Below are positions 1-39,066 of a stretch of DNA of 39,066 nucleotides, piece after piece (the first letter of the stretch is position 1; the number at the start of each line of letters is the position of its first letter). The stretch lies in IMG/VR virus record IMGVR_UViG_3300022744_000014, positions 1-39,066 of that record; one strand, 5' to 3'. Position numbers and translations under genes: made by a program. This DNA is from a virus. The notes under the pieces are model-generated. The model did not search any database. It was not told where the DNA came from and saw only the letters and a list, made by a program, of their open reading frames with translations.

Positions 1-127
1 GCACTCGTCATAAGTCATGGTGTGCGTGAGGTAGTCGCCGTCCACGGTCTTGATGGTGCAGTACACCCCGACAACCTCGCCTCGATCCTTGCCAAACGGG
101 TTGAAGACGTGCGTAGGCGGTTTGTCT
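1..127. repeat. Terminal direct repeat, copy A (identical to 38940..39066); end overlap of a circular or circularly permuted genome
   Basis: Direct letter-by-letter comparison: 1-127 equals 38940-39066. Confidence 0.95.
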
Positions 128-510
128 AGCCCGTTGAGGGTGAAGGTATCGGCCGCATGAACCAAAGCCGCCTGCGCCCATTTAACGCTTCCGGTGGCCT
201 GCGCCAAATCCATCAGCCCCATGTACGACACATCCAGGCAGATGCGCCCGTCACGCGGCACCAGATACGCTTGCTTCTTGGCAGGGTTCAGGCTCACGCC
301 GATAGCCCCGACGTTGATGATGGAGTCATACACCGACTGGCGGTTCTGCATTGCCACGCTCATGGTGTACTCGTTGCGCGACAGTTGCTGCATGGCAAAC
401 CCGGCCTCGCGCTCAAAGTTCAATGACTTGTCAGAAAGTACAGCGTCAAAGTTGCTGCGGGCCGCGTAAATGTCGTCGCTGATAACGGTCAATGCGTCTG
501 CGGTACTCAT
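1..510 (-). CDS. recT: RecT-family single-strand annealing protein, N-terminal part (gene continues at 39066..38463 through the end overlap)
   Basis: ATG at 510 overlaps the stop of the upstream ORF. Translation MSTADALTVISDDIYAARSNFDAVLSDKSLNFEREAGFAMQQLSRNEYTMSVAMQNRQSVYDSIINVGAIGVSLNPAKKQAYLVPRDGRICLDVSYMGLMDLA runs off the window start in frame with the ORF ending at 38463. Confidence 0.8.
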   Translation of the reverse strand, partial: MSTADALTVISDDIYAARSNFDAVLSDKSLNFEREAGFAMQQLSRNEYTMSVAMQNRQSVYDSIINVGAIGVSLNPAKKQAYLVPRDGRICLDVSYMGLMDLAQATGSVKWAQAALVHAADTFTLNGLDKPPTHVFNPFGKDRGEVVGVYCTIKTVDGDYLTHTMTYDEC

Positions 511-776
511 GCGTGCTCCTTGTCGTAGGTTTCGATAGTCTTGGCGAGCAGATCCATTTCATCCACCTTGTACTGGCGCATGATGGATTTGTCGCCGTGG
601 ATGCCACGCGGGCCGATATGGCACATCGGGCAAAGCGGGATAGTCAACCAATGGCTTGCGCGTTGGGCCATGCCCTGGCCTTCGCGTACGTGGTGCAACT
701 GGACGCCATAAGCACCACAGCAGCAGCAGGGAAGCTGCGCCAGTCGGTCCATGCGGCGGCGCTCGGCTTTGGTCAT
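507..776 (-). CDS. Ref-like (recombination enhancement) HNH-type nuclease, 89 aa
   Basis: ATG at 776. Cys/His pattern LPCCCCG...LHHVREGQGMAQRASHWLTIPLCPMCH...GIHG resembles short Ref-family nucleases; lies between ninB and recT. Confidence 0.55.
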   Translation of the reverse strand: MTKAERRRMDRLAQLPCCCCGAYGVQLHHVREGQGMAQRASHWLTIPLCPMCHIGPRGIHGDKSIMRQYKVDEMDLLAKTIETYDKEHA

Positions 777-1156
777 GCTGCCTCCAGATGCACGCCACGC
801 TCGGCGCAGAATGCATTGATTAGCTCCAGCAAGTCAGAAAACTCGCGCTTGCTCATCTTGCTGGTGGACAGGCCCAGCGCCACAAACCCGGTGCCCTCAA
901 GGTTTGGCACGACATCCATACGCTTCAGGCTTGCGGTAAAGATGTGTTTCCAGTCCTCGGCATCCAGCTTGCGCCCATGCCATACGACTTGCGCTGACAC
1001 TTCAGAGAGCATGGCCCAAAGCAGGGCGTTCTGCTCAAGGTTGCGCGTAGGCTCCGCCACCGTTACTGCAAACCCCACAGGCGCATCTGCCACTGCCTGC
1101 ATGGCCCTGCGCCGAGATGGGTGCGGCTCTGGCTGAAGGATGAATTGCTGTTTCAT
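773..1156 (-). CDS. ninB: NinB/Orf-family recombination protein, 127 aa
   Basis: Start MKQQFILQ at ATG 1156. EQNALLWAMLSEVSAQVVWHGRKLDAEDWKHIFTASLKRMDVVPNLEGTGFVALGLSTSKMSKREFSDLLELINAF aligns closely by eye with lambda NinB (DQNRKLWACLGDVSRQVEWHGRWLDAESWKCVFTAALKQQDVVPNLAGNGFVVIGQSTSRM). Confidence 0.85.
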   Translation of the reverse strand: MKQQFILQPEPHPSRRRAMQAVADAPVGFAVTVAEPTRNLEQNALLWAMLSEVSAQVVWHGRKLDAEDWKHIFTASLKRMDVVPNLEGTGFVALGLSTSKMSKREFSDLLELINAFCAERGVHLEAA

Positions 1157-1479
1157 TCCCGCGCCTCCCAATAGTCGGCATAACGCGCATCCTTGCGGAG
1201 CATGTCCCAATAGTCATGCTCTTGGGCGGCGCGTTCGTCGTCCTCGGCAATGGCAATCTCGTCGGCCAAAGACTCAATCTGCGCCTCGGTCAAATCGTCG
1301 GTGATGGTGCAGCCGCCATACGTCACGGCAATCACTTCAACCCATGCCGGCTCTTCTGGAAAGCACTTTTCCGGTGGCCCGTAAGTGCGGCCAGGATACC
1401 CCTTGTGCGCGTCGTATTCCACGATGACTTCAGCCTCGCCGCCGCGCAGTTCGATGGTGGTTTGGTATTTCTGGCTCAT
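1153..1479 (-). CDS. Hypothetical acidic protein, 108 aa
   Basis: ATG 1479 overlaps the upstream stop (ATGA). This is the in-operon part of the longer track ORF 1153..2016, whose upstream portion overlaps better ORFs. Confidence 0.55.
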   Translation of the reverse strand: MSQKYQTTIELRGGEAEVIVEYDAHKGYPGRTYGPPEKCFPEEPAWVEVIAVTYGGCTITDDLTEAQIESLADEIAIAEDDERAAQEHDYWDMLRKDARYADYWEARE

Positions 1480-1667
1480 GGCTTGCCAATCACAACAACA
1501 AACACAGCGAAGATTGCGACGATGACGAGGACAGCCATGCCGTATCTCCCCCATGCGTCTTGCCGGTCGGCGATCTGGTGAACTGCGGACGCATAGCGCA
1601 CGTTGTCGCGGCTCTCGCGCTGTGACAGCAGGTAATCGAAGGGACGGTCGGTGAAGGTGGGTTTCAT
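1476..1667 (-). CDS. Small membrane protein, 63 aa, C-terminal TM helix
   Basis: ATG 1667 (MKPTFTDRP) overlaps the upstream stop; C-terminal hydrophobic stretch YGMAVLVIVAIFAVFVVVIG. Confidence 0.5.
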   Translation of the reverse strand: MKPTFTDRPFDYLLSQRESRDNVRYASAVHQIADRQDAWGRYGMAVLVIVAIFAVFVVVIGKP

Positions 1668-2068
1668 TTGCTGCGCTCCTGCAACCAGTCGTAGAGTTCG
1701 TCCGCATCTGCAAACACGCGATAGGCTTCGTCTTTGGTAGCCATGCGCGTGTACTCCCAATCGTGCAAATGGTTGTAATCACAACCGACCTTGACGGATG
1801 TAACCACGCCTTCGTACATGGGATATTCCAACAGCGAAGGCCCGCCGTGAAAGGGCATGCAACTTGAGGCGTCTTGGTACATCTGCGGCCCGTCAAAGTT
1901 CGCAAAATGCGGATGCTTGGGGTAGATGTAGGCATAGACGCACCAGCGGTGCCCGAGGTCGCTGTCATAGCCGCAACCCTCATCCACTGCCACGCTGTGC
2001 CGGGTAACGCTGACAAGGAAATCCTTGCCCGAGCGTTTCCACTCGTCTTTGTGCTTCCATTCGCTCAC
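1664..2068 (-). CDS. Hypothetical protein, 134 aa
   Basis: GTG start at 2068 with GTGA overlap on the upstream stop and a G-rich SD upstream; no recognised motif. Confidence 0.55.
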   Translation of the reverse strand: MSEWKHKDEWKRSGKDFLVSVTRHSVAVDEGCGYDSDLGHRWCVYAYIYPKHPHFANFDGPQMYQDASSCMPFHGGPSLLEYPMYEGVVTSVKVGCDYNHLHDWEYTRMATKDEAYRVFADADELYDWLQERSK

Positions 2069-2235
2069 GACAACCCCCTAACGCGGCGCGTGCGCTGCTC
2101 CTGCACATCAAGCTCGCCCCGGATGCTGTCCAGGCGGGCGTCGTCGTCACCGTAGTCGCGGGAGAATGCGCAGAACTTGGCGACTATCCAGCACAGGGCA
2201 ATCCATGCTGTCAGCCAAAAGAGAAAAGTAAACAT
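2065..2235 (-). CDS. Small membrane protein, 56 aa
   Basis: ATG 2235 is preceded by AAGGAG with 7-nt spacing; N-terminal TM MFTFLFWLTAWIALCWIVAKFCAF. Confidence 0.55.
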   Translation of the reverse strand: MFTFLFWLTAWIALCWIVAKFCAFSRDYGDDDARLDSIRGELDVQEQRTRRVRGLS

Positions 2236-3023
2236 CAAACATTCTCCTTTGGAGTCCACAGCACGGCATGTGCCTCAATCATGAGCATCGCCATTTCGTA
2301 CTCTTTGGCGTGGTCGCTGTCTTCGTGGGTTTTTGCAACGGCAGCGCGGAATGCGTCCAGCGTGTCAAAAAAGCACCCCGCGCGGATCATCACGCCCTTG
2401 TCGGTGATGGAGGCTTGCAGATAGTCAGAACGGGAGCCGATGGGGCCGATGGTGAAAAACGGGCGAGTGCCTACGAGTTTTTTCCCGCCCAGGTCCGCGC
2501 CGCCCAGGTTCGCGCCGACCAGGTCCGCGCCGCCCAGGTCCGCGCCGACCAGGTACGCGCCGCCCAGGTCCGCGCCGCCCAGGTTCGCGCCGCCCAGGTC
2601 CGCGCCGCCCAGGTACGCGCCGCGCAGGTCCGCGCCGCGCAGGTCCGCGCCGCGCAGGTCCGCGCCGCCCAGGTTCGCGCCGCCCAGGTCCGCGCCGACC
2701 AGGTACGCGCCGCGCAGGTCCGCGCCGCGCAGGTCCGCGCCGACCAGGTACGCGCCGCCCAGGTCCGCGCCGACCAGGTCCGCGCCGACCAGGTTCGCGC
2801 CGCCCAGGTACGCGCCGACCAGGTACGCGCCGCCCAGGTCCGCGCCGACCAGGTCCGCGCCGCGCAGGTCCGCGCCGACCAGGTACGCGCCGCCCAGGTT
2901 CGCGCCGCCCAGGTTCGCTTTGGCAAACGTCGCCTTCTCCAGCGTCTGGCGCATCGTCATTCCGGCATCGCCCTCAAAAAGGACTGCGCCGGTATAGCGG
3001 TGTTTGATGATGATTTTTTCCAT
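2235..3023 (-). CDS. Pentapeptide-repeat protein, 262 aa: about 29 tandem A[D/N/Y]L[G/V/R]G units plus an 85-aa C-terminal domain
   Basis: ATG 3023 with AGGAGC SD. Translation ANLGGANLGGAYLVGADLRGADLVGADLGG... matches the pentapeptide-repeat consensus A(D/N)LXX. Confidence 0.9.
   Translation of the reverse strand: MEKIIIKHRYTGAVLFEGDAGMTMRQTLEKATFAKANLGGANLGGAYLVGADLRGADLVGADLGGAYLVGAYLGGANLVGADLVGADLGGAYLVGADLRGADLRGAYLVGADLGGANLGGADLRGADLRGADLRGAYLGGADLGGANLGGADLGGAYLVGADLGGADLVGANLGGADLGGKKLVGTRPFFTIGPIGSRSDYLQASITDKGVMIRAGCFFDTLDAFRAAVAKTHEDSDHAKEYEMAMLMIEAHAVLWTPKENV
2490..2918 (-). repeat. Tandem 15-bp repeat array: 28 full units plus a partial one, coding for the pentapeptide repeats
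   Basis: Plus-strand unit is caggt[c/t/a]cgcgccg[cc/ac/cg]. Only 3 of the 15 positions vary across all units. Confidence 0.95.
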
Positions 3024-3032
3024 GGTCTGCTC

Positions 3033-3251
3033 CTAAACAGCGGCGGCAAGAAACTCGGGCACCGATTCCGGCTCGGTGACGGACACGACAACCGGAGGCA
3101 GGCGGTTGAGTGCGTAGCGCATTTCCGTCCGTGCGTACATCACGGTTTTGTAGGCATCGTGGTTGGCGGTTTGCTTGCCAAACAGTTCTTGCTCGGCAAC
3201 AAGCAGAGCCGCATAAACCTCATGCAGCAGCTTGGCGTTGATGGTGCTCAT
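3033..3251 (-). CDS. Hypothetical protein, 72 aa
   Basis: ATG 3251 overlaps the upstream stop; part of the same-strand early gene string. Confidence 0.5.
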   Translation of the reverse strand: MSTINAKLLHEVYAALLVAEQELFGKQTANHDAYKTVMYARTEMRYALNRLPPVVVSVTEPESVPEFLAAAV

Positions 3252-3475
3252 ACAGACTCCACTTCCGGCAAATTGGCTTCGTAGTTCAGCGTGTCCACTA
3301 CGTCAGCAGACAGCGCTTTGATGATGTCCACGCCCTGATAGCGCACAGCGATAACGTCCTCAATCGCTTCCTCGTATTCCCGATCCATCGCGCTGTCATA
3401 GCGCTCGATGTAGCCGGTTTCTGTTTCGACTTCGACTACGGCAGCGCCGTCGCCGATGGTGGTTAGGAATTTCAT
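3248..3475 (-). CDS. Hypothetical acidic protein, 75 aa
   Basis: ATG 3475 (MKFLTTIGDG) preceded by AAGGAGC; the longer track ORF start is upstream of the SD. Confidence 0.55.
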   Translation of the reverse strand: MKFLTTIGDGAAVVEVETETGYIERYDSAMDREYEEAIEDVIAVRYQGVDIIKALSADVVDTLNYEANLPEVESV

Positions 3476-3485
3476 GGATTGCTCC

Positions 3486-3749
3486 TTATGCGGAGAGGGT
3501 GGCGCGGCGGCGGGCGTGAGCCATGTCGGCCCAATATTCGGCGGCTTCGCGGTAGTCGGGCGTTGCGTCGCGGCGCTCGGGCGCTTCGACGTACACGGTA
3601 AACAGGTTGAAAGTGATGCTGTCGCGGCACTGGTCAACGACGGTTAGATCGTTGGTGGCAATGAATGCGTCTTTGTGCGCGGCAGTCTGGTAGTCACGCA
3701 GTTGCTTGCCGTCGCAGACGATGCGGTAGGTGGGTTGCGGGTTGCTCAT
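3486..3749 (-). CDS. Hypothetical protein, 87 aa; first gene of the leftward unit
   Basis: ATG 3749 (MSNPQPTYRIV) with AGGAGC SD at 3755-3760; downstream of the leftward promoter. Confidence 0.55.
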   Translation of the reverse strand: MSNPQPTYRIVCDGKQLRDYQTAAHKDAFIATNDLTVVDQCRDSITFNLFTVYVEAPERRDATPDYREAAEYWADMAHARRRATLSA

Positions 3750-3783
3750 GTCGTTGCTCCTGTGTTTGTTGCTGATGGGATGA

Positions 3784-3812
3784 ATTATGTTCCCTATTCC
3801 GAACCACGTCAA
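3784..3812 (-). promoter_or_regulatory. Leftward early promoter candidate: TTGACG, 17-nt spacer, CATAAT
   Basis: Read on the minus strand: -35 at 3812..3807 and -10 at 3789..3784, about 35 nt upstream of the first leftward ATG. Confidence 0.5.
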
Positions 3813-3849
3813 AAACTAATTTGCAATAGTTGACCAAGTGCGAGGGCTA

Positions 3850-3878
3850 TTGACTAGTACGGACGCACGGACTAACAT
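3850..3878 (+). promoter_or_regulatory. Rightward early promoter candidate: TTGACT, 17-nt spacer, TAACAT
   Basis: -35 at 3850..3855 and -10 at 3873..3878; the -10 ends 7 nt before ATG 3886. Confidence 0.45.
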
Positions 3879-3885
3879 CGGAGCC

Positions 3886-4083
3886 ATGAACATCCAAGAC
3901 CATCTGCGCGACTTGCACCGCGCCTACACCCTTCAGCAGATAGCCGACCTGTGCGGCTTCAGCAGCAAGGGACATGTGCATGACGTACTCACGGGCCGGC
4001 AAAAGACCGTGACGTTTTTCCTCGGCATGCGAATCATGGAAGCCCGCAAAAGGCTCATGCGCAAAGAAAGGCGGTCCGCATGA
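3886..4083 (+). CDS. Cro-like small HTH DNA-binding protein, 65 aa
   Basis: ATG 3886; HTH-like segment YTLQQIADLCGFSSKGHVHDVLTGRQ; first gene of the rightward unit. Confidence 0.55.
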   Translation: MNIQDHLRDLHRAYTLQQIADLCGFSSKGHVHDVLTGRQKTVTFFLGMRIMEARKRLMRKERRSA

Positions 4084-4322
4084 TAGACGCCTTTGCAGAC
4101 ATAGAGGCACGCATTGACGCTGCCGACAAGCGATACGGGCCATTTGCCAGCGCGCACGAAGGTTTGGGCGTGGCGCTGGAGGAATGGCAGGAGCTGATCG
4201 AGGCAGTGCGCTCCAACAGCATCATTGACGTGCAATCGGAATGCCTGGACCTGGCCGCAGTGTGCATCCGGCTTGCGATGTGCTTGGGCGAACCGCAAAC
4301 CGCACTTAGGAGCGTGAAGTGA
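4080..4322 (+). CDS. MazG-like all-alpha NTP pyrophosphohydrolase family protein, 80 aa
   Basis: ATGA overlap with the upstream gene. EEWQE ... ECLD spacing fits the EExxE...ExxD metal-binding motif of the MazG superfamily. Confidence 0.4.
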   Translation: MIDAFADIEARIDAADKRYGPFASAHEGLGVALEEWQELIEAVRSNSIIDVQSECLDLAAVCIRLAMCLGEPQTALRSVK

Positions 4323-6523
4323 ACTACGATGATTTTGTGAAAAGCAAGCGCCGCTTCGAGGTTGCTACCGGCCACAAACCCGCAGAGCTAAACGAGCATC
4401 TGTTTGATTTCCAGCACGCAATTGTGTCGTGGGCTGTCCGACGTGGCCGCGCCGCAATCTTTGCCGATACCGGCCTGGGCAAGACGCTGATGCAGTTGGC
4501 ATGGGCTCAGGAAGTGGCGCGGCACACGGGCGGCATGGTGCTTGTGCTTGCGCCCCTGGCAGTGTCCGAGCAGACCATCGAGCAGGGCGCATTGTTCGGC
4601 ATCGATGTGCGCCGCGTACCGCATGGCGAAGCACCTGCAGGGCCTGGCGTATGGATCACAAATTACGAGCGCATGGATGCGATTGATTTTGGCGAATTGC
4701 ATGGGATCGTGCTGGATGAGTCATCCATTTTGAAGGCGCATGACGGCAAGACGCGCGGGCGCATCATCTCCCAATCGCAGAGCGTGCCGTACCGGCTTTC
4801 GTGCACTGCTACGCCATCGCCTAACGACTTTGAGGAGCTTGGCAACCAATGCGAGTTTCTCGGGGTGATGACGCGCACAGAGATGCTGGCGACTTACTTT
4901 GTCAACGACACTGGAGACACCGGGACATGGCGTCTTAAGGGATGGGGCGCATCCAAGTTTTGGGAGTGGATGGGGACATGGGCAGTCGTTCTGCGCAGCC
5001 CTGCGGATATTGGTTTTGATGGTTCGCGCTACGACTTGCCGCCGCTTGTCTATCATGAGCATGTGGTGGAAACCGAGTCTCTTGGAGATGATTTGTTTTC
5101 CCGGCCAGCACAGACCATGCTGGAGCGCAGGAAGGCCCAACGGGACAGCATCGAAAGCCGATGCAAGGCCCTGGCCGACATTGTGAACGCGGAGCCTAAC
5201 GAGCCGTGGCTGATCTGGTGCCACCTGAACGACGAAGCGCAGATGCTGGCCGAGATGATTGGCGGTGCCGTGAATGTGCAGGGTTCAGATTCCGCCGAAA
5301 GCAAGAGTAAAAACCTGCTTGGTTTTGCGCATGGAGATTTGCGAGTACTGGTCAGCAAGCCCAAACTCGCAGGCTACGGGATGAATTGGCAGCACTGCGC
5401 CCGCATGGCGTTTGTCGGTCTGGATGACAGCTTCGAGAAGTTTTATCAAGCTGTGCGTCGGTGCTATCGCTTCGGCCAAAAGCGCGAGGTGCAAGTGCAT
5501 ATCTTCACGGCTGAGAACGAGGGGCAGATCATTACCAACATCCGGCGCAAGGAAGTGCAGCACCACGAGATGAGCATCCAGATGATTGAACACATGAAGG
5601 ACATTATGAACAAGGAACTTGCAGGTCAAGAGAACATTGTGGACGAGTACCGCGAAGATGTTTTTAGGTCAGAGAACTTTACCGTTCACCTTGGGGACTG
5701 CGTGAAGATGGCCCGCAAGCTGCCCGACAACAGCATTGATTACTCGGTGTTCAGCCCGCCGTTTGCCGACCTGTTTGTTTATTCCAATTCCGATCACGAC
5801 ATGGGTAACTGTAAGGATGATGCGGAGTTTGTTGCGCAGTTGCGGTTTCTGATTGCAGAACTGTTTCGCACGATCAAGCCGGGGCGCAATGTGTCATTCC
5901 ATTGCATGAACCTGCCGACAACCAAGATGCGGCAGGGATTCATCGGCCTGCGTGACTTTCGTGGGGATCTGATCCGAGCGTTTCAGGATGCCGGGTTTAT
6001 CTACCACTCTGAAGTTGCCATTTGGAAGGACCCGGTAGTGGCGATGCAACGCACCAAGGCACTCGGATTGCTTCACAAGACGATCCGCGAGAACGCAACC
6101 ATGTCAAGGATGGGCCTTCCTGATTACGTGGTGACCATGCGAAAGCCTGGGGATTGTGAAGTCAGGGTGACGCATGGCGATGACCTGCCGGTGATGATGT
6201 GGCAGAAGTTTGCAAGCCCCATCTGGAGCGACATTAACCAAGGGCGCACATTGAACAAACTTCCTGCCCGAGACGACAATGACGAAAAACACATGTGCCC
6301 GCTGCAGCTGGATGTGATCGAGCGGTGCATTCATCTTTGGACTAACAAGGGCGACTTGATCTTTTCTCCGTTTACCGGCATTGGCTCGGAGGGATATTGC
6401 GCCGTCAGGATGGGGCGTAGGTTTATCGGTGCCGAGTTGAAGCCCCAGTATTGGGAGCTTGCGTGTCAGAACATTGCTGATGCCGAGCATGAGCAGCATG
6501 GCCTTTTTGCGGAGGCAGCATGA
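4319..6523 (+). CDS. Fusion protein, 734 aa: N-terminal SNF2/DEAD-type helicase plus C-terminal beta-class N6A/N4C DNA methyltransferase
   Basis: GTG start with GTGA overlap. Helicase motifs ADTGLGKT (I), VLDESSILK (II), SCTATPSPND (III), QAVRRCYRFGQKREV (VI). Methyltransferase motif IV DYSVFSPPFADLF precedes motif I FSPFTGIGSEGYCAV. Confidence 0.85.
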   Translation: MNYDDFVKSKRRFEVATGHKPAELNEHLFDFQHAIVSWAVRRGRAAIFADTGLGKTLMQLAWAQEVARHTGGMVLVLAPLAVSEQTIEQGALFGIDVRRVPHGEAPAGPGVWITNYERMDAIDFGELHGIVLDESSILKAHDGKTRGRIISQSQSVPYRLSCTATPSPNDFEELGNQCEFLGVMTRTEMLATYFVNDTGDTGTWRLKGWGASKFWEWMGTWAVVLRSPADIGFDGSRYDLPPLVYHEHVVETESLGDDLFSRPAQTMLERRKAQRDSIESRCKALADIVNAEPNEPWLIWCHLNDEAQMLAEMIGGAVNVQGSDSAESKSKNLLGFAHGDLRVLVSKPKLAGYGMNWQHCARMAFVGLDDSFEKFYQAVRRCYRFGQKREVQVHIFTAENEGQIITNIRRKEVQHHEMSIQMIEHMKDIMNKELAGQENIVDEYREDVFRSENFTVHLGDCVKMARKLPDNSIDYSVFSPPFADLFVYSNSDHDMGNCKDDAEFVAQLRFLIAELFRTIKPGRNVSFHCMNLPTTKMRQGFIGLRDFRGDLIRAFQDAGFIYHSEVAIWKDPVVAMQRTKALGLLHKTIRENATMSRMGLPDYVVTMRKPGDCEVRVTHGDDLPVMMWQKFASPIWSDINQGRTLNKLPARDDNDEKHMCPLQLDVIERCIHLWTNKGDLIFSPFTGIGSEGYCAVRMGRRFIGAELKPQYWELACQNIADAEHEQHGLFAEAA

Positions 6524-6897
6524 GCGGCCCCAGACCCAAAAACGGACGCAAAGCCGGGAGTGTGATGCGAGCTACCTGCAAGAAATGCGGGGCGGTTGAG
6601 TGCAGCCACTACGGCGGGCGCTACTACCTTTGCGCCGATTGCTTGGCCACTCGTTTGTCAGAGATACGCCGACTGGCGGGCGAGGGATTGAACCAGACGC
6701 AGATCGGACAGCGGATTGGCATCAGTCAGGGTGCTACGCAGGTCTGGATGGCCCGCTACAACATCAAGACGGCGGGCATGGAGAAGCCCAAAGCAAAGAC
6801 CCAGCGGGTACGGGCGCCTGATCCATTTCGCGTCCCCGTTCAGCCGACAGAGTTTGCGCTGAAGGCGGTTAGCATTTTCAACCTGGGATCTGCATGA
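6520..6897 (+). CDS. Zinc-ribbon plus HTH DNA-binding protein, 125 aa
   Basis: ATGA overlap. CKKCG...CADC zinc ribbon followed by GEGLNQTQIGQRIGISQGATQVWMARYNI (HTH). Confidence 0.55.
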   Translation: MSGPRPKNGRKAGSVMRATCKKCGAVECSHYGGRYYLCADCLATRLSEIRRLAGEGLNQTQIGQRIGISQGATQVWMARYNIKTAGMEKPKAKTQRVRAPDPFRVPVQPTEFALKAVSIFNLGSA

Positions 6898-6918
6898 GCC
6901 CGTTTACCTCTAATAGGC

Positions 6919-7092
6919 ATGAGCGCGAGTGGGCTTTATGCGAGTAGAATGAAAACTCAACGGCAGTCGAATGCCCCAAAGGACAAGATGCAGTTTCTTT
7001 CGATAGACACACTCGTAGGCCCATCAAAGGCGCTCGCCGTTCTTGTCCGGGATTCGACCCTGCGCGTGTGTCTTTCCAAGGGAACTGCATGA
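6919..7092 (+). CDS. Possible small ORF, 57 aa, filling the 277-bp gap; an internal ATG at 6988 has the better SD
   Basis: Hand translation MSASGLYASRMKTQRQSNAPKDKMQFLSIDTLVGPSKALAVLVRDSTLRVCLSKGTA; below the track length cut-off; the gap is less GC-rich by eye than flanking genes. Could equally be non-coding. Confidence 0.2.
   Translation: MSASGLYASRMKTQRQSNAPKDKMQFLSIDTLVGPSKALAVLVRDSTLRVCLSKGTA
7005..7073. repeat. Imperfect inverted repeat with 15-nt arms (7005..7019 and 7059..7073) and a 39-nt spacer
   Basis: agacacactcgtagg pairs with cctgcgcgtgtgtct (13 Watson-Crick pairs, 1 G-T pair, 1 mismatch). Confidence 0.6.
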
Positions 7093-7174
7093 GCTGGTCA
7101 GCAATCTACTGGAGCCAGCACGCATTCGAATGCCCCGAGGGCGAGTGCTTTTTCTGGCATGCGGGGGGCATGGC

Positions 7175-7906
7175 GTGAACTACTACGAGCGCCACATCGG
7201 GGACTACCTGAAGGACACGGCGCACCTGTCCCTGCTTGAGCATGGGGTTTATAGCCGTCTGCTGGACGTTTATTACACGCGGGAGGGCGCCATCCCCGTC
7301 GCGCAGGTTGAACGACTTATCGGCGTGCGTAGCAAGGACGAGAAGGCTGCGCTTGCCAATGTGCTGGATGAGTTCTTTACAGTAGGCGCAGAGATGCTGA
7401 CGCACAACCGTTGCGATCGTGAAATTGCACGCTATCAGGACAAGCAAGCGAAGGCAAAGCGCAGTGCTGACGCACGATGGATTGCGCAACGTTCGCACAG
7501 CGGTGGCAATGCGAACGCAATGCGAACGCATAGCGAAGGCAATGCTCTCCAGTCTCCAGTAACCAGTAACCAGACACCAGACACCAAAGAAGAGAGAGAT
7601 AGCGGGTCAGCGCAAGCGCCGACACCGCCACCCCCGTACCGAGGGGAAGCGAATGAGGCAGAAATTCACCCTAAAGCCAAGGTCGTTCTGGCGACGGATT
7701 GGGAGTTGCCGGAGCCGTGGGGCGTGGATGCCGAGAGCCTTGGCTGGCCTGCGCAGAACATCTTGCACGAGGCGGAGAAGTTCCGGCAGTTCTACACGGT
7801 CGGCAAGGGTGGGGGAACGCGCCGTGGGCTGAAAGGCTGGCGGCAATCGTGGTCTAACTGGCTGTCGAACGCTGAGAAGTTCGCGCCGATTCGGAGGGTT
7901 GCATGA
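7175..7906 (+). CDS. DUF1376 (YdaU-like) replication-associated protein, 243 aa
   Basis: GTG 7175 gives VNYYERHIGDYLKDTAHLSLLEHGVYSRLLDVYY, the typical DUF1376 N-terminus. Alternative in-frame starts are ATG 7130 and TTG 7043. Confidence 0.65.
   Translation: MNYYERHIGDYLKDTAHLSLLEHGVYSRLLDVYYTREGAIPVAQVERLIGVRSKDEKAALANVLDEFFTVGAEMLTHNRCDREIARYQDKQAKAKRSADARWIAQRSHSGGNANAMRTHSEGNALQSPVTSNQTPDTKEERDSGSAQAPTPPPPYRGEANEAEIHPKAKVVLATDWELPEPWGVDAESLGWPAQNILHEAEKFRQFYTVGKGGGTRRGLKGWRQSWSNWLSNAEKFAPIRRVA
7506..7587 (+). repeat. Short tandem repeats inside the DUF1376 gene: 11-mer gcaatgcgaac x2 plus degenerate copies, then heptamers NNNccag x6
   Basis: gcaatgcgaac at 7506-7516 and 7517-7527; tctccag x2, taaccag x2, acaccag/acaccaa across 7546-7587; inverted gttcgc at 7491-7496. 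Confidence 0.8.
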
Positions 7907-8169
7907 GCTACAAGGAAAAGGCCCGCAGCGAGGGCAAAGAAGTTGACAAGGTTGAGCATCCGCCTCTGCCGTGCAGGCAATGCAACGCCATGACGGCGGT
8001 CGTGATCCTGCTGGAGCATGGCGGCTTGTGTCACTACTGCTACACGGATTATTGCCGCCATGGGTTGCCGTACTACCGCGCCGGAATGGGTGATACGCGG
8101 ACGGTCGCGGACATGAAGACGCGGATGCGCAGTAGCGGGAAGTTGACGGCACCGGAGGCGCGGATATGA
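7903..8169 (+). CDS. Cys-rich (zinc-finger-like) hypothetical protein, 88 aa
   Basis: ATGA overlap; CRQC...CHYCYTDYC pattern. Confidence 0.5.
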   Translation: MSYKEKARSEGKEVDKVEHPPLPCRQCNAMTAVVILLEHGGLCHYCYTDYCRHGLPYYRAGMGDTRTVADMKTRMRSSGKLTAPEARI

Positions 8170-8348
8170 GGACGTGCGCTTGCGGTGGCATTGTGCAGCA
8201 GTGGTACGTCAGTGACGGCGAGCGCTGGGAATGCAAGTCTTGCGGCCGGCGCGAAACGGTCCAACGAGAAACGCCAGAAGCCCACAAGGGCGCACCAATG
8301 CCGGAATCTGTGCGGGCTAGGCTGGCAGAATTGAGGAAAGCAGCATGA
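8166..8348 (+). CDS. Zinc-ribbon hypothetical protein, 60 aa
   Basis: ATGA overlap; CACG...CKSCG pattern. Confidence 0.5.
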   Translation: MRTCACGGIVQQWYVSDGERWECKSCGRRETVQRETPEAHKGAPMPESVRARLAELRKAA

Positions 8349-8773
8349 CAGACCAAGAGCAATCGTTAGAAGCGGCAAAATGGTTGGCTGTTGGGTTTAT
8401 CAAGTCGTGGTCTATGTACATGGTCCGCCAAAGGTTGGAGGAGTTGGGGATAAGTGCAGATCAGCAATTTTTCCCGCGACAACGATGGGGCTGGACCAAA
8501 AATCATCCGGTTCGCGCATTTGTCAGCAGCAATTATCCAAAACTGGCAGAGTTTCTAGACCGTGCCACGCCAGAAAAAGCGATATTGTCCGCCGCGCAAA
8601 TTGTCAAATTGGAATGCAAAAACGACAAAAACGACAGCGTAATTTCCCGCCAAGATGCAACAGAAAACGAAAAAATCAAGGCGAAATATCGGCGCACAGC
8701 AACAACCAGTGCGCTAGTTACTAACCAACGGAAAAGCCATCAACGCGGCGCATGGAACACGGTGAAAGCATGA
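8345..8773 (+). CDS. Hypothetical protein, 142 aa, with a Lys/Asn-rich AT-rich C-terminal half
   Basis: ATGA overlap; no recognised motif; visibly lower GC than its neighbours. Confidence 0.5.
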   Translation: MTDQEQSLEAAKWLAVGFIKSWSMYMVRQRLEELGISADQQFFPRQRWGWTKNHPVRAFVSSNYPKLAEFLDRATPEKAILSAAQIVKLECKNDKNDSVISRQDATENEKIKAKYRRTATTSALVTNQRKSHQRGAWNTVKA

Positions 8774-8880
8774 GCTACAACGAAGCCCTAGCAATCCTGA
8801 ACCGCGTGCGCAATGGCGACAAGTCTCCGACGCTGGCGGAGATCACGCTGGCGCTCACGCTGACGGGCGACCTGACATGA
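8770..8880 (+). CDS. Small ORF, 36 aa
   Basis: Hand translation MSYNEALAILNRVRNGDKSPTLAEITLALTLTGDLT; ATGA overlaps at both ends bridge the flanking genes. Confidence 0.35.
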   Translation: MSYNEALAILNRVRNGDKSPTLAEITLALTLTGDLT

Positions 8881-9002
8881 GCCTAGAGCAGAAAATCGCG
8901 GCCCACCTAGCCTACCTGCGCCAATGGGACGCAGCCTATGCAGCCCATGCTAGGCGGTTCTATGCGGATTTGCTGCGGCCATTCCTGCGGGGGGTGGTGT
9001 GA
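8877..9002 (+). CDS. Small ORF, 41 aa
   Basis: Hand translation MSLEQKIAAHLAYLRQWDAAYAAHARRFYADLLRPFLRGVV; its stop overlaps the next ATG (TGATG). Confidence 0.35.
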   Translation: MSLEQKIAAHLAYLRQWDAAYAAHARRFYADLLRPFLRGVV

Positions 9003-9583
9003 TGCGCGTGCTTGTGGCCTGCGAGTATTCCGGGCGGGTGCGCCAAGCGTTCCGGGAGCGTGGACATGACGCATGGTCTTGTGACTTGTACGAGCCAGCA
9101 GAAGACGGCAGCCCATGGCATAGGGCGGCAGATGCTGTGCGCGTCGCCTACGAGGGCGGATGGGACTTGATGATTGCCCACCCGCCATGCACACATTTGG
9201 CCGTCAGCGGCGCGAGGTGGTTCAAGGAAAAAGAACAGGAACAGATTGAGGCGGCGGACTTCTTTATGGCATTGGCGGATGCGCCCATCCCGCGCATTGC
9301 ACTGGAAAACCCGGTTTGCATCATGTCTAGCCTGTATCGCAAGCCTGACCAAGTTATCCAACCCTGGATGTTTGGGCACGGAGAAACCAAGGCCACATGC
9401 TTGTGGCTCAAGGGCCTGCCGCATTTGGTTCCGACGAACATGGTCCCCGGACGGGATCCTGTGGTGCATCGCATGCCACCCGGCCCGGATAGGTGGAAGA
9501 ACCGCAGCAGGACGTACCAAGGCATTGCGGACGCCATGGCAGAGCAATGGGGAAACCCGAGGCAGATGGAGTTGGCCGCATGA
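9002..9583 (+). CDS. Minimal C5-cytosine DNA methyltransferase-like protein, 193 aa
   Basis: ATG 9002. VACEYSG (motif I-like), AHPPCTHLAVSG (PC motif IV), ALENPV (ENV motif VI); no obvious target-recognition domain. Confidence 0.5.
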   Translation: MRVLVACEYSGRVRQAFRERGHDAWSCDLYEPAEDGSPWHRAADAVRVAYEGGWDLMIAHPPCTHLAVSGARWFKEKEQEQIEAADFFMALADAPIPRIALENPVCIMSSLYRKPDQVIQPWMFGHGETKATCLWLKGLPHLVPTNMVPGRDPVVHRMPPGPDRWKNRSRTYQGIADAMAEQWGNPRQMELAA

Positions 9584-9876
9584 GCATCCACCGATACGCC
9601 GCCAAAGTAGACGCCAACCAGCGCCAGGTTATCTCCGCGCTAGAGGCAGCAGGGGCAAAGGTTGAGGTTATCCGCCAACCCCTGGATTTGCTTGTCGGAA
9701 TGAACGGGAAATGGCTCTTGCTTGAAGTGAAGAATCCAAGCGGCAAGAACGAGACGACAAATGCGCAGGAAGCGTTCTACAAGCGGTTTCCGGGCTATCC
9801 ATGGGCACAGGTGGACGGCGCGGAGGCTGCACTTCGGCATTTGCGAGTGCTAGTAAACAACGTTAGCGGGGACTGA
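9580..9876 (+). CDS. VRR-NUC / PD-(D/E)xK-type nuclease, 98 aa
   Basis: ATGA overlap at 9580; D...LLEVK core (PLDLLVGMNGKWLLLEVKNPSGK) followed by Q..F. Confidence 0.45.
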   Translation: MSIHRYAAKVDANQRQVISALEAAGAKVEVIRQPLDLLVGMNGKWLLLEVKNPSGKNETTNAQEAFYKRFPGYPWAQVDGAEAALRHLRVLVNNVSGD

Positions 9877-9877
9877 C

Positions 9878-10396
9878 ATGGCGTATAACCAAGAGATAGC
9901 CGACAAGGTGCTTGCCTCTCTTGCATTAGGGAACAGCCTGCGCAAGTCCTGCAACGGGCTATGCTCTCCGAGCACCATTTTAGAGTGGACAGCAGAAAAT
10001 GCTGAGTTTGGCGAACATTACACGCGTGTACGCGCGCGCGCATATGAAATGCTAGCGGATGAGTTGGTCGAAATCGCGGATGACAGCACAAATGACACCA
10101 TCGTGGACGAAGACGGCAACGTGCGGACCAATCAGGAAGTTGTGGCCCGCTCTCGCCTGCGTCTGGATACCCGCAAGTGGATGCTAGCCAAGATGCTGCC
10201 CAAGGTCTACGGCGAGAAATTGGAGCTTGCAGGGGTTTTGAACGTCAAGGCATCGCCCGCTGATCTGTCTGATGAACAGCTTGCGGCCATCGCTTTAGGT
10301 CGCAAACAGAACAGTTTGCCGCCAAAAGTGTCAGAAAACACGGGCTCAGACCCGCTAACCCTAGAAAACTGTCCTGATGGCGACAATCAGCCCTGA
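9878..10396 (+). CDS. Terminase small subunit
   Basis: N-terminal HTH-like LALGNSLRKSCNGLCSPSTILEWTAENAEFGEHYTRVRARAYEMLADELVEIADD and RSRLRLDTRKWMLAKMLPKVYGEK, typical of TerS; directly upstream of TerL. Confidence 0.8.
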   Translation: MAYNQEIADKVLASLALGNSLRKSCNGLCSPSTILEWTAENAEFGEHYTRVRARAYEMLADELVEIADDSTNDTIVDEDGNVRTNQEVVARSRLRLDTRKWMLAKMLPKVYGEKLELAGVLNVKASPADLSDEQLAAIALGRKQNSLPPKVSENTGSDPLTLENCPDGDNQP

Positions 10397-11897
10397 ACAG
10401 GCGGCATCCTTGCTGCTGGAACGCCGCAAGTGCCGGGGTAGTCTGGAGGCTTTTGCGGCCCGTGTGCCCGTTCCAGGCTCACCGACAAGCGAAGCGGATG
10501 ATGATGCCGCCATCCCGCTGATTGAGACGCACCAGGCCGAACATCACAAGCTGATCTTGAGGGAGATGCAGCGGTGCATGGAAACACCGCACGGCAGGCT
10601 GATGATTATGGCCCCGCCTGGCAGCGCCAAATCGACTTACGCAACCGTTGTTGCGCCTTGTTGGTACTTGGGCAAGCAGGCCAATCGGCGCGTAATTCTG
10701 GCGACCTATGGCGACGATTTGGCACGCAGGCACGGGCGCAGAACCCGGCAGCTATTGAGGGCCAAGGAAACTAGCGCCATCCTTCAATGCACGCTTGACC
10801 CTGAATCGCGGGCTGCTGATGAATTTGGATTGACCAACGGCAGCGAGTACATGGCGTGCGGCATTCTTGGAGGGATAACCGGCAACCGGGCGCACGGGAT
10901 CGTGATCGATGACCCCATTAAAGGCCGTCAGGACGCGGATAGCGAGGTTGTGCGGGGCAGGACATGGGACGCCTATCAGGATGACCTGATGACGCGCCTA
11001 ATCCCCGGTGGCTGGGAGGTCATCATTAATACCCGATGGCATGAGGACGACCCATGTGGGCGCATCCTGCCTGCTGATTGGGCTGGAGAGTCGGGCGACA
11101 TCGTTTGTCGTGACGGAAACACATGGCGCGTGCTGTGCTTGCAGGCTGAATGTTCCACGCATTCCGACCCGCTGCACCGGCCTATTGGGGCCATGTTGTG
11201 GCCGGAATGGTTCGATGACAAGCACTGGTCGCAGTTCAGGCTTAACCGGCGCACGTGGTCAAGTCTGTACCAGCAGCGCCCAGCTCCTGATGACGGTATT
11301 CTGTTCCGGCGCGACGATATGGGGACGTATGACACGCTGCCCGACAGCCTGCGCATCATTGGGGCGAGTGACTACGCAGTGACGCCTGATGGCGGCGATT
11401 GGACCGAGCATGGGATCATGGGCATCGCACCGGACGGCACCGAGTACCTGATTGACTGGTGGCGCGGGCAGACAGGCCCCGAAGTGTGGATAGAAAAGCA
11501 GATTGACCTGATCGTGAAGCACCGCCCGCTGTGCTGGTTTGGCGAGACCGGGCCGATTCGCAGGGCGACAGAGGGCAGGCTACGGCAACGCATGATTGAC
11601 CGGGACGCGCTTTGCCGGGTGGAATGGCTACCGACTATAGGCGGCAAAGGCTCAGACGCACGGGCGGGCGACATCATTGCCGTGGCGGGCATGGGCCGAT
11701 TGCTGTGGCCCCGCGCAGCCTGGGTGGCTGAGTTGCAGCGCCAGTGCTTGGTGTTCCCTGCCGGATCGCCCGACGACGGCGTGGATACGCTTGCATTGCT
11801 TGGACGCGGCGCATCAACGCTTGGACGCAAGCGGCAACAGACCAAGGCAGAAAACCCCCACGCGCACATGGCGCATGACCAAGGATGGATGGCGTGA
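10377..11897 (+). CDS. Terminase large subunit
   Basis: Walker A MAPPGSAKST, 506 aa, 20-nt overlap with TerS, followed by portal. Confidence 0.85.
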   Translation: MATISPEQAASLLLERRKCRGSLEAFAARVPVPGSPTSEADDDAAIPLIETHQAEHHKLILREMQRCMETPHGRLMIMAPPGSAKSTYATVVAPCWYLGKQANRRVILATYGDDLARRHGRRTRQLLRAKETSAILQCTLDPESRAADEFGLTNGSEYMACGILGGITGNRAHGIVIDDPIKGRQDADSEVVRGRTWDAYQDDLMTRLIPGGWEVIINTRWHEDDPCGRILPADWAGESGDIVCRDGNTWRVLCLQAECSTHSDPLHRPIGAMLWPEWFDDKHWSQFRLNRRTWSSLYQQRPAPDDGILFRRDDMGTYDTLPDSLRIIGASDYAVTPDGGDWTEHGIMGIAPDGTEYLIDWWRGQTGPEVWIEKQIDLIVKHRPLCWFGETGPIRRATEGRLRQRMIDRDALCRVEWLPTIGGKGSDARAGDIIAVAGMGRLLWPRAAWVAELQRQCLVFPAGSPDDGVDTLALLGRGASTLGRKRQQTKAENPHAHMAHDQGWMA

Positions 11898-12295
11898 TGA
11901 AACCCGGCACCTACACCAGCGGCCACGCATCCTGCAAGCTGCGCTACAGCCAGGCAGCGCCACCGCATCTGCGCGGCCACATGCTCGAAGTGACGAAACT
12001 GCACACCCCGGAACAGCATCGCGGCAAGGGGCACGCGACCAAGCTGATAGAGAAACTTGCACGATACGCGGATGCTGATAGAATTACGCTATTGCTGATG
12101 CCAAAGCCTTACGGTGAATCGGCGCTGGACGTTTCCAATCTCGTGCGTTTTTACGGGCATTTTGGGTTCGTTGAGTTGCAGGCGCAGCCTGTGCTTTTGC
12201 TGGTGCGGCAATGGCAGACAAGAAGGACATCGTTACCGAGGCGCGAAAGCGATTCGAACGAGCAAAGTCGTATTACGGCCCTAGCCGTGTCTTAG
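11897..12295 (+). CDS. GNAT-family N-acetyltransferase-like protein, 132 aa; 3' end overlaps the portal gene by 85 nt
   Basis: ATG 11897 overlaps the TerL stop (TGATG); acetyl-CoA motif QHRGKGHATKLIEKLARYA and FYGHFGF. Confidence 0.55.
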   Translation: MKPGTYTSGHASCKLRYSQAAPPHLRGHMLEVTKLHTPEQHRGKGHATKLIEKLARYADADRITLLLMPKPYGESALDVSNLVRFYGHFGFVELQAQPVLLLVRQWQTRRTSLPRRESDSNEQSRITALAVS

Positions 12296-14463
12296 CCGTT
12301 GCGGATACACGTTTCGCCCTTGGCGATTCGGACAACGGCTGGCAATGGCCTGACGACATCGCGCAAGAGCGCACCATCGCCCGCAGGGTAAAGCTCACTG
12401 TCAACACGACGGCGCAGCACTGCAACCAAGTCATCAATGAAATCCGCAAGAACCGGCCATCGTGCAAGGTTTCGCCTGTTGACGGCGGCGCGGACAAGAA
12501 GACAGCCGACATCCTGGCGGGCCTGATCCGCAACATTCAGGCATCCAGCAACGCCGACGACGCGCATGACATCGCAGCAGAGCATGCTACGTATGGTGGC
12601 GAGGGCTACTGGCGCATCAAAACAGATTACGAGTCGGAGACTAGCTTCGACCAATACATTGCCATCGCCCCCATTCCAAATCCGTGCCGGGTGTACATCG
12701 ACCCGGATGCGAAAGAGTTGGACAAGTCGGACGCGGAATGGGGGTTTATTTTCGAGGACATCTCGAAAGAGGCATTCAAGCGCGATTACCCGGACATCGA
12801 TCCTGCGAGCTGGGTGGATGACCGCAAGGGCTGGATCAACGATGACTCGTTCGTCCGTGCGGAATACTTCTATTGCACCTACGACAAAGATCACGCCTGC
12901 CTGTTGGCTGACGGAACCACAGTCCTAAAAAGCGAGATGCCGCCGGGCGCTGTGTGCATCAAGGAGCGGCCCACGGTAGTTAAGGGCTGGCACCACTGCA
13001 TCATCGTCGGCGGGCATGAGACACCGCTAGACGAAACCGAATGGGCCGGGGCTTACCTGCCCATCATCAGCATTGTCGGCAAGGAAGTGAACGTCAACGG
13101 CGAGATTGTGCGCAAGGGGCTGGTGCGTGACCTGAAGGACCCGGCGCGGATCGTCAACTATGCGTATAGCGAGACTGTCCAAACGCTGGCGCTGCAAAAC
13201 AAGATTCCATACATTGCCGCTGCCGAGGCCGTAGAGGGCCATGAAAACCAGTGGCGCAATGCGAACCTGTCAAACGACGCATATCTGCCCTATAACGCCT
13301 ACGACGCGCAAGGGCAACCGCTCCCACCTCCCAAGCGTCAGGAGCCTGCCGTCATGCCAGCGGCGCAGATTCAACTGCTGGAGTTGTCCTTGGCGCAGAT
13401 GCGCGGCACTTCCGGGCAGCAGAACGCTAACTTCGGCATCAAGTCGGAAGCGGCATCGGGCATCGGTATCCAGCGTCTCAAGGTGCAGGGCGAAGTGGCG
13501 ACCTTCCACTTCCCTGACAACCTGGCGCGGGGGCTGAAATACGAGGCCAAGTGCCTGATTGACCTGATCCCCAAGATTTACACCCGCGAAAAGGTGATGC
13601 GGATTCTCGGGATTGACGGTACGGCGCAGATGGCAACGCTTGCCCCTGATCTGCCGGGTGCGTATGTGGAGATTCCATCGGACGAGGACATCCAACGCAT
13701 TTTCAACCCCAATGTGGGCAGGTATGACGTTGCAATTGACACCGGCCCGTCGTTCCAGACGCAGCGCCAAGAGTCGCAAGCGGTGATGACTGAGCTTGTC
13801 CACGCTGACCCTACGCTGATGCAGAAAGCCGGGGACATCATCGTCCGCTCGATGGACTTCCAGGACGCCGACAGGCTTGCCGAGCGCATTGCAAAGACGC
13901 TGCCCCCGGGGTTGGAAGACGCAAAAGGCGGAGCGAAGGCGGAGGTGGCCAAGCTCACGCAGCAATTGCAGCAATTGCAGCAGGAGGGCCAGCAGCACAT
14001 TCAAGAGGGGCTGAAGCTGGAGCAGGAAAACCAAGCCCTGAAGGCCGGCGAGCAGTCCAAGATGATGGCAGCGCAGGCACAGCAGGAAAAAGCACAGGCA
14101 GACGCCATCCTGAAGGCTAAGCAGTTGCTGATGGACGAACAACTCGAGCAAGAGCGCATCGCCATGAACGAGCGCATTGCAGAGGCCAAGCGCATCAGCG
14201 ACGAGCAGATCGCCATGGCAAAGTTGGCGAGCGAGGAACGCATTGCGCAGGAGCGGCTGCAGCGTGAATCGCTGCTGAAAGCTCACAGCATCGACACCGA
14301 GGCGCAAACCAAGCGGTACGGCAGTGCCGTATCTGCGGAGGCTGGAATGGAGGGCGAATCGGTGGAGATGGAGGCCGAGGAAAAGAAGCCCAAGCGCAAG
14401 ACCATCACCATCCAGGCCCCAAGCGGGCAGACATACACCGGCACGATTGAAGGGGACGACTAA
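12211..14463 (+). CDS. Portal protein, 750 aa, with a long C-terminal coiled-coil (P22-type barrel-like)
   Basis: Position after TerL; N-terminal ARKRFERAKSYY...FALGDSDNGWQWP portal-like motif; Gln/Glu/Ala-rich helical C-terminus. Confidence 0.8.
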   Translation: MADKKDIVTEARKRFERAKSYYGPSRVLAVADTRFALGDSDNGWQWPDDIAQERTIARRVKLTVNTTAQHCNQVINEIRKNRPSCKVSPVDGGADKKTADILAGLIRNIQASSNADDAHDIAAEHATYGGEGYWRIKTDYESETSFDQYIAIAPIPNPCRVYIDPDAKELDKSDAEWGFIFEDISKEAFKRDYPDIDPASWVDDRKGWINDDSFVRAEYFYCTYDKDHACLLADGTTVLKSEMPPGAVCIKERPTVVKGWHHCIIVGGHETPLDETEWAGAYLPIISIVGKEVNVNGEIVRKGLVRDLKDPARIVNYAYSETVQTLALQNKIPYIAAAEAVEGHENQWRNANLSNDAYLPYNAYDAQGQPLPPPKRQEPAVMPAAQIQLLELSLAQMRGTSGQQNANFGIKSEAASGIGIQRLKVQGEVATFHFPDNLARGLKYEAKCLIDLIPKIYTREKVMRILGIDGTAQMATLAPDLPGAYVEIPSDEDIQRIFNPNVGRYDVAIDTGPSFQTQRQESQAVMTELVHADPTLMQKAGDIIVRSMDFQDADRLAERIAKTLPPGLEDAKGGAKAEVAKLTQQLQQLQQEGQQHIQEGLKLEQENQALKAGEQSKMMAAQAQQEKAQADAILKAKQLLMDEQLEQERIAMNERIAEAKRISDEQIAMAKLASEERIAQERLQRESLLKAHSIDTEAQTKRYGSAVSAEAGMEGESVEMEAEEKKPKRKTITIQAPSGQTYTGTIEGDD

Positions 14464-14855
14464 TGGCACTTGCATATGTCACGACATTGCGCAATTCGAT
14501 GCTGGACACGATCACATCGGCAATTGGCGCATCTGGCTTACTTCGCATATATGACGGAACTCGCCCAGCGACGGGCGGCGCTGCAACGACTCTGTTGGCT
14601 GAGTTGGCCCTGAGTGCGACGGCTGCGCCTGCTGCTGCGGGTGGTGTGCTGACGTTTAACGCTATCACGCAAGACGCATCTGCCAACAACACAGGGACGG
14701 CTACATGGTTCCGGCTGACAACTAGCGGCGGCACTGCGGTGGTGGATGGCAACGTTGGTACGTCCGGCAGTGACTTGAACTTGACCACGACCAGCATCGT
14801 GGCGACTCAGCCCGTAAGCGTGACCAGCTTTGTTATTACGGAAGGCAACCCGTGA
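14463..14855 (+). CDS. Hypothetical virion-module protein, 130 aa
   Basis: TAATG overlap with portal; Ala/Thr/Gly-rich; no recognised motif. Confidence 0.5.
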   Translation: MALAYVTTLRNSMLDTITSAIGASGLLRIYDGTRPATGGAATTLLAELALSATAAPAAAGGVLTFNAITQDASANNTGTATWFRLTTSGGTAVVDGNVGTSGSDLNLTTTSIVATQPVSVTSFVITEGNP

Positions 14856-16192
14856 TTATTCTTGGGTCTACCTCTGACAAACTGCGCCTAACGACGGGCA
14901 GCGCGGGCACTGTTGCCGTGCATGTCTCGTGGGTGGACAACAACAGCGGCACGATCACGCCTGGGCGGACAAACACCGCCAGCATCACCACTGCAACAAC
15001 GACGGACATCGTGGCTTCGCCTGGTGCCAGCACATACCGAGCCGTCAAGTACGCCAGCATTTTTAACGCTGACGCTGCGATCACCAACACGATCACCATC
15101 ATTCACACCGATGGCACGACCGCCGAAAATCTGGCCACTGCCATCCTTGGGCCGAATGAGTCGCTGGCTTTTGTTGACGGCAGTGGATGGTTCCGGCTCA
15201 ACGCAGCAGGCGTGCCGATCACGACCGGCGAAAGCGCGGGCCAGGTGGATGTGCAGACGTTCAACGCTGGCGGCACTTGGACAAAGCCAACCACGTTCAC
15301 GGTCAAGAAAGTGATGGTTCAACTGTGGGGCGCTGGCGGTGGAGGTGGTGCTGGCGCTTCCCTTGCGACTGCCGTTGTTGCCAAAGGCGGTGGCGGTGGC
15401 GGTGGTGGCTGCTACGTGGAGCGCGTGTTTGACGCTTCCGACCTGACCGGCACCGTTGCCGTCACGCTGGGCACTGCAGGGACTGCTGGCGTTCCAGGTG
15501 CGGCGGGCGCAGCGGGCGGTGCTGGAGGTGTCGGAGGGGACTCCACTTTTGGCGCCTACCTGACGGCCTATGGCGGCGGCGGTGGCGCTGGCGGAGCAAT
15601 CAGCGCGGCAGCTACGGGAGGCGGCGGCGGCGGTGGCGCTGGCGGCGCGGGTGGCGTCGGAGGAACGTCGGGCGGGACCGGTGGGCTTCCTACCGCAGCG
15701 ACCAACGGCGCAGCCGGCCAGGGCGTCACCGGGGCTGCTGGCGCAGGCAGCGTGACTGCCAATGCGGAGTATGGCGGCGCAGGCGGTGGTGGATCCACTT
15801 CCACACCAGCGACGTCGGTTGGAGGCTCAAGCCTTCGAGGCGGCGGAGGCGGAGGAACGGGGGGCTGCCACAACGCGACACCCGCGAACGTGGCTGGTCG
15901 GGCTGGAGGCGCGTCCGGATCGTACTCGGCAGCCGGCGGCGCATACGGAACTGACAGCACGACTGGAGCGGCGGGTGCTGGTTCTGCAGGCGCAGATGGA
16001 AATTCCACCCGAGGCGGCAATGGCGGCGGCGGCGGCGGGACAACTACCTTCGCCGGCGCGGCTGGTGGTGCCGGTGGTGCCGGTGGCCTGGGCGGCGGCG
16101 GCGGCGGCGGCGGTGGTGTGGGCATGAACCCTGGTCTTGGTGGTGCTGGCGGAGTCGGCGGCGGCGGGCGCTGCATCGTCACGACCTGGTAA
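14852..16192 (+). CDS. Glycine-rich domain protein, 446 aa
   Basis: GTG start with GTGA overlap; N-terminal beta-rich domain, then WGAGGGGGAG and long GGxGG tracts to the C-terminus. Confidence 0.7.
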   Translation: MIILGSTSDKLRLTTGSAGTVAVHVSWVDNNSGTITPGRTNTASITTATTTDIVASPGASTYRAVKYASIFNADAAITNTITIIHTDGTTAENLATAILGPNESLAFVDGSGWFRLNAAGVPITTGESAGQVDVQTFNAGGTWTKPTTFTVKKVMVQLWGAGGGGGAGASLATAVVAKGGGGGGGGCYVERVFDASDLTGTVAVTLGTAGTAGVPGAAGAAGGAGGVGGDSTFGAYLTAYGGGGGAGGAISAAATGGGGGGGAGGAGGVGGTSGGTGGLPTAATNGAAGQGVTGAAGAGSVTANAEYGGAGGGGSTSTPATSVGGSSLRGGGGGGTGGCHNATPANVAGRAGGASGSYSAAGGAYGTDSTTGAAGAGSAGADGNSTRGGNGGGGGGTTTFAGAAGGAGGAGGLGGGGGGGGGVGMNPGLGGAGGVGGGGRCIVTTW

Positions 16193-16195
16193 GCC

Positions 16196-17104
16196 ATGGC
16201 GATCCCTCGCGGCCTGTGGGACGAAACCGGCGTCGTAGGCGGCTGGTTTGACGCCACTCAGCAGGCACGGGGATGGTTTGATGCCGACTTGCTGGATGTT
16301 GCGTCTGCTGGCGTCACTGGAACCCTGGCGACAACCAACGCTAACGATACGTTGTCGGCGGCGGGGACAACGACAGTCACCGGCACGCTTGCGCGGACAA
16401 ATGCAAACGACACCAGCAGCGCATCGGGCACGACAACGGTTGTCGGAACGCTGGCAAAGACAAACGCAGATGACACGTTAGCGGCATCGGGGACAGTGGG
16501 TGGCGGCGGAGTATCTGGAACGCTTGCTTACACCAATGCCAACGATACAAGTGCTGCCAGTGGCACGACGACGGTAACGGGAACAGTTGCCTATTCCAAC
16601 GCCAACGATACGGCAGCGGCTAATGGCTGGGCGGGGACGATTAGTGGGACGCTTGCGGTAAGCAATGCGAATGACACGCTTGCTGCTACGGGAAGCGCAG
16701 GGAGTGCAACGCCGTTCCCGTTCGGCGGTGTTGGTCTGTACCAGCCACCAAAGCGCGAGAGCGAAGAGCAGAAGCGCACCAGGCGGATCGCGCAGGGAAT
16801 CATCAGGGACGCGCAGAAACCTGCGGCGGACTTGGAGCGGTTGGCGAAGAAAGCCAGCAACGTATCGGCGCAACTGCGGGCCGATGTGGCGTTCTACGAG
16901 GCAGAAGCTGCGAGGTACGCAGCAGAGATAGCGCAGACAAAGCAAGCCATTGCGCTTGTGATGGAAGCGAGAAACAACGCTCTGGCGACCAAGCAGCTAG
17001 AGCAAAAGATGATTGCGGCGCAGTTGCAGGCAGAGGCAGCAGCGCAGCAGATGGAAGAACTGGACGTTGTATTTATGGCCGTCATGCTGGCGGCATTGGA
17101 GTAA
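16196..17104 (+). CDS. Repeat-containing structural-module protein, 302 aa: six 21-24-aa GTLAxTNANDT repeats plus a C-terminal coiled coil
   Basis: ATG 16196; repeats readable in the translation; C-terminal Ala/Gln/Glu helical segment. Confidence 0.65.
   Translation: MAIPRGLWDETGVVGGWFDATQQARGWFDADLLDVASAGVTGTLATTNANDTLSAAGTTTVTGTLARTNANDTSSASGTTTVVGTLAKTNADDTLAASGTVGGGGVSGTLAYTNANDTSAASGTTTVTGTVAYSNANDTAAANGWAGTISGTLAVSNANDTLAATGSAGSATPFPFGGVGLYQPPKRESEEQKRTRRIAQGIIRDAQKPAADLERLAKKASNVSAQLRADVAFYEAEAARYAAEIAQTKQAIALVMEARNNALATKQLEQKMIAAQLQAEAAAQQMEELDVVFMAVMLAALE
16316..16708 (+). repeat. Protein-level tandem repeats (6 units of 21-24 aa), diverged at the nucleotide level
   Basis: TGTLATTNANDTLSAAGTTTV / TGTLARTNANDTSSASGTTTV / VGTLAKTNADDTLAASGTVGGGGV / SGTLAYTNANDTSAASGTTTV / TGTVAYSNANDTAAANGWAGTI / SGTLAVSNANDTLAATGSAGSA. 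Confidence 0.85.
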
Positions 17105-17107
17105 GCC

Positions 17108-19204
17108 ATGAGCATTCGCGTAACGATCACAAAGAGCGGCGTCACGGACGGCTATGGCATTGCCATGGTTGTAGGGACGACATACACAGTCAATGATGAC
17201 TTTGGACTGTCGCTCATCAGTCAAGGCAAAGCCACCGACACAGATGGAAGTCTGGTCAATCCAGGGGTTGGGCTTGGTGTTGCGCCAAGTTTGGTGTATT
17301 GCAACGCAGCCACCATCGCAGCACCGACTGCGGCAATGCTTGCAAACGTCAACGCGATTTATGCGCTTGATGTTGCGCCATTTGGGCGCTATCGCAGCAA
17401 TGGAACGGCGCTTGTGTCTGCGGCTGAAGTTCAAAACTCTAACGGGTTTTTATCTTTGGTGGATGGTTCTGGTGGCGTTCCTCCGACTGCGCAGCCAGGG
17501 GTTCGCACTGTACTTTTTGGCGATTCACTCACGGATAACTACGAAGTCGTTGTAATTTCAACAAGCGCAGTTTTGTCGGGCAGCACGTTGACGGTAACTT
17601 ATGCCGGTCATCAGCAAGCCAATGGCTGGTATGTGTGCCTATGGAACAAAACATATTCCAGCTTCACCAAATTTCAACGCTTGCCGGTTACGGTAACGTC
17701 TTCAAGCGTCTTTACTGTTGCGCTTCCTACAGACGTTGCAGCGGGATTGCCACAAGGCGCACTTGCGGGAACGACGTTCTATCGTGCTGAATCTTGGCGC
17801 AGCGCGGAACATTGGCTAGGCTGGCTGCAAGCCATAAGCGGGCAGCGTTTCAACATTGTCTGGAACGGCGGGCAGTCTGGAGACACGACTGCGCAGGCAC
17901 TGGACCGCGTGACCCGCGACCTGAGTCCGTACAGCCCGCAACTCGTTTTCATGGTGATGCCGGGAATTAACGACATGTCTGCTAATCCGACGACATCGGA
18001 AGAAACGATCTACACCAACCAAGTGGCCTTGATTCGAGCCGTCAAGAATACCGGGGCTTACTTGGTGCTGATGACGCCCCAGCCGGTGTGCAGCCCCGAT
18101 ACGCGGGCGACGGCTCAACTGATGAGCAAGATTCGACGGCTAAAAGACCGGGTGCAGGCTTACTGTTTGGGGATTACTGGCGTCACCGTGGTGGACGCAT
18201 TTAAGGCAATTGTGGACCCCACATCTGCGACCGGGTTGGCAAACACCAATTACCTGCGGACAACGGACGGAACGCACTACAGCCAACGCGGCGGCAAGTT
18301 CTTGGCCGATCTGATTTGGTCGCAAATTCAGCCCTATTTCCCCGGCAACGTGCAGACGCTCCCGGCATCCAAGCAGGACCGCTACATCGGTTCTGCGCTG
18401 TCCTTGACCAGCGTCAGCAGGGCGTCGAACGTTGTCACTGGGACATCCAACGCCCACAATCGTTCTGTGGGCGAGGTGCTGAAACTCTCCGGCGGCTCGG
18501 AATCGTTCAATTCCTATGTCACGCTGACCGCCGTCACCACAAACACGGTGTCTTTTGCCTCAACCGGATCGGATGGCTCAATCACGGGCACCATCCTGCT
18601 AGGCGGCGACAACAACATTTTTGACAACCCGACTTTCGACACCGCAACGGGCGGCACGTTGGTCGCTGGCTCGGGAACCTGCACAGGCACTGCCCCAAGT
18701 CTCATCAAGGTCAGCAACGTAGCGGGGACGCCTGCGACGGTTTGCTCTGTCGTCGCTCGCCCGGACGGCTATGGCAACGACCTGCAGCTGGTTATCACGC
18801 CCGCATCTACCTCCGATCAAGTTTCGGCACAGGTGGACTTCACCCCGTCAACCGTCACATACCCGGCGCTGGTTCTTGCTGGACGCACCTACTATTTTGA
18901 GTGTGAGGTTTCGCTGATCGGCGTGGCAGGTTGCGGGCTGGGTGAAATCCGCTGCAACATGAGCATGACCATTGGCGGAACGCAGTACCAGACCTATGCG
19001 CTCAACGGTTATGTGAACGGCGCTGTCATCAACGAGGACGTAACCGGGTTGCATTTGCGAAGTGCCCCGTTGTTGATGCCGTCTGGGACCGCCACGATCG
19101 TCAGGCCAGAGGTCTTGGTTGGTTTCAGCAATTGGGCATCTGGTGCAACCCCGCTTGTTGTGAAGATTGGGCGCGTTGCCCTGCGTGAAGTCGAAGGAGC
19201 CTGA
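17108..19204 (+). CDS. SGNH/GDSL-hydrolase domain protein, 698 aa (putative virion-associated esterase/deacetylase)
   Basis: Block I VLFGDSLTDNY, block II WNGGQSGDTT, block III MPGINDM, block V DGTHYS, in the canonical order. Confidence 0.75.
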   Translation: MSIRVTITKSGVTDGYGIAMVVGTTYTVNDDFGLSLISQGKATDTDGSLVNPGVGLGVAPSLVYCNAATIAAPTAAMLANVNAIYALDVAPFGRYRSNGTALVSAAEVQNSNGFLSLVDGSGGVPPTAQPGVRTVLFGDSLTDNYEVVVISTSAVLSGSTLTVTYAGHQQANGWYVCLWNKTYSSFTKFQRLPVTVTSSSVFTVALPTDVAAGLPQGALAGTTFYRAESWRSAEHWLGWLQAISGQRFNIVWNGGQSGDTTAQALDRVTRDLSPYSPQLVFMVMPGINDMSANPTTSEETIYTNQVALIRAVKNTGAYLVLMTPQPVCSPDTRATAQLMSKIRRLKDRVQAYCLGITGVTVVDAFKAIVDPTSATGLANTNYLRTTDGTHYSQRGGKFLADLIWSQIQPYFPGNVQTLPASKQDRYIGSALSLTSVSRASNVVTGTSNAHNRSVGEVLKLSGGSESFNSYVTLTAVTTNTVSFASTGSDGSITGTILLGGDNNIFDNPTFDTATGGTLVAGSGTCTGTAPSLIKVSNVAGTPATVCSVVARPDGYGNDLQLVITPASTSDQVSAQVDFTPSTVTYPALVLAGRTYYFECEVSLIGVAGCGLGEIRCNMSMTIGGTQYQTYALNGYVNGAVINEDVTGLHLRSAPLLMPSGTATIVRPEVLVGFSNWASGATPLVVKIGRVALREVEGA

Positions 19205-19205
19205 C

Positions 19206-19589
19206 ATGCCGCTTGCAATTGAACTTCAGGGGCTGGGCTTTGCGCCCGCTCAACTGCAGACCATCTTTGGGAAGCGCGCCATTGTGGCCGCTGCTGGGAG
19301 CGTTCAGACGGACGCTGCGGCAATCACTAAGTCGAACACGGTTGTTACCGGGGCCGATGCGACGAAGGGCGTGATTCTGCCGGTTTGTCAGGTAGGCGAG
19401 TCCGTGCAGATCGTGAACGACTCTGCTTCGGCGTTGAAGGTCTACCCGCCTGTGGGAGATGCCATTGGCGTGCCTGGCACTTCGTGGAGCGCGGCGACCG
19501 CCAATGCAGCCTATTCGCACACGACTTTTGCTGTAGTGACGTACACCAAGTTGGCCCCGCTGATCTGGTCGGTGAACAAATCGGCTTGA
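19206..19589 (+). CDS. Hypothetical protein, 127 aa
   Basis: ATG 19206, 2 nt after the upstream stop; last gene before the terminator. Confidence 0.5.
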   Translation: MPLAIELQGLGFAPAQLQTIFGKRAIVAAAGSVQTDAAAITKSNTVVTGADATKGVILPVCQVGESVQIVNDSASALKVYPPVGDAIGVPGTSWSAATANAAYSHTTFAVVTYTKLAPLIWSVNKSA

Positions 19590-19704
19590 TGCGTTTTTTG
19601 CCGCAAGGCCCGACCAGGCGGCACCTGGGTTTTCCAAAACGCCGTGAGGCGCTGCACCCCTAGCGGGGTCGGAAAGGATCAGATGAACAAGACTGAAACC
19701 GGAT

Positions 19705-19739
19705 AGGGGCGTGGGCGACTGCGCCCCTCTCTTTACTTC
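19705..19739 (+). terminator. Rho-independent terminator candidate
   Basis: Stem aggggcg (19705-19711) pairs with cgcccct (19722-19728); 10-nt loop; pyrimidine/T-rich tail ctctttacttc. Confidence 0.45.
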
Positions 19740-19791
19740 AAACGATAGCCAAAAGCTACCGCACTTGCACATCTGATAGGAGTAATGCATA

Positions 19792-20562
19792 ATGAATACA
19801 GATACGGCAACCGAGGTTGTTGAATCACCGGCAGTCGCCACGGAACAGGCGACGACCCCGGAGGCGGTCACTGCGGCGCCCGAGGGAGTACCTACGCAGG
19901 CTGAGACGAAGACGTTCACGCAAGAGCAACTGAACGAAATCATCCAGAGAGAAAAGGCAAAGGCCGAAGCGAAAGCTGAACGGCGGGCTAACAGAGCGTA
20001 CCGGGAGACGTTGGAGCGGATTCTGCCGCAGCCGACCAGTCAACCACAGCCAGATGGCAAACCTTCGCGTGCGTCCTTCAATGGCGACGATGAGGCGTAC
20101 ATCGAAGCGGTGGCGGATTGGAAGATCAACCAACGCGACCAGCAGACCAAGCAACAGCGCGAAGCGGAACAGCGGCAGAACACCGCGACGAAGACGGAAA
20201 AGCTTTACACGGAAGCCTCAAAACTTCCCGGCTTTGACCGCGAATCGTTCGAGGAATTGCCCCTCACTCCGTCCATTGCGCAGGCGCTCATCGACAGCGA
20301 TGCGGCCCCTCAGTTGATGGCCTGGATGGCGTCAAACCCTGACGACATCGAACGCATCTCCAAGCTCTCCCCAGCACGCCAAGCCGCTGAATTGGGCAAG
20401 TTGGAGGCACGGCTTTCAGCGCCCAAGTTAACCAAAGAGCCGCCCGCACCAATCAGAACCGTGGCTGGTGGGGGTTCAGTGTCAAACGGCGACCTTTCCA
20501 AGATGACGATGGACGAATACATCGCAACGCGGAAGAAGCAGGGCGCTCGTTGGGCACGTTGA
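19792..20562 (+). CDS. Scaffolding protein
   Basis: Highly charged helical 256-aa protein immediately upstream of the coat gene; AGGAG SD. Confidence 0.7.
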   Translation: MNTDTATEVVESPAVATEQATTPEAVTAAPEGVPTQAETKTFTQEQLNEIIQREKAKAEAKAERRANRAYRETLERILPQPTSQPQPDGKPSRASFNGDDEAYIEAVADWKINQRDQQTKQQREAEQRQNTATKTEKLYTEASKLPGFDRESFEELPLTPSIAQALIDSDAAPQLMAWMASNPDDIERISKLSPARQAAELGKLEARLSAPKLTKEPPAPIRTVAGGGSVSNGDLSKMTMDEYIATRKKQGARWAR

Positions 20563-20582
20563 CAACTGCATAGGAAACTCAA

Positions 20583-21797
20583 ATGAGCAACACCCTTGTT
20601 ACCTGTTCCATTGTGGCGAAGGAAGCCCTTCCCATTCTGGAAAACATGCTGACGTTCTCTCGCAACGTCAATCGCGATTGGGAAGACGAGTTCATGGGCA
20701 ATATGTCCCGTGGATACGCCCCCGGCAGCACCATCAACATCAAGAAGCCGCCTCGGTATCAGTACCGCGCTGGCCGCGTCTCGGTGCCTCAGTCCACCGT
20801 GGAAACCACGATCCCGCTGACTCTCTCTCAAGGCGGTACGGATCTCAACTTCACTTCGGTGGAGCAGACCCTGAGCCTGACCAAGCTGGAAGACAAGATT
20901 GCAGCGGCTATTGCGCCGATTGCCAACGAAATCGACCGGCAGGGTTTGCAGCTCGCTCACTTCAACACGTTCAACGCACTGAACCCGACCGGCGCACTGC
21001 CGACGACTCAGTTGCAGGGCGTGCAGATCGTGACCGATGCCAATCGTCGCTTGGACGAAATGGGCGCTCCGCGTGACATGAACCGCATGCTGGTTTCTGG
21101 GCCTGGTCTTAACGGTGCTTTGCTCAACACGTTCTCGGGCATGTTCAATGCTCAGAGTTCGCTGAACAAGCAATACAACACCGGCCTGATGCAGTCCGCT
21201 TTTGGTATTGACCAGGGCATGGACCAGAACGTGGACACGCACACCAACGGCACGCAGAACGTGGCGGGCGTGAACATCAACGGAGCCAATCAAACCGGCT
21301 CCGCCATCACCACTGTTGCGCTGACCGGCACCATTACCCGGGGAACGGTCATCACCCTGCCGGGTGTGTTTGCGGTAAACCCGCAATCGCGTCAATCGAC
21401 TGGTGTGCTGGCGCAGTTCGTGGTTACGTCGGACTTGGCAGTGGGTGCCACAAGCATTCCCCTGTCGCCTGCTCTGGTGACATCTGGCGCTTTCCAGAAC
21501 GTGTCTGCTTCGCCCACCACGGGTAGCCCGTTCCTGATCGTCGGCGCTGCCTCCACCGCGTACCAGACCAACGTGGCGTATCACAAAGATGCGTTCACTC
21601 TGGCGATGGTCCCGATGTGGGCTCCCAAGGGCGGAAAGGGCGTGATCGATGTGGCCCAAGAAACCCACAACGGTTTTACCGTGAAGGTCACAAACTTCTA
21701 TGACGGCGTGAACGATAACGCTATCTGGAGGCTGGATGTGCTGTTCGGCTGGGCTGCAACCTACCCCGAACTGTCGGCCAAGATTTACAGCGTTTAA
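20583..21797 (+). CDS. Major capsid (coat) protein, P22 gp5-type
   Basis: 404 aa after the scaffold gene; the N-terminus IVAKEALPILENMLTFSRNVNRDWEDEF is typical of P22-coat-family proteins. Confidence 0.8.
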   Translation: MSNTLVTCSIVAKEALPILENMLTFSRNVNRDWEDEFMGNMSRGYAPGSTINIKKPPRYQYRAGRVSVPQSTVETTIPLTLSQGGTDLNFTSVEQTLSLTKLEDKIAAAIAPIANEIDRQGLQLAHFNTFNALNPTGALPTTQLQGVQIVTDANRRLDEMGAPRDMNRMLVSGPGLNGALLNTFSGMFNAQSSLNKQYNTGLMQSAFGIDQGMDQNVDTHTNGTQNVAGVNINGANQTGSAITTVALTGTITRGTVITLPGVFAVNPQSRQSTGVLAQFVVTSDLAVGATSIPLSPALVTSGAFQNVSASPTTGSPFLIVGAASTAYQTNVAYHKDAFTLAMVPMWAPKGGKGVIDVAQETHNGFTVKVTNFYDGVNDNAIWRLDVLFGWAATYPELSAKIYSV

Positions 21798-21809
21798 GGA
21801 GCAACAGAC

Positions 21810-22523
21810 ATGAGCGTTTTTCTGCTTCGCCCGTATCAGGGCTACGCCGCGTCCAGCACCACTGCTGTGACGTTTCCCGACTCCACCGAGGCGGCTTTGA
21901 TTGCGCAGGGTCTGGCTACCGCTGGCCCCGTGACTGTCGCGCCGTCAATCGTTGGCGGACCGGATGGCTTCGTGACCCAAGCCGGCAACCTGGCTTTCCT
22001 GCCGCAATCCGGGCAGGGCACGCCGACGTTTCCGCAAGGACCTGCGATCCTGCCGAATATGCCCCTTGGGACTGCTGCGCTCACCGCTGCTGGCGCTTCC
22101 TCGGTGCATGTGGCGGGTACTCTCAACATCAGCGAAATCTTCATCCCGCACTGGAACACCTGGAAGGGCCTCGCGGTTCTGAACGGCACTATTGTGGGCA
22201 CGGACAACATGCTGGTGGCTCTGTACGGCGGCTCTGGCATTCTGTTGGCGAACTCGGCTGTGGCCGGTACGCTGTCGGCTGGTGCTTCGACGTTCCAGAA
22301 TCGGGACTTCCTGTTCCCGATCACTCTGGCTCCGGGTCGCTATTTCTGCGCGGTGCAATCCAACGGCACCACGGCGACCTCGAACAAGTTTGTCGCTGCG
22401 AACGGCGTCAACGTGCTGACTACTTCGGTGGCTGGTACGTTCGGCACTGTCCCGTCGACGATCACTGTTCCGACGACCTTTACCACGGCTGTCGGCTGCG
22501 TCTGCCAGTTGTACACGACCTAA
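21810..22523 (+). CDS. Hypothetical structural-module protein, 237 aa
   Basis: AAGGAG SD; follows the coat gene; no recognised motif. Confidence 0.5.
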   Translation: MSVFLLRPYQGYAASSTTAVTFPDSTEAALIAQGLATAGPVTVAPSIVGGPDGFVTQAGNLAFLPQSGQGTPTFPQGPAILPNMPLGTAALTAAGASSVHVAGTLNISEIFIPHWNTWKGLAVLNGTIVGTDNMLVALYGGSGILLANSAVAGTLSAGASTFQNRDFLFPITLAPGRYFCAVQSNGTTATSNKFVAANGVNVLTTSVAGTFGTVPSTITVPTTFTTAVGCVCQLYTT

Positions 22524-22534
22524 CCTTCAGGCCT

Positions 22535-22558
22535 GAGAGGCTCCGAAAGGGGCCTTTC
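22535..22558 (+). terminator. Stable hairpin with GAAA tetraloop; attenuator or terminator candidate with no clear U-tract
   Basis: gagaggctcc - gaaa - ggggcctttc: 10 pairs including 2 G-T. Confidence 0.3.
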
Positions 22559-22576
22559 TCACATGGAGGGTAGGCG

Positions 22577-24148
22577 ATGCAGAAGTATCAGGATGTTGTC
22601 TCCAAGCCCAACGGGGATATTGTTGTCGGCGCATCGGTGCTTGTGCAGACCTATCCGGCAGGGGTCACTTCAACCATATATAGCGATGATGGCGTAACGG
22701 CAGCAACAAACCCACTGACTACCGATAGCCTTGGCGGGTTTGCCTTCTACGCTCCCAATGGGCGCTATCAACTGGTCATCAGTGGCGCGGGAATTACTCA
22801 ACGCACGGTTACGGATGTGCTGCTAGAGGACATCACGGATGTCTACGTCAGCAACTTTGGAGTTTTAGGGCTTGGAAATGATGCCGCCATCATGCAAGCG
22901 GCGATTGACTCGGTTGTAGGGACTTCTGCGCGGCTCATCATTCCGGGAAATACAACCGTCCAGCTTGGCTCTACTGGGTTGACAGTCAATGGTTCATTGA
23001 ACCTTATTGGTGAAGCGGGGAGAAACCGCACGGCGATTAGTTGGACAAACACCACTATGACGGCGATCACCGTTGCCAGCAATGCGGCGGTGTACTTTGA
23101 TGGCATAAACTTTGCCGGCCCATCGTCCTGCACGGCGGGGGGTGCTATCTCGCTGTCAGGCGCAGGAGCGGGGACCGCCAATAGTTTCAGCAAGATTGTT
23201 GACTGCCAATTCACCAACGGCTACCGGCAGGTTTACGCGCCAGACGCCTACGCGTGGCAAATCAGCGGGAACTATTTCAACGCTCCTGTGAACACGGGTG
23301 TTTACGTGGGCAACACCACGGCGGCGGACGCTGGCGACAGTTCGTTGCTTGATAACGTTTTTGCCAATGGTATCGCAGGCTCTGTGTATGTGCGCCAAGT
23401 CTCAAGCGGAGGCTTGCGCGTGCTGGATAACAAACTGAACGGCGGTGCGTATGGCTACCTTGGCGACCTCGGAGCGGGTGTTACCACTTCCATCCTGATC
23501 TTTGAAGGCAACAGCGTCGAAAACCAGACGGTTTCAGGTGTGTGCATGAGAAACACAGCGGGAACTGCATCGTTCTCGCAAGTGATTGTTGACGGAAACC
23601 AGTTTTACAACCAGCCGACTCCCATCCTTTTTGATGATGCTATGGCGTTCATGTCAACCATGGCGATTACAGATAACACCATTGTCTGCAAGACGGGAGC
23701 AGGAACGACTTGCGCCATTACTGTGACTGCGGTGCCAAAGACCGTCATCAGTGGCAACGTCATTTTCGGTAGTGGTACTACGGCGCTTGGCATCAACGTC
23801 GGGGCATCTAGCACTGACAGCAAGGTGACGGACGATAACGTGGTTTATGGATGCACCACGGACGCCACAATTGCCAACACCAACACGGTGGCGAGTGCAG
23901 CAACGATTTCCCTGCCTGCTGCTTACGACATCATCCAAATCAGCGGCGTGACGGGAATTACCGGGATTGCTACTGGCAATGCTTGGAAGGGGCGCACCGT
24001 CACTTTGATGTTTCAAGGCGTTTTGACGGTGACGGACGGCAGCAATTTGAAGCTTGCCGGGAATTTCACGACCACGGCAGACGACACGTTGACACTAGCC
24101 TGTGTTGACGGAACGAACTGGTACGAGGTTTGTAGGAGTGTAAACTAA
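22577..24148 (+). CDS. Tailspike-like protein, 523 aa, with a right-handed beta-helix (pectate-lyase-like) domain
   Basis: N-terminus MQKYQDVVSKPNGDIVVGASVLV...YSDDGVT...NPLTTDSLGGFAFYAPNGRY is typical of phage fibre/spike heads. It is followed by VSNFGVLGLGNDAAIMQAAID and repetitive Asn/Gly/Thr-rich beta-helix-like segments. Confidence 0.65.
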   Translation: MQKYQDVVSKPNGDIVVGASVLVQTYPAGVTSTIYSDDGVTAATNPLTTDSLGGFAFYAPNGRYQLVISGAGITQRTVTDVLLEDITDVYVSNFGVLGLGNDAAIMQAAIDSVVGTSARLIIPGNTTVQLGSTGLTVNGSLNLIGEAGRNRTAISWTNTTMTAITVASNAAVYFDGINFAGPSSCTAGGAISLSGAGAGTANSFSKIVDCQFTNGYRQVYAPDAYAWQISGNYFNAPVNTGVYVGNTTAADAGDSSLLDNVFANGIAGSVYVRQVSSGGLRVLDNKLNGGAYGYLGDLGAGVTTSILIFEGNSVENQTVSGVCMRNTAGTASFSQVIVDGNQFYNQPTPILFDDAMAFMSTMAITDNTIVCKTGAGTTCAITVTAVPKTVISGNVIFGSGTTALGINVGASSTDSKVTDDNVVYGCTTDATIANTNTVASAATISLPAAYDIIQISGVTGITGIATGNAWKGRTVTLMFQGVLTVTDGSNLKLAGNFTTTADDTLTLACVDGTNWYEVCRSVN

Positions 24149-24882
24149 TGCCAATCGTTGTCTCTCCCTCTCCAACCGTCCGCACGGCGCTGGACATCAT
24201 CAAACGTGCCATGCGCCTGTCCGGTGTGTATTCCATTGGCGAGGAACCCAGCGCAGACGAAACCGATGCCGGCCTGATGGCGCTCAACGGGATGATCGGG
24301 ACTTGGGCTAACGAGTCCCTAATGATCTACGCGCACACGCAGGACAGCATCCCTCTTGTGGCTTCAACTTCGCTTTACACACTCGGGGCCACTGGAACCG
24401 TCGTCACCACGCGCCCAATTGAGGCGCTGGACATGTCCTATGTGGTTTACCAGGGCATCAGCTACCCGTGCCCGATGATGACCATCGAGCAGTACAACAG
24501 CATCCCGTTCAAAGGGCAGACTGCGCAATTTCCTTGGACGCTGTGGTACGAGGACACTTATCCCAATGGCAATTTGACGGTCTATCCGACGCCAACGGCT
24601 GATTCCACGTTGGTCTTTACTAGCAAAAAGGAACTGACGGAGTTCACCAGTCTGACCGACCAAGTAACGCTGCCTCCGGGCTACTTCGATGCGCTGTGCT
24701 TCAACATGGCTGTCTATTGGGGGCCTGAGTTTGACGGCGTGAGCATTCCCCCACAGGTGATGCAGCAAGCCATCAATACAAAGCGGCTCATCAAGCGCAC
24801 GAACACCAAGCCGCTGACGATGAAACTTCCTGCGGCGGTGCTGCCGCAAAACGGGTATGTGAACTGGAGGACGGGTGCTTAA
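24148..24882 (+). CDS. P22 gp4-like head-to-tail adaptor (tail accessory factor)
   Basis: VRTALDIIKRAMRLSGVYSIGEEPSADETDAGLMALNGMIGTW parallels P22 gp4 [40 protein letters not shown]; lies upstream of the gp10-like gene. Confidence 0.55.
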   Translation: MPIVVSPSPTVRTALDIIKRAMRLSGVYSIGEEPSADETDAGLMALNGMIGTWANESLMIYAHTQDSIPLVASTSLYTLGATGTVVTTRPIEALDMSYVVYQGISYPCPMMTIEQYNSIPFKGQTAQFPWTLWYEDTYPNGNLTVYPTPTADSTLVFTSKKELTEFTSLTDQVTLPPGYFDALCFNMAVYWGPEFDGVSIPPQVMQQAINTKRLIKRTNTKPLTMKLPAAVLPQNGYVNWRTGA

Positions 24883-26272
24883 GCCCGTTCCCCTGTTCGG
24901 CCTTGGCGTGACCGGTAAGTCGGTAAACGTCAATGCTCAACAGCGCCTGAATCTCTACTGTGAACTACAGCAGGACGCAGAGACAAACACGTTGGCAATC
25001 TACGGCACGCCGGGGCTGGTGGCTGAATCCAACTACGGAGCAAACCCCACGCGAGGCGCGTACTCCATGGGGGACTTCAAGTATTACGTGAACAGCTACA
25101 CGCTGTGGAAAGAGGCCAACGACGGCACGATGACGAACCTCGGCACACTGCTGACCGGGGGCGGGCTTGTCGGGATGATCGACAACGGGACGCAAATCAT
25201 CATCGTGGACGGTACTTACGGGTACATCTACAACACGGTGACGTTGGTTTTTGCGCAGATCACTGATGTGGATTTCCCCGGAGCCGATACCGTCACGTTC
25301 CAGAATGGTTACTTCATCGTCAACAAGCCAAACACGGGCGAGTTCTACATCTCGGCTCTGTACGATGGATTGTCATGGGATGCGCTTGACTTCGCAACGG
25401 CAGAGAGCAACCCAGACCCGCTAGTCAGGGTTATCAGCAACAACGGGCAGTTACTGCTGTTCGGCTCTATCAGTACAGAATTCTGGGGCGATTCTGGCGC
25501 GGCAGATTTCCCCTTTGCGCGTATTGGCGGCAGTGCGATTGAGTGGGGACTTGCCGCTCGGTGGAGTTTGTGTAAATACGACAACGCTCTAGCTTTCTTA
25601 CGTAAGAACCGGCTGGGGCAGGTTCAGGTGTGTGCTTTGGTTGGCTACAACGCTACACCTATCAGCACGCCGGAACTCGATCACGTAATCAACAGTTACG
25701 GGGATGTGTCGGACGCCACGGCTTTTGCCTACATGCTCGGCGGGCATGCGTTCTATCAGATCAATTTCCCGTCTGCCGATGCTTCATGGCTGTACGACAA
25801 CCAGAGTAATTCATGGAGCAAGGTTGGAGGCGAGTTCAGCCGTCACCGTGCTGAATTGCAGATTCAGTACCTCAACCAGTCCATTGTTACGGACTTTGAA
25901 AACGGGCTGACGTACACGCTAGACGAAAACGCATACACCGACAACGGGGAAACGATTGTTCGCCAGTTGATCGGCAGACACCAGGCTACCGGCGACTTCT
26001 CGAAGATTGGGCGCATGTGGCTAGAGATGGAAGCCGGGGTAGGGCTGACATCAGGGCAGGGCGAAGACCCGCAAGTCATGCTGCAAATCAGCCGTGACGG
26101 GGGCCACACATGGGGCGCAGAAATCTGGCGTTCGTTCGGCAAGATCGGCAAGTTCAGGGCGCGTGCGCTGTGGCTTGGGCTGGGCAGGGCGCGTGATTGG
26201 ACGATGAAGTTTAGGATCACAGACGCAGTGAAGGTGGTCCTTGTGGCTGCGTGGGGGTCATACACAAAATGA
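24875..26272 (+). CDS. P22 gp10-like tail hub / packaged-DNA stabilisation protein
   Basis: GTG start; 465 aa; LLLFGSISTEFWGDSG and ISRDGGHTWGAE parallel P22 gp10 IVCFGSSTIEYFSLTG and SATTDGINYGRE. Confidence 0.7.
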   Translation: MLKPVPLFGLGVTGKSVNVNAQQRLNLYCELQQDAETNTLAIYGTPGLVAESNYGANPTRGAYSMGDFKYYVNSYTLWKEANDGTMTNLGTLLTGGGLVGMIDNGTQIIIVDGTYGYIYNTVTLVFAQITDVDFPGADTVTFQNGYFIVNKPNTGEFYISALYDGLSWDALDFATAESNPDPLVRVISNNGQLLLFGSISTEFWGDSGAADFPFARIGGSAIEWGLAARWSLCKYDNALAFLRKNRLGQVQVCALVGYNATPISTPELDHVINSYGDVSDATAFAYMLGGHAFYQINFPSADASWLYDNQSNSWSKVGGEFSRHRAELQIQYLNQSIVTDFENGLTYTLDENAYTDNGETIVRQLIGRHQATGDFSKIGRMWLEMEAGVGLTSGQGEDPQVMLQISRDGGHTWGAEIWRSFGKIGKFRARALWLGLGRARDWTMKFRITDAVKVVLVAAWGSYTK

Positions 26273-26274
26273 TC

Positions 26275-26769
26275 CTACAGCATGTTTCCTTGGTGATGGA
26301 TGCGCTTTGCCGTCAAGTAGGCGGCGTGCGCGTGTTCGGGTTCAAAATATTCGCCGAGGTGAATATATTTGCCGTCAATGGTGATCGACGCTTGCCATTT
26401 ATTGCGGTGCTTTCTAACGCCCAAAAATCGAGATGCGTTTCCCTTTTTGGCGCTGCGCAGATTTTGCAAGTTGACGGATTGAGGAACGTCGCGCAAATTG
26501 CAAATGCGGTTATTCAATGGGTTGCCGTCAATGTGGTCAATGTAGTTGTCCGGCCATCTGCCATGGGCGTAAAGCCATGCAAGGCGGTGCAAACGATAGA
26601 TGCGGCCATCCACTCTGATGGCGCGGTAACCATCGTCCGTAAAATTGCCCGCCACCGAGCCGACAACAATGCGCCTATTTGGTTTTTTGAGCCACGTAAA
26701 GACGCCGGTTTCCGGGTCGTAGTGGAGAAGTTCGCGCAAGCGCTGCGCGGTAAGATCGGTCTTAGCCAT
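26275..26769 (-). CDS. HNH homing endonuclease with C-terminal AP2 DNA-binding domain
   Basis: YRLHRLAWLYAHGRWPDNYIDHIDGNPLNNRICNLR (HNH_3-type) then FLGVRKHRNKWQASITIDGKYIHLGEYFEPEHAHAAY (AP2). Opposite strand to all neighbours and lower GC. Confidence 0.85.
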   Translation of the reverse strand: MAKTDLTAQRLRELLHYDPETGVFTWLKKPNRRIVVGSVAGNFTDDGYRAIRVDGRIYRLHRLAWLYAHGRWPDNYIDHIDGNPLNNRICNLRDVPQSVNLQNLRSAKKGNASRFLGVRKHRNKWQASITIDGKYIHLGEYFEPEHAHAAYLTAKRIHHQGNML

Positions 26770-26833
26770 GATGCACTCCTAATGCTGATTGGTCAGAGGC
26801 CCGCTCGTGTTGGTAGCACTTGCGGGCTTCGCT

Positions 26834-26861
26834 ATTTTAGCGCCGAGGTCAGCCATGGCAA
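26834..26861 (-). promoter_or_regulatory. Promoter candidate for the HNH gene: TTGCCA, 16-nt spacer, TAAAAT
   Basis: Read on the minus strand: -35 at 26861..26856 and -10 at 26839..26834; AGGAG SD before ATG 26769. Confidence 0.35.
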
Positions 26862-27118
26862 GTAACAACGGTTTCGACTTCCCGTCTAACAGCCAAATGA
26901 CGGACGCCAATCGGATGATGACGATTCCGTGGGGGCAATGGCTTAACCGCATTCAGGACATTTGCAATAGCGTGCAGCAGTCGGGGGCTACTGTTGACCG
27001 CCCGACTTCCGTCCTCTGGATAGGGCGCGTGTTCTTTGATACCGACCTTGGCAAACCCGTGTGGGTGAAGTCAGTACGCCCGACTGTTTGGGTAGACGGC
27101 TCGGGCGCAGTCGTATGA
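26855..27118 (+). CDS. Hypothetical protein, 87 aa, with a fibre-type C-terminal motif
   Basis: ATG 26855; DRPTSVLWIGRVFFDTDLGKPVWV resembles the RP...FDTTLGKPIWW motif seen in phage fibre proteins. Confidence 0.45.
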   Translation: MASNNGFDFPSNSQMTDANRMMTIPWGQWLNRIQDICNSVQQSGATVDRPTSVLWIGRVFFDTDLGKPVWVKSVRPTVWVDGSGAVV

Positions 27119-27435
27119 AAACAGAAATCAACTTCCACGGCGGCGATGCTGAAAGCGGCGATGTCTTCATGGTGGAAACACACGCACCGGCAGGCCACAA
27201 ACTGACGCAGCACGAACACGACAAGCCGCACCTGTCCTATCTGGCAAAAGGCACGGCCATCGTGGAGGTGGACGGCATCAAGACGGAATACACCGGGCCT
27301 GCGGTTCTGACGATTGCCGCGCACAAGGTGCATGCCGTCTACGCGCTAACCGACATCACTTGGCTGTGCCTGTGGGCAACCGACGAGGAAATGCAGGCGG
27401 CGGCGCGTGAACAACTGAAAGTATTGGGGGTCTGA
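27115..27435 (+). CDS. Cupin-fold protein, 106 aa
   Basis: ATGA overlap; GHKLTQHEHDKPHLSYLAKG (HxH...) and AAHKVHAV fit the two cupin motifs. Confidence 0.5.
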   Translation: MKTEINFHGGDAESGDVFMVETHAPAGHKLTQHEHDKPHLSYLAKGTAIVEVDGIKTEYTGPAVLTIAAHKVHAVYALTDITWLCLWATDEEMQAAAREQLKVLGV

Positions 27436-27436
27436 T

Positions 27437-28357
27437 ATGTGGGGTGCAATTGCTTCTGTTGCCGGTGGGTTGCTGGGTTCTAGTTCGGCAAGCGATGCGG
27501 CTGACGCGCAGGCGGCGGCTTCTCAGCAGGCCAACGATTTGCAGCGGTACATCTATGACAACAACGTCCGGTTAAATCAGCCCGCCATTGATGCCGGAAA
27601 CGTTGCGCGAAACAAGCTCATGCAACTGCTGGGCCTTGGTGGAACGCCTGGCGGTGCGCCTGCGGGGCCGACGCGTGACCAGCTTCGCCAGCAACTCATC
27701 GGGAAGTTCACCACTGGCGGCGAACAGATTAAGACCGCAGGCCCTGAATCCTGGGCTGGCGAGTACATGTCAACGCCAACGACGGTTGACGAGAACGGAT
27801 TGCAGCGGGCAATCGACGCGCAATACCAACCTAGCGGGGTTGATTCCAACGGCTCCGATTACGGCTCTTTGCTCAAGGCGTTTACCGGGCAAGACTTGCA
27901 AAACGAACCCGGTTACCAGTTCGGGCTGAAACAGGGCCAGCAGGCCCTTGATCGCAAGGCGGCGGCGGGTGGCGGGTACTTCTCAGGGGCTGCGCTCAAA
28001 GCTGCGCAGACGTTTGGGCAGGACTACGCAGGCACGAAGTACGGGGAGGCGTTCAATCGCGACACGACGACGAAGAACAACATTTACAACCGGCTGCAGG
28101 GCATTGTCTCGCCGGGGCAGGTTGCGACCAACAACGTCGGGACGATGGGGCAGGGCTACGCAAACAGCGTGGGCAACAACCTTACGGCTGCGGCAGATGC
28201 TCAAGGCGCAGCGGGTATTGCTGGCGCAAACGCATGGCAAAAAGCCATCAATCAGGGCGTGAATCAATACCAAAAGAACAACGCGCAAAACAGCATTTAC
28301 GCAAACCTCAATAGCTACCGTGACCCAAATTACGGCATCAACAGCTATGAAAGCTAA
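27437..28357 (+). CDS. Putative internal virion / ejection protein, 306 aa
   Basis: Gly/Ala/Gln-rich; N-terminal hydrophobic MWGAIASVAGGLLG; position after gp10-like matches the P22 gp7/20/16 slot. Confidence 0.4.
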   Translation: MWGAIASVAGGLLGSSSASDAADAQAAASQQANDLQRYIYDNNVRLNQPAIDAGNVARNKLMQLLGLGGTPGGAPAGPTRDQLRQQLIGKFTTGGEQIKTAGPESWAGEYMSTPTTVDENGLQRAIDAQYQPSGVDSNGSDYGSLLKAFTGQDLQNEPGYQFGLKQGQQALDRKAAAGGGYFSGAALKAAQTFGQDYAGTKYGEAFNRDTTTKNNIYNRLQGIVSPGQVATNNVGTMGQGYANSVGNNLTAAADAQGAAGIAGANAWQKAINQGVNQYQKNNAQNSIYANLNSYRDPNYGINSYES

Positions 28358-28368
28358 GGGAGCCTGAC

Positions 28369-29718
28369 ATGCCTGTAAATGCTTCGATTTACAACAATGT
28401 GGGCGCGGGCGTAACCCCGCTGGAAGACCCGCAAAACGCCCTCCTGAAGGCGCTACAGGTGCAGCAAGCTCGTCTGACGGGCCAGCAAGCACAGCAGGGC
28501 ATGGAGGACGACCAAGCCCTGCGCGAGGCCACGATGGCAAGCGGCGGGGATCAGAACAAGCTGATGCAGTTGCTCTACGGCAGGGGGCAGTACAAGGCGG
28601 CGGCTGGCGTGCAGAAGTCCATACTTGATGCGCAAAAGGCGCAGGCCGACATTGGGCATGTCGGAGCGCAGGCTAAAAACCAAAACGCCTTGGCTGATGA
28701 AAACTCAGGCAAGGCCACGGACGCCACGCTGAAACGCTACCGCAGTTATCTGGACTACATCGACACGCCCGAGGCTGCTGCGCGGTGGGTTCAAGCGCAG
28801 CACCAAGACCCGCAGATTGGCGGGCTGGTGTCCAAAATCATGCCACTGGATCAAGCATTGCAATCCATCCCGCAAACTCCGCAAGAATTTGCCGTGTGGC
28901 GCTCCAAGCAGGCGCAGGGCATTGATTCCTACACCAAAAGCATTGCGCCAAAAACGGAATGGAAAGATAACGGGCAAAGGCTTATTCCCGTTGAAACAAA
29001 TTCTCTGGCTCCTGGATATCAAGCGCCTACCGCAATCCAAAAGCAGGCGACACCGGGCGAAGTCATGGTGGATACGCGCACGCGGGAGGAAAAAGCAAAA
29101 GACCGTGCGCAGTCTGATCGGCATTTCAGCGAGTCGCAAAAGACGGCGGGACAAGCGGTTACCTATCAGACTGACGGAGCCGGCAATCTTGTCGCGCTGC
29201 CTGCAAAACTTGCGCCGGGGGCGGCGGCAGAAGCCACGCCTGTAACCGCTGGCGGCAAACCGCTTCCTCCCAAAATTTCGCCGTTGCCGGAAGGAGCGCA
29301 AAAGCAACTTGTCGGCTCCCGCAATCTGCAAGACGCCATTGATGGCTATCAGTCGGTGCTGTCCAAGTGGGGCAACGTAAAACTGCTTTCCCCCGATGCG
29401 CAGGCAGAAATGGGAAATGCTTACAACAACATGATGTTGCAAGCCAAAGAGGCATACAACCTTGGCGTGCTGAACGGCCCTGATTACGACATTCTGCAAA
29501 GCGTCGTCAAAGACCCGACCAAACTAGGATCAGTTGCCACAAGCAACAAAGCCATGTCTGGGCAAGCCGCAAAACTAAAGGCAACGGCGGCCAACATTGA
29601 GCGCACGATTTTGGAATCGCATGGGAAAGCCTACACGCCAAGAAGTGGTGCGCCAGGAAATGATTTGGCAAGCGCCATTGACGCTGAGATTGCCAGACGC
29701 GCTGGAGGTAAAAAGTAA
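28369..29718 (+). CDS. Putative internal virion / ejection protein, 449 aa
   Basis: Gln/Ala/Lys-rich helical protein in the ejection-protein slot. Confidence 0.4.
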   Translation: MPVNASIYNNVGAGVTPLEDPQNALLKALQVQQARLTGQQAQQGMEDDQALREATMASGGDQNKLMQLLYGRGQYKAAAGVQKSILDAQKAQADIGHVGAQAKNQNALADENSGKATDATLKRYRSYLDYIDTPEAAARWVQAQHQDPQIGGLVSKIMPLDQALQSIPQTPQEFAVWRSKQAQGIDSYTKSIAPKTEWKDNGQRLIPVETNSLAPGYQAPTAIQKQATPGEVMVDTRTREEKAKDRAQSDRHFSESQKTAGQAVTYQTDGAGNLVALPAKLAPGAAAEATPVTAGGKPLPPKISPLPEGAQKQLVGSRNLQDAIDGYQSVLSKWGNVKLLSPDAQAEMGNAYNNMMLQAKEAYNLGVLNGPDYDILQSVVKDPTKLGSVATSNKAMSGQAAKLKATAANIERTILESHGKAYTPRSGAPGNDLASAIDAEIARRAGGKK

Positions 29719-31670
29719 TGGACTTGTCCAAGCTGTCAGATGCCGATTTGATGGCCTTGAAAGCGGGCGACCTGACCAAGGTTTCGGACGCTGGTTTGAT
29801 GGTTTTGAAAGGCGAGCCTGCGCCCCAAGAGCGCAGCAGCATGGATGAGCTTGGCCGACAAATCGGGCTGGCTGCGCGGGCTGGCGTTAAATCGCTATTG
29901 ACAGTTCCAGCCATGCTTTCCGATGCCGCCACGGGAGTGGTTAACACCGGGCTTGATGTGGTGCGCGGCAAAGGCAATGGCTTTCGATTCCAAACTGTCA
30001 ATTCGGCGGCGGACAACCTGATGACCGGCGCGGGCATTGCGGCACCTGAGAACGCGACGGAGCGCGTGGTGCAAGACGCAACACAAGCAATGGGCGGCAC
30101 GGGGGCAACCGTCAAGGCGGGGCAGTTCCTAGCCAAGAATGCCGCGCCCGTTGTTTCCAAGATCGGGCAGTTTCTATCTGCCGGGCCGGGGATGCAGACC
30201 GCTGCCGCGCTCACAAGTTCCGGCGCTCAAGGCATTACCCGCGAAAACGGGGGTGATGCCGTCGATCAATTTGCAGCGGGCATGGGCGGCGCTTTTCTTC
30301 CTGCCGCTGCTGTTGGCGGTGGCTCTGCTGTTGTGCGAGGCTTGCTTCGAGGCGGCGAAGAGGGGCGGCAGACTGTCGCAAAAAACATCAAGCTGTTTGA
30401 CGATGCGGCGGGCGTTTCACCATCCGTGGGGCAAGCCACCGAAGGCCGCGTTGGGCGGGGCATTGAATCCTTTTTGTCCAAAGCACCGGGCGGCGCGGGC
30501 GTCATGCAAAAGTCGGCGCAGGACAAAGCGGCGGCAATGGCAAAAGCGGTCAACGATACAGCCGATTCGCTCGCTCCGGGGGCCAGCGGCATCAAGGCTG
30601 GCGAAGCCATTGAAAAAGGCGTGCAGGGGTTCAAAGAAGGCTTCAAGAAGGTGCAAGAGCGGCTTTACAACACGCTTGATAAGCACATTCCCAACGACTC
30701 CCCAATTCAAGTCGGCAACACTGAATTTGCGCTCAAGCAGTTAAACGAAGGCATTGAAGGCGCTCCGAATATTTCCGAGTTCTTCAAAAACTCCAAGATC
30801 AAAGGTATTGACGTTGCGCTGCAAAAGGATTTGGAGCTGTCTGCCACGGGCGGCACGCTTCCCTATGAGGCGGTTAAGAAGTTGCGCACCCTGATTGGTA
30901 GGGAGATTGCTGATAACTCGCTGCTTGCAGATGTTCCGCGCTCCAAGTGGACGGCGCTCTATGGCGCATTGTCCGAGGATTTGGGCATGGCTGCAAAACA
31001 AGCTGGCCCGCAGGCAGAACAATCGTGGCAATGGGCAAATCAGTTTACCAAGGGGCAACTGGATCGGCTGGAAAGCCTGTCCAAAATCGTCGGTAAGGAC
31101 TCGCCAGAAAAGATTTTCCAAGCGGCCCTAGCTGGCACGTCTGAAGGCAACACCATCATTAAGCGGGTGGTTGACGCCATCCCCAAGGACAACCGCAAAG
31201 AACTAGCAGCGGCAGTGCTTCGCCGGATGGGTCAGGCCAACAACAGCGCACAGAACGCGGCAGGCGATGTGTTTTCGTCTGAAACGTTCCTGACCAATAT
31301 CAACAAGCTATCGCCAGAGGCGCGGTCTACGTTGTTTGGTCGGCTCGGTGTGCCTGATGTGCCCAACAAGTTGGCGCAGCTTGCGGAGATGGCCGCAAAC
31401 ATGCGCGAGGGTTCAAAAGTGTTTGCCAACCCGTCAGGAACGGCGCAGGCGCTGTCTTTGCGCGATGCTGGGCTTGGCACGCTCGGGGCATTGCTCACGG
31501 GCCATCCTGGCGTTGCTGCTGCAAGTGCTGGGGTTGTCGGCGGCTCCAACCTGCTTGCCAAGAAGATGACTGACCCAGATTTTGTGAAATGGCTGGCAAA
31601 CCGCACAGAGGTTTCTCCGACGCTGCCCGCCGTCGCTGGGAATGCTTTGCAACGGGCGCTTGCGCCTTAA
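29718..31670 (+). CDS. Putative internal virion / ejection protein, 650 aa
   Basis: TAATG overlap; duplicated N-terminal LSDADLMALKAGDLTKVSDAGLMVLKG; largest protein of the three-gene block. Confidence 0.4.
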   Translation: MDLSKLSDADLMALKAGDLTKVSDAGLMVLKGEPAPQERSSMDELGRQIGLAARAGVKSLLTVPAMLSDAATGVVNTGLDVVRGKGNGFRFQTVNSAADNLMTGAGIAAPENATERVVQDATQAMGGTGATVKAGQFLAKNAAPVVSKIGQFLSAGPGMQTAAALTSSGAQGITRENGGDAVDQFAAGMGGAFLPAAAVGGGSAVVRGLLRGGEEGRQTVAKNIKLFDDAAGVSPSVGQATEGRVGRGIESFLSKAPGGAGVMQKSAQDKAAAMAKAVNDTADSLAPGASGIKAGEAIEKGVQGFKEGFKKVQERLYNTLDKHIPNDSPIQVGNTEFALKQLNEGIEGAPNISEFFKNSKIKGIDVALQKDLELSATGGTLPYEAVKKLRTLIGREIADNSLLADVPRSKWTALYGALSEDLGMAAKQAGPQAEQSWQWANQFTKGQLDRLESLSKIVGKDSPEKIFQAALAGTSEGNTIIKRVVDAIPKDNRKELAAAVLRRMGQANNSAQNAAGDVFSSETFLTNINKLSPEARSTLFGRLGVPDVPNKLAQLAEMAANMREGSKVFANPSGTAQALSLRDAGLGTLGALLTGHPGVAAASAGVVGGSNLLAKKMTDPDFVKWLANRTEVSPTLPAVAGNALQRALAP

Positions 31671-31795
31671 AACAATTTAGCGAGAGCGACTATGCCAACG
31701 ATCACCGAAATGACGATCAGCAGCAACGGGCCAAGGAAACCAAAGACATGGCCTACGGATTCGGCGGCGTCAAGGTCTGAGTAGTCAGGCTTCAT
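31667..31795 (-). CDS. Possible antisense small membrane protein, 42 aa
   Basis: Hand translation MKPDYSDLDAAESVGHVFGFLGPLLLIVISVIVGIVALAKLF; TAGAAT lies 7 nt upstream of the ATG; no clear SD. Confidence 0.25.
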   Translation of the reverse strand: MKPDYSDLDAAESVGHVFGFLGPLLLIVISVIVGIVALAKLF

Positions 31796-31816
31796 CAACG
31801 CATTCTAGGACTAAAC

Positions 31817-33256
31817 ATGGCAACGTATCTTTCGCCAATCAGCAACGATCAGGTAGTTGACTCCAACGGCTCGCCTCTAGTCGGCGGATGGTGGCGCGTC
31901 TACCTCGCGGGGACAACCACTCCCGTCACCACGTACACCGATAGCACGGGGATAACCCCCCAGCCCACGGACATCACGCTAGACGCATCTGGACGGCCCG
32001 CTAACCCCATCTGGCTGTCCGGTGGAATCCCGGTGAAGTTCCGTTTGTACTCTGCCTCTGGCGTCATCCTGCTGACCGTGGACAACGTGTCGGGCATTAA
32101 CGACCCGGCAGGCATCACGGCGCAAGATCAGTGGGTTTTGTATGGAGCGGCTCCGACGTACCTCTCTGCGACTTCGTTTAGCCTGGTTGGCGACCAGACA
32201 AATACCTTCCAGATCGGGCGGCGCATCAAGTCTGTGAACACCGGGGGCATTCGGTACAGCAGCATCACAAACAGCGTCTACGGAGCCGTTACAACCGTCA
32301 CAGTGACCAACGACAGCGGAACCCTAGACAGCGGCATGTCAGCGGTGTCCTACGGGCTGCTGTCTTCGCTGAACAGCAGCGTACCAACGACGATTGCACG
32401 AAGCGGCGCAAACGTTGACATCACTTCGCTGCAAAGCTCCACCACGGTGACGACTCAGACGGCAGCGGACCAGTCCACCAAGATCGCCAGCACGCTGTAT
32501 GCCGACAGGGTAAGCGCGAAGATTCAGCCTGTCACTGCGACGATTGGCTCAAACGCGATCACGGTGAACCTTGGGCCGACAACCATTGATTTCCGTTCCA
32601 CCACGCTTGCCACGGGTACGCCGACATCGGTGACATCTTCCGCGACGGTTTCGCTTGTCATTGCATCTACCGATAGTTTCGGGCTGGTGACTGCTGCCGG
32701 AAGCCAGCGGTTAGCAATCCTTGCCATCAACAACGCAGGGACGATTGAGCTTGCTGCTGTTGCCTTGTACGGCGGTGTATCGATTGACGAAACCGGCGTG
32801 ATTACCACGGCGACGACGGCCACCACATCAACCGGCATCAAGGCCGCAGCGGTTCGCACGGGGGTGGCTTACCGGGTAGTCGGGTATCTGGACGCAACCT
32901 TTACCACGGCGGTGGGCTGGGGTTCGCTGGCTCTTGTCCAAGGGTACGGGGGCAACGCCGCAGATGCTACGGGTTCTATCGGCTTTGGGCAGACATGGCA
33001 AAGCACCGGCAAGGCGACATCGACCACGTACTACAACAACACCGGCAAGCCAATCATGGTGTCCGTCATCGCAAGCGTGAACGCGGCGGGGAATATCAAG
33101 CTCACCATTGGAAGCGTTGATATGGCCCAAGTTGCCAACAACGGCACGGGCGGCAATACCTTAACAGTGGCTGGAATTGTGCCGCCAGGTGCTTCCTATT
33201 CCACCACGATTGCGGGCGGTGGAAGCATAACCCTGTGGCTTGAATTGAGGTTGTAA
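31817..33256 (+). CDS. Tail fibre protein, 479 aa
   Basis: N-terminus SNDQVVDSNGSPLVGGWWRVYLAGTTTPVTTYTDSTGITPQPTDITLDASGRPANPIWL is the common phage fibre head motif; Thr/Ser/Gly-rich remainder. Confidence 0.7.
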   Translation: MATYLSPISNDQVVDSNGSPLVGGWWRVYLAGTTTPVTTYTDSTGITPQPTDITLDASGRPANPIWLSGGIPVKFRLYSASGVILLTVDNVSGINDPAGITAQDQWVLYGAAPTYLSATSFSLVGDQTNTFQIGRRIKSVNTGGIRYSSITNSVYGAVTTVTVTNDSGTLDSGMSAVSYGLLSSLNSSVPTTIARSGANVDITSLQSSTTVTTQTAADQSTKIASTLYADRVSAKIQPVTATIGSNAITVNLGPTTIDFRSTTLATGTPTSVTSSATVSLVIASTDSFGLVTAAGSQRLAILAINNAGTIELAAVALYGGVSIDETGVITTATTATTSTGIKAAAVRTGVAYRVVGYLDATFTTAVGWGSLALVQGYGGNAADATGSIGFGQTWQSTGKATSTTYYNNTGKPIMVSVIASVNAAGNIKLTIGSVDMAQVANNGTGGNTLTVAGIVPPGASYSTTIAGGGSITLWLELRL

Positions 33257-33258
33257 TC

Positions 33259-33420
33259 ATGTCCGAGCATGACCACGCCACCATCAAGATTCTGATTGCT
33301 TGGGTCGGCGCCATCTATGGCGCTTTGACGCTTTCGCAACTAGTGCTGTTTGCCACGCTGGTTTACACCGTGCTGCAGATCGTCGTGCTAGTGCGCAAGA
33401 TGTGGAAGGGCAAGGCATGA
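33259..33420 (+). CDS. Holin-like protein, 53 aa, two TM helices and a basic C-terminus
   Basis: Hand translation MSEHDHATIKILIAWVGAIYGALTLSQLVLFATLVYTVLQIVVLVRKMWKGKA; upstream of the endolysin. Confidence 0.6.
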   Translation: MSEHDHATIKILIAWVGAIYGALTLSQLVLFATLVYTVLQIVVLVRKMWKGKA

Positions 33421-33680
33421 CGTTTAACCCTTCCGTCACCCAGCGCATCACCGCAGCAGCAAAACGGCGAGTGATTAAAGACTGGCGCTCTAGGCTGAAG
33501 GACTACAGCACGATTTCGCTTGCCTTCAGCACTGCAGTCGCCGCTGCGTGGAGCGCCCTTCCTGCTGACTGGCTGGCCTTCCTCCCCGTTGCGTGGGTGG
33601 CGCGGGCTATCGGCGTTATCACGGCGCTTGGCCTTGCGGGCAAATTCTTGGTTCAAGAGCCGCCGAAGGATGACGCATGA
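33417..33680 (+). CDS. Second holin/antiholin-like membrane protein, 87 aa
   Basis: ATGA overlap; two hydrophobic segments ISLAFSTAVAAAWSAL and AIGVITALGLAGKFL. Confidence 0.5.
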   Translation: MTFNPSVTQRITAAAKRRVIKDWRSRLKDYSTISLAFSTAVAAAWSALPADWLAFLPVAWVARAIGVITALGLAGKFLVQEPPKDDA

Positions 33681-34150
33681 AGACCAGCCAAGTCGGCCGC
33701 GACCTGATCCAAGGTTTTGAGCAATGCAGGCTAGTCGCCTATCCCGACCCCGGCTCAAGCAACGGAGTCCCGTGGACATGCGGATGGGGGGCTACAGGGC
33801 CTTCAATCGGCCCCGGCACAGTCTGGACGCAGGAACAGGCAGACGAACGCTTTGATGAGGATTTGAGCCAATTCGAGTACATGCTGAACAACGCCTTGAC
33901 GACTATCGTGACCCAAGGCCAGTGGGACGCGCTGATTTCCTGCCTCTACAACGTCGGGCCTGGCGGGAAGAACAAAGACGGCATCATCCGGCTGAAGTCG
34001 GGCGGGCCGTCTACGCTGCTGCGGCTGGTGAATGCGCGGGACTTTGCCGGGGCGGCTGCGCAATTCGAGCGGTGGATATCGCCGGGTTCGTCTGTCAGCA
34101 ATGGCCTGTTGCGGCGGCGCAAGGCTGAGCGCAAGGTGTTTGAATCGTGA
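33677..34150 (+). CDS. Endolysin, glycoside hydrolase family 24 (T4/lambda-type lysozyme)
   Basis: GRDLIQGFEQCRLVAYPDPG...WTCGWG (catalytic E-D-T arrangement); QWDALISCLYNVG. Confidence 0.85.
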   Translation: MKTSQVGRDLIQGFEQCRLVAYPDPGSSNGVPWTCGWGATGPSIGPGTVWTQEQADERFDEDLSQFEYMLNNALTTIVTQGQWDALISCLYNVGPGGKNKDGIIRLKSGGPSTLLRLVNARDFAGAAAQFERWISPGSSVSNGLLRRRKAERKVFES

Positions 34151-34190
34151 TCGTCTGCCCCCTCCGCCTCGGATCGCACGACATCAGCGC

Positions 34191-34688
34191 GTGTCAGAGG
34201 TGGCGCATTCCGAAAGGCTGGCTGTGTTCTCTCTGCAAGCAAGGCTAATCGCGCTCATCATGCTGGCGGTGTTTATCGCTGGCGTGGGCTGGAAGGGCTA
34301 TCACAGCGGCTACAAGGCGCGAGACTTGATTGCGCAGGCCGCGGCAGCAGAACGCACAGCGCAAGCCCTAGCGGCCTCCGAAACCAACCGCCTGCGAGAG
34401 CGGGCCATGCAACGCACGAAAGACGAGGCCATCAATGCAGCCGAGAAACGCGCCACCATATTTCGCCGGGATGCTGATGCTGTTGCTGTTGAGCGCAACG
34501 GGCTGCGCGACGACCTCGCCGCCAGCCGCAGTGGCATCGCCGCAGCTTCCTGCGATTCCGTCCGTCGATACGCAGCGACTGTCAATTCCGTATTTGAACA
34601 ATGTGCAGCAAGACTTGAAGAGGTGGCGGGAACAACTCAAGGCATCGCCTCTGACGCCCGCACCTTGATGGATGCGTGGCCGAAGTAG
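34191..34688 (+). CDS. i-spanin (Rz-like); start uncertain (GTG 34191 or GTG 34200)
   Basis: N-terminal TM LIALIMLAVFIAGVGW followed by a charged helical periplasmic domain; follows the endolysin. Confidence 0.65.
   Translation: MSEVAHSERLAVFSLQARLIALIMLAVFIAGVGWKGYHSGYKARDLIAQAAAAERTAQALAASETNRLRERAMQRTKDEAINAAEKRATIFRRDADAVAVERNGLRDDLAASRSGIAAASCDSVRRYAATVNSVFEQCAARLEEVAGTTQGIASDARTLMDAWPK
34435..34668 (+). CDS. o-spanin (Rz1-like) lipoprotein, fully embedded in the +1 frame of the i-spanin gene
   Basis: MQPRNAPPYFAGMLMLLLLSATGC lipoprotein signal with Cys, then a Pro-rich mature part; GAGG SD before ATG 34435 (alternative ATG 34471). Confidence 0.6.
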   Translation: MQPRNAPPYFAGMLMLLLLSATGCATTSPPAAVASPQLPAIPSVDTQRLSIPYLNNVQQDLKRWREQLKASPLTPAP

Positions 34689-34943
34689 TCAAGTCCCTGC
34701 GCGGATAGCGGCGGCAAGATATTTCACGGAACTGCGCACAATCTGCCAAGCCTCGTCTGCGGTGTAGGTGCGCAAAGGCTCCAGCGTCATGTATCGCTGT
34801 TCGTCCAGCACCTTAGCCGCCCGCTCGGTGGCTGCTTGCCAAGCCGCCCATGCAAGCTCTGCGGCAAAAGGCTCATACTTGGCTTTGTACGGATCGCGCA
34901 ACGGCGGGTATAGCCACGCCTCAAACGCTTGTCGTGTGTCCAT
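34689..34943 (-). CDS. Hypothetical protein, 84 aa; last gene of the leftward unit
   Basis: ATG 34943 with AAGGAG SD; its stop abuts the spanin stop. Confidence 0.55.
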   Translation of the reverse strand: MDTRQAFEAWLYPPLRDPYKAKYEPFAAELAWAAWQAATERAAKVLDEQRYMTLEPLRTYTADEAWQIVRSSVKYLAAAIRAGT

Positions 34944-34969
34944 GCTATCGCTCCTTGGTGGGGGTGCGG

Positions 34970-35827
34970 CTACGCAGCTATGCGGTAGTCTTTTTTGATG
35001 ACGCCCGCGCCGTTACCAGCGCCAACTACGGCAGCATTTACCCATATTCTGCGGCCATCAAAAAGCCTGCGGATGTGCCCGCGCCTTAGATGCTCCCTTG
35101 GCGACCTGTGACCATTGGCGCATCCAATATGATCCGTCGCCTCTTTGCTTGGCTCTATAGTCAGTATGTGATAGGCGTCAAACGGCAATGCCGCCTTGAT
35201 TTTTTTGCCTTCATTTTTTGGGGCACTTCTTTCAATGTGGACGTTTGAACATTGCAGCACATTCAAGAAACACAACAGGGCACCAAGTTCGTCCATGTAA
35301 TCCGACATCGGCACGGACTCATTCATCATTTTTACTTGGATTGGAACTCCTAGATGGCCTATAGTTTGGCTTCTATCAAGGTAGTACGTAGTCGGTATGG
35401 CGCATTCTGGAAGCACCCGCCACTTTCCATCGTGCTGAGTCCAAAACGCAACCGTAATGGCAATCCAATCATCGCGCTCTCTGGCAAAAACAATGCGCTT
35501 TGGGGCGACGATAAAGTTATCGGCTTCGTATTGTGCAACGCCATTTAAGTAGCCTATAGGGGCATCTTCTTGGCGGGTTTTCCCGCTTGTGTTGTATTCC
35601 AGTGCTATGTATGGGTACGGCAGTCGCAATGGCTTTTCCTCGTCTAAAGCCCGAAATTGGAGGTCTTCAAACAGCCTGCCACCATGCGGCAAAAGAAATT
35701 TTGTCGATGCCCCGTGCAAGTCCACAATATGACTCATCACCGAGCGCAACTCGGCCCCAATGCTTGGAACCTCAAGCATTTGTTTGCAATATTTAGTGAG
35801 TTGCCGCGAGTAATTCAGATGTTCCAT
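34970..35827 (-). CDS. Hypothetical protein, 285 aa, in the low-GC island
   Basis: ATG 35827 (MEHLNYSRQ); the track ORF extends to a TTG at 35914 but that extension overlaps a better small ORF; no recognised domain. Confidence 0.55.
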   Translation of the reverse strand: MEHLNYSRQLTKYCKQMLEVPSIGAELRSVMSHIVDLHGASTKFLLPHGGRLFEDLQFRALDEEKPLRLPYPYIALEYNTSGKTRQEDAPIGYLNGVAQYEADNFIVAPKRIVFARERDDWIAITVAFWTQHDGKWRVLPECAIPTTYYLDRSQTIGHLGVPIQVKMMNESVPMSDYMDELGALLCFLNVLQCSNVHIERSAPKNEGKKIKAALPFDAYHILTIEPSKEATDHIGCANGHRSPREHLRRGHIRRLFDGRRIWVNAAVVGAGNGAGVIKKDYRIAA

Positions 35828-35969
35828 TTTTTTCCAGCATCGCAAGTATTGCCAACATATCGTGCTCCCAATTTGGCCTAAATTGCGGCCATTCCGGGCA
35901 GTGCATGAAGTCAAGAAGCAGTGCCTGAATCACGCCCGCCTGATCTTCGGTTAGTTGAAGAGTGACCAT
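35793..35969 (-). CDS. Small ORF, 58 aa, in the low-GC island
   Basis: Hand translation MVTLQLTEDQAGVIQALLLDFMHCPEWPQFRPNWEHDMLAILAMLEKNGTSELLAATH; overlaps the next gene start by 35 nt; no strong SD. Confidence 0.35.
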   Translation of the reverse strand: MVTLQLTEDQAGVIQALLLDFMHCPEWPQFRPNWEHDMLAILAMLEKNGTSELLAATH

Positions 35970-35986
35970 GGTTATGCAGCAACGCC

Positions 35987-36008
35987 GCAGACGCGATGCA
36001 GACGCGAT
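35987..36008. repeat. Perfect tandem duplication of the 11-mer gcagacgcgat
   Basis: 35987-35997 equals 35998-36008; lies in the 93-bp gap upstream of the low-GC island. Confidence 0.9.
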
Positions 36009-36062
36009 CCGCGCAAGTGGTTGATTCTATTGGGCATGTTGGGCTGTCGGTTGGGCACCGAG

Positions 36063-36374
36063 TCATCCCCTGCCCTCCATGACATCCTCAAGCACAGCCC
36101 GCGCCCCTTCCGGCCAGTTTCCTGCCATGCGCAGCGACTCGGTGATTGCTACCCGCAGCCCCTCCACCTCTGCCCGCAGAGCATCGCGCTCGGCGGTGAG
36201 GTGGTCTAGTTCAGTCGCGTATTTCTTCTCCGCGCAGGGCCGGCAGCAGCATGCCCGCTTGTCCAGATCGGCCACCGTTTGCAAACAGATCATGCAACGG
36301 CTCATGTAGCCACCCGGTGCGTAGCCGTAACGCTTCAGGTGCAGCCAGTCGGGCCGTTGCGTCAGGTCATCCAT
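36063..36374 (-). CDS. Cys-rich hypothetical protein, 103 aa
   Basis: ATG 36374 (MDDLTQRPDWLHLKRYGYAPGGY); CMIC...CCCRPC cluster, then a coiled-coil segment. Confidence 0.5.
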   Translation of the reverse strand: MDDLTQRPDWLHLKRYGYAPGGYMSRCMICLQTVADLDKRACCCRPCAEKKYATELDHLTAERDALRAEVEGLRVAITESLRMAGNWPEGARAVLEDVMEGRG

Positions 36375-36643
36375 GGTCGTCCCCAAGAGTCGTATTCAAT
36401 CTCTGCAGCCGTTGGTTGCAGGGCAAGGAAAAGCCAGTCCCGAGCACGCGGTGCAAAGTCAGCCCATTCCCTTCCAGCATGCTCTACCTTGCCTGCCATA
36501 GGGCCTTCTTTGGTGCATAACATGCCGTAGCTCCCCATGTTCCCATGGAACAGGTCATACAGATGCGCCACGGCGGCATTGACATCTGGCGGCAAGGGGG
36601 AGAACGTGTGGTTGTCGTGCATGTAGTAAATGCGGCGGCTCAT
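36362..36643 (-). CDS. Hypothetical protein, 93 aa
   Basis: ATG 36643 with AAGGAG SD (MSRRIYYMHDNHTF). Confidence 0.55.
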   Translation of the reverse strand: MSRRIYYMHDNHTFSPLPPDVNAAVAHLYDLFHGNMGSYGMLCTKEGPMAGKVEHAGREWADFAPRARDWLFLALQPTAAEIEYDSWGRPWMT

Positions 36644-36843
36644 GGCTTCTCCTTGAGTGCTGCACGGGCAATGCTGCAGTGATCCCACACCGAGCTTTCG
36701 ATGATCTCTTGCAACGCCTCCCGCAGCGCCTTGTTGTCGGCAGCACTCACGGCGGCGGCGTGGGCAAGCATCTGGTCGGCTCTGTACCTTGGCGGGCCAT
36801 CCATCGGTAGGCGGCAATCAGGCTCAGGCAGTGGCACTCTCAT
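36640..36843 (-). CDS. Hypothetical protein, 67 aa, with an N-terminal PLPEP motif
   Basis: ATG 36843 with GGAG SD; ATGA overlap downstream. Confidence 0.5.
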   Translation of the reverse strand: MRVPLPEPDCRLPMDGPPRYRADQMLAHAAAVSAADNKALREALQEIIESSVWDHCSIARAALKEKP

Positions 36844-37130
36844 GGCTTCTTTCTCCATGCATAAGGGACTTGTCCACGACGGGTGCCCGCCCATTCGTCG
36901 ATGGCTGCTTTACCATCTTGCATCCACGCCGCGTACAGCGCAGGAACTTCTGCTACCGGCACATCTTCTGCGTCCGCTGCTCCTGCGAACACGTCGTTGA
37001 CATTGGCCGCAAGGGACAGCCCCGTCCAGTCTTTTGTGTCTTGGTCGTAGTTGCTCCAGAAGCAAGTGTCATCGGCGCACATCTCTGACGCCATGCGCCA
37101 GACTTCAGGATCATCGGTTGCAAATTTCAT
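36840..37130 (-). CDS. Hypothetical acidic protein, 96 aa
   Basis: ATG 37130; ATGA overlaps at both ends. Confidence 0.5.
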   Translation of the reverse strand: MKFATDDPEVWRMASEMCADDTCFWSNYDQDTKDWTGLSLAANVNDVFAGAADAEDVPVAEVPALYAAWMQDGKAAIDEWAGTRRGQVPYAWRKKP

Positions 37131-37360
37131 GTCTCCCCCTCAATGCGCATGGCTTTGATGCGGTTGTAGGAATCGGCCTTGGCGGCAAACCATTCATCGC
37201 GGTAGGAGTCGTCGGGCTGTGCTGCTTGCGCCGCATGCTCCAGCGCCACCCGCATGGCCTCGCGCTGGATGTTTTGGATTTGCTTCTCGGTGTAGTACAG
37301 CGATTCGGGCCATGCAGTTGTTCTTGCGATTGGCTCGGGCAACTTCGGCAGGGGGATCAT
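37127..37360 (-). CDS. Hypothetical protein, 77 aa, with an N-terminal LPEP motif
   Basis: ATG 37360; AAGGAG upstream. Confidence 0.5.
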   Translation of the reverse strand: MIPLPKLPEPIARTTAWPESLYYTEKQIQNIQREAMRVALEHAAQAAQPDDSYRDEWFAAKADSYNRIKAMRIEGET

Positions 37361-37548
37361 GGCTGCTGCCCTCCTTGCTTGATCCGCTCCATGTGAGAGA
37401 AATACTCGCTTGGCGTTGCGTGGTGTTTGTAGAGGTCGCGCAGCAGCGGCATGGACAAGTCCGGGATGGACTCCAGCATGACCTCGGCGTATCGGCCAAA
37501 CTCTGAAGACTCGGCTGCGGCCTTGGCAATGATGGTTTCGCGCTTCAT
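37357..37548 (-). CDS. Hypothetical protein, 63 aa
   Basis: ATG 37548 with AGGAG SD. Confidence 0.5.
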   Translation of the reverse strand: MKRETIIAKAAAESSEFGRYAEVMLESIPDLSMPLLRDLYKHHATPSEYFSHMERIKQGGQQP

Positions 37549-37889
37549 TGCCGCCCTCCTTGCTTGATGCCGTGGGCTGCTTCTGTTTCTCTGATAATTG
37601 ATCGCAGTACGTCTAGGTTTGCCAGTATTCCAACGCGCCGAAGTATTGCGTCAGCTTGCTCATCACTCAGCGCCACGGGCGGCGGGGAGGATGGGGCTGC
37701 TGCGATCATGGCGCGGTATTCGTCCGCTGATACTTGGCCCATCCACTTGTCGGTGCGGTCAGGGTCGTCGCCATTGCGAATGATCTCCACTGCACGCAAC
37801 AGCCGCTCACGCTTGGTGTGCCGTGCGGCCTCGACCATCTGCTCGGTTGGCTCCACCGGCACCAGCTTCCATCCATCTGGTATGTTCAT
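37545..37889 (-). CDS. Hypothetical protein, 114 aa
   Basis: ATG 37889 with AAGGAG SD (MNIPDGWKLVPVEPTEQMVEAA). Confidence 0.55.
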   Translation of the reverse strand: MNIPDGWKLVPVEPTEQMVEAARHTKRERLLRAVEIIRNGDDPDRTDKWMGQVSADEYRAMIAAAPSSPPPVALSDEQADAILRRVGILANLDVLRSIIRETEAAHGIKQGGRQ

Positions 37890-38254
37890 GCTTTCTCCTT
37901 CGGGGGTTGTGGCAGAGGCATCCAGTGGGTGGGCCTGCACAGGTCAAAGTCTTCTGCACCTTGGTCTGCCAAACACCAGCCCCACATGGGAACGTGGCTG
38001 GTCTTGCCCCACGACACAAGCCGAACGCAACCGTCAACAACCGCCATGAAGCATTTGTTTTTCGGCGCAGTCTCAATCGGTTGCCATTGCGGCACAGCAG
38101 GCGCAGGGGCGGCGAGGAATTCGGTAATGGCGTTGCACACCGCAGTTCCCTTTGCTTTTTTCCATGCTTCGGGAGTTACGTCGTAGTTCGATGAATTGCC
38201 AAGACAGTCCAACGCCGTCAAAGCCTGGCGCAGCAGTTCGGTGGGGGTGGTCAT
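37886..38254 (-). CDS. DUF551-like protein, 122 aa
   Basis: ATG 38254; WQPIETAPKNK...THWMPLPQPP matches the DUF551 pattern. Confidence 0.55.
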   Translation of the reverse strand: MTTPTELLRQALTALDCLGNSSNYDVTPEAWKKAKGTAVCNAITEFLAAPAPAVPQWQPIETAPKNKCFMAVVDGCVRLVSWGKTSHVPMWGWCLADQGAEDFDLCRPTHWMPLPQPPKEKA

Positions 38255-38460
38255 GTCGCCAGCCCCCTGGACGGCAACCACTGCGCAACGTCAGCCCCAT
38301 CGCGCACATACGCAGGACGCAGATCAGGGTGCGCAGGCTCCCATGGCTGATGTGCGATAGAGCGTGGCGGCACCTCATCGGGATGCTTGGTGCGCGGCTT
38401 CCATTCAAACTCTTTGCCTAGCGCCACTCGGGCGCGTTTGGATAGGGTGTGGTTTCCCAT
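38251..38460 (-). CDS. Hypothetical protein, 69 aa
   Basis: ATG 38460, 2 nt after the recT stop. Confidence 0.45.
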   Translation of the reverse strand: MGNHTLSKRARVALGKEFEWKPRTKHPDEVPPRSIAHQPWEPAHPDLRPAYVRDGADVAQWLPSRGLAT

Positions 38461-38462
38461 GG

Positions 38463-39066
38463 TTATGCGGCTACGGTTTCGTTGAGGGATGCGCCATGCT
38501 TTTTCAGGGCGCTGCGAATGTTGGAGGGCAGGAGCTTCCAGAGCTTTACCTTTTCGTCGCCGTCAGTGATGCCGATGTACTCGCCATAAGATCCGACAAC
38601 GTCACCCGCATTGAACAGGTCAACAACGGCGTTAGCGACGGCTTCTACAACTGCCTGCCTGTTGCTGGCCAGTTGGATGTCAGGTGCTGCGGCAAACACC
38701 GGAACTGGCTGCACCGCCTGCAATTTCTCCTCGGCAATTGCCGCCAAGCCCTCGCCGTTCTCCTCGTTCAGATGGTGAATGGCAGTCTCCAGCCGGTCTG
38801 TTTTGGGCCAATATTTGTATGCCTGTTTCACGCAAGTCTTTTTGACCATCTCGCCCTCGTCGGTGCCCCACGGCCCCGGCGACTTGGCTTTCTTGGCAAT
38901 CCAAGATTTCCACGCCTGCGACCTGTCCCGAATTGCAATGCACTCGTCATAAGTCATGGTGTGCGTGAGGTAGTCGCCGTCCACGGTCTTGATGGTGCAG
39001 TACACCCCGACAACCTCGCCTCGATCCTTGCCAAACGGGTTGAAGACGTGCGTAGGCGGTTTGTCT
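38463..39066 (-). CDS. recT: RecT-family single-strand annealing protein, C-terminal part (continues from 510..1 through the end overlap)
   Basis: In frame with the 510..1 segment; DGDYLTHTMTYDECIAIRDRSQAWKSW...EMVKKTCVKQAYKYWP is typical of the RecT C-terminal core. Confidence 0.8.
   Translation of the reverse strand, partial: DKPPTHVFNPFGKDRGEVVGVYCTIKTVDGDYLTHTMTYDECIAIRDRSQAWKSWIAKKAKSPGPWGTDEGEMVKKTCVKQAYKYWPKTDRLETAIHHLNEENGEGLAAIAEEKLQAVQPVPVFAAAPDIQLASNRQAVVEAVANAVVDLFNAGDVVGSYGEYIGITDGDEKVKLWKLLPSNIRSALKKHGASLNETVAA
38940..39066. repeat. Terminal direct repeat, copy B (identical to 1..127)
   Basis: Direct letter-by-letter comparison. Confidence 0.95.

Follow-up and report, generated by a model that had tools for sequence, protein, structure and literature searches.

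The window, that is, the whole 39,066-nt stretch of viral DNA analyzed here, contains genes for a terminase, a P22-like portal, an endolysin-like protein, and RecT. The gene considered below lies on the minus strand and is built around a long array of 15-bp repeats. The features of this gene and its flanks are as follows.

3784..3812, minus strand: predicted sigma70-like leftward promoter, TTGACG-17-CATAAT, 10/12 (consensus scan)
3030..3034, minus strand: ribosome-binding site AGGAG, 6 nt upstream of the ATG and overlapping the stop of the preceding 72-aa ORF (read from the sequence)
2235..3023, minus strand: complete coding sequence of 262 aa, ATG start, TGA stop at 2237-2235 (ORF list, sequence)
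2925..3023, minus strand: predicted N-terminal cap, residues 1-33 (MEKIIIKHRYTGAVLFEGDAGMTMRQTLEKATF), a beta-hairpin and a helix (AF2, relatives, PHROG)
2910..2924, minus strand: degenerate first unit AKANL, linking the N-cap with the array (unit table)
2490..2909, minus strand: core array, 28 units of 15 bp (unit table, TRF)
2475..2489, minus strand: degenerate last unit GGKKL, with a conserved GKKLxG motif leading into the C-domain (unit table, relatives)
2238..2489, minus strand: 84-aa C-terminal domain, predicted alpha/beta with 4 strands and 2 helices (AF2, homologues, PHROG)
2065..2235, minus strand: downstream 56-aa hydrophobic ORF, its ATG overlapping the stop of the repeat gene (TGATG) (ORF list)

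Transcription from the predicted promoter would pass through three small ORFs before reaching the repeat gene, which is the fourth gene of a leftward unit and has small ORFs without assigned function around it. The promoter scan and the series of ORFs and ribosome-binding sites support the original prediction, made from the sequence alone, of a leftward early unit of small unknown ORFs. Since the ATG of the 56-aa ORF overlaps the stop codon of the repeat gene, the two are probably translationally coupled; searches of Pfam, PHROG, and NCBIfam gave no family match for this ORF. Alternative-frame ORFs also run across the array (2268-3284 plus, 2440-2997 plus, and 2471-2926 minus). These were rejected as stop-free artefacts of a periodic GC-rich repeat, because homologous flanking domains exist in the annotated frame only.

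The array is nearly invariant at the DNA level. TRF reported it at positions 2485-2918 with a period of 15, 28.9 copies, 90% matches, and no indels, and in register each of the 28 core units reads [GGC/GTC/CGC]-GGC-GCG-[GAC/AAC/TAC]-CTG. For the assembled sequence, TRF and the unit table thus confirm the 28-unit array with 3 of 15 nucleotide positions variable that had been read from the sequence. The residue sets of the consensus proposed at that time also stand, while their order does not: the unit is [G/V/R]-G-A-[D/N/Y]-L rather than G-[G/V/R]-A-[D/N/Y]-L, the first two codons having been swapped. Only unit positions 1 (G/C), 2 (G/T), and 10 (G/A/T) vary, and every change is non-synonymous. 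Throughout the 28-unit core Ala is encoded by GCG, Leu by CTG, and the fixed Gly by GGC. In the 16 long ORFs of the window that served as background, GCG accounts for 34% of Ala codons, CTG for 41% of Leu codons, and GGC for 49% of Gly codons; with this codon use, the joint chance of 28+28+28 identical codon choices is about 10^-32.7. The codon uniformity of the array is far beyond chance, and the absence of synonymous drift over 420 bp claimed earlier is confirmed (chance about 1e-33). Ala, Leu, and Gly codons are mixed in the non-array part of the same gene. The array was also considered as the target of a diversity-generating retroelement (DGR). This reading was rejected because only G/C, G/T, and G/A/T changes occur, each at a fixed position, and because the NAC codon does not vary at its second A. 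TRF found no DGR template copy elsewhere in the window, and there was no reverse transcriptase in the subset of window ORFs that was scanned.

The encoded product is a genuine pentapeptide-repeat protein (PRP), predicted to form a right-handed quadrilateral beta-helix of about 7 coils. The match to Pfam PF00805 (Pentapeptide), with E 4.8e-48, scored 160.7 bits, above the cut-off of 20.2. AF2 modeled the full protein with a pLDDT of 84.3, about 80 within the array, and placed one strand in every 5 residues. Foldseek matched the full model to PRP structures only, with a probability of 1.00 to 4YCQ, 2J8K, 3DU1, and MfpA/Qnr structures, and the model fits 4YCQ with an rmsd of 1.2 A over 143 columns at 55% identity. 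Pfam, AF2, and Foldseek therefore agree with the original prediction of a PRP with a quadrilateral beta-helix of some 7 coils, and the structure prediction of the 262-aa protein that had been proposed as a check contains the beta-helix (AF2 pLDDT 84). The best matches in both sequence and structure were Np275/276 and the synthetic Beta1 (PDB 4YC5/4YCQ; phmmer 1e-42). Since these are consensus or designed solenoids, the window array can be regarded as a near-idealized PRP; unlike the window protein, however, they are cyanobacterial or synthetic, lack a C-terminal domain, and show no sign of array turnover. No helix-face pattern was evident among the variable residues of the window array.

The architecture is modeled as a short N-cap, the pentapeptide-repeat beta-helix, and a conserved C-terminal domain. 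In the AF2 model the N-cap consists of strands at residues 5-7 and 14-17 and a helix at 24-34. It matches phrog_31265 and phrog_31567, its motif IKxRxxGxVLF...LExA is kept in relatives, and homologues align across the N- and C-terminal parts. A non-repeat domain behind the array, here 84 aa, had been expected but treated as incidental. To judge from the comparison of homologues, it is instead the most conserved, family-defining part. The C-domain was modeled with a pLDDT of 93.8 and has the invariant or near-invariant motifs RP, GPIGSR, AGCF, F, H, H-x2-EY, and H-x3-W. In isolation it matched phrog_20532 at 8e-11 and phrog_7964 at 2e-7, and 62 homologous proteins show 46-72% identity. It had no match in Pfam, where its profile gave scattered single-member matches (best E 0.015), no sequence match of its profile in the PDB even at E<=10, and no significant PDB fold match for the isolated model (best E 1.5). 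Its fold matches in BFVD were phage solenoid proteins only. A putative Cys/His metal site in the C-domain is a lead only, the His residues being lost in phiAGATE-type members.

The C-domain family is large and almost purely phage. The domain matches 953 representative clusters (E<=1e-3), 161 IMG/VR contigs, and 13 GenBank phage records; a plasmid search gave 0 matches. In nearly all of the 150 listed proteins the domain is placed at the C-terminus, and it directly follows a beta-solenoid array. It is also found behind hexapeptide (18-bp) arrays and in proteins annotated as "beta solenoid" or LRR. The PHROG 7964/20532 proteins of the Bacillus phages phiAGATE (AGB62681) and Bp8p-C (gp209) are an example: directly after the beta-solenoid they have a homologous C-domain (PIGS...GCF...F...H...EY; about 37% identity), and their genes lie amid small hypothetical genes, as the window gene does. 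They differ in having 6-residue (18-bp) repeats and a longer N-terminal domain, and they are annotated as hexapeptide-repeat transferase-like or polymer-forming cytoskeletal protein. Because megablast of window positions 1-8000 found nothing among GenBank phages, the array cannot be set directly against that of a close relative. Among isolates, Pseudomonas phage Amjad_SA encodes a 262-aa homologue with 29 units. An initial impression that relatives have short arrays, from proteins of <=147 aa in the first homologue search, was discarded once IMG/VR and an exhaustive search of representatives gave proteins of 63-447 aa. Besides the phage 24 preprint discussed below, we found no literature on the C-domain family or on hypervariable phage PRP arrays.

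The comparison of unit number and variable positions across related phages, suggested together with the original prediction, found that array length varies, as had been thought likely, and that the variation falls at outward-facing residues. Relatives contain 1-45 units. Two related contigs, L025 and L030, align over 12.6 kb with 0 mismatches, their sole difference being the insertion or deletion of one 15-bp unit in the array. In another pair, L052 and L078, the C-domain DNA is identical, with 28 versus 24 units in a different order. Over 57 arrays, the Ala and Leu codons are uniform inside each array, while the pair that is used changes from one array to another (GCG/CTG, GCC/CTC, GCC/CTG, GCG/TTG, GCG/CTT, and GCT/CTG). 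This pattern is that of concerted evolution, and it supports the earlier proposal of homogenization by slippage or conversion. The differences between units within arrays concentrate at the outward-facing positions. In the i-1 codon, position 1 is variable in 95% of arrays; in the i+1 codon, position 1 is variable in 79% and position 2 in 72%, with the residue sets N/D/Y and R/A/S/G/Y recurring at outward-facing positions. Third codon positions are variable in 11-23% of arrays, with minor-allele frequencies of 0.02-0.045. A mutational bias, or selection for heterogeneity as such, could account for part of this non-synonymous excess in place of an arms race.

An assembly artefact, in which collapse, expansion, or chimerism gave a wrong unit count or order in the window, is very improbable. 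The concern is a real one, since many related metagenome contigs stop inside the array (among them L011, L018, L019, L036, L046, L054, L074, L076, L082, and L083) and the array of gene 24_60 in Vibrio phage 24 assembled poorly and required PCR and Sanger sequencing (bioRxiv 10.1101/2024.07.02.601686). Against it, the window array stays in frame through all 420 bp and is flanked by homologous N- and C-terminal parts, and the longest exact repeat inside the array is only 52 bp, so that reads of 100-150 nt could resolve it. The isolated phage Amjad_SA has a 29-unit array in a protein of equal total length, and dozens of independent contigs have 20-45 units. An artefact could in any case lead to miscounted units, but the array itself would remain. 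Arrays of this kind nevertheless break or distort metagenome assemblies, and lengths in databases are not trustworthy without long reads.

The beta-helix raises the question of whether the protein acts as a Qnr/MfpA-like DNA mimic, an acidic rod that would imitate B-DNA and block gyrase, RecBCD, a restriction enzyme, or another defence nuclease. The proposed link to Qnr, MfpA, and AlbG holds at the level of the fold, which is identical to theirs. Qnr, MfpA, AlbG, and McbG share the right-handed quadrilateral beta-helix and the A(D/N)LxG consensus with the window protein, and the window array is acidic, with 16 D and 6 R, a net charge of -9, and a pI of 4.05. In addition, the gene is often close to phage recombination genes (YqaJ exonuclease, RecT, ERF, and SSB). 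RecBCD inhibitors such as lambda gam and P22 abc are typically encoded in the recombination-gene region of phages.

Family membership, in contrast, does not hold. Taking the NCBIfam equivalog or exception cut-offs for Qnr, QnrA-VC, SmQnr, and MfpA as the test, the window protein is not a Qnr/MfpA member, since it scored 37-61 bits against cut-offs of 240-460 and missed every one by a wide margin (Qnr 36.9 versus 240, MfpA 60.9 versus 360, QnrA 48.5 versus 450, and QnrB 37.9 versus 460). Dimerization of Qnr and MfpA uses a C-terminal helix, and loops are frequent in these proteins (PMC10886550); in the window protein a predicted 84-aa globular alpha/beta domain takes the place of that helix. 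Qnr, MfpA, AlbG, and McbG lack the GPIGSR/AGCF domain and are encoded by chromosomal or plasmid genes rather than by a phage early gene. Their repeats are not known to be tandem copies at the DNA level.

Charge also argues against mimicry as a family trait. Among 78 relatives the net charge per unit of the array spans -0.62 to +0.17, with 31% near neutral and 9% positive; the Amjad_SA array is exactly neutral, and the arrays of L052 and L078, despite their identical C-domain DNA, carry -9 and +4. Because of this span, DNA mimicry appears not to be a conserved property of the family. Some members have only 1-4 units, which would form less than one coil at most and cannot build a rod of DNA length, and the same C-domain follows hexapeptide solenoids of another geometry. 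The candidate DNA mimic of the original prediction is thus weakened by the charge data and the shortest members, with the acidity of the window array remaining in its favor, and we consider this explanation quite unlikely.

The closest studied analogue of the window protein is the PRP encoded by gene 24_60 (SBVc24_0060) of Vibrio phage 24. Deletion of this gene sensitizes the phage to the RexAB-like system Sucellos, escaper mutations Y112R and N115D lie in its repeats, and it has been proposed, in a preprint and for that protein only, as an anti-Sucellos anti-defence factor (bioRxiv 10.1101/2024.07.02.601686). Like the window protein, 24_60 is encoded in an early region and has a short N-terminus, a homogeneous 15-bp array, and a non-repeat C-domain. 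Its array varies at the same three positions as the window array (nt 4, 10, and 11 of the Ala-first unit), and the escaper mutations fall at i-1 and i+1, the positions that are variable in the window family. Salmonella prophage homologues of 24_60 differ in length in 5-aa steps. Both C-domains contain an xRAGCx motif, and hhalign of the C-terminal part of 24_60 against the C-domain gave probabilities of 77% (E 2e-5) profile to profile and 47% profile to sequence, over 44 columns only. Homology between the two C-domains is thus no more than suggestive, and any relationship would be distant. In contrast to the window protein, the 24_60 C-domain lacks the GPIGSR and His/EY motifs and belongs to phrog 37032 rather than 20532/7964, the only match of the window to phrog_37032 lies within the repeat region, and the 24_60 array in its GenBank record is much shorter.

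The gene neighborhoods of relatives contain recombination and replication genes, with small unknown ORFs nearby. In one relative a gene with an Acb2/Tad1 hairpin lies 1.5 kb from the repeat gene. No neighbor is conserved (the best occurs in 11 of 51 loci), a Pfam census of 150 neighboring ORFs showed no enrichment of known anti-defence genes, and a PADLOC search gave no matches.

If the surface of the array were not a binding site, the C-domain and N-cap would be the sole functional parts and the solenoid a rigid, interchangeable spacer or ruler that drifts near-neutrally. Such a role would fit the conservation of the C-domain, the exchange of solenoid types in front of it (pentapeptide, hexapeptide, and those annotated as "beta solenoid" or LRR), and a length span of 1-45 units. 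Neutral drift, however, predicts synonymous polymorphism too, while the outward-facing codons vary at positions 1-2 and the variation does not extend beyond these, and the adaptive escape mutations of 24_60 occur at exactly these surface positions. We regard a spacer as unlikely.

The explanation that we favor, and to which we give an even chance, is that the gene encodes a fast-evolving phage early accessory protein with a role in host interaction or anti-defence, in which a slippage-homogenized array is joined to a constant C-domain. Very rapid change in array length and surface next to a conserved C-domain would be expected if the protein is engaged in an arms race with its host. Replication slippage or unequal recombination would add, remove, and shuffle 15-bp units, and this turnover would largely prevent the units from diverging at the DNA level. 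Selection would retain diversity only at the solvent-exposed residues i-1 (D/N/Y here) and i+1 (G/V/R here), so that the variable face of the helix may be an adjustable site for binding a host partner that itself evolves fast. The data establish the fold, the family, the dynamics of the array, and the signature of selection; we infer both the role and the nature of the target, which would most likely be a DNA-handling protein or one of anti-phage defence. A constant function, which may be effector activity, oligomerization, or capping, would come from the conserved C-domain.

More tentatively, these proteins may belong to a widespread phage superfamily of "hypervariable solenoid" proteins, in which 15- or 18-bp arrays are a built-in diversification device and the C-domain is the constant effector. 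Slippage and unit conversion would then rapidly rearrange a limited set of units with different surface residues, so that both the length of the rigid helix and its binding surface change. In this way anti-defence or host-takeover specificity would be adapted through repeats, a function comparable to that of DGRs or of LRR-based variable receptors.

The usual view of PRPs is that of static DNA mimics with a gyrase-protecting role. The present analysis shows a large, phage-specific family in which the array behaves as a fast-evolving, concertedly homogenized module with variation at exposed residues, joined to a conserved domain without a known fold relative. If the array surface sets anti-defence specificity, as the phage 24/Sucellos case hints, these proteins would form a common class of adaptable counter-defence factors that is easy to recognize. 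In that case they would also contribute host-range variation that short-read assemblies do not show, and would be a natural scaffold for binder engineering.

The repeat gene (2235-3023, minus strand) begins with an ATG preceded by AGGAG and encodes 262 aa. TRF finds a single indel-free array at 2485-2918 (period 15, 28.9 copies, 90% matches). Set in codon register, the stretch running from 2909 to 2490 comprises 28 units (count as assembled), each of the form [GGC/GTC/CGC]-GGC-GCG-[GAC/AAC/TAC]-CTG. This confirms the near-invariant 15-bp array described in the original prediction, which had the composition and variable sites right but the first two codons swapped. Variation is limited to three of the 15 nucleotides, each at a first or second codon position, and third positions are constant. 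The peptide unit [G/V/R]-G-A-[D/N/Y]-L is A(i-2)-[D/N/Y](i-1)-L(i)-[G/V/R](i+1)-G(i+2) in the usual notation, where i is the central Leu and i-1 and i+1 face outward, and the window's units show 8 of the 9 pairings that the two variable residues allow. Codon usage in the window, taken from 16 long ORFs, puts GCG at 34% for Ala, CTG at 41% for Leu, and GGC at 49% for Gly; on these frequencies, the codon uniformity of the array has a chance of about 10^-33. The repeat gene outside the array has mixed codons. Since the longest exact repeat inside the array is only 52 bp, ordinary reads could in principle resolve it. The 1-kb segment 2001-3000, array included, has a GC content of 68%, and the long stop-free ORFs at 2268-3284 (+), 2440-2997 (+), and 2471-2926 (-) were rejected as artefacts of the periodic GC-rich repeat. 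Other short tandem repeats in the window lie at 7506-7545 (11 bp x 3.6) and 30307-30346 (18 bp x 2.3).

The repeat protein is a pentapeptide-repeat (PRP) beta-helix set between a conserved cap and a conserved C-terminal domain (C-domain). A beta-helix had been anticipated, and the modeled fold, with about 7.5 predicted coils, bears this out because four lines of evidence agree: the Pfam Pentapeptide match (160.7 bits, E 4.8e-48), PDB sequence matches to designed/consensus PRPs, HetL, Np275/276, Qnr, and MfpA, an AlphaFold2 model of the whole protein built from a 51-sequence alignment (mean pLDDT 84.3), and Foldseek, which superposes the repeat part on PRP structures (4YCQ, rmsd 1.2 A over 143 columns, 55% identity). 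In the model, an N-terminal hairpin and helix (residues 5-34) precede a run of short strands, one at each fifth residue between about 37 and 181, and the protein ends in a module with four strands and two helices. The proposed link to Qnr and MfpA fails as family membership, as no NCBIfam PRP equivalog cut-off was reached and all scores were far below.

The window represents a phage genome, of the P22-like podovirus type, that encodes a large terminase, an endolysin-like protein, and a portal sharing 43% identity with the one in Pseudomonas phage PAE2. The features around the repeat gene are as follows.

3886-4083, plus strand: small HTH-like regulator gene
3850-3878, rightward: predicted sigma70-like promoter, towards the HTH-like gene
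3812-3784, leftward: predicted sigma70-like promoter, divergent from the preceding one
3749-3486, leftward: 87-aa ORF with an AGGAG-type RBS
3475-3248, leftward: 75-aa ORF with an AGGAG-type RBS
3251-3033, leftward: 72-aa ORF with an AGGAG-type RBS, followed by the repeat gene
2065-2235, minus strand: 56-aa ORF with a hydrophobic N-terminus (MFTFLFWLTAWIALCWIVAKFCAF...), its ATG overlapping the TGA of the repeat gene (TGATG)
leftward side, after the 56-aa ORF and ahead of NinB: 134-aa ORF
773-1210, minus strand: NinB
507-776, minus strand: Ref-like/HNH nuclease
38463-39005, minus strand, opposite end of the window: RecT-like protein

The predicted leftward promoter, the RBS series, and the small ORFs are consistent with the proposed placement of the gene amid small unknown ORFs in an early leftward unit, which seems to continue over the window ends if the genome is circularly permuted. 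The TGATG overlap suggests that the 56-aa ORF, which has no family match, may be translationally coupled to the repeat gene. The ATG of the HTH-like gene lies just ~7 nt past the -10 element of the rightward predicted promoter. Elsewhere, the window encodes a 734-aa fusion of an SNF2-type helicase and an N6/N4 DNA methyltransferase (4319-6523, +), as well as a 698-aa protein in the structural region with lipase/esterase PHROG matches (17108-19204, +; phrog_6102, phrog_19622). Of 51 related loci, 11 have a close homolog of the fusion in the neighborhood of the repeat gene (e.g., L031, 2387-4585). Surroundings in relatives include genes of recombination and replication (YqaJ exonuclease, RecT, ERF, SSB, RdgC-like, and the SNF2-methylase fusion) and many small unannotated ORFs, and no conserved partner gene was found near the repeat gene. 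In L093, a 40-kb contig encoding the relative P0001, an Acb2_Tad1_hairpin Pfam gene (6990-7358) lies 1.5 kb downstream of the repeat gene and a Rap1a-domain gene (4460-4801) immediately upstream.

Family searches used residues 179-262 only. A word-indexed protein search returned 62 matches at 46-72% identity; with 83-84-aa queries this search gave only proteins of <=147 aa, missing long-array relatives. When 1.84 billion representatives were scanned exhaustively with HMMER, 953 clusters matched at E<=1e-3 and 218 at E<=1e-10; the C-domain nearly always forms the C-terminal end of the protein, whose length runs from 63 to 447 aa (median 180). There are 161 confirmed IMG/VR loci, 7 MAG contigs among 185,579 species genomes, and 13 matching GenBank phage records, including EBPR siphovirus 1 gp3 and the record of an isolate, Pseudomonas phage Amjad_SA, whose homolog is likewise 262 aa and has a 29-unit array; the plasmid search gave 0 matches. 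Conservation is complete or nearly so at R-P, G-P-I-G-S-R, T, G, A-G-C-F, F, H, H-x2-E-Y, A, H, and W. Modeled by itself, the C-domain reaches pLDDT 93.8, and its searches returned nothing significant by fold in the PDB (best E 1.5), no PDB sequence match at E<=10, and no Pfam family. Its PHROG counterparts are 20532 and 7964, each labelled "unknown function".

Within BFVD, only phage proteins share this fold, each time at their C-terminus, and their annotations read pentapeptide, hexapeptide-transferase-like, "beta solenoid", "polymer-forming cytoskeletal", or LRR. Direct checking of Bacillus phage phiAGATE AGB62681 showed 6-residue repeats (GNAKVY DDAQVL GNARVH ...) followed by HPIGS...RGCF...F...H...EY. 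In four related viral loci, the pentapeptide gene adjoins another gene, whose 18-bp hexapeptide array (GNARVY/GDAQVS or GNARVY/GSARVS type) precedes a similar C-domain.

L031, 1-1700
L012, 7644-8303
L022, 7523-8254
L029, 1056-1793

With both pentapeptide and hexapeptide arrays ahead of the same kind of C-domain, the family architecture is an N-cap, an interchangeable beta-solenoid array, and a conserved C-domain. L031 holds 21-bp, 18-bp, and 15-bp arrays inside 1.7 kb.

The array evolves through unit gain, loss, and conversion, with diversity confined to the surface. The 57 arrays of >=8 units in the fetched loci contain between 8 and 45 units; shorter family members have 1-10. Ala and Leu codons are uniform inside almost every array yet differ from array to array (GCG/CTG, GCC/CTC, GCC/CTG, GCG/TTG, GCG/CTT, GCT/CTG), a classic signature of concerted evolution, which points to independent turnover and homogenization in each lineage. 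Position 1 of the i-1 codon varies in 95% of arrays (mean minor-allele frequency 0.37), positions 1 and 2 of the i+1 codon in 79% and 72%, positions 1-2 of the i+2 codon in 47%, the five third positions in 11-23% (minor-allele frequency 0.02-0.045), and position 2 of the Leu codon in 0%. At i-1, 96% of units have N, D, or Y, and His occurs once; the residues seen at i+1 are R, A, S, G, Y, and D. From this pattern, neutral variants appear to be swept out while solvent-exposed diversity is retained or regenerated repeatedly.

L025 and L030, from two different samples, align over 12.6 kb with 0 mismatches and a sole gap of 15 bp, which is one DYG unit of the array (20 vs 19 units). L052 and L078 share 100% identical C-domain DNA and have 28 vs 24 units in differing order, with wider flanks only 83-97% identical; in L021 and L047, whose C-domains are 99.1% identical, the arrays number 24 vs 20 units and their surface residues differ. 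Since some pairs, such as L014 and L077, keep identical arrays, turnover is fast rather than instantaneous. Many related contigs stop within the array, a warning about assembly.

The original prediction of a DNA-mimic inhibitor may still apply to the window's own protein, whose array is acidic (net -9) and probably comparable to MfpA per coil, but charge is not a conserved family trait. Per unit, net charge has a median of -0.15 and lies within +/-0.1 in 31% of family arrays and at +0.1 or more in 9%, the Amjad_SA array is exactly neutral, and those of L052 and L078 are opposite in sign. Because, in addition, some members have only 1-4 units and hexapeptide paralogs carry the same kind of C-domain, DNA mimicry is a minority hypothesis for the family. 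The observation behind that prediction stands, with its interpretation supported in part only.

The fold, database-annotated phage PRPs, and the family's presence in PHROGs as "unknown function" are already known. In the searched literature, we found no account of family-wide DNA-level concerted evolution of the arrays, their surface-restricted diversity, their rapid unit-number change, or a conserved C-domain common to pentapeptide and hexapeptide arrays.

The best outside support for an adaptable host interface comes by analogy from 24_60, the pentapeptide-repeat gene of Vibrio phage 24. Without this gene, the phage becomes highly sensitive to the RexAB-like abortive-infection system Sucellos, 6 of 6 escaper phages carried Y112R and N115D in the repeats, and the repeat was difficult to assemble (bioRxiv 10.1101/2024.07.02.601686). 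In the gene sequence its units are GCA-[AAC/GAC]-CTA-[CGC/TAC]-GGC, and the variable unit nucleotides 4, 10, and 11 exactly match the three of the window array. The Y-to-R change requires two base changes (TAC to CGC), which hints at unit conversion, not point mutation. The C-terminal part of 24_60 has a VRAGCQ motif and aligns with the window family's C-domain (hhalign probability 77%, E 2e-5, 44 columns), which is suggestive of homology, and Salmonella prophage homologs of 24_60 differ in length by steps of 5 aa. We propose that the array surface may serve as an adaptable contact site for a rapidly evolving host factor and that the C-domain would carry a constant function.

What the first reader, a model, noticed from the sequence alone, without database searches (positions are those of the whole stretch)
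34970..36062. Low-GC two-gene island of unknown function at the distal end of the early-left operon, preceded by a tandem 11-mer
The segment is conspicuously AT-richer than the rest of the genome, with runs such as tttttttgccttcattttttgg and catcatttttacttgg. It encodes a 58-aa ORF (35969-35793) overlapping by 35 nt a 285-aa ORF (35827-34970). Neither shows a motif I can recognise. The 285-aa protein ends in a basic His/Arg-rich segment (GHRSPREHLRRGHIRRLFDGRRIWVN). Upstream, a 93-bp gap contains a perfect tandem duplication gcagacgcgat x2 (35987-36008) and a TAGAAT -10-like hexamer on the coding strand (plus-strand attcta, 36024-36029), so the island may be independently regulated. It occupies the position where lambda/P22-like phages carry int-xis or accessory exclusion genes. 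Foreign composition, operon-end location, paired overlapping genes and possible independent regulation make this the best candidate for a novel accessory system: superinfection exclusion, anti-defence, a toxin-antitoxin-like pair or an unconventional recombinase.
Basis: partly seen in the sequence, partly recalled or inferred. Interest (0 to 1): 0.68.

Follow-up and report, generated by a model that had tools for sequence, protein, structure and literature searches.

The report
Phage gene resembling an anti-CRISPR silencer
The low-GC island holds a real 285-aa phage early gene whose invariant C-terminal block matches the essential H-x-R-x-x-H module of AcrVA2 and FinQ, proteins that lower the mRNA of one specific target, but it is joined to a different front domain of unknown fold, so its target is unknown.

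Summary
The region 34970-35969 is the lowest-GC kilobase of the window (0.49 vs 0.58). Both ORFs exist with a 35-nt overlap, and the tandem 11-mer is perfect. The 285-aa protein is not an orphan: it belongs to a family of at least 4,448 clusters at 50% identity, found in phages, conjugative plasmids and ICEs, all annotated as hypothetical. Its invariant block R-E-H246-L-R248-R-G-H251…W262 aligns with AcrVA2 H286/R288/H291…W309, the residues needed for translation-dependent loss of cas12a mRNA. Profile-profile E is 2e-5 overall and 3e-6 for the C-terminus alone, at about 9 SD above permuted controls. The 225-residue N-terminal domain shows no detectable homology to AcrVA2 and no PDB fold match. 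I therefore read it as a distant variant of the AcrVA2/FinQ kind, with a shared effector module, a different recognition domain, an unknown target, and Cas12a an unlikely target. The 58-aa ORF is a real gene (dN/dS 0.07) but is restricted to this lineage, so there is no conserved pair and no toxin-antitoxin signature. The 93-bp gap and the 11-mer are absent from the closest relative, and no promoter is detected, so independent regulation is unsupported. The GC deficit is family-wide (85% of 75 phage loci).

The parts
34970..35827 (-). 285-aa gene: distant AcrVA2/FinQ-superfamily protein of the 'RRGHIRR...KDY' clade
   Evidence: ORF and translation. 960 word-indexed homologs and 4,448 clusters at 50% identity in the exhaustive search. 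Under purifying selection against the 91% relative, dN/dS 0.088. Full-length homology to the enterobacterial/Pseudomonas plasmid clade that Pfam assigns to PF26125 AcrVA2-like, hhalign 100%, E 1.8e-39.
35153..35827 (-). Residues 1-225: confidently modelled alpha/beta domain with no known fold; proposed recognition domain
   Evidence: AF2 pLDDT mostly 88-98. No PDB fold match at E<=1e-3 in two searches. Only anonymous family members match in BFVD. No significant profile similarity to the AcrVA2 N-terminal region: E 0.097 and 0.44, within the permuted null. Family invariants are K43, F44, P70, E77, W136, E180, C193, N195 and Y219.
34985..35107 (-). Residues 241-281: invariant C-terminal effector module R-x-x-R-E-H246-L-R248-R-G-H251-I-R...W262-V-N...K279-D-Y281. 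The HLRRGH codons lie at 35075-35092
   Evidence: Invariant in 110 sequences from phages and plasmids and nearly unchanged in MAG-encoded relatives from other phyla. Aligns with AcrVA2 H286/R288/H291/W309. C-terminus-only hhalign gives E 3e-5 and 3.3e-6. Full-profile score is 41.6 against a permuted null of 15.7 +/- 2.9. Folds as four short beta-strands in the deeper model.
35793..35969 (-). 58-aa gene overlapping the start of the 285-aa gene by 35 nt; lineage-specific orphan of unknown role
   Evidence: A 57-aa gene with the same overlap is called in L025 and L026. It is 79% identical, with dN/dS 0.066 in frame against 5.8 and 1.2 in the other two frames. It has no Pfam, PHROG, NCBIfam or PADLOC hit. 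It is absent from all other loci, from IMG/VR and from GenBank phages, and its cluster has 3 members. It was not called in this contig's own gene prediction.
35970..36062 (.). 93-bp intergenic gap upstream of the 58-aa ORF
   Evidence: No promoter-like site. Not conserved: in L025 the small ORF's ATG overlaps the upstream gene's stop.
35987..36008 (.). Perfect tandem duplication GCAGACGCGAT x2
   Evidence: 3% of simulations show one of 11 nt or more. No further copies in the window, and the count with one mismatch allowed is not above chance. Absent from the closest relative. Most simply a local slippage duplication; a regulator site with one-helical-turn spacing is not excluded.

Best explanation
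The 285-aa gene encodes a two-module protein of the AcrVA2/FinQ kind, made early in infection from the leftward early operon. Shown here: its last ~45 residues form an invariant module homologous to the C-terminal module of AcrVA2 and FinQ, including the three residues (His-x-Arg-x-x-His) without which AcrVA2 cannot lower its target's mRNA. Inferred: the confidently folded N-terminal domain of ~225 residues, which has no known fold, binds one specific protein, probably as it emerges from the ribosome, and the C-terminal module then triggers loss of that protein's mRNA. The target would thus be silenced at the level of its synthesis. The target is unknown. It is probably a host defence protein or a protein of a rival mobile element, and probably not Cas12a, because the domain that would recognise it is unrelated to AcrVA2's. 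The upstream 58-aa gene is real and probably translationally coupled, but it is an add-on of this lineage and not part of the family's mechanism. The low GC is a family trait of this mobile accessory gene.
For: (1) A precomputed Pfam hint, PF26125 'AcrVA2-like', is faint on 6 of the 120 closest homologs and weak-to-present on most of the plasmid clade. (2) The window clade and the plasmid clade are one family over the full length: hhalign 100%, E 1.8e-39. (3) Against a profile built only from bona fide AcrVA2-clade proteins, the window-clade profile gives E 2.4e-4, the merged profile 6e-5, and a 324-sequence profile 2.1e-5. The C-terminal parts alone give 3e-5 and 3.3e-6. (4) Null controls: score 41.6 against 15.7 +/- 2.9 (max 22.7, n=60) for column-permuted profiles and 15.3 for the reversed profile. 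(5) The aligned residues are the invariant ones in both families, H246/R248/H251/W262 against H286/R288/H291/W309. H286A, R288A and H291A abolish AcrVA2 activity while keeping target binding (bioRxiv 10.1101/2022.11.29.518452). (6) That paper reports a conserved C-terminus with divergent N-termini, a spread over phages, plasmids and megaphages usually without Cas12a, and proposes other targets. The distribution here is the same: 79 IMG/VR phage loci, 222 plasmids of which 201 are conjugative, ICE tra regions and a jumbo phage. (7) The gene lies in an early operon with NinB and RecT, and in comparable early or accessory positions in other phages. (8) 43 of the 50 ORFs ranked highest by the AcrVA2-only HMM, out of 7,925 ORFs, are members of this family.
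Against: The similarity covers only about 35-65 residues. A plain AcrVA2-clade HMM gives no individually significant hit (best E 0.46), and the window protein is not among its top 50. Foldseek with a confident model (pLDDT 87) does not retrieve the AcrVA2 crystal structure 7CI1. The N-terminal domain shows no significant similarity, so target and phenotype cannot be transferred. The stored part of the published 1,800-ortholog table contains no RRGHI-type sequence. This clade also has an extra invariant tail (K279-D-Y281) that AcrVA2 lacks, which could mean a different activity. The AcrVA2 mechanism itself rests on a preprint and a heterologous host, and the biochemical role of the H-x-R-x-x-H residues and the degradation machinery are unknown.
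Confidence: 0.55

Rival explanations
1. Only the C-terminal module is shared, and it is a generic RNA-, ribosome- or RNA-polymerase-binding element. The protein would then act differently from AcrVA2, for example as a FinQ-style factor that lowers transcripts of a rival element by promoting termination, or as a direct RNA-binding or RNA-cleaving protein with no recognition of a nascent chain.
For: Homology is limited to the C-terminal block. FinQ was described as lowering F tra mRNA with no mechanism established. There is an extra invariant KDY tail. In pEMT1-type plasmids the gene is the fixed neighbour of an H-NS homolog and KfrA, and H-NS is also nearby in L019, which hints at a link to nucleoid or transcription biology.
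Against: The only member with a dissected mechanism uses these same residues for translation-dependent mRNA loss. The large, strongly conserved N-terminal domain looks like a specific recognition module and not a generic binder.
Confidence: 0.22
2. It is a genuine anti-CRISPR against Cas12a, like AcrVA2 itself.
For: It shares the effector motif with AcrVA2 and is a phage early gene.
Against: The N-terminal region is not detectably related to AcrVA2's, whether by sequence or by fold search. W79 and D89 have no statistically supported counterparts. AcrVA2 homologs are mostly found where Cas12a is absent. The family spans Burkholderiales-like phages, IncI-gamma/K plasmids and ICEs.
Confidence: 0.05
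3. The 58-aa and 285-aa genes form a toxin-antitoxin-like or superinfection-exclusion pair.
For: They overlap by 35 nt and both are under purifying selection. They form one low-GC island.
Against: The small gene is absent next to the large gene in more than 100 other loci. Neither matches PADLOC or any TA model. They are transcribed within a lytic early operon, and no promoter of their own is detected.
Confidence: 0.05
4. The resemblance to AcrVA2 is convergent or due to chance, and the protein is an unrelated MGE protein of unknown function, for example a DNA-binding or recombination accessory factor standing in for int-xis.
For: The similarity is short. The plain HMM search is not significant. 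There is no structural hit. In L017 the gene directly follows an integrase.
Against: The profile-profile score lies about 9 SD above permuted controls and improves as the profile gets deeper. Invariant residues align with invariant, mutationally essential residues. An independent Pfam hint agrees. There is no recombinase or DNA-binding domain hit.
Confidence: 0.1

Closest known systems
AcrVA2 (Moraxella bovoculi prophage anti-CRISPR; PDB 7CI1/7CI2; Pfam PF26125 AcrVA2-like)
   Same: It has a C-terminal module with the same H-x-R-x-x-H spacing followed by a conserved Trp and hydrophobic strand (HLRRGH...W against HIRRGH...W). It is of similar size (285 vs 322 aa). It is carried by phages and plasmids, has a conserved tail joined to a variable front part, and is an early or accessory gene of a mobile element.
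   Different: No N-terminal homology is detectable (E 0.1-0.4, within the null), and Foldseek does not retrieve 7CI1. The loop between the His block and the Trp is shorter. There is an extra invariant G-x-G-x-V-x-K-D-Y tail. There is no evidence of a link to Cas12a. The window clade is absent from the stored part of the published ortholog set.
FinQ of IncI plasmid R820a (fertility inhibitor of F; lowers tra mRNA)
   Same: It has the same C-terminal KRPHIRR-type motif and belongs to the same superfamily according to Marino et al. It is an MGE-encoded weapon against another MGE, which is the kind of role proposed here.
   Different: It is a different clade: FinQ groups with AcrVA2 and not with the RRGHIRR/KDY clade. 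The published FinQ sequence departs from the motif after HIRR. Its target (F tra) is known, whereas the target here is not.
Unnamed 'RRGHIRR...KDY' proteins of conjugative plasmids and ICEs (e.g. WP_000655519.1 on IncI-gamma/K1 plasmids; the H-NS-adjacent gene of pEMT1-type MOBP plasmids)
   Same: Homology is full-length (hhalign 100%, E 1.8e-39), with all family invariants shared from P47 and L69-P70 through C193 and N195 to K279 and Y281. This is the window protein's true family.
   Different: Identity is 24-31%. The plasmid proteins carry insertions of 50-70 residues in the N-terminal domain. They sit in plasmid backbones (next to H-NS/KfrA, or inside tra regions), not in a phage early operon. 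All are annotated as hypothetical, and none is characterised.

Membership tests
AcrVA2/FinQ family (Pfam PF26125 AcrVA2-like) | Conserved C-terminal H-x-R-x-x-H residues (AcrVA2 H286, R288, H291) that are essential for activity | tested here: met
   H246-L-R248-R-G-H251 is invariant in 110 family sequences and aligns to H286/R288/H291. Their essentiality in AcrVA2 comes from bioRxiv 10.1101/2022.11.29.518452.
AcrVA2/FinQ family (Pfam PF26125 AcrVA2-like) | Statistically significant sequence-profile similarity to bona fide AcrVA2-clade proteins | tested here: met
   This holds for the C-terminal module only. hhalign E is 2.4e-4 (A1), 6e-5 (A6) and 2.1e-5 (324 sequences); the C-terminus alone gives 3e-5 and 3.3e-6. 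The score of 41.6 compares with a permuted null of 15.7 +/- 2.9. A plain HMM search is not significant (best E 0.46).
AcrVA2/FinQ family (Pfam PF26125 AcrVA2-like) | Homology of the N-terminal and middle domains to AcrVA2 (full-length membership) | tested here: not met
   N-terminal parts alone give E 0.097 (score 17.8; null 13.4 +/- 2.1) and, with the deeper profile, E 0.44 (score 12.4; null 12.3 +/- 1.8). The register coincidences F44~W79, D54~D89 and LP~LP in the relaxed alignment are not statistically supported.
AcrVA2/FinQ family (Pfam PF26125 AcrVA2-like) | Fold similarity to the AcrVA2 crystal structure (7CI1/7CI2) | tested here: inconclusive
   Foldseek with the pLDDT-87 model returns no hit at E<=1e-3, and 7CI1 is not among the top 50. 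AcrVA2 is in the PDB sequence copy, but the Foldseek library holds fewer entries and I could not verify that 7CI1 is in it. A small C-terminal module may also fall below Foldseek's sensitivity.
AcrVA2/FinQ family (Pfam PF26125 AcrVA2-like) | Score above the Pfam gathering threshold for PF26125 | tested here: inconclusive
   The local Pfam copy appears to lack the model: proteins with precomputed PF26125 hits give no local hit. Precomputed hits are 'faint' on P0086 and listed for 6 of the 120 closest homologs, and 'weak' on plasmid-clade P0272. NCBIfam has no AcrVA2 HMM, since AcrVA2 itself gets no hit.
AcrVA2/FinQ family (Pfam PF26125 AcrVA2-like) | Encoded on mobile genetic elements (phages, plasmids, megaphages) | tested here: met
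   The window is a P22-like podovirus. The gene is found in 79 IMG/VR loci, 222 plasmids of which 201 are conjugative, ICE tra regions and a jumbo phage.
AcrVA2/FinQ family (Pfam PF26125 AcrVA2-like) | Translation-dependent down-regulation of a specific target mRNA after binding its N-terminal polypeptide; inhibition of Cas12a | not testable with these tools
   This needs expression, RNA-seq or qRT-PCR, co-IP with an H246A trap mutant, and Cas12a phage-targeting assays.
RRGHIRR...KDY clade (unnamed; plasmid protein WP_000655519.1 and relatives) | Full-length homology with shared invariant residues | tested here: met
   tblastn gives E 2e-9 to 6e-6 over 82-99% of the query. hhalign gives 100%, E 1.8e-39 over 278 columns. 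Shared invariants are listed.
Type II toxin-antitoxin pair | Obligate co-occurrence of the two adjacent genes across relatives; match to known toxin or antitoxin families | tested here: not met
   The 58-aa ORF is found only in the window lineage (L003, L025, L026) out of more than 100 loci and in none of IMG/VR or GenBank phages. There are no PADLOC, Pfam or NCBIfam hits.
Integrase/excisionase or other site-specific recombinase | Tyrosine or serine recombinase, or Xis/HTH domain | tested here: not met
   Neither ORF has a Pfam, PHROG or NCBIfam hit at E<=1. In L017 and L027 a separate Phage_integrase gene sits near the homolog, so the gene accompanies an integrase and does not replace one.

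The most novel reading that the evidence does not exclude
The RRGHIRR...KDY proteins form a very large, unrecognised sister branch of AcrVA2/FinQ (at least 4,448 clusters at 50% identity, larger than the published AcrVA2 ortholog set). In this branch the mRNA-silencing effector module is fused to a different ~225-residue domain of previously unseen fold. That domain is conserved across relatives from Proteobacteria, Planctomycetota and Bacteroidota, which implies one widely conserved target that is not Cas12a, such as a common defence or host protein. If so, nascent-chain-directed mRNA silencing would be a modular, general weapon of phages, conjugative plasmids and ICEs, not a one-off anti-CRISPR trick.
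Probability: 0.4. Interest if true: 0.75.

Novelty: new variant of a known kind. Interest (0 to 1): 0.52.

Why it matters
AcrVA2 is so far the only bacterial example of a protein that recognises another protein's nascent chain and removes its mRNA, and how it does this is unknown. A second, much larger and highly conserved clade with the same essential triad but another recognition domain would offer three things. It would be an independent system in which to find the degradation machinery. It would give a route to new targets, by trapping partners with an H246A mutant. It would also give a functional lead for thousands of 'hypothetical' genes on phages, IncI/K resistance plasmids and ICEs, which may influence which mobile elements can establish in a cell. 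Because AcrVA2 also silences proteins carrying its recognition peptide as a tag, a second recognition domain could extend polypeptide-specific gene silencing as a tool.

Tried and rejected
Several searches led nowhere. Pfam, PHROGs, NCBIfam and PADLOC scans of both ORFs gave no hits. I later showed that the Pfam and NCBIfam negatives are uninformative for AcrVA2, because the local copies lack such a model. Megablast of 9 kb against GenBank phages found no match. PDB sequence searches with the A1 and A2 profiles and the plasmid homolog found nothing. BFVD returned only anonymous family members. A literature search for the plasmid protein accession returned nothing.

I rejected five readings. 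N-terminal homology to AcrVA2 looked attractive by eye and in a relaxed alignment, but domain-wise tests with permutation controls did not support it, and a deeper profile made it weaker. A toxin-antitoxin or obligate two-gene system fails because the small ORF is lineage-specific. An independent promoter with the 11-mer as a conserved operator fails on the negative scan, the lack of conservation in L025 and the absence of other copies. A recent foreign insertion specific to this phage fails because the GC deficit is family-wide. I considered a plasmid leading-region anti-defence location. The pEMT1-type plasmids place the gene next to mob/oriT, but in IncI-gamma/K1 plasmids it lies near the resolvase, ProQ/FinO and replication genes and in ICEs inside the tra genes, so the position is not uniform. 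I did not pursue this further.
Full report
**1. The observation**

The window is a 39-kb metagenomic contig (ENA ERZ27252002, k141_716795) of a P22-like podovirus. It has a P22-type portal, a large terminase, a lysozyme/Rz lysis cassette, and a leftward early operon with NinB and RecT.

The segment 34970-35969 has GC 0.493 against 0.582 overall. It contains the lowest-GC 1-kb window of the whole sequence. The deficit is also seen at third codon positions: 0.52 and 0.49 against 0.61-0.75 in other genes.

One correction: an 84-aa gene of normal GC (34689-34943) follows on the same strand. The island is therefore penultimate in the operon, which ends tail-to-tail against the Rz-like gene.

**2. 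The 285-aa protein belongs to a very large anonymous family**

Curated libraries gave nothing, and GenBank phages held only one distant relative, in a jumbo Pseudomonas phage.

The metagenome-scale searches were different. They found 960 word-indexed homologs, and 4,448 clusters at 50% identity in the exhaustive profile search, with 558 of those at E<=1e-30. None of them carries a name.

Alignments show an unusual pattern. The most conserved part is the C-terminal tail, H-R-S-P-R-E-H-L-R-R-G-H-I-R-R…W-V-N…K-D-Y. It is almost unchanged in relatives from Planctomycetota, Flavobacteriales, Alphaproteobacteria and Syntrophobacteraceae MAGs, while the body of the protein drifts and takes insertions.

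Distant full-length relatives (24-31% identity) occur in 222 plasmids, 201 of them conjugative. They are found in three settings:
- In IncI-gamma/K1 plasmids of Escherichia, Shigella and Salmonella.
- As the fixed last gene after a C5-methyltransferase, KfrA and H-NS, next to the mob region, in pEMT1-type plasmids of Pseudomonas, Xanthomonas and Paraburkholderia.
- Inside the tra genes of ICE-like elements.

Profile-profile comparison of the window clade with this plasmid clade gives 100% probability and E 1.8e-39 over the full length.

**3. The lead to AcrVA2/FinQ and how I tested it**

A precomputed, 'faint' Pfam annotation on homolog P0086 named PF26125, 'AcrVA2-like'. The plasmid clade carries this assignment widely, at 'weak' level where the level is shown.

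The preprint of Marino et al. (bioRxiv 10.1101/2022.11.29.518452) reports the following:
- H286, R288 and H291 in the C-terminus are required for this loss but not for binding.
- Homologs, including the plasmid fertility inhibitor FinQ, are widespread on mobile elements that usually lack Cas12a.
- The C-terminus is conserved while the N-terminus diverges.

Using the sequences in their Supplementary Table 3, I built a profile of bona fide AcrVA2-clade proteins.

The window family's invariant H246-x-R248-x-x-H251…W262 aligns with H286-x-R288-x-x-H291…W309. The statistics improve steadily as the profiles deepen:

| Query profile | hhalign E |
|---|---|
| Window clade (A1) | 2.4e-4 |
| Plasmid clade (A5) | 3.8e-5 |
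| Merged profile (A6) | 6e-5 |
| 324-sequence profile | 2.1e-5 |
| C-terminal parts alone | 3e-5 and 3.3e-6 |

Controls gave a real score of 41.6 against 15.7 +/- 2.9 (max 22.7) for 60 column-permuted profiles and 15.3 for the reversed profile. An HMM made only from AcrVA2-clade proteins ranks members of this family in 43 of its top 50 places among 7,925 background ORFs. However, no single hit is significant, and the window protein is not among the 50.

**4. What is not shared**

The N-terminal 225 residues fold confidently: the second AlphaFold model, built without any AcrVA2-clade sequence, has pLDDT 87 and pTM 0.84. They match no PDB fold.

A relaxed alignment put F44/D54 opposite AcrVA2's W79/D89, and LP opposite LP. 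Tested alone, the N-terminal parts score within the permuted null: E 0.097, then 0.44 with the deeper profile. I therefore do not claim N-terminal homology.

Foldseek did not return 7CI1. I could not verify that the entry is in the Foldseek library, so this test gives no support and is not decisive either way.

The stored part of the published table of about 1,800 orthologs has hundreds of RRGHW and RRAHW sequences but no RRGHI sequence. This clade therefore lies outside the stored part of what was catalogued. It also has an invariant K-D-Y tail that AcrVA2 lacks.

**5. The 58-aa ORF, the gap and the 11-mer**

The small ORF is a real gene. The two 91%-identical relatives carry a 57-aa version with the same 35-nt overlap. 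Its dN/dS is 0.066 in frame, against 5.8 and 1.2 in the other two frames.

It is absent upstream of every more distant homolog examined, from 79 IMG/VR loci and from GenBank phages. Its cluster has three members. It is thus a lineage-specific add-on, which argues against a toxin-antitoxin-like pair.

The gap and the 11-mer are not conserved. In L025 the small ORF's ATG overlaps the preceding gene's stop. No sigma-70-like site lies in the gap, and the 11-mer has no other copies. The duplication is rarer than chance (3% of simulations) but is most simply a slippage event. A second one lies at 7506.

**6. The GC dip**

In 75 phage loci whose flanks range from 36 to 70% GC, the family gene is lower in GC than its flanks in 85% of cases. 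The mean difference is -6.0 points (Wilcoxon p 9e-11), and the gene lies in the lowest decile of its own locus in 60%. Gene GC tracks flank GC with a slope of 0.93.

The dip is therefore a hallmark of this mobile accessory gene family, not a sign of a recent event in this phage. Whether it reflects frequent transfer or selection cannot be decided here.

**7. Mechanism, and how far it is shown**

Shown here:
- The gene is real and under purifying selection, and it lies in a phage early operon.
- Its family spans phages, plasmids and ICEs.
- Its C-terminal module is homologous to the essential module of AcrVA2/FinQ.
- Its N-terminal domain is different.

Inferred:
- The protein silences the synthesis of one specific protein, by recognition through the N-terminal domain and mRNA loss through the C-terminal triad.
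- The strong conservation of the N-terminal domain across distant hosts suggests a widely conserved target.
- Cas12a is unlikely to be that target.

I put this explanation at 0.55. The main rival, at 0.22, keeps the shared module but gives it a different mode of action, such as FinQ-like effects on transcripts or direct RNA binding. Chance resemblance (0.10), a true anti-Cas12a function (0.05), a toxin-antitoxin or exclusion pair (0.05) and a recombinase role (very unlikely) follow.

**8. Novelty and verdict**

This is not a categorically new system. It is a distant, uncatalogued variant of the AcrVA2/FinQ kind, with a new recognition domain and an unknown target. Its family is larger than the published AcrVA2 ortholog set. 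Marino et al. already predicted divergent N-termini and other targets, which tempers the surprise. The value lies in pointing to a very large, highly conserved and experimentally tractable second clade. Interest 0.52.

Noticed in passing
window 2235-3284 (GC 0.78 at 2501-3000): An extremely GC-rich stretch with perfect 15-nt tandem repeats (CGCGCCGCGCAGGTC and variants at 2616-2900). The + strand ORF 2268-3284 hits Pfam 'Decapeptide repeat region' (E 3.6e-17). The - strand ORF 2235-3023, which is the one called in the contig's gene prediction and lies in the early operon, hits several PHROGs of unknown function (E down to 1e-43). Which strand is really coding is unresolved.
   Followed up: partly
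window 4319-6523 (+): A 734-aa fusion of an SNF2/DEAD-type helicase with an N6/N4 DNA methyltransferase domain. The same fusion sits near the AcrVA2-like gene in a related contig (L028, 745 aa).
   Followed up: no
window 17108-19204 (+): A 698-aa protein in the structural module with a GDSL/SGNH lipase-acylhydrolase domain (E 2.6e-15). It may be a tail-associated esterase that modifies a surface polysaccharide receptor.
   Followed up: no
window 26275-26769 (-): A 164-aa HNH_3 endonuclease gene lies antisense within the otherwise + strand structural gene block (precomputed Pfam).
   Followed up: no
window 7506-7527: A second perfect tandem 11-mer duplication (GCAATGCGAAC x2). Two such events in one 39-kb genome are more than the roughly 0.03 expected per simulated window.
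   Followed up: no
L013 8603-9930; L014 6591-7918; L015 6665-7999; L019 919-1263: In pEMT1-type MOBP plasmids the family gene is always immediately downstream of an H-NS-family gene (after KfrA and, in two of the three plasmids examined, a C5-methyltransferase), abutting the mob/oriT region. An H-NS gene also lies in the same early block in phage-like contig L019. This may be a functional link, or simply a shared 'establishment' gene neighbourhood.
   Followed up: partly
L022-L024 6001-7056: Plasmid-clade homologs (P0272, Enterobacteriaceae) are inserted between TraC_F_IV and TraU/TraG_N genes of ICE or conjugative-element transfer regions, near a Peptidase_S24 repressor-like gene. This resembles the variable hotspots of SXT/R391-type elements.
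   Followed up: no
L001/L004 7417-7938: In the Rubrivivax-MAG phage, the gene just upstream of the homolog encodes a 173-aa protein with an HNH-like Cys/His C-terminus (CEGCG...HH...CEGCH). The homolog there lies three small genes before the terminase and not at an operon end, so the position of the family gene within phage genomes is variable.
   Followed up: partly
75 IMG/VR loci among L030-L108: The family gene is systematically about 6 GC points below its flanks, whatever the phage GC (36-70%), with a regression slope of 0.93. A constant offset across such a range is unusual for simple 'recent transfer' and is unexplained.
   Followed up: partly
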